Positions 1 through 64,000 of a stretch of DNA of 64,000 bases are shown piece by piece. The DNA is taken from NCBI GenBank assembly GCA_951406725.2, contig OX597818.1, positions 103,974,001 through 104,038,000 on the forward strand. The letters run 5' to 3'. The notes under the pieces are model-generated. The model saw only the letters and a program-made list of their open reading frames with translations. It searched no databases and had not been told where the DNA came from. The position numbers were made by a program, and so were the translations under genes. Position 1 is the stretch's first letter. Each line of letters starts with the position of its first letter. The DNA comes from Octopus vulgaris (lineage: Eukaryota).

Positions 1-82
1 TACGCGTACGTATGTACACACACACACACTCATATATAGATATACATGTACATATATATGCATATATCTATGCATATATATA

Positions 83-142
<60 letters not shown>

Positions 143-284
143 AAATATATATACATATATATAGATATATATAAATATAAACACATACATACACAGACAC
201 ACACACACTCACAAACATATAACAATACGGAATTTTGCAATATTATTTTATTCACTCTTTTAGTTTTAGTTTTACACGTTTACA

Positions 285-877
285 CATTTATCGCTTTCAA
301 ATTATTCTCTATTTGAAATAATGCATCGGTATACACGCGTTTTCCACTGTTCACAGCTGACCAAAATTGCTTACGAAGTGATGTCATTGCAAGGCCTCTG
401 TCGTTTTTTTCTTCACCTCTTCCACATTTGCAAAACGTTTTCGTTTAAGAACATTTTTTTCTTTCGGGGCAACAAAAAAAAATGTTGACTGGAGTAAGAT
501 CGTAAGCAAGTGGGGCACAAATTTTACAATAACTCCTTTCATTCGCAATTCCTCGCAACAGATTCGTTAGGATGAGATCCAGGACACAAAAGTCATATCA
601 ACAAGTTTGTCAATTTTTCGGTGACGGTCCTCCAAGACCAGTTCATGAATTTTCATGATGTTTTCATTTGTTCGGGAGATCGACCGTCGACCTGAATGAA
701 GTTGGTCATCAAGTGACAAGTGATCGTTCGTTAAGTGTGAAACCACTCGGAGACTTATGTTTTGCTCATAACAGCGTCCTTGTAAGCTGTTTGAAGCATG
801 AAAACTACTTTGACCGCCGTTTTCCTCAGCCAAAAACGGTGTTTCACGAAAGCATGCTGTTTCTTCATTTCAGCCAT
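285..877 (-). mobile_element. Mariner-type transposase remnant, internally deleted
   Basis: Hand translation of the minus strand across frameshifts. The N-terminal part reads MAEMK..EQHAFVK..MLQTAYKDAVMSKT*VSEWF, LSLDDQLHSGRRSISRTNENIMKIHELVLEDRHRKIDKLVDMT..EELRMKGVIVKFVPHLLT. It then jumps to the C-terminal NVLKRKRFANVEEVKKK..EQWKTRVYRCIISNRE*FESD. The DD34D catalytic core is absent and no TIRs were found. Confidence 0.85.
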
Positions 878-1095
878 CGCTAAAATCGATGAACAGGGGA
901 GAAGCACCGCCAATGACGCACTTAGTGGAAATACGACATAATTAGACTTCTCTGGTCGGCAGATTGATACCTGGGGCTCGCCTCAAGTGACTTCTAGCTG
1001 GGGAAAGCCTCACAAGGGCTAACAATTGCTCTCTAATATCAATGTAAAACGATTATATTTACTTGTATTTTATGTAACTATTTATCATTGAAAGT

Positions 1096-1345
1096 GGAGG
1101 CGCGTTACTTAGTGGTTAGGGTGTCAGAATCATGATCGTAAGATTGTGGTTTCGATTCCTGGACCAGGCGACGCGTTGTGTTCTTGAGCAAAACACTTCA
1201 TTTCACGTTGCTCCAGTCCACTCAGCAGGCAAAAATGAGTAACGCTGCGATGGACTGGCGTCCCGTCCAGCTGGAGAACACATACGCCATTGAAACTGGA
1301 AAACCGGTCCCATGAGCCTGGATAGGTTTTAAAAGGGCGTATTTA
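1096..1345 (+). mobile_element. tRNA-derived SINE with CORE-like body (family S4, tail X)
   Basis: A-box-like TTACTTAGTGG and B-box-like TTTCGATTCC. CORE-like GTTGTGTTCTTGAGCAAAACACTT is shared with 14986 and 26318. The tail GAGTAACGCTGCGATGGACTGGCGTCCCGTCCAG is shared with 52986. Confidence 0.8.
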
Positions 1346-1695
1346 TTTATTTTTTTATATTTATTATTGAAAATAAGAGAAATGAACGTCAACCTGACAA
1401 AAGTCAGCAGCTTTTCATATTTGTGTTATGTTTTATTCCATGACCAAGCGTTTCAAATGTTACATCTTGCCTTTATTTTAAAGAAGGGTGTATTTAATGC
1501 TATATTGTTATGTAAATCGTTGAAGAAAAGCATCATGCTTTTTGTTTGTGTTTTTTGTACGTGAATGCGACTGATATTCCAAGGAGAGTTCTCAACGACG
1601 TACGTGAAGATTTTAGCGTAGACAATGTTTCATGTTGAAATATGTAGCCTGAATATCTCTATAAATGCATTACAATATGTTGCAGTTATACACGA

Positions 1696-1862
1696 TAGGA
1701 ATGGCTGTGTGGTAAGTTGCTTGCTTACGAACCACATTGTTCCGGGTTCAGTCCCACTGTGTGGCACCTTGGGCAAGTGTCTTCTACTATAGCCTCGGGC
1801 CGACCAAAGTCTTGTGAGTGGACTTGGTAGACGGAAACTGAAAGAATCCCGTCGCATATATG

Positions 1863-1918
<56 letters not shown>

Positions 1919-2109
1919 TGTGTGTATGTTTGACAACCGATGCTGGTGTGTTTACGTCCCCACATCTTAGCGGTTCAGCAAAAGAGACAGATTGAATAAG
2001 TATTAGGCTTACAGAGAATAGGCCCTGGGATCGAATTGCTCGACTAAAGTGGAGCTCCAGCATGGCCACAGTCAAATGACTGAAACAAGTAAAAGAGAGT
2101 AAAAGAGAG
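1696..2109 (+). mobile_element. tRNA-derived SINE with internal (TA)n(TG)n microsatellite (family S1)
   Basis: Head TGGCTGTGTGGTAAG..GGGTTCAGTCCC, CORE-like CACCTTGGGCAAGTGTCTT and 3' end GACTGAAACAAGTAAAAGAG. Homologous copies at 3291, 19541, 31097, 48727 and 50404. Confidence 0.85.
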
Positions 2110-2635
2110 AGATATAATATATATGCGTAAGTCTAGCATTATTGTCTTGCGATATGCGCTGCAAAAACCAAGCCACTCATACCTTTCGCTTGTAACTCCT
2201 CTTGGTGCGTACTTACTAACTTTATAGCTACACACTAGTTATGTACAGAGTTCCTGATACATTAAACTCAATCGTGACTTCTATAATAGGAAGGATTTCA
2301 TTTATTTGATATATTAGAAACCTATCAGCATATCTATGCAAAAGATCAAGCATTAATATCAGGTCTTTTACAAACTTATTTATTTCGTAAAATATTTGAA
2401 CTAATGATGAAAGTTAAGATGAAAGAATTTCGAACAGAGTAAAGTGTTTGCTTTTATTCTCTACTTATCGGTATTATGCTTTTGAACTCGGCTTTTGTCA
2501 ATAGAAAAGAGTCAAAAGAAATATATTCAGCAGAGTATATCATAATAATTATAATTGGAAGTCTACGAATTTTATTATTAATAAACAACTTTGAACAAAG
2601 CTGTATTGTTGTTTACATTTTAAGTAATGCATCAT

Positions 2636-2863
2636 TTAGATTGAACCTGTTATGGACGGCAGAAAGCCTAGATATTTTATCATTGACTTTAACTTTATAT
2701 ACATCATAATTTCTATCGAAAAACGATACGTATTGTGTATGAGGAAATAGGTTTTGTGGAAGTCATATATGTTAGGAAATTCGTGAATATTTAAGTTCAC
2801 TAAAAGAACGGTTGTTCTTCCAGTCAACTTGCAGGTAATAGCAACTAAATCATCTGCAATCAC
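2636..2863 (-). pseudogene. Heavily decayed non-LTR reverse transcriptase fragment
   Basis: The ORF carries IADDLVA and, about 60 aa later, IKYLG. These match RT motif 5 (F/YADD) and motif 7 (KYLG) at plausible spacing. Confidence 0.4.
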
Positions 2864-3015
2864 ATCCTACAAACTTAAAGTCGAAGAACATTATGCTCAT
2901 AAGTCAATCAAAAATACACTGTTGCAAATTCTATGCAATAATAACGTCAACAGATCTTATTAGCATTTATTTGTTAATAATATATATCAGGAATCTTCAT
3001 TGGTGTGTTTTTTTT

Positions 3016-3450
3016 TATTTACAATTGGCTGATATTTGTCCTCGTCTTGCTTGTTGTTAACACAACGTTTCGGCAGATATACACTTCAGCATTCATTAGG
3101 TGTTTTGGGGAAATTTCGAACCGGGATTCTCATTCGTAAAGTATTTTTCGATGTTCTTCTTCTTCTTATTATTATTATGGTCACTTCCTGGAATCGAGCT
3201 TAAAATCTTGGGGTTAGTAGCTCGTGCACTTAACCACTACGCCATATGCCTGTGGGTAATTATAGAGTGAGTTTTAGAGATTATAAATCTAGGAGTGGCT
3301 GTGTGGTAAGTAGCTTGCTAACCAACCACATGGTTCCGGGTTCAATCCCACTGCGTGGCATCTTGGGCAAGTGTCTTCTGCTATAGCCCCGGGCCGACCA
3401 ATGCCTTGTGAGTGGATTTGGTAGACGGAAACTGAAAGAAGCCTGTCGTA

Positions 3451-3482
<32 letters not shown>

Positions 3483-3837
3483 CGTATGTGTGTGTGTTTG
3501 TGTGTCTGTGTTTGTTCCCCTAGCATTGCTTGACAACTGATGCTGGTGTGTTTACGTCCCCGTCACTTAGCGGTTCGGCAAAAAGAGGCCGATAGAATAA
3601 GTACTGGGCTTACAAAAAGAATAAGTCCCGGGGTCGAGTTGCTCGACTAAAGGCGGTGCTCCAGCATGGCCGCAGCCAAATGACTGAAACAAGTAAAAGA
3701 GTAAAAGAGTAATGCTTCCTTAATACCGGTTCCTGTATGCTACTCATATCTACACTGGGATTGCTTAGGAGGTTGTTGTGTCCTAGTATTTGTGCTGCTT
3801 CTTTTAGTTTTCGTATTTTCCAGAGGTGTTCTCTGTC
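3016..3837 (-). mobile_element. Penelope-like element 3' end: GIY-YIG C-terminus, tRNA-like segment and hammerhead-bearing pLTR (split by the S1 SINE at 3291-3710)
   Basis: Minus-strand 3837-3712 translates DREHLWKIRKLKEAAQILGHNNLLSNPSVDMSSIQEPVLRK, typical of the end of PLE GIY-YIG domains. Beyond the SINE come the tRNA-like head (about 3250-3179) and a hammerhead-like motif (3104-3059), homologous to the arms at 5199 and 13563. Confidence 0.75.
3291..3710 (+). mobile_element. SINE family S1, inserted into the PLE 3' region
   Basis: Full copy from AGGAGTGGCTGTGTGGTAAG to (GTAAAAGA)n, homologous to 1696. Confidence 0.85.
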
Positions 3838-4165
3838 TTCAAATTCCGCCGAGATCGACTTTGCCTTTCATCATTTCACGGTCGATGTAATCGACTTAAT
3901 CCCTTTCTCTCTCCTTGTTCGCCCACTCTATGTTTAGCCCCTTATGGGCAATAAAGAAATAAACGTTAACACGCTGTGCGAAATGCTTAGCGGTATTTCG
4001 TCTGTGTTTACGTTCTGAGTTCATATTCAAATTCCTCCGAGGGTGACTATGCCTTTCATCCTTTCGGAGTCAATAAATTAAGTACAAGTTGCGTACCCGG
4101 ATCGACCTAATCGACCTGGCCCCTCCCTAAAAATCTCGGGCCTTGTACCTAGAGTAGAAAAGAAT
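3838..4165 (+). mobile_element. Dimeric SINE family S2, 5'-truncated
   Basis: TTCAAATTCCGCCGAG.TCGACTTTGCCTTTCATC occurs twice. The 3' end GGGCCTTGTACCTAGAGTAGAAAAGAA matches 29711-30110. Confidence 0.8.
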
Positions 4166-5286
4166 ATTTTGACATTTTAATAATTGCAATGCGTCATCTA
4201 TTTTGAGAAGGAAAATGGTGTTGCTCTACGATGAAAGCAACTGCATTCCAGTCTGTAGAATGTGATATAGATTACAATAATCCAGTATAAATTCATACCT
4301 AAAATTTGTCGGGCTCATTCTCGGCTGAAAGCCAGTCACCTTCCAGGCTGCCATAACGACTCCATTCCTTCGCTCGCTAATAAATCCATCGTTTGATAGT
4401 CCATGATCAACTTTCAAACAAAAAGGTTTAAGCCATGGCTACCAGTTCCAAGATTATTTCGATAATATGATTTTGCAATACCTGAGACATTGCAGAAATT
4501 ACGGAAATTACTCTAGAAATTGTTCAGTATAATTCCCCTAGAAAGGCACTTTTGAAGAGAAAATGATTAATCAACTTTCCAGAGAGAAGTGACGCCATCG
4601 ACTAATTCGTAGCTGTTGAAGATATTCATAGATATACTACAGGGTTTAGAAAAAGAAAAATACTCCAGAATAGTGTTTAAACTATTAGCATATATTTGTT
4701 TCTTCCTAATCAAATATTACTGTTCTCTGTGCCGTTCGAGTGATTAGTTATAATCAATGATCCAGAAGGCATTCTGAAGAGATCAGATCATAGAGCTTTT
4801 ATTATGCAAGCAATCGAAAATAGACGAGAATGATAAAAGCCGTACCGTAGATATTTTTCACAGAACTTAGCGTATATGTCATAGACAAATTACTAAGCAA
4901 GTGTACAAGAATGCACATTCATTCACTATCAGATCAATCTCAAATACGGGTGGAAAAATTACGCCAGGCTTTTCAATATCAATTTTTAATAGAGAAAATT
5001 ATCAACGCCTTCAAAACTTATAAGGAATGTATATTCAATCGACATTGGAAAACAACTGGAAATCAATGAGCAATAAGATTTGTTTTCTTGTAGTATATAC
5101 GCAAGATATGTTTCGGTTTTATACTGGCCCCATCAAATATGTGTAACTAATTCTCACTATTGTTCACTATTGTAAATACGCAAATACTAATTTATGTACA
5201 GTTCTATATTTAAGAGATGAGGAATTATGTACATTATTTACATTATTTACAATTGCCGGAAATTTGTCCTCAACTTGTTTGTTGTT

Positions 5287-5332
5287 AACACAACCTTTGG
5301 ACTGATATATCCTCCCGCCTTCATCAGGTGTC
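5287..5332 (-). ncRNA. Minimal type I hammerhead ribozyme motif (GAAA half mutated)
   Basis: Minus strand: GACAC CTGATGA A GGCGG GAGGATATAT CAGTC CAAA GG TT GTGTT. Confidence 0.6.
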
Positions 5333-5418
5333 TTGGGGAGATTTCGAACATGGGTTCGCATTTCTAAGGTACTTTTCGATGTTGTTGTTGTTATTATTAT
5401 TATTATCATCATTATTCA

Positions 5419-5490
5419 GGTCACTGCCTGGAATCGAATTTGGAATCTTGAGTTAGTAGCCCGCGCTCTTAACCCCTACGCCAAATGACC
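5419..5490 (-). ncRNA. tRNA-like Pol III head inside the PLE-derived unit (not a functional tRNA gene)
   Basis: 72 nt long. 7-bp acceptor-like stem GGTCATT/AGTGACC, A box TGGCGTAG(G/T)GG, B-box-like TTCGATTCC and loop CT-ACT-AA. Homologues at about 3179-3250 and 13761-13833. Confidence 0.7.
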
Positions 5491-5510
5491 GTGGTTTACC
5501 CAGGCAGTTA

Positions 5511-5586
<76 letters not shown>

Positions 5587-5794
5587 AAGAAGAAGAAGAA
5601 GAAGAAGAAGAAGAAGAAGAAGAAGAAGGAGAAGAAGAAGGAAGAAGGAAGAAGAAGAAGAAGAAGAAGAAGAAGAAGAAGAAGAAGAAGAAGAAGAAGA
5701 AGAAGAAGAAGAAGAAGAAGAAGAAGAAGAAGAAGAAGAAGATCAACAACAACATCAAAAATACCTTAGGAACCGATGTTCGAAATTTCCCCAA

Positions 5795-5840
5795 CACACC
5801 TGATGAAGGCTGGAAGGTATATCAGCCGAAGCCTTGTGTT
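5795..5840 (+). ncRNA. Minimal type I hammerhead ribozyme motif (GAAAC mutated to GAAGC)
   Basis: CACAC CTGATGA A GGCTG GAAGGTATAT CAGCC GAAG CC TT GTGTT, with a perfect 5-bp stem II GGCTG/CAGCC. Confidence 0.65.
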
Positions 5841-8199
5841 AACAACAAACAAGATGAGGACAAACATCAGTCAAATGTAAATACAGTAAATAATATACTA
5901 ATTTATGTAGTTTGATATGTCTATCGAACGAAATAAGCGATTATAAAGATGTGGGTTCGACTGCCTGGTAGCGTATATTTCAAAGCTTATTGAGAGCGTA
6001 CTTTACTAGCACTTTGATACTGTTGGTCCGTAGAGTGTCGCAACGGAGGAGAAGAAAATTCGAAACAATTCATCTCTCTTGATGTACTGTACAAAGACAA
6101 GATTATCATTGCTGCTCCAATGACGCTATACACATAATGAAGTGGCCAAAACTAACGGTATGTTTTCATATGTTATATTGATTTATCGAATTTACACCGC
6201 CACTAGAAAACTTGTGGTTATAGGTAGTGAAATGAAACGAATATTTATTTCATGGTGCCGTGAATTTCTGATGCGCTTTGAATTCAAGAAAGAAAGTATT
6301 TCACCTCAATTACGCACTAAAGTTTAACTTGAAACTCATGGAAGCAATCACTCAATATATTCTCGGGTCTTTGTTCCTTGTCTGAAAATAACGGTATTCA
6401 TTTATCTCATACCAATGTACCAAATTAATTTCTATTTCCTTACTAAGTAAATGTATGCATCACTGGGCGAATAACACGATTCGTTTACATTTGGACTATA
6501 CCATGCTATATTTATAGTAAAGTTTCAGCTAAGCAATAAAAGTGAAAGACAGTATAACATTTACTTTAAATATAGGACTGAGTTAACTTTTCTTTGCTTC
6601 CCATTAAATATTGCAGCATGTGGAACATGGGTATTTCAGAAAACTGAGCGATGAACACTCTCAGCATTGATAACAAATTGCAAACAAACTAATTTTCAGC
6701 CAAAAATTTCATCTCTTGGCAAGACCCATTTTTCTTTATTTTGTGGATTATATTTCGTTACCCGAATATGTATTCGGGATTGAAACACATGAATTTCACG
6801 TCATGTAGTATAACTGCTATCATAACTTCAATTAGGCTACATGAACCAGTTTTACACGTGGGGATATTGGATATAAACCTTAGTTTAGTAACAGAAAAGT
6901 AACGTATATTGCTACTTTTAAACTTTCCCCGGTTTCATTAGAAACTTATGTGTCTAAGTTTCTAAGAAAAATCATCCCAAGTAATCTTGATTAGCCACGG
7001 GCATACCAAGAAGAGGAATATTTCAGGGTGTCACGCTCTCCCCGGGCTTCGATATTCACCTTGTAATTTGTTGACCTTATTTATACCGATTGTTAAGCAT
7101 TTCCATGGAAAGTCAGTTATAAGTGAATGGGACTCATGATTTTAAGAGATGCAGTAGATATTTGTGCGGAGAGAAACAACGTCTTAGTTGGTCAGACGTA
7201 ATGTTCTGTTTCCATTAAGGATTTTTATTTAATCAAATATCCACGTTTGAACACCCAGCCCTGCTGTGTAGTATTACATTCCAGCTGAACAGCCTACGAA
7301 GGGATAGGCTCAGCTAAGTTGGCTTCGCATGGCATGCTACATTGAAACGAAGGCCTTGGTGGCGCTCCAATGATCCATTACGAGTTGTAGGGAGCTAGCC
7401 CATATTCCTTGTAATCTGAAACGGGTAGTTCAAGAGGAATATTTGTTTCTCTTTTTTTTCAAATTTTTTATGGAAATTTCATATTAATAAAATGAAAGTT
7501 TTTTCTTCCTCTTCTTCTTCATGAAAGGCACTGGGGACTGAAGAGAAAGTATTTAATTGAAATTTTATCTGAATGGGAAATCAATTAAAATTCGGATTTG
7601 CATTTTAAGGGTTCCTTCTCAATGAATGTCGATTGAAGTCAGAATTTTAATTTCACAGTTTGAAATATTATTTTTTTCCAATCGAATATTTAATCAAAAT
7701 AATGTTATACAAAACAAACTGAAGGTTATAAGCTGCCAAGCCAAAGTTGATTTAAACGATATGGATAGTAAATACGAGAAAAGAAATAAAATATAAGACG
7801 GGAGAAAATATATAAAAGACCTATCATCCAGCCAAAATCGAAAATATGACATCTGAAAGGTAAAATATATAAACATACATCATCCGAAAATTTGAAATGA
7901 AGATAAGTACATATTATCTAACACATTGTCAACGTTGGCCCAACACGCACGTAACTATTCTAATTTGGCATGAATCACTGTCAAGATAATGGCAATAAAA
8001 TTTAAGTAGATGAGTATGCAAATAAATCAGTGAATAAATAAATAAACAATTACATAAAGAAATAAACAAACAAACAAATAAATAGAGATAATTCTCTGTG
8101 TAAAAGAATTAGCTGAAGTACTCGGCAAATTTGGAGAATCCCAGCGAATAGAATACAGGCGTGAGACGAAAGTATGACATATTTCTAACAAGTAAGTAA

Positions 8200-8270
<71 letters not shown>

Positions 8271-8280
8271 CATAATAATC

Positions 8281-8349
<69 letters not shown>

Positions 8350-8370
8350 GTAATAATAATAATAATAATA

Positions 8371-8656
8371 ATTCACCTCTGGGAACATAGGTGTTTCGTT
8401 CAACATCCTTAAACAACCCTTATTCAGAGACTTTTTGAGCAGGATGGGCTACTCGACCAGAAGAAAATTCTAATTGGTGCCCCATCTGAAGGCCATGTGC
8501 TGTTTATCTTGAAATGAGATCACCACGTCGTGCACATATGGCTGTGATGCATGTGCCTAGTGTACCCTTATCAGACGGGTAGTCATGATGGGTATACAGG
8601 GCTTCGTATATTTCCCTCCCGTGTCACTTTGATGGTATGCACTGCTCTCTCACTCA
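8371..8656 (+). mobile_element. 5'-truncated retroposon 3' end in an (AAT)n tract
   Basis: Closely matches 13071-13355, has the same 3' terminus CTGCTCTCTCACTC(AAT)n and is flanked by AAT repeats on both sides. Confidence 0.75.
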
Positions 8657-8736
8657 ATAATAATAATAATAATAATTATATTAATGATAATAATAATAAT
8701 AATAATAATTTTATTATTATTATTATTATTATTATT

Positions 8737-8822
<86 letters not shown>

Positions 8823-8823
<1 letters not shown>

Positions 8824-9100
8824 TCCTATGCACAGCTTCTAACGCTAGAGATGTACTACGGTGTCAGCTGTTCACTACCAGGGAACTAAGGTAGCACCTC
8901 TAATTTTTGGAGTACCTTCCGCAGTATTCGAACGGTTCCAAGCAGTCCTGTTCTCTGCAAGTGATCTACCCTTACTGTCGCTCCTATTTGTCCCATGTAC
9001 TTATCAAGAGTGTTACTTATTCTTCCTAGTGCTCCGTCAATTATTGGTACTACTACCACATTTTTCATCGACCACAGCTTCTTAACCTCCCAAGCTAACC
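8823..9100 (-). mobile_element. R4/Dong-like RLE retrotransposon 3' end
   Basis: LAWEVKKLWSMKNVVVVPIIDGALG..LQRTGLLGTVRILRKVL is the conserved C-terminus of R4-clade proteins. It is followed by a short UTR and (AAT)n on the minus strand. Confidence 0.8.
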
Positions 9101-10785
9101 TGAAGAACAGTGAAACCATATTTCCCCAAACCTAGCGGCCATAACAAGTCTATCTACTACGTGTAAAGTTTTTAAATCCATCCTCGCGGAGAAAACATAA
9201 AAATATATGGAACAAAATGATATTTTCCAAACTGAACAAAAAGGGTGCCGACAAGTCTCATATGGATTCAAAGACCAACTCTTAATCAATCGCAGGATCC
9301 TTGAGAATTGTCATAACAGATGCAGAAATTTTATTTCTGCATGGATCGATTATTAAAATGCCTTCGACAGCATACCGCATTCATCGATCTTGAAATCGCT
9401 GGATATCTTCAAAATTTCTCCTGTGATTTCAAACTTCCTGAAGCACAACATGTCAATGTGGAACACGAATCTCCAATTATATCAATCTAATGGAGTACTG
9501 ACCACAAAAAATATTAATACCAACTGCGAAATTTCCCAAGGTGACTCACTTTCAGCTTTAATTTTCTGCATAGCTCTATTACACCTTACAGATGAACTAA
9601 ACAGAACAGGGTACGGGTATAAAATTGGCGACAAGAAAATAAGTCATCTATGTTATGTGGATGACTTAAAACTTTATGTCAAAGACGATAAAGAGCTTGA
9701 AGAACTACTACGTACTGTGAAATCATTCAGTGATTTCATTCAGATGGAATTTGATCTTGATAAATGCGCCAAGGTCACTTTCCAGAAAGGGAAACTGAAG
9801 ACCTCACATTCAATGGTGTTTGATGTTGACACCGTTATAAAAAAAACAGCGGAAACAAACTTACAAACACCTTCCAATATATGTGCGCTCTGGCATTCAA
9901 CATGCAAACATGACAGAGATCAGGAAGGAATGTTATACTAGAGATCTCGCAGTACTAAAATCCAAGTTAAATGCACTTAACAAGGTGTTAGCTATAAATT
10001 CCTTAGCAGTTCCTTTTGTTATTTACAGTTTCTATTTGGTGAACTGAAATAAGAGCGAAATAAGGAAGATTGACAGGAAAATCCGTAAGCCGCAGACTTG
10101 CAATAAGATTCACCACCCAAAGCAGACGCAGATCGTCTTTACCTACCCAGAGCTCAAGGAGGACGAGGCTTGGATTCAATTTGAAAAATCCTTCGAAACC
10201 ACTACACCTGGAATGGCAAAATATCTTAAACCTTCTAACGACTAGATGCTAAAGATCGTTCAAAAACATGTAAGTCGTAAGAAGCTTCATTCTGTTATAA
10301 AGGAGAGTAAAATATTTTCAAAAGACTTTATCCATAATACCCAGATTGAACAGCATAAGGGAAGTGCAACAACTGTATTTGCAAAGAAGGTGACATCAGT
10401 CGCAAAGCAAAATGCACTTGGACAATTGGCTGCATGGCAAATATGTAACCCGTATCAAACAAGCTGATGTAGACCAGAAGTACACCCATCAGTGGTTACG
10501 GAGCTCAGATCTAAAGGAAAAGTGTGGTGGCTTTATCTTGGCTGCTCAAGATTAGAGATTATTGACCCGCAGTTATCAAGCCAATGTGATGAAAAGTCAT
10601 GTAGACCCAAAGGGCCGATACTGAAACGATGACATAGAAACATTTAACCACCTAATCTCGGGATGTAAGGTTTTAGTACCTACAGAATACATATTAAGAC
10701 GTGATAGATTTGCCCAATATCTACATTGGATTATGTGTCGGTATTATAAAATCAAAACTGCTGATAAATGGTACAATCACCTCCT
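9100..10785 (+). mobile_element. Decayed R4/Dong-like RT and CCHC fragment
   Basis: Broken frames contain RPIT, EQKGC..GFKDQLLIN, WIDY*NAFDSIPH, SQGDSLS, HLCYVDDLKLY, DKCAK, GFILAAQD, HLISGC and RRDR(RHD)..YLHW. The fragment is collinear with 23456-25270. Confidence 0.85.
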
Positions 10786-10786
10786 G

Positions 10787-11176
10787 GTACAAGCACGAGG
10801 CCCGAACTTTTGGGGGAGGGGCTAGTCGATTGCATCGACCCTAGTTCGCAACTGGAACTTAATTTATTGACCCCGAAAGGATGAAAGGCAAAGTCGACCT
10901 CGGCGGAATTTAAACTAACAACGTAGGGGCATACGAAACACCTGTTTCTTTACTAACCACAAGGGGCTAAACACAGAGAGGACAAGCAAGGGCAGTTAAA
11001 ACCGATTAAGTCGATTATATCGACCCCAGTGCGTAAATGGTACTTAATATATCGACCCCGAAAGGATGAAAGCCAAAGTCGACCTCGGCGGAATTTGAAC
11101 TCAGAACGTAGCGGCAGACGAAATCCAACTAAGCATTTCGCCCGGCGCGCTAACGTTTCTGCCAGCGCGCTGCCTT
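10787..11176 (-). mobile_element. Dimeric SINE family S2
   Basis: Reverse complement of the 29711-30110 copy, with two CGAAAGGATGAAAG(G/C)CAAAGTCGACCTCGGCGGAATTT units. Confidence 0.85.
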
Positions 11177-11439
11177 TAACTTGGTATATATTTTACACTG
11201 TCATATCTCGTGAGTAATAAATATTGAACTCAACTCAATTCTAAAAGAAATGCTACACTGTTCCTATCGTACATATTCTGGAAAAGAAACATTAATGTGA
11301 GAGCAGAGACCACAAAAAATCTACTGCAAGGAAACGCCATGTGGTCCCTGCGAAAGTGCGATTGTCAATGTCGCACACACGCTAAGAATGCAGAAGGCCA
11401 GTAGTTGCTCTGTTAGAAATTGGCCTGAAACATCTAAAT

Positions 11440-11670
11440 GCGATGACGAGGAGGTGGATGAGGTCGGTGATGATGACCACGACGACGACAATGATGATGA
11501 TAGTGATGATGGTGATGGTGGTGGTGGTGGTGGTGGTGGTAGTGGCGGTGGTTTTATTGATGACAATAGGAAGAAAAGGAAGAACAACAAAGAAACAATA
11601 ACAACAACATCAACAACAACGACAACAAAAACAACAACAGCAACAATAACAAGAACGAGTAGAAGAAGAA
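11440..11670. repeat. Compound trinucleotide tract (GAT/GGT/ACA/AGA)
   Basis: Directly visible. It explains the low-complexity ORFs 11321-11739. Confidence 0.85.
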
Positions 11671-12529
11671 CGCAAGCGCTAAGAACATTGATGTTGATCT
11701 TGAAAATAATAATTGCACAATATGACATCTAAAACACAAAACAAGTCATAAGATGTTTAAATTCCAACCACGCTCATAAGAAATAAATGAAAATAAAACT
11801 GGGAAAGCATTAGTGTCAAATTTAATATCTCCACACGTTAAGGAATCTTTGTCAGCACAACGTAATTTAATAGAATCAGAAGTATTAACGGCACCATAAA
11901 TACAAAACCCACCTGAGATTTTCATTCCAGTTGACTGTCACCCATTAAACCCGAGGATTTTTTTCTTTTTTTCTTTTCCATGGATTAATGTGTACAATAA
12001 AACCAAGACCGTATTTTTTATTCTTCTTCAAATGGTTATGTTGTCATATTGGCAACGTATAAAAATTTCTGATGTTGATCCCACTCACCGTCACCTTGAG
12101 TAAGTGCATTGTATCATGTCTCGAGTTGAACCGCTTTGGAGGACTAAAAATAGATGGAGACTTTAAGAGAACTCAAAGAGTACCTCATATTTCTGTACAT
12201 TGTGTAATCGGTTGCCAGGGTTAATATGACTAATGTCCTCTCTCTGCATTTTTGTTGCGACCATTCTGCCGAAAACAGCTCGATACATTTGGTTCACTAC
12301 ACCCAGTATTTAATTCTTGAGTTTAGTTTAATTCCTTCAGTTTTGTTAGTATTCTCAAAGTTCCCTTTAAAGTTGTGTGGGAAGAACACTTACGCATTTC
12401 AATAAACTGTAAAATGAAGTAAGAATGATTTCCAACCTTATGAAAACAAACGGAATTTTATATATTTTCAAAATCTATTGTATGTTTATGCTTACTGTAA
12501 AAAAAATTAATAATTGCAATTCTTTCAAA

Positions 12530-12732
12530 TTTTGCTACAAGGGCAGCACTTTCTGGGGAGCGTAATTCGACTTACATCGGTCCTAAATTTCAACTGGCAC
12601 TTAATTTATCGACTCCGGAACAACGGAAAGCAAAGTCGACCTCGGTTGAATTAGTACTTAAAACGTAGCGAGTGCCGATATTCCGCTAAGTATTTCGTCT
12701 AGTGCGCAAACGATTCTGCCAGCTCACTGCCC
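12530..12732 (-). mobile_element. SINE family S2 monomer, diverged
   Basis: GCAAAGTCGACCTCGG..CGATTCTGCCAGCTCACTGCC. Confidence 0.75.
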
Positions 12733-12808
<76 letters not shown>

Positions 12809-12809
<1 letters not shown>

Positions 12810-13354
12810 CAGTACCAGGCAGTGGCTCTCATGGCTTCTGATCTTAACTGATTGGAAGTGTTATCATGTACATTGTTTTGTCTTGGTATAAAAGATGGGC
12901 TACAGCAAATATTCTGCTCAATACCACAGATTTGCTTGTCAGTTGTTTGACCTTAACCAGTTGAGCATGTCCCTTAGTGGCTGACGATATGTGCATCTCT
13001 GATCACGAGCAGAAGTAGTGGGGGAGCATCATAGCCATGTGTTGAGAGGGATTCTTTGGGGTTTGAATAGTTCACCTCTGGAAACATGGGTGGTTCTTTC
13101 AACATCCTTAAACAACCCTTATTCAGGGACCGTTTGAGCGGGATGGGCTACTCAACCTGAAGAAAATTCTAACTGGGCCCCACCTGCAAGGTCATGTGCT
13201 GTTTATCTTGATATGAGATCACCATGTCGGGCACATATGGTTGTGATGCATGTGCCTGGTGTACCTTTATCAGACGGGTAGTCATGATGGGTATATTGGG
13301 CTTCGTATATTTTACCCCAGTGTCACTTTGATGGCATGAACTGCTCTCTCACTC

Positions 13355-13355
<1 letters not shown>
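12809..13355 (+). mobile_element. Retroposon 3' region in an (AAT)n tract (longer copy of 8371-8656)
   Basis: Flanked by (AAT)n on both sides. Its last 285 bp or so match 8371-8656. No ORF is present and the parent element is unidentified. Confidence 0.75.
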
Positions 13356-13395
<40 letters not shown>

Positions 13396-13630
13396 TGATA
13401 ATCTCCCATGTTATCAAATTTTGCTTTAAATTCACTGCGTGGTCATATCCATAGAATCGTTATTTTGGCCTTTGTCCGATTTGAAGGAAATTTGCTCCCT
13501 ATATCTTTTCCAAAAGAGACAGACAGTTTAGACATTGGGAGTCCGGAGAATAACTAATAAAACAGTTCTATATTTAAGAGATGAGGAATTATGTACATTA
13601 TTTATATTTGACCTCATCTTGTTTATTATT

Positions 13631-13675
13631 AACACAACGTTTCGGCTGAAATACCCCCTGCCTTCATCGGGTGTC
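13631..13675 (-). ncRNA. Minimal hammerhead motif (core CCGATGA)
   Basis: Minus strand: GACAC CCGATGA A GGC AGGGGGTATTTCA GCC GAAA CG TT GTGTT. Confidence 0.65.
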
Positions 13676-13900
13676 TTGGAGAAATTTTGAACCTGGGTTC
13701 TTATTCCTGAGGTATATTTGATGTTGTTGTTGTTGTTGTTGTTGTTATTATTATTATTAATGTCACTACCTGGAATCGAATACGGAATCTTGGGGTCAGT
13801 AGCCCGGACTCTTAACCACTACGCCATATGTCCAAGATTCCAAGTGCGATTCCAGGCAGTGACCTTAATAATAATAATAATAATTATAATAATAATAATG

Positions 13901-13932
<32 letters not shown>

Positions 13933-13933
<1 letters not shown>

Positions 13934-14889
13934 TATTGAAAGAAAAACCTCTCTATGGCAAATACCCAAAGAGAGCGAATAATGCAGATGTTAACAAAGC
14001 CCTGGCCCATCAATGGCTAATGGCCTCTGGCTTAAAATCTGAAACAGAAGGGTTTATCATAGCAGCTCAAGATCAATGCCTACCAATAAGGAACTACCAG
14101 GCCAACATATTAAAGAACGGCAGTAGCCCAACATGTGTATGTCAAGAACAAAATGAAACCATTGATCATGTTGTCTCCAAGTGCAGTCTTCTAGCGCCTA
14201 CAGAGTATCTCAACAGGCATGATAGAGCTGCACAATATATCCACTGGGTAATCTGCAAAAACCTGGATTTGCCTCATGAAAAAACCTGGTGGGAACACAA
14301 ACCACCTCCAGTGCTTGAAAATGACCACATCTCACTCCTCTGGAACTTCCTCATTCAAACTGACAGAAAGATAGATGCAAATGGGCCAGACATCATATTG
14401 AAAGACTTCAAACAAAGAACATGCCTCCTCATTGATATGATTGCCCCAATCGATATAAACGTATCTGTCAAGACTTACCAAAAACTGAGCAAATATAAAG
14501 ATCTTGAAATAGAAATCAGCAAAATGTGGAACCTGAAGACTAAAACAATACCTGTTGTCACAGGTGCCCTGGGAATGATAGCAAAAGGGGCTGATCGCTA
14601 CCTAACTCTGATACCAGGAAACACCAAAATGGCAGAAATTCAAAAGATAGTGCTCATGGGAACTGCTCATATCCTACGCAAAATACTTTCTATGTAATCG
14701 CAAGTTTTAAAACAAACATAATTTTCGTGTGGTTTTTTAGGCATTCACTAGTACAACACTAAATACAAAACCAAATATATGGCACACTAGGCATAACAAC
14801 ATCACGAACTTTCAACCTGTTGTCTCTTGAGGTCTCTGGGTGAGACTTGGAGCCAACTTGTACAAATATAAAGCAAAAGTCAAACATAG
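13933..14889 (+). mobile_element. 5'-truncated R4/Dong-like element (CCHC, RLE endonuclease, 3' UTR)
   Basis: The frame is open to 14697: ETEGFIIAAQDQ, C-VC..ETIDHVVSKC, RHD, PDIILKD, KLSKYKDL, GTAHILRKIL. (AAT)n lies on both sides. Confidence 0.9.
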
Positions 14890-14916
14890 AATAATAATAA
14901 TAATGATAATAATAAC

Positions 14917-15464
<548 letters not shown>

Positions 15465-15512
15465 ATCAAAAAATACCGTAGGAATGAGAACCCAGGTTCA
15501 AAATTTCCCTAA

Positions 15513-15558
15513 GACACCTGATGAAGGCTGGAGGGTGTATCAGCCAAAACATTGTGTT
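15513..15558 (+). ncRNA. Minimal hammerhead motif (two CpG-type transitions)
   Basis: GACAC CTGATGA A GGCTG GAGGGTGTAT CAGCC AAAA CA TT GTGTT. Confidence 0.6.
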
Positions 15559-15981
15559 AACAATAAAGAAGATGAGGAGAAATATCCGTCAACTATAAAT
15601 AATGTCAATAATATAACTAATAAAATTTTTAATTAGTTTCTGAGCGTGAAGTCGATACCAAAAGTATGTCGATGTCTGCAAGGTAGAAAGACTCTCCCGG
15701 TAGAATAGACTGAAATGATATTTCAAAGAGAAAGATTAAGTATAGTGTGATTAGCGTGGGTCTTAAGGGATGCAGAGGTGTGGGGGGCATGATAGGAAGT
15801 CTACTTAAGGAAATGGTTGAGGTGTGGCACATGTGATGTACAACTACTTCCTTGTGGAGGAAACAAAAGGGAGCGTTCTGGTCTTTATAAATATGACAGA
15901 GTGTTTACATTGTTGTAGTATAAATCGTACGATCGGGGTTTCATTCTCGTATGCCTTCATTGGTTTTCAGCTATTTATGTA

Positions 15982-16494
15982 CCGTAATTCTTCGAGTATA
16001 ATCCGCATTTTCCCCCAAAAATTTAAAGGTCAAAATCCCTAGTGCGTACTCTATACGTGGTTAAAAATGAAAAATATTTTCTAAGCAATGTCCGAGTCTC
16101 TATTTGCTGTTCGGCAATGTTTATTCAGACGCATTTTGTGATGTCGGGCGCGAAAATACCTTAAGCTAAGCCTGATAGCAATGAAGAATCATCTATAACT
16201 TGCAGTTAGCAACATTTGTTAAAGTAAAAGTATTCAAAACACAGAATAACATATAAGAAAAACAATTTGAAAACCTATTTACATTCCCATATAACAGTTA
16301 AGAACATCACCATTATTGTATTATGCATGTGCGGAAGTTTTTGTTCGCCGAGTTGCTGCTGGCTTAATTACGCACGACTCATGTTAGGGAAGGGGTGCGT
16401 ATTATACAGAAGGTTTAGGTTTTTCAGAGGTACGACCCCCTAAAAATCCCCTGCGTATTATACTCAAGGGCGGACAATACTCGAGGATTTACGG
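15982..16494. mobile_element. Non-autonomous pogo/Tc1-mariner-type MITE
   Basis: Imperfect TIRs CCGTAATTCTTCGAGTATAATCCGC / GCGGACAATACTCGAGGATTTACGG. TA flanks both sides (15980-81 and 16495-96). Subterminal GCGTATTATAC repeats are present. Confidence 0.85.
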
Positions 16495-17231
16495 TATTTA
16501 GAATTAATACCACTCCCGGTCAGTAAGCTGTAACAATTGACTTTCGTATTTCCACGGTAGTCAATGGAAAATATATGGTAGTGTTTGTTTCTTTGTTATC
16601 ATGATGAATGTGACATTTCTCCATGTACGTCATACTGAAAAATTGACAGGGATTTTTTTTTTAAAATAGCACTTGCAGTGAATTCTCAGATACGAATTAA
16701 AAGTTTCATGTCGTGAATGTCAATGAGGCTCATGCCAAATTGACACTGGTCCATTGAAAATTTTGATAGATTATTTAGAACCCATTCAACGAGAAAACAG
16801 AGACTCCAGTAAAAGACAGAAATACAATGCTATAAATGAAACTGCGCACAGTGTCCTTAGGTGCATTCTCGTAGCTTATCAGCATGGTTATATTTAATTC
16901 GCAATAAATGCTAGCATTGTCACACAAACGCCTACATGCTTTACTCTGTTGAAAACGTTGTAAAACATTATTCACATGATTTGTTTTGGTTATTATTTGT
17001 TTTCGTTTCATAATTCAGCCGGTCGGATAATGTAAACAACAACGACCATTTTTTTTCAGGGTTGCTGAGACTACTGGTAAGAAAGCGGAAATTTATCTGC
17101 AGACTAAATAACTGTCAAAAATCGTGTAAAATGTTCTAAATATACCTAAAAGGAATCAATAATCAGATATAATCATAAATACGGTAAATGATTGCAGTGT
17201 TTACTGAAAGAAATTAAGAACCAGGTATTAG

Positions 17232-17378
<147 letters not shown>

Positions 17379-17383
17379 ATATA

Positions 17384-17567
17384 GTTAATCCAAACATGAA
17401 AACACAAAGAGAAAACACAACAACGCGAGGACGTGGAACAAATATAGTATTATTGGACGCTCAGGAAAGAAGGAAAGAAGGAGGGTTTAACGTTTCGAGC
17501 GGAGCTCTTCGTCAGAAACATAGGAAAAGGAAAGATCCGAGGAAGGGAAGACGGAGGAAAAAAAAAA
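17384..17567 (-). mobile_element. Probable PLE pLTR fragment in (TA)n
   Basis: Non-repetitive block between TA tracts that contains a hammerhead motif. It ends ...GGATTAAC-(TA)n on the minus strand. Confidence 0.65.
17485..17519 (-). ncRNA. Minimal type I hammerhead ribozyme, core intact
   Basis: Minus strand: GTTT CTGACGA A GAGC TCC GCTC GAAA CG TT AAAC. Stem I is GUUU/AAAC, stem II is GAGC/GCUC and stem III is the palindrome ACGU. Confidence 0.8.
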
Positions 17568-17949
17568 TATATATATATATATATGGTGACAGATGACAAA
17601 TACTAGAAAAAACAAAGATACAGTCAATCCAATGAACACCAGCTGAGTTACCGCCTAAACAACTTTACATTAAAGACTTGTTATATTAAACTATGTTCGA
17701 ATTTATGTAACACTCAGTTAAAAAGTGAACATAAGATTCAATATGCTTATGCTTCTGGTTTTAAGAAATTGCATTTTCCACAATGGTCTTGTTATCTTTG
17801 TTGTGTTTCCCCAGTAACATTTGAATAAGAAAAGATACTCAATGCTTATTGATCTGAAAAATATATGGTTGCTATTTCTATTCCAAGATTGAGCAGAGAG
17901 ATGCTGTTTCCCTCGGTCGTGCATATGTACAAGATTAACATTTAGGTCA

Positions 17950-18600
17950 CTTTAACTAAGGAATTCTAGTAGTAAATATCGATTTTTTAGGCTGTAGAAA
18001 AGGTTCAGTGTTAACAAACACGAACTTGTGCTTCCAATGAGTTAGGTGTAATTTAAAATCATCTTGGCTTGTATTTCTAACAGTACGATCAGACGTTTAG
18101 ACATTCTCTTTTTGGCGCGATAAACTTTAGGTTTACTGTTTGTATATTTATGGTTACTACAAATATACTAACATATCTACTAACATTGAATTTCCAAAGC
18201 GTATAAATAAATTTAATTTATCTTTAGAATATGTTCAATCTAAATTTTCTTTAATAATCTATCTCCATTTAAAAACATATCATCTGTTTTCTAATGGGAA
18301 TTCATTTGATATTTTTTGTAGTAAACCATATGTCGCTTCACTGATTTATTTGTATTGTTGGTGTATGTGCTTTGTCTTCTCTTGTTGCTTTCTAAGACAG
18401 ATGTGTCTATATGATGGTTTGTGTATCCGCTGTTAATTAAATTTGTTTTATACGCATAGCTTCTTTATTGAATAGTAGATCGCAAGAGGATATTGAATGG
18501 ACTGTTCTTAGTAAAGAGTTAATGACTCATATCTGATATTTATCCGGACATTCGCTGCTATTGTGTTTATGTTTTGAACTGATTTGGTCGATTTATTATC
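17950..18600 (-). mobile_element. Old PLE remnant (RT thumb region)
   Basis: Minus strand across frameshifts reads N..SECPDKY..VINSLLRTVHSISS..FNKEAMRIKQ.LINSGYTNHHID, resembling the PLE thumb. Boundaries are approximate. Confidence 0.5.
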
Positions 18601-18879
18601 CTTAACTTAAATATTGATTTCTATTATTGGCACAAGGCCACAAACATTTGTTGAGTGAAAGGGCATAGTAGATAAAATAGGTTCAGTACATTTATTGCAT
18701 TTAATATTCTCTAATGCAGCACAACGAAAAGTAAAATTTGATCTCAACGAAATTTCAACATAGAAAGTAATGTGTACGTAGATTATTTTACCAGATGCTC
18801 CCAGGAGTCCGACGATCCACGAAAATAGTCTTCCTTTCATATACAAAAGATCCGAAGTATTAACAGACGAGCTAGGCGA

Positions 18880-19392
18880 GTACATCGATTTCGATATTCA
18901 ACTTGTTCTTATGTCATCAACCTCAAAACAATCGGAGGCAAAGTCGACCTCTCTGTAATTTGGACTCAGAACATAAAAAAGCGAAAATTTGTCGCTTTCT
19001 TGCACCGACATTTTGACACAAGGTCAACGAGACCAGATAAGGGTGTAAGTCGGTTACATCGACCCTAGTAGTCAACGAGTACTTATTCTACTGACTACGA
19101 AACGATGAAGGCCAAAGTCGACCTCAGCGGAATTTCAACGTAGAACATGAGGACGGATAAATACCCGTTTCTATACTACCCACAAGGGGCTAAACACAGA
19201 GAAGACAAACAGGGACAGACAAACGGATTAAGTCGATTATATAAACCCTAGTGCGTAACTGATACTTAATTTATCGACCCCGAAAGAATGAAAGGCAAAG
19301 TCGACTTCGACGGAAGTTGAATTCAGAACGCAACGACAGACCAAATACCGCTAAGCATTTCGACCGCTGCGATATCTTGCCAGCTCACCGCT
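18880..19392 (-). mobile_element. Cluster of SINE S2 units
   Basis: Three CAAAGTCGAC(C/T)TC units. The head complement GCCAGCTCACCGC is at about 19380-19392. Confidence 0.75.
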
Positions 19393-19540
19393 TTTTATAT
19401 CAACCAAAATATTAGCATCTAAACTTATAGTTTAAAGATACATTCGTAATATGATAGTAAAGTATAATTGTTTTATATTTATTTCTATGAATTTAATTAG
19501 TTCAATTTCTTGATGGCTGTTTTATTTTCTAGTCTACATA

Positions 19541-19943
19541 TGTAGGTGGGGCTGTTTGGTAAGCAAAATCCCTTTTCAACCACATTGTCCCAGATCCGGT
19601 CCCACTGCGGGGCGTCTTGTACAAGTGTTCTCTGCCATAGGCATAGACTTGTGAATGGATTTGGTAGACGGAAACTGAAAGAAGTTCGTCATATACAACT
19701 TTTTATGTATGTATTTATGTGTGCGTGCTTTTATGTCTGTGTTTTTCCTACCCCACCGCTCGATAACCGACATTGGTGCGTTTACATCTCAGTTACTTAG
19801 TAGTTCGGCAAGAGAAACGACAGAATAAGTACTTGGCTTTAAAAAATAAATCCTGGAGTCGATTTGGTCGACTAAAGCCCTTCAAGTCGGTGCCCCAGCT
19901 TGGCTGCAGTCAAAAACGACTGACACAAATATAAGATAAGAGA
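19541..19943 (+). mobile_element. SINE family S1, diverged
   Basis: TTGTGAATGGATTTGGTAGACGGAAACTGAAAGAAG and the family 3' end. Confidence 0.8.
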
Positions 19944-20298
19944 GATGAAGCACATGTTGAAAGTTGTTTTTTTTCTTTTTGCGGATTCACCATGGATGTC
20001 CACTCGATTTGTATTCGTTTATCCATTTATTTAGTTGATATTGGTTTCATTCAATCAATTGGAGCATCGATGGTTACCACAATATGTTACTACATAATCT
20101 ATGTATCTCTTTTTCTTTCGAAACCCTACGTAAAATACTTTTGCTCATCACCGGTTAATTTATATATAGATTTATTCAAAGAGCTTCAATATATTTAACT
20201 TTGAGTTATTATGACTTTAAGACGGATCATGAGATTGTTTGATGAGAAGGAATCGTTTATACATCCTTATATGTATATGTGTGTAAATATACATACAT

Positions 20299-20347
<49 letters not shown>

Positions 20348-20351
<4 letters not shown>

Positions 20352-20640
20352 CGTGACCAACCAGAGTATCAGATGTTGCTACACATTGCTGGTCACAATG
20401 CGCTTCGCATTGTTTTAGCCCTCACATGACGCCACCCTGCTGGCTAAGCGAGCAAGCCAACAGAAAAAAGAGTGAGAGAAAGTTGTGGTGAAAGAGTACA
20501 GCAGGGATCGCCATGAACCCCTGCCGGAACGTCGTGGAGTTTTAGGTGTTTCCGCTTAATAAACGCTCACAACGCCCGGTCTGGGTATCATCGAAACTGC
20601 GATCCTACAACCGCTACTCCGCTGCCTTAACCACTGGGCA
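20348..20640 (-). mobile_element. tRNA-derived SINE family S3
   Basis: Reverse complement of 41093-41389. Confidence 0.8.
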
Positions 20641-21200
20641 CACACAAACACACACACATACACACACACACACACGCACACTCACACACACACACACGCA
20701 CACACGCACACACACACAACACACACACACACATATATATATATATGTATATAATATATACAAATATGAAGTGTATGCATGTTTGTATGCGTATGCCTAC
20801 ACATACTCGTGTGGGCAATGGAGTAATATTTGATGATGTTATACGTGATATTTTTGAAGTATATCAATAAACTCATATGATGAGGTTCTCATGGAATTAA
20901 CGATTTTTAGTATACGACTTTCGTTATTTGTTCTAAGCGACTGCACTGACTTATGAAATGTTTGATTTAATACGATAACGTAACAGTTTTATGATGCTCT
21001 GTTCTGCTATATTTATATTTACATTCAATATGTTTGAGTAGTTTATCTTTATTAAGGCAATTAATAAGTTTAAGTGACGTTAGTTAAATTATCTTTGTTT
21101 TAGATAATAACAGTTTCACGTTTATCGGTCATTGCTTCTAACAGCGACAACAACAATGACAGCGTCAGCAATGATGATGATGATGATGACGACGAGAACG

Positions 21201-21267
<67 letters not shown>

Positions 21268-21560
21268 TAATAATAATAATAATAAAACAGAGCTCCGGGT
21301 AGAATAACAACATGGATGTTCCCTGGGAGCCTCTCTCCAAAAAACGAATTTAATCCAACACCATCGTTGCAATGGAAGAAAGGTTCCACAAAATATCTTT
21401 TCCCAATTTTCTTTTAAGGCAAAGCAACTAAAAAGTCCGAACTATTATTGCCATATATAGTATGGTTTTCTTTCTTTTATGCATAATATTTCCATGTGAC
21501 ATGCATAAAAAATAGAAACGAACATCAGAGCTCTTGAAAGACAGTAAGTACATAAATTGA

Positions 21561-21617
21561 TTAATTAATTAATTAATTAATTAATTAATTAATTAATTAA
21601 TTAATTAATTAATTAAG
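21561..21617. repeat. (TTAA)n palindromic tetranucleotide tract
   Basis: Directly visible. Confidence 0.9.
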
Positions 21618-21816
21618 TATACATGCAACTGTTTATGCATACACGTACACATTTTAATTATAGAGCATAAATAATGCTTACACGCGCTCACACGTACACA
21701 CAGAAAGAAAAACCACGTTACGCGGACGAAAACAAAACAAAAACAAAGTGATTTTTCACGAATAAACGCAAAAAAGAGCAAATTGGTCACTGAATTTAGA
21801 ACGTCACTGAATAGTT

Positions 21817-24800
21817 ATGCCCGGAAACATGTCTACCAAAAGAAATAGAGGCGAATTTCGATCTGTAAGTCTTGCGGTGTCTTGTCAAAAAGTTGACCCT
21901 GTACAAACAGTCTCTTCTTCTAACGTCACCGTCACAGAAGCGGCGTCTTGTCAAAAAGTTGACTCTGAAAAAATGGACCGCTCTGATGTCGCTGTCAATC
22001 ATTTAATGAAAACAAGCCAAAAATCATGCCGTATCGGTCATCGCCCGGGACAACAAGGACTGCGTTACCCAGTAGGGAACCAGACTGGGTTCGAAAAGTT
22101 TGCTGCTGGAACAAACTCTCAAAAAGACGATCTACCAGGTGACCAGAACCAGAATACTTCTAACTCTGGACTTGTAGTGACACCACCAAAATCACCACCT
22201 AAAGCAAAACGTATAAAATGGACCAGAGAGGACTATGGAGATGTGTTGAAAGCTTTTTATACAGCCCAACTAAACCCAAACAATAACCTCAGTGTACAAA
22301 CATACATCTCATGGAGAAATTCAGTAGGCAATGAAGTACGTAGATATATAGACGCAAATAAATTAAGTAATGTACGCAGAGATATAATTAAAAATAAAAG
22401 ACTAACTGACGCTGAAATTGACCAAATTAGGACACTAATAGTTCATGGTATACCAAAAGAAAACGGCAACGTTGTAGAAGAAATAGGCAACAGTAGCACA
22501 GAAGCCAGTGTACAAGCGGTAAATCAACTTCCCAATGGGGAAGTTAAACAAAGAATAGCGAAGACGGGAGATTTGAAAAAAGAGGAGAACGTAGACCTTC
22601 CTCAAGAAAACCAAAATAGAATTTGAGGTGAATAATAGAGAAAAGATTATGGAAGCAAAAGTGGACATTATGAGAGAACTCGGCAAGATTGAGCTCACTG
22701 ACATGGTTAATAGAGAACCGCTACGAAAGTTTTCAAACAGCACAAGAAATAACAACACAATCATGACATATAACGTTGCCCTAGGACAGATCTTAAGAAA
22801 TAAGGGGAATGATCTAACAACCTTAGATAATCTCATCTATTCCACTGCTAAAGTAGTAACTACCCAACTAGGTATTAAGATGACAAAGAAAAAGGCCAGG
22901 CATGTCAATGAACCTCCTAAGTGGAAAGTAGCGATACAAAAAGAGATTGAATCTCTACGGGCGGATGTTTCAGTTCTCGATGAGCTTGCTAGAGGAGTGA
23001 ATATTAAGTCGCGAAAAGCTAGAAAAATCATGCAAAAATATAAAATCAAAGATCTCATAAACCTCCCTATAACTAAGGAATTGTTGAAACAACGGATACA
23101 GTTGAAAGCTCATCGGCTTAGAAGGTATGACAAAAGAAACAAATTTTAACGACAAAATAATTTTTTTAAGATAGATGCAAAGAAATTTTACAAGGAAATT
23201 GGCAAAAATAAAATACACATAGAAGATCCACCTAAGATTGATGAAGTGGAGGCGTTCTGAAAGAAGGTATGGAGCAACGAAAAAGAGTTTAATGCTGAGG
23301 CTGACTGGATAGAACGTGAGAAAGAGAGACTGGATGAACTTGAAGAACAGAAATGGGAAGCAATAGGAATAGAGGAGCTAAGCTGTGTCCTTAAGAAGGC
23401 TCATAAATGGAAAACTCCAGGACTGGATCGGATCCCTAACTTCTGGCTGAATTGTTTGACAGAGGTACACGAAAATCTCGCTGCATCTCTGTCTGATGTC
23501 ATTCAGAACCCAGAGCAAATACCTGCTTGGCTGACTGAAGGAACCACCTACCTATTACCTAAAACCGAAGACGCAAAAAACCCAAAGAATTACCATCCAA
23601 TAACATGTCTCAACACCACCTACAAAATCCTCACATCCATAATAACGGAGAGAATGTACGCTTTCCTTGTACAAAATTATATCCTTCCACAAGCTCAAAA
23701 AGGTTGTAAAAGAAACTCTTATGGGTGCAAAGACCAATTGCTCATAAACAGAATGATTGTAGAGAATTACCGGAGAAAAAACAAAAACCTAAGTATGGCA
23801 TGGATAGACTACAGGAAAGCGTATGACAGTGTTCCACATAAATGGATACTCAAGGCCCTTGAGATATACAAGATCCCTCCTGTCGTCTCAAAATTCTTAC
23901 AGAATAGCATGACCATGTGGAACACACGTCTCTTCCTAAGCCATAGTAATGGGATGAGCCAGTCCAACAGCATCAACATCAAACGAGGCATCTTTCAAGG
24001 TGACTCCCTCTCTCCATTACTTTTTTGCATGGCACTGATCCCACTCTCAAAGGAATTGGATAGTACCAGATATGGGTACAAAGTTTTTAGTAAGTCAATA
24101 AACCACCTTTTCTATATGGACGACCTAAACTGTTTGCCAGGAATGACCAAGAGCTAGAAGGGCTGCTAACAACTGTTAATGAGTTTAGCAATGATATCGG
24201 AATGGATTTTGGCCTTTATAAGCGTGCTAAAGCAACTTTTGTAAGAGGCAAGCTCAGGCAAACAGCTTCTGTTAAATTAGATATTGACACTACCATCAAG
24301 GAACTTGACCCACAAGAAAGTTACAAATACCTAGGAATCAACGAAGGAGATGGTATATATCATGTTACTATGAAGGAAAAAATAAGAAAGGAATACTATA
24401 GGAGAATAAGGCTTGTACTGAAGACTGAACTCAACTCCAAAAATTGCATTGAGGCCATTAACACCCTGGCACTTCCAGTAGTCCAGTACAGTTTTAACAT
24501 CATTGACTGGAACCTTATGGAACTCCAACGCTTGGACAGGAAGACAAGAAAATTACTGACATCCAAGAATATGCACCACCCTAAGGCAGATGTAGACCGC
24601 CTGTACCTACCTAGAAGCAGCCAGGGGAGAGGAATGATGCAATTAGAGCTGTGCTATAAGACCTCTACTGTAGGAATGAACAGGTACCTATCTAGTACAA
24701 AGGACTGGATGCTGCGACTTGTGTGCGAACACGAAAGCAGCAAAAAGTTGCATTCTATTGTCAAGGAAGCTTATAATTTCGAAAGGGAACTAGACATTAA

Positions 24801-25815
24801 CCTTGAATCAGATAAAGAGCCGGAAACCACTGCTACCAAGCAAGCAAAGCGAATCAAGCAGACTGCAAAAAAGAACGGGCAGAATCAAATTGAGAGGCGG
24901 TGGAGCCAGAAGCCCTTGCATGGACAATATATTCTCCGAAGCCAAAATGCTGATGTAGACCAAGCAACAACCCATCAGTGACTGAAGAGTTCTGGATTGA
25001 AAGCAGAGGCTGAAGGCTTCATACTGGCAGCACAAGATCAAAGCTTGTTTACCAGAAATTACCAGGCTAACGTTCTCCGAAACGGTACTGACCCTAAATG
25101 CAGATTCTGCGACACATTTGACGAAACAATTGACCATCTCGTTTCGGGATGTCCTGTGCTGACACCAAACGAATACAAAAATCGCCACGATAGGGTAGGA
25201 CAGTATATACATTGGAAGATATGTAAACACTACAAATTCGGCACTCCTGCTAACTGGTATGAACACCATCCTCAGCCAGTTGTTGAAGGTAAAAATGTCA
25301 CCATCCTCTGGGATCTTCCAGTCAACACTGACAGAATGATCAAGGTTAATCGACCAGACATAATTGTTAAAGACAGGGAAGAAAATACCTGCAGACTAAT
25401 AGAGGTAAGCGTCCCCACTGATAAAAATATATCTGTAAAGGAATTTGACAAACTTAGTAAATATAAGGACCTGGAAATCGAAATACAAAAGATGTTGAAT
25501 CTTAAAACAAAAACTGTTCCTGTTATTGTAAGTGCCCTAGGTATGATAAAAAAGGGATGTCAGAAACACCTAGACAATATCCCTGGAGAACCATGTCTCA
25601 AGGAAATCCAAAAGATTGTGCTAACAAGTACTGCCCACATCTTTAGAAAACCCTATCAATGTAAATGTTTCTGTTTGTATTACATGGAGATATTTCTCTG
25701 CTTCCCCTCTCCAAGCTTTCAGCTATATTTCAACAACTCTTAACCTTCACTTGCCGTAGGGCGCTGGGTGTGCCCCGGCAAGTGATTGCATCAAACATGC
25801 AGATTAAAAGTAAAT
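21817..25815 (+). mobile_element. Near-full-length R4/Dong-clade non-LTR retrotransposon (RT, CCHC, RLE), inactivated
   Basis: One ancestral ORF. N-terminal RIKWTRED..FY and LSNVRRDIIKNKRLTDAEI; RT motifs KTPGLDRIPNFW, NYHPITCL, QKGC..GCKDQL, WIDYRKAYDSVPH, GIFQGDSLSPLLF and HLFYMDD; CRFC..ETIDHLVSGC, RHD, RPDII and KLSKYKDL. The 3' end runs into AAT-type repeats. Stops or frameshifts at about 22624, 23147, 23258, 24130, 24979 and 25650. The 5' boundary is unknown. Confidence 0.92.
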
Positions 25816-26182
25816 GACAATGGTAATGATAATAATAATAATAGTAGTAGTAGTAATAATCCACTGGGCACAACAAAGAATGTGCAATTTTGGTTTACAT
25901 AATACCAATTGAGGAACAGAAAATTTCGCAGTCAGAGTAAAGTACACAGATAATATACTATATAAGAATCTGCACTTGATAAGTCTTCCAATCAAGGAAG
26001 CTTATAGTTCTATTATCGACCAAAGCACTGAGATGAAATGCTTGCTCCTAATTAGGGATCTAAGATCGTATATTTATATTGGTTACACCTACTTTAAGCA
26101 ATTTTGCAGTGGTGTCCCATGATTTGGCAATATTATTGGTGAAGAGCAGTTGTTTTTCTTCTTTTTCTCCTAAGTTCAAATT

Positions 26183-26612
26183 GAGAACTACATTAAGGGT
26201 ACACGTGTCTGTAGAATGCTCAGCCACTTGCATGTTAATTTTTCGAGCAGGTTGTTCCATTGATCGAATCAACTGAAACCCTTGTCATCGCAACCGACGG
26301 TGAGCCACGAGTATATCTGGTACTCCGTCGGTTACGAGGGCGACGGTTCCAGTAGATCCAATTAACGGAACAGCCTTCTCGTGAAATTATCGTCCAAGTG
26401 GCTCATCTCACGTACCCTTAACATAGTTCAAAGCGTGACATAAAGGATGTGAGAGGGCCGGCCCTTTGAGATGCAAGTACAACTCAGTTTTGTCAGCAGA
26501 ACGGAGTGAACCAACTGTAATAAAATATCTTGCTCAAGGACACAAGGAGCCGCCGGGAAGCGAAATCGCAATCTTACGATCGTGAACTGATTACCATAAA
26601 CACTAAGCCATG
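26183..26612. mobile_element. Tail-to-tail SINE pair (family S4, tail Z)
   Basis: The plus-strand 3' fragment 26183-26308 is the inverse of the tail of a minus-strand full copy at 26318-26612. That copy shows the CORE-like complement TCTTGCTCAAGGACACAA and the tRNA head complement CACTAAGCCATG. Confidence 0.75.
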
Positions 26613-27964
26613 AACCTGTTTATTTTTTATTTTTTAATACTAATGTGTATAACACCGATTTGGGCAAATTCGTCACGTTTTATTTTATCATATTTTTTAA
26701 ATTTTAAATCATTTTCCTTTGATATCCAAAGTACTCTTATTTTCGTAGACAATATTTAATTCCCTTTGGAGACGTTTATAGCGTTGTGTTGAATATATAT
26801 GTTTCTGTCTCTAACGTCATTGGTTTTGTGAATGCACCATTACCCTGACTGGTGAAAAAAAGCCAGCGCATTAAAACAGCCTACAATTATGTTTTAATTA
26901 CTTCTTTATTTCTGTCATTTATTGATCAGCTTAGACTTTTAATCTGACGTAGAGGGCAACCTTAATACATGAGATCGAACACTGTTCGAAAGAAACTGCC
27001 GTCCTTTTCATAATTGAAGATAAGCACTTCTTTCAGAGAATTTGGTTTTAATAGATAAGTCCTTAGGGCATAAGCTCAGTAATTCTACTTTCGTTCTTCA
27101 CCAAACAATTATCTTTCGTTCGTGTTTAGGGCAATTCTGTGATAGAGAACTCTTGTCAGTCTTGTCGCGGTTTAGCTTTCTTAGTCTTTTCTAATCCCTT
27201 TAACACTAAAGGATGAAATCTTTCTAGCTACTCTAATCTTTCTGAATTTCTCTCCTTCATTTTAATTATCTATTATACATATATTTGTAAATGGAGTGTA
27301 CAAAGTATTTAACGATTACTTTGAAGACCATGTATATTTAACAATTCATTACGATGTGAAAGAATAGCTATATATGTTGTAATTGTCAAATATGTACTTG
27401 TATAAGTGGCGACTATGAAACCTATAAAAGAAAGATAGTGGCTTTGATCTACATAATTACATAATCGAGAAATATAATAATAAAGCAAATTATTCTTAAC
27501 ACTACTTCATACGAATATAAACAGAACTCGCTTTGAAGATGTACAATTTAGGTGAAGGAAGAAATTCAAAATAATTAAACGATAATAGAAACAGAATATA
27601 CTTTCAAATTTTCCATAGAATTTACATGACTAGAGTAATTAAAATATAAATATTAATATATGGCTTTTTTCGTGTTATCAATCGCTTATAAAATTATCAA
27701 TGACGTTTAAGTTATTCTCTGTTCTACTCTTCATATGTGGGTGTATGTTATGTGTGTCTGTATATATGTATATTTATCTATCTCTCTATCTATTTATCTC
27801 TCTCGCTCTCACTCTACATATATATATATATATATGTAGAGAGAGAGAGAGAGAAAAAGAGAGAGAGAGAGGTATCTTACCTATCTATCTAGAGGTAAAA
27901 CAAAATTTACTTCTGTTCGTCGCACGTACATTTCTTTGCTTCTATACATTCAGTGAAGCTTTAC

Positions 27965-28985
27965 ATTTTTTTCCCATCCATCGATCTTCCACACTCAAGA
28001 TTACTCGGAATGCCATGGAGTTACAACCATCTGGCAGCTCTTCAATAAGGCCTATTCTGAAGCAATCATCATTAGACTTTCTTGATGAATTCCCAAGCGT
28101 GACCAAATGGGAATATGGCTATTATCCAACCATCTTGCACACGGTCTACCCTTCTTGGCGGCTTGTCCGTCTTTCAAATCTTTTCTGCGACATTTTAATC
28201 ACATGTCTCTAATTTTGTGACTTCTCAAATGGCAAAGTAACGAGTCGACCAAGAAAGACAACCTAAGCCTTCTTTTGTGTAAGCTTATGGCAGAGATATT
28301 TGGAGAAACACCATTTGCGACCGTCATTCTCAACGTTCATGACCATAGTTGGATATAAGCATGGAAGCAGAAATGAAGATAGCGAGTTTGGCTCTTTTAT
28401 CGAACCTCGCCTTTCTTAAGGATTGAATGCTGGAGATGGCGCACTAGTGTGTCAAAACCTGCAATTCCCACATCCGATTCAGACTCCTGCTTTCTTATTT
28501 TTTACTGCTCACAAGAGGCTACACACAGAGGGGAAAAACAAGGACACACAAACAGATTAAGTCGATTATATCGACCCCAGTGCGTAACTGGTACTTATTT
28601 AATTGACCCCGAAAGGATGAAAGGCAAAGTCGACCGCGGCGGAATTTGAATTTAGAACATAGCGGCAGACGAAATACCGCTAAGCATTTCGTCCGGCGTG
28701 CTAACATTTTTGCCAGCTCGTCGCCTTTCTATCCCTCGAGAACACGTCACCGAGATACTTAAACATCACTGATTGTCCCAATGATGTATCACTAACATAC
28801 AAACTGCACTGGAAAAACAGTTTTGAGAGGACCAACGTCAAAGTCTTCGCAACACTAATTCTTAACCCTGCCGTCGATGAATTGGCATCGAACTAATTCA
28901 GTGTATTCTGAAGGTTATAATCTGATGATCCATATTGTACTATGTCGCTTGCAAATATCTGCTGACCGAGCCTGCATACATCGAT
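27965..28985 (-). mobile_element. Decayed RTE-clade (Rex3/Expander-like) LINE 3' part, interrupted by a SINE
   Basis: Minus strand reads IFASDIVQYGSSDYNLQNTLN*F..AGLRISVAKT..CSLYV..LGQSVMFKYLGDVFSRD. Beyond the SINE come YGHE and the C-terminal GRP..RW.D..RLG pattern. Confidence 0.7.
28495..28726 (-). mobile_element. SINE S2 monomer
   Basis: CCCGAAAGGATGAAAGGCAAAGTCGACC..GCCAGCTCGTCGCC. Confidence 0.85.
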
Positions 28986-29297
28986 TGTGATACCTCTGCG
29001 AAGACAGGTGCGCATGTTAATCTAGTTCATAAAAATTATGAAATGGTGAAGTGACCATGCACATGAGGTGACGATGCACAAGCCTGCGGCTGATATGACT
29101 AGTATAAGTTATATGCTATCTTTCTTAACTACTAGAGTATGTGTAGTATCCGCGCCCTCTCTTTCTCGTTGTTACACTCTAGCTCTCTCACCCTCTCCAC
29201 CCCTCTCTTTCTGCTTCTCTCTGTCTTTATATCTGCCTCTCTATCTATTTATGTCTCTGTCTTCCTCACACGATCCCTCTCTCTCCCTCTTTCTCTT

Positions 29298-29333
<36 letters not shown>

Positions 29334-29710
29334 CTCTGTACACTCGTGCACAGATGTGAGTATGTGCAAATGTATTTAGTCTCAAATTAATTCTATTGAT
29401 ACTAATTCAAATTAATCCCCTAAAGTGTATTTGGAGCAATTCATGCCCGCAGAAAAAAACGAAAGTAGTTTTTATCCTACTCCCAAATGATGTTTTAAAC
29501 GTAAAATGCTTTGGCAATTTTGAATTAATTTAGTTTGAACTCCAGTTTAATTGGAAATATAATCAAATTCCAATTCCTAAATAGCAATAACCTTTCCATC
29601 AGGGATTTTGTATATAGTAAATAACATTGTCGTTCAACTTAAATATATTTCAAAAATGTTTCACAATACATTTACCTTCATTTCCAGTGGATCAATATTT
29701 TAATCCTCCT

Positions 29711-30110
29711 GGCGGCTAGCTGGCAGAAACGTTAGCACGCCGGGCGAAATGCGTAGCCGTATTTCGTCTGCCGTTACGTTCTGAGTTCAAATTCCGGCGA
29801 GGTCGACTTTGCCTTTCAGCCTTTCGGGGTAGATAAATTAAGTACTAATTACACACTGGAGTCGATATAATCGACTTAATTCGTTTGTCTGTCCTTGTTT
29901 GTCCTTTCTGTGTTTAGCCCCTTGTGGGTAGTAAAGAAATAGGTATTTCGTCTGTCTTTACGTTCTAAGTTCAAGTTCCGCCGAGGCTGATGCTGCTTTC
30001 TATTCTTTTGGTGTCGATAATTTAAGTACCAGTTGCGTATTGGGTTCGAGCTAATCGACTAGCCCCCTCCCTCAAAATCTCGGTCCTTGTGCCTAGAGTA
30101 GAAAAGAAAA
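29711..30110 (+). mobile_element. Full dimeric SINE S2 with TSD
   Basis: Head GGCGGCTAGCTGGCAGAAACG and B-box-like GAGTTCAAATTCC. Flanks AATATTTTAATCCTCCT / AATATTTTAATACTTCT form an imperfect TSD. Confidence 0.88.
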
Positions 30111-31096
30111 GAATATTTTAATACTTCTACTCTGAGGTTGCAGATCGATTTCCTGCTAGCATGTGGCATGATTCTTTTAAGCATAACTTGCATTGCTTTG
30201 TTCAATTGCGTAGGGTTATACGGTACCAGTTTCTTTGAAAACTACAGAAATTATTTCTACCATAATATTGACATTTTTTCATTAATGTGCTTCCGAGTTT
30301 TGTGATTTGTATTGATGTTTTGAATCCGGAGCATTACGTAAGCAGCTTTAAAATCCTCAAAATTATTATCGTAATAAGCATTATAAGTCCAGCATCTTCT
30401 TTCGAAATTACATTAACTGGTCCTATAGCAGAACCGGTATCATTACAAGTAGCAGCATCATTAACAGTATCATCCTCACCACTACTATCTGTACAATTAC
30501 CATTAACACCATGAACGTCATCATCACCGTCATCAACGTCATCCTCATCATACTCATCACCATCATCATCCTTATCATCTACATCACCATCACCATCAAT
30601 ATCATCATTATCATCATCATCATCATCAACATCATCATCATTGTCGTTGTCATCGTTACCATGATGTCCATGACCATAGTAATTCTAATTATGATCATCA
30701 CCATCAACTACAAATAACTGATTTATGAAACAATTCAACAGAGTATTTTGTTTGCCTGGACCTCACACGCGTACCTACAATGGAACATAGGAACTGAGAA
30801 TATTTACAGATTACGCTTTGAAATTTTGTATTTTCTCAGTCAAGTAAAGAAGCTATCTAGTATATTTCGTAATAATTAGCGTTTGGTTAACTCTACATCG
30901 GAACAGACGACATCTAGTTGCCGATTTCGGCATCAGCTATTGTTAACGTTAAATATTCACTATTATACAGTTGTGTCTGCCTGACGTTTTCAGATTTTAT
31001 TCTAGTTTGTTCTTTCATATTATCTGCCAAATGAGGACTAGTAGGAAATACTCGTTTGATTACTTTTTTTGCGTACCTCTCATCAATTACACATTC

Positions 31097-31327
31097 GTGT
31101 ATGTACGTATGTGTATATGTTTCTGTGCCTGTGCTTGTCCCCTTAACATCGCTTGACAACAGATGGTGGCGTGTTTACGTCCCCGTAACATAGCGGTTCG
31201 ACAAAAGAATCTGATAGAATAAGTACTAGTCTTACAAAGAATAAGTCCTGGGGTCGGTTTGCTCGACTGAAGGCGGTGCTCCAGCATGGCCACAGTCACA
31301 TGACTGAAACAAGTAAAAGAGTAAAAA
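31097..31327 (+). mobile_element. SINE S1, 3' half
   Basis: GCTTGACAAC..GTTTACGTCCCCGTAAC..GACTGAAACAAGTAAAAGAG. Confidence 0.8.
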
Positions 31328-32050
31328 ATATATTCACACACATGTCTATAAGTGTTTGGTTGTATGTGTGCGCATGCCTATGTGTATATGTGTGGGGGTT
31401 GCTTGCGCGCGGTTTTATATGAGTGTAGAGAAAAACTTTATTTTCAAACATGGAAGTTAAGGTTTGATATTTCTTATTTAGTATTCTTCGTTTAAATTTC
31501 CTAATTACACCTTAATGTTTTCTTTGGAAACTAACATTCCTATACCAATGTGCAGCTCAAGAACTTCGCGACCTCTGATAATAAAATCATTATCTGCTTT
31601 TTTGTAGGATCATGGGAATATGGCTTCACTGATGAAATCTTCATCGGCGGACATAAAATATTTAACAGCTAACTTCTCCTTACTTTCATAGTTCATTTCA
31701 TATGTAGCCTATCTGGATATTGATTTTTGATTGGTGTTTTTTTTCGTACTCATAAAACATTGGAAGTGAAACTTAAACTATCTTCTCAATTTTTTTTTTA
31801 TTGGATGCCTGCTGTAAAACGCCGCAACACACCATGATTGCTTTTTCTTTCTGAAAATAAACCCCATCAAGTCTTTAAAAGTTAATGGACTCCGGAACGA
31901 TATCGTTCCAAACTGAATAATAACAATATACGACAATATCAAAGCTCGTTACTAAAATTACCTAAATCGAACAAACACTGTCGATGTCTTCCTCTCTCTT
32001 TCTCTACATATATCTCTCTCTCATACTCTGTATCTCTTTCTGTATGTATG

Positions 32051-32128
<78 letters not shown>

Positions 32129-32198
32129 TGCATAGATAGCTATATATGCATGTATATGTATATATATGTATGTATATATATGTATATGTATGTATATA

Positions 32199-32270
<72 letters not shown>

Positions 32271-32764
32271 TGTATGTATGTATGTATGTATATAGGTATA
32301 AATATGATGGCTTCCCCTCCTTTTCGAGTATGGTCATTGCAGGAGACTTAATTATTAACAGTGCTGTGATCGAACGTGACTTTTTAGCCCAGCTAAAGAT
32401 CTAAATTATATTGTCTTATACAGGAGAAGTCAACTCAGGTAACTGGGATAACTCCCACATAAAGCCTATGGCGCAATGGTTACCGATGATGTTGACTTGT
32501 TCTTCTTTTCGGGTTATGGCTGCTGTTGTTTAGTGAGTGGGATTGACTCAGTGCAGCTTTTCCTGACTTAAAAAACATCTTCTGGCACAGGAATTGCATG
32601 ATAACAGCATTGCGTGCGTAATCATCAATTAACTTAACTGGTGATTGTTGATAGTGCTGTGAGTCTTAACTGAATGGCCGGCTGTAGCCTTAAAAAGCAA
32701 ACAATCAATGATATATATACATACATATATATATATTTACACACACACACACACACACACAGAG

Positions 32765-32814
<50 letters not shown>

Positions 32815-32949
32815 CTTGGTCAGTCAGTGGTTGGACTTCACTACCTAATATGTTCTTAAAATTTAAATCTACATCTTTGTCTGTATATTTACCTTCTCTA
32901 TAATGTTGCTACTGGATTTGAAAGCTTTTATATTAATGGAAAACCTATA

Positions 32950-33026
32950 TAATTGGCTGATGGGCACTTAACATCTTAAATCTGTTGTAATAAAATGATG
33001 TAGTGCGAAACAATTGTACCAAATTA
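32950..33026 (+). ncRNA. Type I hammerhead-like motif (core CTGATGG) in a block between TA tracts (32813-33056)
   Basis: TAATTGG CTGATGG GCACT.AACATC-loop-GATGT AGTGC GAAA CAATTG TA CCAAATTA. Stems I and II pair, and stem III is the palindrome ACAATTGT. Confidence 0.65.
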
Positions 33027-33083
33027 CCGGAGTCATTCTTGCTGCTTATTTTGATTATATATATATGTATATATATATATATA

Positions 33084-35487
33084 TTTTCAGTTGAAAAAAC
33101 TCTCCTCTCAGACCACGACATGGTACTCTGCAATTTTAATTCCCGACATATAAAAACCAAACCAGCCAATCCCACTCCATGGCACTCATTTGACAACATA
33201 AACTTCCCCAAAGCGGACTGGGGAGCAATCAGAAAGGATCTGTCTTTCATTGACTGGTCTTTTACTCTCAATTCCACCCATATTGAGACCGCATGGCAGC
33301 ACTTTGAAAGCATTGTCACCTATACATGCTCTAAACGCGCTCCCACGAAATCTACTAACACAAACAGAAACCGGCTCCCTAAAAAGAAAAAAACACTCAT
33401 CAGGCGCATCAAAAGACTCAACAAAAAAAAGCAACCAATTAAAATATTCCCACATACAACATCCACATTCAACAACAAGGAAAAGGCTAGAGCTGGAAAA
33501 ACCTCATCTGCAGACCGACATGAAAACCTCCATTGAAAATCAAAGAGCTGTGGAGGGACAGTGGGTAATCAAAAACATCAAACAGAACCCAAAAGTGTTC
33601 TATTCTTATGCAAATAAGCATAAAACCACTGTCCCACCCATTGGGCCATTGATAGATGATAACGGCATTCCCCAACACGATGCTAAAGAAATGGCAGAAA
33701 TACTGCAGAAACAATACTGATCTGTCTTTAGTGTTCCCACTGATATTGGCGTAAGAGAAGCGAACGAAGTTGACTCCCAACATAAAATCTCAGACATAAC
33801 CTTCACTGCCACTGACATCATAGCAGCAATAGATGAGGTCAAATACTACTCTGCTGTAGGCCCTGACAGATTCCCCGCTAGTCTCCTGAAGGAATGTAGA
33901 CTCCAACTTGCAGTCCCTCTGACCAACTTCTGGAGAAATTCGGTAGACGCAGGTTATATACCGAAACAGTTCATATCCCAGTCAGTCATCCCGGTTTTCA
34001 AACAGGGAAACAGATCCCTCGCACTCAACTATCGCCCAATCTCACTCACCTCCCACATCATTAAAGTGTTTGAAAGAGTGTTAAGATCAAGGATAGCTGA
34101 CTTCCTGGAGATCCACAAACTCCTAACTGCAAATCAGCATGACTTTCGCTGTGGCAGGGACTGTCTAACGCAGCTCTTACACCACATTGAAGATGTACTC
34201 AAACCCTTGGGAACAGGTTCGAACTCTGATGTCATATATCTTGACTTCAGTAAAGCGTTCGACGGGGTAGACCATAATATCCTACTCTCAAAATTGGCAA
34301 ATGTTGGAATCCATGGAAAAGTTCTACACTGGATTAAGTATTTCCTAGCGAATAGAACATAACATGTAGTTGATGGAGTTCACTCAAGCCCAGCAAAATT
34401 CACCGGCGGTGTCCCCCAGGGGACTGTCTTGGGTCCGCTACTCTTCATAATTTACATAAACGACATTTCCAGTGTCGTACATTACTGCAAAGTGAAAATA
34501 TTTGCTGATGACACTAAGCTCCAGCAAATCGTCAATGAAGAAGCGGATCGAACTCAACTCCAGTCTGATCTATATGTTGTGAGTCAATGGGCAGACAGAA
34601 ACAAAATGCAACTGAACGAGGGAAAATTTGAGCTGATGCATTTTGGAAGAAATTCCTCATTAAAACAGCCATACTCTCTTCCTTCAGGGGAACCGCTCAC
34701 AGCCTCTAACAATATCAGAGACCTGGGTGTAATTGTTGATGACGATCTCAGTTGGAGTGCACACATCAACAAGAAGGTCGATATAGCTCGTAGGATGAGT
34801 TCCTGGATCTTAAGAACTTTCCGGTCCAGAGAACAAGGTATCATCATACCACTTTTCTCCTCCTTTGTACGACCACACCTCGAATACTGCTGTCCACTGT
34901 GGTCTCCCCATACAAGGCAAAACATCTCGAGGATCGAATCACCCCAGAGGCACTCACTAAACGAATTGAAGGCATGGCTGCTCTCGATTATTGGGATCGC
35001 CTTAAAGCCTTGAAACTCTACTCTCTCCAGCGTCGCCGTGAGCGGTACATCATTTGTACGATGTGGAGAATATACCGCTAACTTTGCCCAACCGACCTGA
35101 ACATTAGCTTCAAGGTTCATCCACGACTGGGACCACGGGCCATACGTCCCCTGCACAATTCAAGATCACAGCATACATGTATACTGCAACATAATTTCTT
35201 TTCCTCAACAGGCCCTGTCCTATTTAACATTGTCCCGAGGGAGATCAAAGAGGAAAAGGATCCCATCAACTTTAAACGGAGTCTGGACAGATTCTTTCAG
35301 GGAATACCAGATAAGCCACCCATAATAGGGTACAACTCACCCAACAAAAACTCATTACTTGAATGGACCATAAACAAAACTTCACTTAAACAGGATTCAA
35401 ATAATCCTATCAGGTGGTGCTATTAAGTTAGACATGGCCTGGACCAATCTTTGGTCGAAATATATCTGAGTTTTATCTAAGTTTTAT
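33084..35487 (+). mobile_element. 5'-truncated CR1-clade LINE (APE C-terminus and RT), inactivated
   Basis: SDHDMV, NPKVFYSY, AVGPDRFP, NYRPISLTSHIIKVFE, YLDFSKAFD, GVPQGTVLGPLLFIIYIND, FADDTK, RDLGV and VRPHLEYCCPLWSP. 3' tandem tail ATCTGAGTTTT/ATCTAAGTTTT. Several stops and frameshifts. Confidence 0.9.
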
Positions 35488-35489
35488 AG

Positions 35490-35538
<49 letters not shown>

Positions 35539-36025
35539 TGTATGTATGTATGTATGTATGTATGTATGTATGTATGTATGTATGTATGTATGTATGTATA
35601 TGCATGCATATGCATATCTGAGTTGAAGAAAGTGCCAGTGGCTTGAAATCGTTTAAGGTGGACTTGCCCTTGCCAGATGGTAGCCCGCACACTGGGCTAC
35701 ATGACCTATTTCTGCCGCATCTATGAAATGAGACATGCCGGATCCACTTATGAAACTGCAACGGACGGACACTTACCCAGTTATAGTTTTAAGTGGAGGG
35801 ACTGCATGTATTAATGACTCCAAGGGCGATGACGTCAGGAATTCTAAATTTCTGGTAACGCTGCCTAAATAAAAGGACGAAGACCCAGACTGAGTGCAAA
35901 CTAACCCCGAAAACCGCAACGGTTGAACCAATGGATGATGTCTCAACGGCCGAGTCAGCGGATGAAGAAGACAACGCATTACATATACACACACATATAT
36001 ATATATATATGAACATACATATACA

Positions 36026-36065
<40 letters not shown>

Positions 36066-36346
36066 TAAATATGTGTGTTTGTGTGTGTGAGTTTCTGTGT
36101 ATGACTGAGTTTGTGCGTGCATGGGTGTGTGTGTGTGCGTGTATTCTTTCACTAGCTGTAGCTTCTTAAGCCATTGTTATCCATAGGAGCATCATGTGTT
36201 CCCGTTCTTTCGTTATGAAAGTTCTAAGAATCTATCCGGCCAGCTGTATGCATTTTATTGCAAACTCAGTAATATATACCATGAAAAATACATGTTATGT
36301 AATTTATAGATATTTACGTATATACATACAGATATACATACATACA

Positions 36347-36442
<96 letters not shown>

Positions 36443-36657
36443 CATTGTAAGTTTCACAAAGAGTAGAGTTATCTGCAACTATTGGTGGTCCAAATCGGAG
36501 GTGCAATCTATGTAGGTGCCTTTTCAGAACATTGAAGGCTCTAAAAAGCCACGTCAGGTGTCATGATGGTGATAAGGCGTAGGTAGAGGCGGTGGTCAAA
36601 CTCTGCATAATGAGTAGACAACAACCTATATATATATATATATATATATATGAATAT

Positions 36658-36706
<49 letters not shown>

Positions 36707-36721
36707 TATTTTTACGTGTGT

Positions 36722-36762
<41 letters not shown>

Positions 36763-36764
36763 GG

Positions 36765-36812
<48 letters not shown>

Positions 36813-38251
36813 TTGTACGTCTGTGAGTGTGTATATATATGTATATACATGTGGTGTGGTGGCTTAATTGATACATGTTCGCTAAACTTTCACATATTCT
36901 TGTAGATACACGTGAAAGCCCCACTCTCTAGACACACTGCAACCGTCTGTCTAGCAGCAAACGAAGCTCGTCCGCCAGCAGTGGTGGTTGCATTGTTAAA
37001 TACAGATTCCTCCTTTCTGAATTGCATTACTAGTAAGTGGCCTCTGATATCTCATGCTGTAAAATAATCGGTTACGATCTCATAGTGGCGCAGAATGATT
37101 GGATTTTCACTGATGTCGCATTTAGCTGGCAGGCTGTACAACAATTCGTTATTAGCGATGAAAGTATATAAATACAACTGTTTTTCTGTTGCTCTGTGAT
37201 AACCAGCTTCGTTATAGAAATATTAGCTAATGAAAATAAAGGGAGAAGGACATATGTACATCATTTAAATAGCGTTCAGAATACAAGTGCATATACACTA
37301 CAACAAATACATTTTTCAGCTTAAATTTGTAGCCATAAATAATACATGAGTGTTTGTTCAGCGTCTTGCTTTATTTTAATTGTCATACGACTCGTTAAAT
37401 ATTGAACTCTAGTAATAAGTCTACGCATTGCTTCGCATATTGGACTAGTAGAAACTCTATCTAATTTACCTCGAATAATGAGACGTGAAATCACTGGCAC
37501 AAATTGGTTTGTTTATTTATGTTCTGAATTAATAATCGTTGGTATCTCTCTAACCATCTTGACCTGAAAATATGCCACGAGGAATGAACATAAGAACCAG
37601 TTATCAATTTGGCTTCCATTCAATTGAGTATATCACCCCGTTTCAAAATATGTCGTCCCGTGATAATCCATCTAACATTATTTTTTGATCTTAGAAAATC
37701 ATTTTATGGAGAATATCCTTTAAATGAACAAGGTTAATCGAATACTGTCTATTTTTCAATTCAGCCCGTCAGATAAAACGTATAGAAATGCAATTTAGAA
37801 TTTATGCCGTTATTTTGCCTTAGTTATATGCTTTCACTTTCTTGATATGACATCTTCGGTTTCTTTAAAGCATTTTTAGACACGTAAAGAGATTAGTGAC
37901 TTACTGTCAAATTGATATTTCTAGTGCCGGTTCGCTACATTTTATCAAAAGTGTAAATGGCAGAGAACGAAATAAGAACTATTCCAAAAATGAATGAATG
38001 CATACTCACCACGACATATGGTTACGAAACTATAAAATATTCTGATTGGCAAGTTAGTTCGCAGGGGATTTTACAATACTGTTTCAGTGTTTAACTTAAT
38101 AGTATTTTTTAGAATGTTGCTTTCTGTTTTAAAAAGACAGATTTAGAAATCCGTTCGTCTTCATAGAAAGACAAGATTTCCTGATATCTGTCACATGAAT
38201 CAAGAGACAGTTATTTACATTTATTTCTCAGCCCTGGGCGGAAACAAACAT

Positions 38252-38299
<48 letters not shown>

Positions 38300-38505
38300 A
38301 TATGCATGTGTTTCAGAGACCACACTGAAAACTTTAGTCGAAAGAATAGACTTCAGAAAATTTTTTTTTTAGCCGGATACTTATTCTATCGGTTTATTCA
38401 GCCGAGCCGCTAATGTCTGGGTCGGCAAAAACACCAACAGAGGTTGTGAAGCGGTTATAGAGAAAAAGCACAGACACACGTAAATATATATATGCATATG
38501 TATGT

Positions 38506-38556
<51 letters not shown>

Positions 38557-38557
<1 letters not shown>

Positions 38558-38800
38558 CATTACTCGTAGTCAAGTAAAACTTGACATTACTCGGTAGTCA
38601 AGATTTGAAAACGTTATGAATTTTTTCTGAGTTTTCAGATGCCGAAGTGGAAGAGATGGTGTTGTGGATTTCCACTTCGGCATCTGAAACTCAGAGTTTT
38701 ATCTTGACTACCGAGTAATGTAACATATTGTATAGATAAATTTCCTCTATTTACATAATATCGAGGTCTCTTTCTTTCTTTTGTTATCTTACCGTTTTAT

Positions 38801-38803
<3 letters not shown>
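38557..38803. repeat. Fold-back insert in (TA)n, probable PLE end
   Basis: ACATTACTCGGTAGTCAAGA..CTGAGTTTTCAGATGCCGAAGTGGAA is inverted to TTCCACTTCGGCATCTGAAACTCAG..TCTTGACTACCGAGTAATGT. The right arm continues about 80 bp as an unpaired tail. Confidence 0.7.
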
Positions 38804-38833
<30 letters not shown>

Positions 38834-39021
38834 CAACGAAAAATTATAAAATTATAAAATTATAAAAAGGCAGAATGCTAAATTTAATGAAAATGGATGT
38901 ATGGAAAATTAAAAATTTTTTTTTCAAATATATATATATGCATATGTATGTATGTATATTTTATCATTTGGCTTTTACTGGTTTCAACCCGAGGCTGAGG
39001 TCATGCAGGTGCACCACCCGC

Positions 39022-39457
39022 AATGAAACTTAGTACATACACATATAACTTACAGACACCCCAACACATATACGTACACACACACACATACCTATATATA
39101 TACATGCATATACATGTATATATATGTGTGTGTGTGTGTGTGCATGCATGTGTGTGTGTAAGAAATTAAGTTGAGCATGCACAGAAAATATATTAAGATT
39201 ATTTAGAATCGAATTGTAGAATATAGGAATTCATTTTATCATTTTCACATTAGATTACATTTTCAAAAGTGTATAGTAAATAATCCTAATATATTTTCTG
39301 TGCATGCTCAACTTAATTTCTTACACCTCATATGCATGCACACACACACACACATATAAAGACATGTATATGCATGTATATATATATATGTATGTGTGTG
39401 TGTACGTATATGTGTGGGGGTGTCTGTAAGATATATGTGTATGTACTAAGTTTCATT
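39022..39457. repeat. Long inverted duplication (arms about 180 bp, spacer 71 bp)
   Basis: 39022-39205 is the near-perfect reverse complement of 39277-39457. Confidence 0.9.
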
Positions 39458-39859
39458 TTTTTCGCAAATATGTTTCATCAGGTAGAACATTGAGCTGAGG
39501 GCTACCAGCCCTACGTCTGTCCCACTTCTTTATTCTGAAATTACCAGCTGAGGTTCGGACCGGTTAAAGTGGACTTATATACTGCAATGCTGACAATATA
39601 TATATTTACATATTAGAAATTCATTTAATTGGTATTTTATTATTTGAAATATATTGCTAGTAATGGAATAGTAAATGAGCACCTTTTTTTGTAATGTCTT
39701 CGTTGAACTACACGTATATGTATAAGATATTTATATGGAAGACTAAATCACAAAGAAGTTTTCTCGTCCATTTTTTATATAATTCGTATTTAGTAGAGTG
39801 ACCTCTCGTTTTTCATTTTACTCTGACTTCAAATACAAACAGCATATCTGACACACACA

Positions 39860-39970
<111 letters not shown>

Positions 39971-40990
39971 CTAGTGTTTCAAAGCATGTACATACATGTT
40001 CGTAAGACTCGATGAGACTATGCATTTATGCGTAGAATAATTTTTGGCATCTAGTGTTTTTTAAATTTTATATATGGTGAAAAAATACGCTTTGCATAGT
40101 ATACTAACCCAGTGCAGTCATTCTTATCAATAATATCAAATCGGAGCTCATTTAATAAATAGTTTACAGAGGTTTAGGTTTAATATTAACACTAATCCTG
40201 AGTGGGTGGTGAAAGTCGTAACATTTTAATAACGAATATTTTTTTTTTTACTTATTTTCTTTTTTTACATAATATTCTCTGAAAATTGACATGAATTAAA
40301 ATTTGCATTTCTCTGGCTTTGATACATCAAATATCAGTAATGCTATGATATTTAGAGTCTTCCATTTGTAATTCCTCTCAAGTTTCCATTAATAGCTGTA
40401 GATTATCAAAAATCTCAAACAACCACCAACAAAACCGATTTAAGTACATCGACATTATGCAATTTATAAAAAAAAAAAATAGTAAATAACATATCTACAC
40501 AGTTCCTTTTAGTGTATTATCTTACTATTTTAAGTGTCATTAGTATCTGCAATCTAATTTTTACATTTTTGTTTTAGGAATTCGCGAAAATGAATTATTG
40601 GAAATCTCAATACTTTCTCCGTTGCAACCACTTGTGCACAGCAGCAGACTATCTGGTAGAACTCTGTTAGGTAATTGACAAACTTAATGGTCCTATTTTG
40701 AATATTATTAAATACTATGAACATTGTAAGCACATCAGGACATTTGGCTTCTCATACATTGGTCTGCATTTGGGTGTCTAGAATAACCTATGTATGATTA
40801 TGAAGATAATTAACAATAATCAATCTTATTAGCTGGCTTATACAAATATATTGCGAAATTCTATGCGTTTTGGTGGTGCTGTGAATAATTATATTTGCTC
40901 CTTCTTTCCTTAGATATATGTATGTGTTTGTGTATGCTTATAGATATACACATGTACGTATGCATGTATACACAGAGACGCACACACGTG

Positions 40991-41068
<78 letters not shown>

Positions 41069-41092
41069 CGCGTGTGTGGGTGGAGAGAGAGA

Positions 41093-41385
41093 GAGGCGCA
41101 ATGGCCCACTGGTTAGGGCAGCAGACTCGCGGTTGTAGGATCGCGGTTTCGATTCCCGGACAGGGTATTGTGAGTGTTTATTGAGTGAAAACACCTAAAG
41201 CTCCATGATCTCCGGCAGGGGGTGGTGGCGATCCCTGCTGTACTCTTTCGCCACAACTTTCTCCCACTCTTTCTTCTGTTCGCCTGCTCGCTTAGCCAGC
41301 AGGGTGGAGGCTAAAACAATGCGACGCGCATTGTGACCAGCAATGTGTAACAACATCTGATGGCCTAGTCGGTCACGGGATCAAG

Positions 41386-41389
<4 letters not shown>
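41093..41389 (+). mobile_element. tRNA-derived SINE family S3
   Basis: Head GAGGCGCAATGGCCCACTGGTTAGGGC..GGTTTCGATTCCC, shared with 52986 and 20348. Confidence 0.85.
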
Positions 41390-41455
<66 letters not shown>

Positions 41456-41463
41456 CATATGTG

Positions 41464-41494
<31 letters not shown>

Positions 41495-42083
41495 CGTGTG
41501 TGTGTACACGCTTATATCTATATGTTTATATACATACATGTATCCGTGTATAACTGGGTACATGTAGAGTGGGTAAGAAAACAAACATTGGATAGCACGA
41601 CACATTGGTAATTTAAGTATGACGTACATAATCAGCAGTGTGATCAGAATCATAATGCGCTGGTACTTCATCATTGTGAGGTAGTCCAGAAGTAGAGTCG
41701 CAAGAAGTACGATGGAAATTGAGGTGGTAGAGAAGTATAAAGACAAACAAAGTTCAAATGTCATAAGAAGTGCGTTTTCATGGAACATGGCATATCGAAG
41801 CCATATCAAGCTATTGAGTCGTATATTTCAAGCTTTCAAAATCCGTGTAATTTAACACGTTACATATTTGTAAAAAGGTAGCATAGCTTCACTATTACAC
41901 CTGCTTGCCTACTATGCAATGTTATATGAACTTTTATTCCAACATTAGAACCAGATGTAAATTTATGACATGATTGCATCATGTAAATTGTATCTGCAGC
42001 TTTTTTCTTATAGAAAGATTTTCTATGTAGGTACATATTTCTATACATGAATATTTGCCTGTATGTATGTATATATATACATA

Positions 42084-42126
<43 letters not shown>

Positions 42127-42269
42127 TTTCAATACATATATATATACACATATATATATATCCATATATACATATCATTCTTGGGAGGTCAAAGGAATAT
42201 ATATACACTATATATATATTATATCATAATATATCAAAACATATAATATATATACATATATATATATAG

Positions 42270-42338
<69 letters not shown>

Positions 42339-42901
42339 GTATATTCTTGTATGTATACACACACACACTCACTCAAACTTATAGATATATATGGTCATAT
42401 TTATGTGTATGTACATACATACATAAATGTATATATATTGTATTATTTATTTATTCATACACACATACACACACACGCACGCACGCACGCACACACACAT
42501 ACACACACACACACACACACACATATACATATATATATATATATATATACATACATATATATAACAGAGGATAGGAATTCCTTCAAGAGGTTGTTAAAAT
42601 ATTCAATTCATTGGTACGTCAGTTAAATACCACATAAATATGGGTATGATACAAATAACAAACAATCAATTACGTAGAAAGATACAATTGACTCTTTAAT
42701 AATTTAGTTATATTATAATGCATTGTAATATAATATACAAATCAGTTCTGTCTGCCAGTTTTCTTTTTGTGCGCTTATAACTCGATTATTGTTCATCTGA
42801 TCGTGCTGAAGTTTTAAACATGGATACATGAGCAATCTAAAAAGATTTTCAAAATTGTCAGTTTCGCAGTGAGAATCACTATTTTTGTAATCCTTATGAC
42901 T

Positions 42902-44173
42902 TGTCCATCGGATGATTAAAACTTTCGTTTTTATTTTCATTCGAAACTACTTTTACCTATCCCGTTGTTCTTGCAACTACGTCAGTGAAAATCGAAATGA
43001 AATACTTAAAGCAACAGTCGTCAAATGAAAAAGCCAAAAAACCTTTAATTGTTTCAATATCATTTGCAATATTCACTTTGGAGATAAAACAGCGTTCAGT
43101 ATGACGTATAGGTGTCAACATGACGAATGTACTATGGGAGAGTGCATTCTGTTTATCCTAATTCACATCAATTTAACACGTAGGTTCATATAGATTGCCT
43201 TCCTGCCAACTACACTGTATACGTTACTTTTTGTCCGGTTTCTTCCGCCATCGTGTTCATTAACCGACGTTCTAAACAATTCATTTCTACGTTTTCACAT
43301 TTAAACGACATATATATGTAAATAAGGCTTGTTATTTGTAAATACACTCTCATTTTGATTTAAATATTAGACCACGAACAACTGTATTCATTTCTCCGTT
43401 TTCCCACGTTTGTAACGGCTAAAAAAGCGATATCACTCTAACTTTCATTCATTGTAATCAATCACGTGCATTCCCGGTCAAATTTGTTCTTACGGCTGTT
43501 TTTCGTGCAATAAACCATCTGACATGAAAAAACTACAAGGAAAAGTTATTTACATTAATTGAGTAAAAAAGCGAAAATAAAGAAAATAAATAACTGGTGA
43601 TTCCTCAATTTTCTGAAGATATTCTCAACAAAATTCAATAGAAAGTAAAAGATATTAGTTGATTGCTTATAAAACGTGAGAAATTTGGTGGGGGCTACAT
43701 CTAAAACCTTGCCTAACGTTTCTCATCCAACTTAAAAAATTAAGCGGTATTGTTCAATTTTTGAGATAAAATTCATTTGCGAAGGACATGCCTTATGCAT
43801 ATTGTGTTATTTCACCCACGAGTTTCAACTCTTTGTGTGTCAGATTTTAACAGAAGAGAGACTACCCTAAGCATTTTTGTGCCTTTATTGAGAAAAGGTT
43901 TCTGCTAGACTGTCCATCGGGTGATTAAAACTTCGATTTGTACTTTTATTCGAAACTAATGATACTGATCCCGTAGGTCTTACCAATACGCCAGTGAACA
44001 TCCAAATACAATACATAAAACAACAGTCGTCAAATGCAAAATACAAAGAACTGTTTATTGCTTAAATATCACTTCCAATATTCACTTTGAGATGAGATAA
44101 AACAGCGTTCAGTCTGACGTAGAAGTGTCAACATGAGGTATGTACTATGGACGAGTATATTGTGTTTATCCTA
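42902..44173 (+). repeat. Diverged direct repeat of about 260 bp (42902-43160 and 43911-44173)
   Basis: Shared blocks TGTCCATCGG, CAACAGTCGTCAAATG, GAGATAAAACAGCGTTCAGT and GTTTATCCTA. Confidence 0.85.
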
Positions 44174-44499
44174 ACGTGGAAGTGTTTGAGTGCAAAATGT
44201 TTAGGGTTAATTATGTCCGATTCCACTAGAAGTTGTATATATTGTGGGCTGAACAGCTTTCCTTCATTTTATTGACTTCATGACAATTTTGAAAAGGTTA
44301 ACTCTGTTAAGATTCACTATCAATCAATTTACCATATTTACAAGTAACACTCAACAGTTTTAACGTCTCAGGAATCTTTAATGCCCTAACCAAAATTAAC
44401 AACCCATACAATCACCAAGCATCTCCACAATTTAACACCGTCCAAGTTAAGCTCTTCAGCTATACAAACCGTCTAATGGACGGGGTGGGGCTTTGCAAG

Positions 44500-45042
44500 T
44501 ATAATATAATATAACATAAAAATCATTAAAAAACCAAAAAAGACAAACAATTTATATCGACTTATATACGTTATTTGATTTATGAACAAGTCACTTAACT
44601 TATATATGACTCATCCAAGATATGAATTATAGGTACATGAAATTCCATGGGAAAGAGTGCTAGTTTGTAAAAAAATGTTCAAATACGTAGGTATTATGAG
44701 AGTGAGTGTTAACATGTCCACTACATAGCAATTACAATTAAAAAGCAACAAAATTATGACGGACACAATAATTAAGAAATGGAAACTACAACTATCGAAA
44801 TATATTTCTATATAGCTAGAATAATGTTAATCCAAACTCCTTTAGGTTGAAGGCAATCTTTGGCTTTTATAATAACATACAACAACAATATATAGGTATA
44901 TAAAGTAAGTGTCAGGTTCTTATTTAATCAAAATATTGTAATGAAACGTGTGATAAATATAAATGATTATGTAATATCATATTGGTAACATATAACAATT
45001 ATTCTCTTTATTTAAAATTATTGATATATTAAAGATAGGCTA

Positions 45043-45106
<64 letters not shown>

Positions 45107-45700
45107 GTGTATAAGTATATGGATGTAGAAATCTGTGTATAAGTATATATGTATGTGTATATATATATATATATATATATAATCATTTGTATATATGTAT
45201 ACATATATATATGGATGAATATGTGAAGATATAGATATATATATATTATATATGTGTTTATATGTTTTTGTGTGCGTGCCTGTGTGTGTATGTGTGCGTA
45301 CGTGCGTACTGTATATGTGTGTGCGTACGTGCGTACTGTATATGTGTATGCGTGTGTGTGTCTGTGTGTGTATTTGAAGTTTTATCATCTTAAACCATAT
45401 AATAATGTTGAATATGGAAAATGAAAATGTTTATGAATTAATTCAGAATTTTGACTCTTTCTAGTGCAAATTATTGTAGTAAACTGTAAAATGCATCATT
45501 AAATTAATAATTTAATATAAATTACTTATTACAAGTTAGATGTATACGAAATAATTATATATACAAATACATTCATTTAATTAATTTATAATGATAATGA
45601 CAATAATATCAACAACAAAACCAACAGCAACAATGACAAAAGAAACAATACCAACAATAACAACATCATCAACAACAACAACAACAACAACAATAATAAC

Positions 45701-45771
<71 letters not shown>

Positions 45772-46480
45772 CATAGTGTTATTTGACTTACTAACTCAAT
45801 TTGATAACCACAATATTTATTATTATAGTATCGTATAGTTTATAACTTGTATTCTTATTACAACAATATCATTGTGTTACTTCTGAAACAATTAATAAAA
45901 TTTGGATATATACTATTTATAGTCTTGTATCTAAAAAATAATATTAATTATATTTATCGAGGATCTGTTATCTATCGTTATTTTGCTTATATTACTTAAA
46001 ATTATTTACTGAATTCTCACTTCCATAATATACGAATATAGGGACATTTACTTGTCAGTTACTGAGAATAATCCGTATTTCAGTAATTTCAAATCTGGTT
46101 ACTTCTAAAGAAACTTGTAATATTTTGATATGCATTATTAGAGCCTAACTCTATATCTATGGGGGTAATATAGGTTGTAGCTATTGTAGTTTATCTTCAT
46201 ATCTATAACGGAATTCTCCCGCCGATAAACTAAATAAATAAATAATTTTTTTGCTAGTTACTTTTTGTTAGTTACTTTAAACTCTCTCACTCATAATACA
46301 TAGACATTTGAATTATCTGCTTTTACAATCCAACCATCCGTTCGCACGGCATTTTGTCTATCTTTAAACCATAGCTCTGATGAGACTTATATAAGTGAAC
46401 TGAATTGTTTATAAAACAAATAATCTATATAAGTCAAAATAAATGATTTTTTAATGTTATATTATGTCATATTTTTAACA
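44500..46480. repeat. Old inverted pair (about 44500-44830 and 46150-46480) with a decayed hammerhead-like motif
   Basis: 46377-46439 reads CTGATGA GACTTATATA..TATATAAGTC AAAA. The minus copy at 44617-44555 reads TGGATGA GTCATATATA..TATATAAGTC GATA. Flanking CTCATAATA blocks also align. Confidence 0.6.
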
Positions 46481-47069
46481 TAAATAAATATTTAGATTAA
46501 TTGCATATTTCTATTTATTGTTTGACATATATATATATATATATATTTATATATGTATGTATATATATATCTAAATGTATACACACAAGCATACACACGC
46601 AAACACAAACACACACACAGACACACACAGACATACACATGTATATATATATGCATTATAAATGAACAGCATAACCAACATATATAAGAAAAACAAATAC
46701 ATCTATGCAACACACTGCAAACTTTCGCACAGAAGTAATTTGCAGATAAATGATACCAGGAGATACCTTGCATAGTGACATGCATATACCCTATTGAAGG
46801 ATCTTAGAACTCCATTAGTTTCAGATCATCAAATGCACACATACCACTCAGGCGAATTTCAGATTTAGCACCCAAGAATTATCCATCTTAGAAGATATGA
46901 AAATTAGAAAAGCGTCAAGAATCAGGCAAGGCAATGATAGTATGTCCTCAACAAGTTCAGTGACATAAAATATATATTTCTCACGGATCTCATAACTCTA
47001 TCTTTTGATATTCTAGCTATCTATTGTAAATCTTCTTTTAGTAAGGCATTAGACTTGAAGATATTTTGG

Positions 47070-47620
47070 CTTCAAAGTTTGGTACGATTCCAGTAATTTC
47101 CAGTGGTGTGGCAGTTCGATTACATCAACCTCAGCACACAACTGGTACTTAATGTATCGACACCGAATGGATGAAAGGCAATGTCGACTCGGCATTTAAG
47201 ATCAGGAAAAAATGCCGCTATACATTTTGTCCGGAGTCGTAATGATCCATCTAGCTCACCCTCTTAAACGTGGAATAAATATTGATTTCAAGTTTTTGCA
47301 CAAGGCCAGCAATTTATTAGAAGAAAGTAAGTCGATTAAATTTATCCCAGTTCTCAGCTGGTACTTATTTTATCGATCCCAAAATGTATAAAAAGCAAAG
47401 TTGACCTCGGTCGAATTTGAACTCAGAACGTAAGAACGGCAGTTAAGTAGAAGTATTGATTTCATGTTTTGGCACAAGGTCATCAAGTCAGAGGACAGGG
47501 CTAAATGGATCGCATCGAACCCGCCGCTCAACTAATACATTTTTATCGACGCAGTGTGGATGAAATGAAAAGTCTACCATGGCATAATTTGGACTCAGAA
47601 CGTAAAAACGAACGAAATAA
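47070..47620 (-). mobile_element. Three tandem decayed SINE S2 monomers
   Basis: Repeated TTGGCACAAGG / CTGGTACTTA / GAACTCAGAACGTA-like blocks. Confidence 0.7.
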
Positions 47621-48111
47621 CTTATGATAACTTAACTTTACCATAATTTATCTGCAGAGAATGTATAATAGAAATTTTTTGCTTTAAGTATAGGACTTTA
47701 CCAAACGGCATATGCATCGTCTGTGCAAGTTACCGTTATTTATGCGGAAAATAATTTCATAAGAAACAGTGTATGAATTAAAAAGGTGTACAATTCACTA
47801 GAATTTTCACCTACGACACACCACTTGCAAGAGAAAACATACGCAATACATATAAGGTAAACGGGATTACGTAAGTCAAATAATAACTTCTTTTATCGCT
47901 TTTCTGTAGGTAACACTTATTTGACTTCTATATAAATTACATTTCTGCTAAAACAACAGCATTTTCATGACGAATAGCTTTCTATGAATTTATACAAAGA
48001 TTCAGTTGTCAGCTATGCATTTCAGATGGCGTTATATACTGGTTAAGCATATAAGTTCAAGGCAAGGTGAAAATCGTAAATAATGAATTCAACATTTCCA
48101 CTTTCAATTCA

Positions 48112-48165
<54 letters not shown>

Positions 48166-48726
48166 GAAGGTTGAAGTTTTGCCTTAGCATACTAGTCTGA
48201 AGCACTAATTTACCTAGTTGTTTACGCCTGTAAACGTCTGCAAGCTACACTGGACGTTTATTCAGATATAACTAAATTAGAACATGGTTTGTAGACACTT
48301 GAGATATTTATATAAATTGATTGACTCAAATTAAGAGACAGTAAATATTTCAAATGAAGATGGATAAATTTAATTATCAATCTGAATCACGATGCTTTGG
48401 AACCATTTGATAACTACAAATCATTCAGCTGACTTAGAATGTTTTATATGAATGACTTTCTCATTGTTTTGGTTAAGGTGTAAAGAAGGAGATTACCGAA
48501 CACGCACAGAAAATAATTTAGTTCCGTTATTGCCAAATTCAGTATTAAGTTATTGTAAATTTGCACTGAGATATTGATGTCTAAAGTTATGGCAACACCA
48601 AAATATTATGCTTATATCATGGACTTTTTAATCGTGCAATTGTTTCTCTAGCATGAACACTTGTTCTCATAGAGGGCGATATTTTGGTGGTTTGTAATTC
48701 ATCTTCCATGTAAATGAAAGACATCT

Positions 48727-49122
48727 CTCTTTTACTTGTTTCAGTCATTTGACTGAGGCCATGCTGGAGCACTGCCTTTAGTCGAGCAAATCGACCTCAG
48801 GACTTATTTTTTGTAAGCCTAGTAATTATTCTATCGGTCTCTTTTGCCGAACCGCTAAGTTACGGGGACTTAAACACACCAGCATTGGATGCCAAACGAT
48901 GTTGGGGGACAACCAGGCACACCATCATATACACACATACATATAAATATACATATATACGACGGGATTCTTTCAGTTTCTGTCTACCAAATCCACTCAC
49001 AAGGTTTTGGTCGACCCGAGGCTCTAGTAGAAGATACCTCCCCAAGTTGCCACGCAGTGGGACTGCACCCGGAACCATGTGGTTGGTAAGCAGGCTGCTT
49101 ACCACACAGCCACTCCTACGCC
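48727..49122 (-). mobile_element. SINE family S1
   Basis: Reverse complement of 3291-3710. Confidence 0.85.
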
Positions 49123-50403
49123 TATATCTGTAAATTTGCTTTTACAGTTTTCTTTGTGTATAATTGTATAGATGCTGTGTTAACATATGACCTAATGACG
49201 GCGGTGAAAGGAGACAAACTTTTAAGCCAGACGACCAATTTTTTTGTGTTATTTCTTTTGGGGTTCGATAAAATATAGTACTAAGCAAGTAGTGGGGTCG
49301 GTGATTTTGTCTACTCCCATTTGACAAAGTCGACATCATTGTGCCAAAATTTGGAAAAATATATAGTTGCAACAAGATTGATTTTTGGCTTCAATATTTA
49401 TCCATTGCTTATGGTATAAAAAAATGAGTATTGTGCTAACACTAAATATTCAACGCGACAAAGACGCTATATTTGATGGATACACATTGTGGCCTTCGCT
49501 TTTGCCCACTGGTTATCATATCATTGGCATATGCTGTCTTTGTCTCAATTACGTTTGAAAATGCTGACATTTTAAAATTAACTGCCATTATCCAGCTGGT
49601 GTTTAAAACATGAATAAAGATATTTAACCATATGTTTTTAATCTAGATCATTTTAAAACAAGAAATTTTACGACAGAACCTAAAGCAATATCAGGCGGTT
49701 AGGTATCAAAAGTGTTAACAAAATTTGTGTTATTTTGTCGCATGCTATTTTCTAATTCCGTTATAATTAGCTTTGCTTTTCATCATTTCGGCGTCAATAA
49801 AGTATGTCAGAAATATTTTTGTAGATATGATTGATTGTATCCAGCCTTCAAAACGTGTGCTCTTGTACCGATTAATATCAATATCATTATAAATTAATAT
49901 TATTTTTTAGGCGTCTTGCTTTTTGCGTGCTTTCAATCTATAACTTATCAAAGCCATATGCTTTCTATATATATTCAGTGTTTGCTTCTTGTTTCTATTT
50001 TTTTAAAACTACAGTGTATAATATAAGTGCATTCTCTGTTCGTAAAATACTAAGAAATTATTTACACATTCACCAGTATACTGACTTAATATTCCTAAGA
50101 TACTTGTTTTTAAAGGAGCCACTTCAATCTGCACTTTCTAGCATTGTCTATCTCCAGATATTTGTATTTTGATATATTCTTCGCGAATTTTCACACAAAT
50201 AGATTGAATAAAACCGGAATCATTGCTTCGTCGATAACTTCATGAATCACTTTCTGTCCAACATACTATGAATCTGGACGCTTAATATTAGGGGCATTAG
50301 TCATTTGGGAATATTTTGATAACTACATATACCGTCTGATTTATGTGGGCATTATATAAGTTTGGAATCATTACCGAATAGGAAAGCGCCAGCGCTGTTT
50401 CAA

Positions 50404-50560
50404 ATATGGAGTGGTTGTGTAGTAAGAAGCTTGCTTTGCAACCACAGGGTTTCGGGTTCAGTCTCACTGAGTGGCACGTAGGACAATTGTTTTCTGCTAT
50501 AGCCTCGGGCCAACCAAAGACTTGAGAAAATTTGGTAGACGCAAACTGAAAGAAGCCCGT

Positions 50561-50658
<98 letters not shown>

Positions 50659-50891
50659 TGTGTGTCTGTGTGTGTGTCTTTGTGCTTGTATTTGTCCTCC
50701 TCCACCACCGCTGAACAACCGGTGTTGGTGTGTTTACATCTCTGTAACTTAGGGGTACGGCATAGGACAGCGTTACAATAAGTACCAGGCTTAAAACACA
50801 AGTACTGTAGTCAATTCATTCGACTAAATATTTAGGGTGGTGATCCAGCATGGCCACAGTCTAATGACTGAAACAATTAAACGATAAAAAA
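50404..50891 (+). mobile_element. SINE family S1
   Basis: Same head, internal TA/TG tract and tail as 3291. Confidence 0.8.
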
Positions 50892-50982
50892 TACGCACAC
50901 ACAGACATATGTTCGTGAATACACACAAACTCACATAGACTAACACACGCGCACGCACACACACGCACACACACACACACAC

Positions 50983-51033
<51 letters not shown>

Positions 51034-51261
51034 TTTGCAATCCAACACTTCTCAGCCGGTGTTGACGCTTTTCTGTTCTATGATCCGGGCAGTCGTAGCA
51101 TCACTGCAAAAACATGCAAAGAAGGGTAACATTATTCATAGTCTTCTGTACATAACTCTTTTGAATACAGAGGTGGAGTCTCTAGTAATAGCACAGCAGC
51201 GGGAAGTTGTTGGTGTTTTGGTAAATGCGCAGTCCGGAGCAAGTCCGGCTAGGACATCAAC

Positions 51262-51361
51262 TATTTCATGCATAATACCCTGTTCAGAAAGTTTATTTCA
51301 TGCATAATACCCTGTTCAGAAGGTTTATTTCATGCATAATACCATATTCAGAAGGTTTATT
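51262..51361 (+). repeat. 32-bp tandem repeat x3
   Basis: TATTTCATGCATAATACCCTGTTCAGAA(A/G)GTT at 51262, 51294 and 51326. Confidence 0.9.
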
Positions 51362-52985
51362 GAAGCTCTTGTAAATCCCCGTCTATTGAACGTTTTTTTA
51401 TAGATTTAGCCATCATTATTTGGTGACTGTTATCAAAGCACTGACCTTTGTTTCTTTATGTTTAATCTTAATCAATTTAACTACAGAGTTACTTACTCGG
51501 CGGTGAGAGACGTTTCGTGTCCCGCATTCGATCCATTGTCTCTGCCACTTCCATAACCCATTCCATAGCTCCCGTATGTACTATGGAGATCAAACTGCAG
51601 AATATGGAAGAGAAGAGAGGTATCGGTTCGTAACTAGGGCTTCAGATGTTAGTATACAGGTAGGTTAGTATATATGTAAAGTGTCCATAGCGTTAAAAGT
51701 ACAAGAGGTCTAGCAATAATATACACAGGCATGTCAGATGGGTCGCACTGCAGCATACAGGGAAGATGCATATAAATGCATTAAGCTGTATGTGATATTA
51801 CTAGACAAAGAGATGGGTTACTTTGAGGTTGTGGATGGGGTAGCCTATCTCCCCAACAAAGTAATTTAGAGGCTCGAGCTTTAACGGTAAAACACTTACT
51901 GCTCTTATCATTTACAACCGCTTGACAATCGGGCCCCTGCACTAGTTTATGTCTGGCAATATTGCCTAGTAGTATGAATCACCTGTTTTATATAAAAGCG
52001 TTTCATTGGCCATGTTGTCAATCTGCTCTCAGCACGCACAATATGATGAACAAAAAATGCCCTGAAGCTGCAATATTAACAAAGATTCTTAAACGGCAAG
52101 GAGCTGTTTGAGTCCTTCCTCATGTTTAATTTGCTTTCATTCGTCCCATTAATAGAGTTGTAGTCTTGACCAAGCGAAGATTTAGACTAGGTTACTAGCA
52201 AATGGAATGATGTCAGCCGCGCATCACCGTCTATTAGTTGGGTAATGAGACCTGTGGAAGACAACTTCTACGGTGGCATTCCGCATAAGAATAGCGGGGA
52301 TAATTACGATATTTACGCGGAAGAAATAAGATACTTAATGAAACAAGATGGTTTTCATTATCTAGAAAATCTACAAACCAGAAATCATACTTGGCTTAGA
52401 TAATTAAAAAAAATTAGCACCTTGACTTTTCCTATTTGAGACATAATCTGCAGTTACAGAATTTTGCCGCTGAGGCCTTTATCAGACGAATGTAGGTTAA
52501 TAAACCTGCTCTGCATGCATTCATTCTACATCTCAATATTATTAATTTACGTATATTTTGACTGGGGGAATGTCGTCACAAATAGGGTGGATTCGGTTAT
52601 CGAGCAAATCTTAAATATCGGCAAGTTGCAGTTCTTCTGCATAAAGCTTGTGACGAAAGACGTTTCATGGCCGTCGATGAGACTGTAAGTACTGAGAATA
52701 GAAGATTTCCAAAGGCTAGGAGCAGCGAATGTCCTAATGTTTACATAAAGACTTTTTAGATGTAATAAAACTGACCAAGATGGCATGAAAGATATGCCCA
52801 CTGTACCGAAACGGCTGAGGATCATGACACGACACTTAACAAAAGACGCATGCCTCAGTTGCCAGGTTACTGATGTCGTGTTGAATTCCTTTGATTGGTG
52901 CATGGCAGCTACCGATTCTGTGTGGCAATTTTTGTTCGATTTTACTTTCTTTTAATAGTTACCGTTCTGTTATACGTAAACCTAT

Positions 52986-53270
52986 GGAGGCGCAATGGCC
53001 CAGTGGTTAGGGCAGCGGACACGCGGTCGGAGGATCGCGGTTTTGATTCCTAGACCGGGCGTTGAGTGTGTTTATTGAGCGAAAAATCACCTAAAAGCTA
53101 CACGAGGCTCCGGCTCTTTCGCCACAACTTTCTCTCACTCTCTCCTCCTGTTTGTTGAGTAACGCTGCGATGGACTGGCGTCCCGTCCAGCTGGGGAGAA
53201 CACATACGACACAGAAACCGGGAAACCGGGCCCATGAGCCTGGCTAGCCTTGAAAAGGGAGAGGTTTACC
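52986..53270 (+). mobile_element. Chimeric SINE (S3 head and body, tail X) with 12-bp TSD
   Basis: ATACGTAAACCT at 52972-52983 and 53274-53285. The head matches 41093 and the tail matches 1096. Confidence 0.85.
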
Positions 53271-53396
53271 GTAATACGTAAACCTCATTTTATGTGGTAT
53301 TCCATTTTTTCTGCCCCATATTTATACATGGAGTCCTTCACACTGCTAGTAATAGTTGTGTGAATTTGCTGCAACTGCAGAGGTAGTAGGAGACAC

Positions 53397-54231
53397 ATGC
53401 AAGCAAGGTGTCCCCAGAAACAATGGCAGATGGAGGTAGTAGAAGCAGTGGTGATAGAAACAAAGAAGGAAAAGGATGAGGAAGTTGCGGCAGACAGGAA
53501 AAGGACGAGAGTGGAGTTTCCGCCAAAGAGTTCTAAGAAAAGAAACGCGGAGACAAAGAAACAAGTTACAATGCAAAAAGAAAGTAAGGGGATTCGAACT
53601 CAGGAACCAGAGCCAACAACAAGTAGGAGGGAAAAAACCGAAGAGCAAAGAGCGAGAGAGAAGTTTGATGAGTGGAAGAAGAAATTCAGGAGAGAAGAAT
53701 ATGTAGCACAAACAGGGCAGACTGCTGGACGAAGTATAAGAACAATGTTAAGATACGAAAAGGATATAGAAATAGAGAAGAGATTAGCAAAAATGAAAAA
53801 TCTAATAAGAGTTAAACTGAATGATGAAATGTTCGAACCCGATGAAAGAGCGGCATTACTGGCGAGCTGGCAGAATCGTTAGCACGCCGGGTGAAATAAG
53901 TAGCCGTATTTCGTCTGCCGTTACGTTCTGAGTTCAAATTTCGCCGTGGTCGACTTTGACTTTCATCCTTTTGGGATCGATAAATTAAGTACCAGTTACG
54001 TACTGGAGTCGATGTAATCGGCTTGATCCGTTTGTCTCTCCTTGTTTGTCCCTCTCTGTGTTTAGCCCCTTGTGGGTAGTAAAGAAATAAGTATCATTGG
54101 TGAATGAGAGTAAAGAAAAACTGATGGGGTTATTTGGAACCAGAATCAGACCTTCCGGGTTATGTATCCAATATGATAGTTTACCCAATGTTATGGAATT
54201 TGGAGAACCTCATGGAATACGTAACAGATAA
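53397..54231 (+). pseudogene. Orphan K/E/R-rich ORF apparently interrupted by a SINE
   Basis: The frame is open for 154 codons up to the SINE at 53861. Removing 53861-54089 joins it in frame to 46 more codons ending at TAA 54229-54231. No recognised domain. Confidence 0.35.
53861..54089 (+). mobile_element. SINE S2 monomer
   Basis: GGCGAGCTGGCAGAATCG..GTGGGTAGTAAAGAAATA. Confidence 0.88.
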
Positions 54232-54567
54232 AAGAGATTGATAATTAATATGTATAATTAGAATAGTAAAATGGAAATGCGAGCTTGTGGGGTGGGGGCT
54301 ATGTAAGTCATTTCATTTCTTTTCATTCGATTTTATTGTCACACATATTTTCATTATACGTTTTATGTACCCCACGTTTTGTGTTGTCTGTCTTCGTCTT
54401 GTCCCCTTTATATTCAGGCTATAGTAGTAGTAGTAGTAGTAGTTGTTGTTGTTCTTGTTGTTGTTTTATTTCTCACAACGCTCGGTCTAGTTCCGGGGGA
54501 TTCTGTGAGAGCGGACTGCGGCTTGCTGTCAGAGATCTCACTAGGCCACTTAATCGTTTTCATTAAG

Positions 54568-54755
54568 GAGGCGTGCTGGCAGAATCGTTAGCATGCTGGG
54601 CGAAATGCTTAGTGACATTTGGTCCGTCTTTATGTTCAGTTCAAATTCCGCCTACGACTTTGCCTTTCACCCTTTCGGGGTCGATAAGATAAGTACCAGT
54701 TGGGTACTGATACCTACTTCATTTAAGGCCTTGTGCCTATTGTCGAAAGGATAAT
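54568..54755 (+). mobile_element. SINE S2 monomer, diverged
   Basis: GGAGGCGTGCTGGCAGAATCGTTAGCA..CCTTGTGCCTA. Confidence 0.75.
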
Positions 54756-55688
54756 TGCTAATACCATTATTACTACTACTACTAGTAGTAATAATGGTAT
54801 TAGCAATTATCCTCCAAGGAGGAGGAGGAGGAAGAGGGGGAGGCGGAAGTGGAAGGTATTGTTTTTTTTTTTTCTTGTTTATGCTCAGAAATTCGTATTT
54901 TTTATGGAGCAGCCGCTGGTATTACGAATATCTTCCCAATTTTTTCATCCGATTTCACGTGATGAATACAGATTCGCAGAAAAAATATTGCCGAGATTTT
55001 TCAATACAAGAGTAAAGATTACGCGTTAATATTCGTGTGCATATTTTTGTATTTGTATGTGTTATCTTTGCTCATATGTGGAAATTGACTAAAATATGCT
55101 TCATTTATGGAGATAATTCGTGCCGCAAACAGAAGATTTGCTGGACATGTGAGGTTGCATTAAATATCATTTTAAAAAGGCATTGTGAACCAATACGGGA
55201 TGGAGAATAATATAAAGGAGTGAAGGAAGAAAGAATGTAGAAAGTGAGGCAAGAAAAAAAGGAAATGAAACGGCATACAAAAGAAACGGTCTGAAATAAC
55301 AGAAAATATTCAGAAAGGGAAGATTTCAACAAATAAAATAACCAGCGGAATCGTAAAAAAAAAAGCTGAATAGTAAATAATAAAATATAAATATGAAAGA
55401 CCTCGGGCCAAAAATATGGAAAAATAACAAAGAATGAAAGAAAATTGGAATAATTCTTAGAAACTAAGTAAAAGAAATAACACTCACAAATCAGTGTGAT
55501 ACGTTGGAATCATAAAATTGGTTTGAAAAAGAAAGAAAACATCTTAGAAAAATCATAAGAAGCAAAGGAAAGAAACGATATTTAGTAAGAGAGAAATATG
55601 TGTGTCTTAGTACACGTGCGTAAGCACTCTACATAAACAGACACACACAAACAACTATATATATATATATATATACATATATATATAA

Positions 55689-55932
55689 TTACAATTGATA
55701 TGAGGAATGACCACTCAAGTGGAATCCGATACGCTAGAAATAGACGTCAAATCGCCTTACCTCAAAGAGGTGATTTGACGTCTATTTCTAGCGTGTAGAA
55801 TTCCACTTTAGTGGTCATTCCTCTTAATAATTGTAATATAATTTTTAAACGTTCGGATTTTTTCGAATATGCTAGACCACTGGTTTAAATTGATTTTAAT
55901 AGATTAATATCAATTTCTACCCTCATTATTTA

Positions 55933-55933
<1 letters not shown>
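55689..55933. repeat. Fold-back insert in (TA)n, probable PLE end
   Basis: GAGGAATGACCACT..GCTAGAAATAGACGTCAAATC is inverted to GATTTGACGTCTATTTCTAGC..AGTGGTCATTCCTC (55689-55836), followed by an unpaired tail. Confidence 0.7.
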
Positions 55934-55970
<37 letters not shown>

Positions 55971-56385
55971 GGTATATATATATATATATATCGTTGCTAT
56001 TAAATTGTCGTATGTCCAAATTTTGCCAAATGCATTTTTGTTTCCATATATATTTTTCCATGCAATAGCCGGTTCTCTTGGCCAAAATGTCGTATCTCTA
56101 GCTTCTTTAGATACCAAGATATCAAAAATAATCAATGGTTTTGCTATGGAATGATGAGACTATGTTTCCGATTACTTAAAAAGCAACATTTTGGACTTAC
56201 GACACTTCTGCATAACTGTACGCGTGATATCGATGACGCGTTCGTTGAAAGCGTGCGAAATAACCTGGAAAAGAAAAAAAACGAAAGAAATCTCCGTTGC
56301 TGGGAAATTCAGACGTTCCCTGTGACCCAACGGATCACGGATAGTCTAATATATGTATGTATGTATGTATGTATATATATATATA

Positions 56386-57185
<800 letters not shown>

Positions 57186-58866
57186 TGTGTGTATCATTAA
57201 TCTATGGTAATAGTTGAATAATATTCTCAAGGCTACAATTTACTCACGCGCAGCATCTTCAGAGCTTTGTTGCTAATTTCAGTTCTTAATCATATTGGAA
57301 ACTGTTGCATTTTTGAAGGGGACTGGTCCCTATTTACATATTTGCAAATTGAGATTTGGTTCAGCAGAAAAAAGTTTACATTAAAACTTCTGGGAAAGTT
57401 AAACGAGTAAGTAGTGACTCCAATCAAGTTTAGATCTAAATAAATTTCTTTTACTTAAAGGCAAAATATGTTTATCTTAGTTTCGTTTAGAAAAGAAAGC
57501 ATAACAAATTTCATAGATTCGGTCCCATGCAAGAAGAATTTGTATCAAAAAAGTTGTGAGGTAAAATATCATGAAAAAATGTAAGGTAAAAGATTGGATT
57601 TAAACATAATTAATTTTTTTTAAATTCAAAAACAAACTATATTTTAATTAAGCTCAAATGACAGAGCCCGATTTGAGGAATTTCATGGTATCAATTTTAT
57701 ACAATGAAGTTTAAAATGAAAAAATGTATGGGTGTTTGTTTCTCAAATTTGAGAATGATAATATACTTTTTTTTATGAAAATTGTTCTATAAGAGGACAT
57801 TTGATATATGTCAACAGCATCATTGAGATAAGGAAAAAAATGTTATCAATGACACTGCCAATTTGCAATTAGTTTAATAATGCCATCTATGTTAATTAAT
57901 GCAATTATATCATGTAATTATATTCCGTAATATCTGAGACGAGAAAGAAGTTTTACAAGAGAAAATATTTGAGTGTTTGTTTCTCAAACATGAGGGTGAT
58001 GATATAGTTCCATGCTTTTTTTATTAATATAGTTCTATAAAAGGCCTTAAAATATATGCCACCACCATCGTTGGAGGTAATTTTCAATAAGGTAAAATCT
58101 TAAATATTTAATTGACACATTAGTAATTAGCATAGTAGCATAGCCTGGAGAAAACTTGGATCACAGAAAAATGCGATCAAGAGAAAAGATTATAAACCTG
58201 GAAAAGTGCAGTACAATTTACTGCACTTGGAAAAGCTCTGGATAAGTTATTATATCTGGTAAAATACAGAAGAAGAAAAGTTTTACTTAAATATTGCAGC
58301 TGAGGATAACATTTGAATATTAATTTGATTTTAAATTACGAAGTAACATTACAATTTAGAAAAAGGTATCATCGTTTTGTTGAAATATTGACACGATAGA
58401 ATATTTTAAAATGAGAGCCTGAAGTACCAGTATAGCTAAAGTTGTATGCAAAGTACAATATTATATACGGCATGCACATAGGCATTGGGTCAAGACTAAA
58501 TATGTGAAGACTTGGCAATAATTTAGCTATAACCCAAGCAAATTCTACTGTGAATTTGTTATAGGTAGATTTTATCATTATTATTATTAATTTTGTACTA
58601 TTCTAATTATTGTACTAATTATGTACTACTATTACTTCTTCTTACCTATTTTCAAATTTCTAATTATTAATAATTTAAAAAAACTAAGTTTTTTAAAGTG
58701 CAAAAACTAAAACTAATTTGAGTTAATTTTTAAAACTTTTAATGCAAAGTAACAACTAATAACATATAGAAGTAATAACTTGTAATAAAATTTTTAGTTT
58801 TAATAAAAGCTACTATTTTCTAAATCTAAATATTTTATTTGAACTTTTATCCTTAGCTGCAATACT

Positions 58867-60600
58867 TTAAGTAAAAATGTCCTTGTTCTGTATTTTACCA
58901 GATATATCTTGTCCTTGATATATGTTGGTCTTGTACCACGTGTTTACATTGTTTGCTTTTTCACAAACCCTTTGTATTCTATTCAAGTCTTTGCTTCTAT
59001 ATTTAGGGCAGGTGCCACTGGTTTCATTACATATGATGTTATCTAACTTCTTTCTAGCACCCCTGTATACCCGAACCCTATCTTTCTGATCATATTCAGG
59101 GGACACGTTATTCATTATCTTAAGTAAATCTGTTATCAGTATGTTGATTTTCACGCTGTGTGACAAAGCTGGGTTCTTGTGAACAACATATTTCGAAGCT
59201 ATGGGTTGCATGTAATAGGAGTGGAGGTGCTGTACTGTGTTTTTCACAATCTCTAACCAAAGTTCAGTATCAAGGGCGGGGAGTCTATTGGTGGGGTGCC
59301 TAGTGGGGGTAAACTATAGTTACCTTGATATTTTGGTGGATGGAGTTGGCTACATGCTGGAACTCTCAATTATGTTTCTCTCGGTTTCTACGTTACTGTT
59401 ATTAGATTTGTCTTTTACTAGAATATTAACGTCGTTTACATACCTATAGTAAGGATTGTTTAAGTTTTCTCTCCCACCAAGTCATGAAAAATCCGTCCAC
59501 ATCTCCGGCTACACCAACACCAATGGCGGCACCTTGAACCTGCATGCATAGTTTCTTGTTAAAATTTATTATGTGGTTCTTCAAAGTAGTTCCTGAGCTA
59601 GCACCTATTACATGTGCAATCATTCCTTTCACCTGATTGTTGTTCTCGGGGTCTTGGGTGAATATGGACCAGCCACTCCAGCGCTCTGCGGTGCTTCTCT
59701 TCACTGCTGAGATGATGGCAGGTGATCATATTCCTTGTAATCTGGTGGGATAGAATCCACTATGGTCATGGTTGTCTAAATAGTTACCCTCACAGCTCGG
59801 TTTAAAGAGGAACCCCAGTTACCGCCGCGTGTTGACTTCACTGAATTTTACTTCACGCTCACAGATAATCTCAATGCATTTTTCCACAGCACAACCTCTG
59901 TCTATACATGGATAGAGTGAAACTAAATCCATACTACACATTGCACAATCTGTGAGGTCGTTGGAGTGACTGCAACTACGGATTCTACTGAAGAAACCCT
60001 CCGTGCTCGCACAGACATCTAAGGACATTTCAGTAAGAGGTCGTAATAGTTGTGTGAGGAAGTAGGATAGTCTATAATTTCTGGAGATATTCGCTCCGCA
60101 ACTGGTCGGGTTGGGGCCGCATAAGGGATTCATGTAGGGTTTATGGTCTTTACGTAACATATATAGCCTAGGATTATAATTGTCGCATGCTTGGAAATTG
60201 CGTGCAGTCTGTTTCTTGGGTTGGTATATGTTGCACCACATTCCCATATTTACATTAAGGAGATTTTCTTCTCTGTCATGTTCCTGTGGTGCAACTTTCC
60301 TCATACTACTGATGAGGTTTTGCATGGTTTGGGCATAGTTCTGCTAGACTTGCATGTAGGGTGTCCCACTAATTCCTTGTTCCTATATTCTTGTTTCGGT
60401 TTTCGTAGGCATTTGGCAACTGATGAGCCGAGTTTGTGAGTCCCCTCATTATGTTTTTTGTGGTTTTGTTGTACCGGTCTAAGATATTCCTATTTAAGGA
60501 GATCTTTGCTTCTGTTTCACTGTCAATCTGAGGTGAGATACACATCCTTAAGTTAAAGAGTACGTCTGTGGGGTAGATCGTCGTCAATTCATATGATTTG
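58867..60600 (-). mobile_element. Decayed Penelope-like reverse transcriptase
   Basis: YMLRKDHK, CGANISRN..LS, SMDLVSLYPCID, QVQGAAIG..FMTWW, RYVND (59431-59445), RLPALDTELW and HSYYMQPIAS..ALS. Confidence 0.8.
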
Positions 60601-60639
60601 CTGTTACACTTACAGAAGACAGATTATAGAGTGTTATTA

Positions 60640-60952
60640 TCGTTGCGCATAGACGTAGATAACTTCCGCCCGCAAACATACACTATATGCATGCACACTA
60701 TTCGGTCATAGACACATACACATACAAACATACATACACATGTACACACGCCACCTGAACAAGCACACATCACCTCCTACAAACAACACATATACACACA
60801 CATACACGTTAGACACACTCGTCTCCATTCACACACGCACAACCACAAACACCATTATCACATTCACACACAATCTTGCGCGCCTTACTTCTATGAGGTC
60901 CACATTACTTTTACCGTTATTATTTCTATTATTATTATTATTATTATTATTA

Positions 60953-60999
<47 letters not shown>

Positions 61000-61210
61000 G
61001 CCTCTTTTTCATTCAGCATATTTTTTTCTGTCATTTCGCCTTGTTGGACCGTTGAAAACTACACATATTTTCTGTCACGGGTTTTTTTTCTGTCGAAGAG
61101 CGTAGACTCGAAACCTAAAAGACTTTTCTATTTTTCTGTAGCGCTAAACTATTATACCTGCTTATTGTTACTATACCTGTTTTCGTCTTTCGTTTTCTGT
61201 AAATTTGAAC
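60640..61210 (+). mobile_element. Probable PLE pLTR with decayed hammerhead-like motif (61086-61120)
   Basis: TTTT CTGTCGA A GAG CGTAGA CTC GAAA CC TA AAA. It has the same layout as the 17485 motif and ends ...TTTGAAC-(TA)n. Confidence 0.55.
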
Positions 61211-63326
61211 TATATATATATATATATATAAAAGCGCACACACTCTCATACACATCTTCGCACACACATACGCGCAAGACTATACGCATATATTGGAAAA
61301 CACATACCCACATATGTACCAGCACATAAATGAAGAGAGAATAAAACTTTCTTGCAAAAATGAATGTATATGGAAATTTAGAGTCTTTAGTACGAAGTCG
61401 GAACTGTAGATAATACAGAAATATTAATACACGTGTTTTTATCTATTTGCTCTTCTTATCTTTTTTTTATTATATCATTTGGCAAAACTGTTTACTACAA
61501 ATTTTAAGTATTGCCGCTGTTTTGTTCTATTATATTTGCTATTTTTAATTATGACTTTAATAATTTATTATTTTGAATTATTTCTTTAGTGTACGAAGAT
61601 TATATAGCTTGGAATTATCAAGGTTATATCTTTTTCAAATAGCAAAACTTAAGAAGTGTTCTAATCTTGAGCGTTGAATAATAATAATAACAATGGCAAT
61701 AGTAATCTTGTATATAAATAATTAATTTAACAATCGTAGAATCATTAATGTATTTGTTGAATTATAATATTACTAACGTTTTAAATAATAAATCTATACG
61801 CTTAATGAGAAGCGTATAATATTTACTTAATATAAATTACGTTTACAGATATATTATAACAGCGTATATAATACTGAGCGAAAGTAAACACACATAGGTA
61901 AGCACATATGTATATAAGTTTAGAGAATGTTGTATAAATGTATACACACTCGAGTAAAACTATGTAAGAGGAATTTATTCCTAAACGTAATTCGCCTGGC
62001 CTTAAACGCTGGAATTCAAATGATTCATCGTGCTTCTGGAACGGACAAATTGCATGCACATATACACATCTTATGAATGCGTGTCATAGAATAGGCGAAT
62101 AAAAATATACCATATAAAACATATCATTTTACGTGAAATTATGCTCATAATAATAATCAAACACACACATACACACACACACGCATATATGAAATAAAGG
62201 AATACATTTGACAAAGTAACAATTTAATTAAATTTATTATACTATAAAGATACAATATATTATATATTATATTATATTATATTATAATATATCATAATAT
62301 ATTTAAAGCATATAAAGACAACAATTTGTTTAGAATTATATCCATTAGTTGATTCATATAATGATCCCTTTCCACGTATAGAATTATCTTGGATCAAAAA
62401 GACAGGCGAAATTCCATGTAATTATCAATCTATGTACAAGTATCTATATGTACGTGTATTAGTATTCAAAAACATGTCTCCATGTTTGTATTGCCTTTCT
62501 GTATCTGTTTCTGTCTATGAGATCCGCTATGCTTCTATATTTATGTATGTATGCGTAAGCGCGAAAAAGAAACGGTAACTACAGTCCATATCTTCTTGAC
62601 AGCCTTTGCTATCTAATTCTATTTTCGGTATTGGTGAAAGGTTGAAAGCAGTCTCACGGAGAAAGCAATCGGATGAAAACATTTTGATATATATGAAAAC
62701 GTCTCTGTGTACAAATGTATTCTACTTTCGAAATGTCAATTGTCTTCATATGTACCTCTACCCACTCTCTTATATTTTTCCTCCCCTTTTTCCTCTTCTC
62801 CGAAACGTTGCCGACACCTCTTTCTGACGTAAACAGAGTGGGTGTATAACGTTTCTAGCATGGTTCCTTTCTCACGAAGAGCCATGCTCGAAGTGTTATG
62901 CATCCACCCTTTTTGCCATCTTATACTGAACCTCAACTTAATGCATTCTACGTGTACGTCCTTTTGACGTTCGTTGTTTTGTTACTTGTTATTTTCAATT
63001 TTCAATTTTCATTATGGCTAAGATCAAGGTCTAATATCTACTCTTACCAGTTTAATATATATACACAAACAAACACACACATACATATATACATGTATTA
63101 AAATGATGGTATGCAGCGGGTTGAACCCAGAAACTGCGCTGTACTCTCTAAATCTGTTAATTACATTCTATCCCAATTTCTGTGAAGATGACCATTTATG
63201 TTGTCCGTCAAATCTAAAACTGCAGCTCGATATGGCCTTGTATCTATGTTTTTTTCCTTACCTTACTCCACAGTGTATGCAATGGAAACAAGCCATTATC
63301 AAGATACTTCTGCGCCACCGAATGCC

Positions 63327-63362
<36 letters not shown>

Positions 63363-64000
63363 GCAAACAAATATTAATTATCACAACAACATCGATATCG
63401 TTCATACTCCCAACGCCATCTAAACTCATTCACTTACAGACAAATTGAGTTGCTCTTTTTGTCATGTAATATTTTCTGAATATATTTAGAGAAACTCAAC
63501 ATTAACATGCTACAAACATTGCTCACCCCGTATTCCAAAATATTCATATATAAATTTATATATCCATTTATTAATTTACGTATAGTATGTTTGTACTATT
63601 CTGTGTATTTGTATGCACATACGTATGCACATATTTATCATCAGATATACATAATCACATATGCGTTATATGTATGTACGTGTGTGTACGTGCTTATCTG
63701 TTCAAACCGAATTTCTTGAAAAGAAGGATGTGATTTCTTTCTTATTTGACTTGAAATATATTTCACATGTCAAATGAGAAAAAACATATGTCTATATACT
63801 TCAGTATATTTACGGTCATACTCTGTACTGATCGGTTGTCTTTAATTTTTCTTGAAAATTCACAGTCTAACCCCCGTGTTTAGTGAATCAAAATTAACTA
63901 AAAGTACTTGTCAGGTTTCTCTGCGTTCCTACATTAATTCGTAGAATATTCATGCTTGATTGAAAGGTTCTGAAGTTTTCCTTTGTTATTCTGTAGAAAT

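What the first reader, a model, noticed from the sequence alone, without database searches (positions are those of the whole stretch)
5184..5909. TSD-bounded fold-back element combining a tRNA-like Pol III head and paired hammerhead ribozymes
Seen: a 696-bp unit with a perfect 15-bp direct repeat on each side. It has two head-to-head arms, each reading (part of) tRNA-like head, (AAT)n tract, then hammerhead. Only the left arm carries the extra terminal segment of about 35 nt (CAGTTCTATATTTAAGAGATGAGGAATTATGTAC). The five hammerhead copies in the window give the consensus GACAC CTGATGA A GGCTG GAGGGTATAT CAGCC GAAA CG TT GTGTT, but each single copy has at least one core mutation. Established: PLE pLTRs carry minimal type I hammerheads with a palindromic stem III, PLEs insert with inverted partial pLTRs and a short tail, and Schistosoma Sm-alpha is a SINE-like repeat with a hammerhead. 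Inference: this is a non-coding, Pol III-driven, self-cleaving retrozyme/SINE family mobilised by a Penelope RT-endonuclease, possibly via circular RNA. I cannot confirm that it is undescribed.
Basis: partly seen in the sequence, partly recalled or inferred. Interest (0 to 1): 0.85.

Follow-up and report, generated by a model that had tools for sequence, protein, structure and literature searches.

The report
Penelope retrotransposon end with tRNA-derived promoter

Summary
The geometry is real: a 696-bp fold-back, perfect 15-bp target duplication, and a 34-nt tail on one arm. It is not an independent non-coding SINE or retrozyme. Head + (AAT)n + minimal hammerhead + tail is the pseudo-LTR of an autonomous Penelope/Poseidon-type element (about 30,000 arms, about 5% diverged). 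The head follows the RT/GIY-YIG ORF in 20 of 30 ORF loci, and hammerhead and tail encode the ORF's N-terminus. Inverted arms, one-sided tail and this hammerhead type are published Penelope traits. The unusual part is the tRNA-derived head with intact A and B boxes inside the pLTR. In 23 of 30 head-picked arms the 5' end lies within -7..+5 of it, and the 2.4-kb ORF majority has no TTTT terminator (expected 2.9, P=0.023). The best reading is a Pol III start about 13 nt before the A box, with short and long copies made from one transcript. A TATA-like motif and a hairpin at the same place keep a Pol II or RT-stop reading alive. RNA-seq was uninformative. No tandem arrays were found, and no circle junction was among the listed joints.

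The parts
5184..5198 (.). left target-site duplication (15 bp)
   Evidence: D5, 100%
5199..5232 (-). 34-nt Penelope tail, left arm only; coding sequence in full-length copies
5233..5382 (-). left pLTR body; holds the ORF start codon at 5361-5359, frame open to the tail end
   Evidence: frame read directly
5287..5332 (-). left minimal type I hammerhead (G12 and C15.2 changed, stem II damaged)
5383..5415 (-). (AAT/AAC)n tract of left arm
5416..5490 (-). tRNA-derived head; A box 5483-5473, B box 5439-5430 (first base changed in this copy)
5491..5494 (-). four bases of the element's upstream spacer: the left arm's 5' end is at -4
5495..5499 (.). five junction bases matching neither arm's majority
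   Evidence: read directly
5500..5514 (+). last 15 nt of the head, start of the 5'-truncated right arm
   Evidence: (I2)
5515..5751 (+). expanded (AAT)n then (GAA)n tract of right arm
5752..5894 (+). right pLTR body, tail-less
5795..5840 (+). right minimal hammerhead (A15.1 and G16.2 changed)
5895..5909 (.). right target-site duplication (15 bp)

Best explanation
The element is a head-to-head pair of pseudo-LTRs of a Penelope/Poseidon-type retrotransposon whose pLTR begins with a tRNA-derived sequence that likely acts as an internal RNA polymerase III promoter. Shown: the full element is pLTR - ORF (RT, then GIY-YIG-type endonuclease) - pLTR, and the pLTR is head + (AAT)n + hammerhead + tail. 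Inferred: RNA starts about 6 nt before the tRNA-like +1, 13 nt before the A box, and meets no TTTT terminator. Inferred from the Anolis PLE biochemistry: the element's protein nicks both strands of AT-rich DNA about 9-17 bp apart and starts reverse transcription inside the RNA at two sites about 30 nt apart, the two ends of the tail. One cDNA therefore carries the tail and the other does not. Priming at the tail near the RNA 5' end gives ~290-bp solo pLTRs that run to the RNA start; priming at the 3' tail gives ORF-bearing, mostly truncated copies. The two cDNAs join head to head, often through a short snap-back at the palindrome around +1, giving a fold-back with a TSD. This copy is dead: both hammerheads and its one B box are mutated. 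Whether the hammerhead cuts is untested; it would cut downstream of the start codon and probably only as a dimer or with protein help.
For: Identity as pLTR: 20 of 30 loci picked by the RT-thumb protein carry the head about 27 nt after the ORF stop; 28 of 30 head-picked loci have at least part of the body downstream. In full-length copies body and tail run in frame into the ORF, and that peptide matches the N-terminus of the full-length relative P0003 (E 5e-9; 55% identity over the RT-EN part). 3' ends are bimodal at about 141-151 and 175-181. Start site: 23 of 30 arms picked by a mid-head 22-mer end at -7..+5, 4 end inside the head, 3 run upstream (six raw alignment ends at -10..-19 were reassigned because one search shows an inverted head or unrelated bases there, not spacer). 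Genome-wide exact motif counts fall little across the head (2931 to 2733) and then threefold to 932 just upstream. None of 89 arms ends between -8 and -25. A hairpin of similar strength inside the head (-9.4 vs -10.8 kcal/mol) shows no such pile-up. Promoter: A and B box patterns match the majority while the tRNA stems are broken (acceptor 2/7, T 3/5, anticodon 3/5); best alignment score to 20 host tRNAs 60.5 against a shuffle maximum of 39.5 in 500. No TTTT in 2415 nt of majority ORF (expected 2.9, P=0.023 by synonymous shuffle; P=0.019 at the rate of other PLEs here); an independent 5' majority from 12 more loci also has none.
Against: No transcript start was observed. A TATA-like motif lies at -39..-32 and the strongest 30-nt hairpin in the last ~1 kb straddles +1, so Pol II initiation or an RT stop can give the same pile-up. 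The TTTT deficit is modest, and one of ten control segments was equally depleted (P=0.0085). Identity to tRNA-Arg(TCG) inside the boxes (17/23) is not clearly above that outside (29/49). The source tRNA was not found. [quoted passage not shown] An uncapped 2.9-kb RNA would need an unusual translation route. Three RNA-seq runs showed no pile-up of starts or ends and equal first-mate counts on both strands.
Confidence: 0.6

Rival explanations
1. Same Penelope pLTR, but the tRNA head is a passenger: an old tRNA-SINE with an (AAT)n tail that landed in the 3' UTR. Transcription is by Pol II from the TATA-like motif, or 5' ends pile up because RT stops or snaps back at the palindrome around +1.
For: TATA-like motif about 30 nt before the inferred start and the strongest local hairpin at -17..+12. 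Palindromes at pLTR 5' ends and inverted junctions are reported for rotifer Penelopes (PMC3846280, passages). Many copies show snap-back at this palindrome. RNA-seq depth follows DNA depth.
Against: Snap-backs carry the inverted head, not the spacer, and no arm ends between -8 and -25, which fits a template end better than a stall. A hairpin of similar energy gives no pile-up. It does not explain intact boxes with broken stems or the lack of TTTT.
Confidence: 0.3
2. Solo pLTRs became their own source genes: a Pol III SINE lineage that borrows the Penelope enzyme, separate from the autonomous element.
For: Solo units outnumber ORF-linked ones about 3-8 to 1 and keep both boxes.
Against: No diagnostic allele separates 104 solo from 26 ORF-linked arms, and divergence is similar (4.8% vs 5.7% non-CpG; the solo set is biased low by how it was picked). 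The common length variant in the body is a frame-preserving 9-nt duplication present in both sets.
Confidence: 0.07
3. A non-LTR retrozyme that is processed by tandem hammerheads into circular RNA.
For: Intact minimal hammerhead core in the majority and in 47 of 103 copies; animal retrozymes are linked to pLTRs (bioRxiv 10.64898/2026.07.22.740005).
Against: 0 of 16 close pairs are tandem. Copy ends map to the tail and head, not to the predicted cut site. The two ribozymes of a fold-back lie on opposite strands. No tail-to-head joint among the listed RNA joints, though 62 were not shown.
Confidence: 0.03

Closest known systems
Penelope/Poseidon-clade PLEs (Drosophila virilis Penelope, Anolis Poseidon_Ac, Adineta Pen2)
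   Same: Single ORF with RT then GIY-YIG-type endonuclease, pLTRs, ORF start inside the pLTR overlapping the hammerhead, 30-40 nt tail on one end, inverted 5' arm, short TSD, 5' palindrome (PMC11167929 main text; PMC3846280 and PMC8557442 passages).
   Different: A tRNA-derived head with A and B boxes and an (AAT)n tract inside the pLTR, with copy 5' ends piled at it. I found no such report in the searches run.
Metazoan PLE minimal hammerheads (Cervera and de la Pena 2014, PMC4209133, main text)
   Same: Extra base between 9 and 10.1, G10.1-C11.1, palindromic 15.2-16.2 with no loop, 5-bp helix I. That paper also notes pairs 100-700 bp apart on opposite strands.
   Different: Nothing material; cleavage was not tested here.
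TRIMp3 elements Cassandra, Helenus, Ajax (Kojima 2024, PMC10886601, passages)
   Same: Small-RNA-derived Pol III promoter inside a terminal repeat of a retrotransposon.
   Different: Those are non-autonomous LTR elements, and the paper argues their autonomous partners must use Pol II. Here the head sits in the repeat of the coding element itself, in a different retrotransposon order.
tRNA-derived SINEs and Schistosoma Sm-alpha (Sm-alpha recalled, not read)
   Same: tRNA head, short dispersed copies, TSDs; a hammerhead in Sm-alpha.
   Different: The 3' part is the coding start of its own autonomous element, and no separate lineage was seen. The octopus SINE OR2 is described as a CORE SINE (PMC4758252, passage); its sequence was not compared.
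Non-LTR retrozymes (PMC7229834 passages; bioRxiv 10.64898/2026.07.22.740005 main text)
   Same: Type I hammerhead, pLTR relationship.
   Different: No tandem arrays; ends are set by tail and head, not by the cut site.

Membership tests
Penelope-like element, Penelope/Poseidon type | Single ORF with RT followed by GIY-YIG endonuclease | tested here: met
   569-aa natural frame with RVT_1 at E 2.7e-6, just under the Pfam cut-off. Homologues carry PF00078, and 3 of 120 listed carry PF01541. The GIY-YIG and CCHH-like residues were read by eye.
Penelope-like element, Penelope/Poseidon type | [quoted passage not shown] | tested here: met
   L232+L116 and L259; N-terminal match to P0003
Penelope-like element, Penelope/Poseidon type | 30-40 nt tail on one end, inverted 5' copy, short TSD | tested here: met
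   55 of 63 fold-backs have one tail; 36 of 63 have a TSD
Penelope-like element, Penelope/Poseidon type | Minimal hammerhead in the pLTR | tested here: met
   Majority core intact; all 11 core bases intact in 47 of 103 copies. Rfam gave no hit.
Penelope-like element, Penelope/Poseidon type | RT phylogeny places it in the clade | not tested
   No reference set available; clade label rests on domain order and the absence, by eye, of the Neptune zinc finger
tRNA-derived SINE | tRNA-derived head with A and B boxes | tested here: met
tRNA-derived SINE | Non-autonomous lineage separate from its partner | tested here: not met
   Same majority in solo and ORF-linked arms; unit is part of the coding element
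tRNA-derived SINE | Transcription by Pol III | not testable with these tools
   Indirect only: 5' end pile-up and no TTTT; RNA-seq uninformative
Non-LTR retrozyme | Tandem units each with a hammerhead | tested here: not met
   0 tandem and 16 head-to-head pairs among the first 100 of 9663 hits
Non-LTR retrozyme | Circular RNA and self-cleavage | tested here: inconclusive
   No circle joint or end pile-up listed in three RNA runs; 62 joints not shown; library not suited

The most novel reading that the evidence does not exclude
A protein-coding, autonomous retrotransposon captured a tRNA-derived promoter in its pseudo-LTR and was transcribed end to end (about 2.9 kb, no TTTT) by RNA polymerase III. 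One uncapped RNA then served as mRNA and as template for both full elements and tens of thousands of SINE-like solo repeats.
Probability: 0.35. Interest if true: 0.82.

Novelty: new variant of a known kind. Interest (0 to 1): 0.55.

Why it matters
Pol III promoters are the mark of non-autonomous retroelements; Kojima 2024 argues that autonomous LTR partners must use Pol II. A Penelope element with its own tRNA-derived promoter would blur the SINE/LINE division and show one route by which SINE-like repeats arise directly from a coding element. Independently of the polymerase, this family offers about 30,000 insertion junctions with a sharp template start, two priming sites and TSDs. That is a large natural test set for how PLE fold-backs form, a step left open by the in vitro work. 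It also warns that such repeats can be mislabelled as SINEs.

Tried and rejected
Rfam and ARAGORN found no tRNA or hammerhead; only simple-repeat noise. The decayed PLE RT in the window and its young 1312-aa relative do not share this pLTR: no hit in 30 loci. A pattern for a tRNA-Arg(ACG) source gene gave 0 matches, so the Arg assignment rests on 20 sampled tRNA loci of 8 anticodon types. My stem count for the Arg(TCG) control was mis-indexed and discarded; the Arg(TCT) control gave 7/7, 5/5, 5/5. Minimum-energy folding did not give the catalytic monomer or dimer fold (-13.6 kcal/mol for the minimum vs -12.2 for stems I+II alone), which is uninformative; covariation was not tested. Sequencing-run search: no RNA holder listed; five coded organism labels hold the stretch. 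The RNA lay used three runs of one study, about 6% of each, from a species that may differ from G000. Head without body in 4 of 30 loci was inspected: two are interrupted by LINE fragments, one keeps the first bases of the body, none shows a shared alternative body. Earlier scan findings: none. Twenty random 10-kb stretches held one arm, about half of what 30,000 arms predicts.

Full report
Observation. A perfect 15-bp repeat flanks a 696-bp unit with two head-to-head arms. The left arm (minus strand) has a full tRNA-like head, a short (AAT/AAC)n tract, a hammerhead-bearing body and a 34-nt tail. The right arm has 15 nt of head, a long (AAT)n(GAA)n tract and a tail-less body. All five bodies in the window carry core changes. 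The window lies in a 2.8-Gb genome. No tool named the host; my guess of an octopus is recall and untested.

Family. A body 22-mer matches exactly 9663 times. It is exact in 23 of 73 copies picked by other means, which gives about 30,000 arms, about 5% diverged at non-CpG sites. Among 63 fold-back copies, 55 have the tail on one arm only, 6 on neither and 2 on both; 36 have a 9-17 bp TSD against 0-2 in controls. Either arm can be the longer one. 3' ends are bimodal, at the two ends of the tail. In the first 100 body hits, all 16 neighbouring pairs within 5 kb are head-to-head.

It is a Penelope pLTR. Some heads continue upstream into shared sequence that translates as an RT thumb and GIY-YIG-type endonuclease. 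Searching with that protein gave 9429 candidates, 150 scored and 30 fetched. Of the 30, 20 have the head about 27 nt after the stop, 2 have the body without head, and 8 have neither. In full-length copies the body and tail continue in frame into the ORF. The start codon lies before the hammerhead, and the encoded peptide aligns with the N-terminus of an 847-aa relative. L116 has a private deletion of about 51 nt there; most other copies carry that segment. A 569-aa natural frame has RT similarity and many homologues, the named ones mostly from animals. Solo and ORF-linked arms share one majority with no diagnostic allele. Fold-back, one-sided tail, TSD, 5' palindrome and this hammerhead form are all described for PLEs: PMC11167929 (read parts 1-2 of 4), PMC4209133 (parts 1-2 of 4), PMC3846280 and PMC8557442 (passages).

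The tRNA head. The majority head aligns best to tRNA-Arg(TCG) among 20 sampled host tRNA loci (46 identities over 73; score 60.5 against shuffle mean 20, maximum 39.5). It matches A-box and B-box patterns, while its stems no longer pair. 5' ends pile up at it. In the least biased set (first 30 hits of a mid-head motif), 23 arms end at -7..+5, 4 inside the head and 3 upstream. In the pooled set of 89 arms, which is enriched for intact heads, 57 end near +1, 24 inside, and 8 run on (9 with L190, which has a deletion); none ends at -8..-25. Genome-wide counts agree in direction: 2931 and 2733 within the head, 932 upstream; motifs differ in conservation, so the ratio is rough. The ORF majority has no run of four T in 2415 nt (P=0.023), copies have only scattered ones (15 in 48.8 kb, at most 2 at one place), and other PLE and LINE ORFs here mostly have 1-4 per kb. 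One of ten control segments was also depleted, so this is support, not proof. The majority has one frameshift artefact in a thinly covered part.

Mechanism. Shown: structure, coding overlap, end distributions. Inferred: an RNA start near -6; Pol III as the enzyme; two-strand nicking and two internal priming sites as in the Anolis element; head-to-head joining, often by snap-back at the palindrome around +1. The rival is real: a TATA-like motif at -39..-32 and the strongest local hairpin at -17..+12 allow Pol II initiation or an RT stop. The D. virilis promoter is internal to the pLTR and LINE-like (PMC2377424, abstract and Discussion). Translation of an uncapped RNA would need another route; ribozyme-linked cap-independent initiation is reported for viruses and some retrotransposons (PMC13725137, passages), but here the cut would fall after the start codon.

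RNA. Three RNA-seq runs hold thousands of matching reads, with equal first-mate counts on both strands, depth parallel to a DNA run and no pile-up of ends. This fits read-through of scattered copies in an unstranded library and neither supports nor excludes a short Pol III RNA.

Novelty. As an insertion this is ordinary Penelope debris. As a family it differs from described PLEs by the tRNA-derived head in its pLTR. The nearest analogue is the TRIMp3 group (PMC10886601, passages). Searches listed no paper describing it; one search returned none with all five terms. An octopus repeat annotation (PMC13282606, passages and its one supplement) mentions no hammerhead. I also read bioRxiv 10.64898/2026.07.22.740005 (parts 1-3 of 5; supplements not seen) and passages of PMC7229834, PMC6962438 and PMC4758252. 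Repbase, Dfam, SINEBase and Ohshima and Okada 1994 were not seen, so the sequence may already be catalogued.

Verdict. New variant of a known kind; interest 0.55. Penelope pLTR origin about 0.95; Pol III start about 0.6; whole-length Pol III transcription of the coding element about 0.35.

Noticed in passing
window 13563-15615: A second fold-back of this family whose right-arm (AAT)n tract holds a LINE 3' fragment (about 13935-14895) and another tRNA-like SINE (about 14985-15323). The tract is often hit by such LINEs (L005, L008, L020, L027, L189, L193). The label R4/Dong-like is recalled from the protein's look, not from a call.
   Followed up: partly
window 3015-3838 (minus): A copy that keeps the upstream spacer and the ORF 3' end, split by a later insertion.
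   Followed up: partly
L051:2763-6701, L052, L054, L059: A different, apparently young PLE-like family with intact 1310-1312 aa ORFs and dozens of hits at the same score; no Pfam hit and no match to this pLTR.
   Followed up: partly
window 58867-60343 (minus): Decayed PLE-like RT of yet another family, 60-67% identical to other genomic copies.
   Followed up: partly
window 21811-25743 and 32994-35013: Two broken LINEs with RVT_1 domains.
   Followed up: no
L258, L260, L262, L264, L266, L267: 6 of 13 loci picked by the ORF 5' region end 149-212 backbone positions beyond the tail, hinting at a further priming or template-switch region; the sample is biased by the query.
   Followed up: no
L260:942-1917: An inverted arm and a downstream tandem pLTR both start exactly at -6.
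   Followed up: yes
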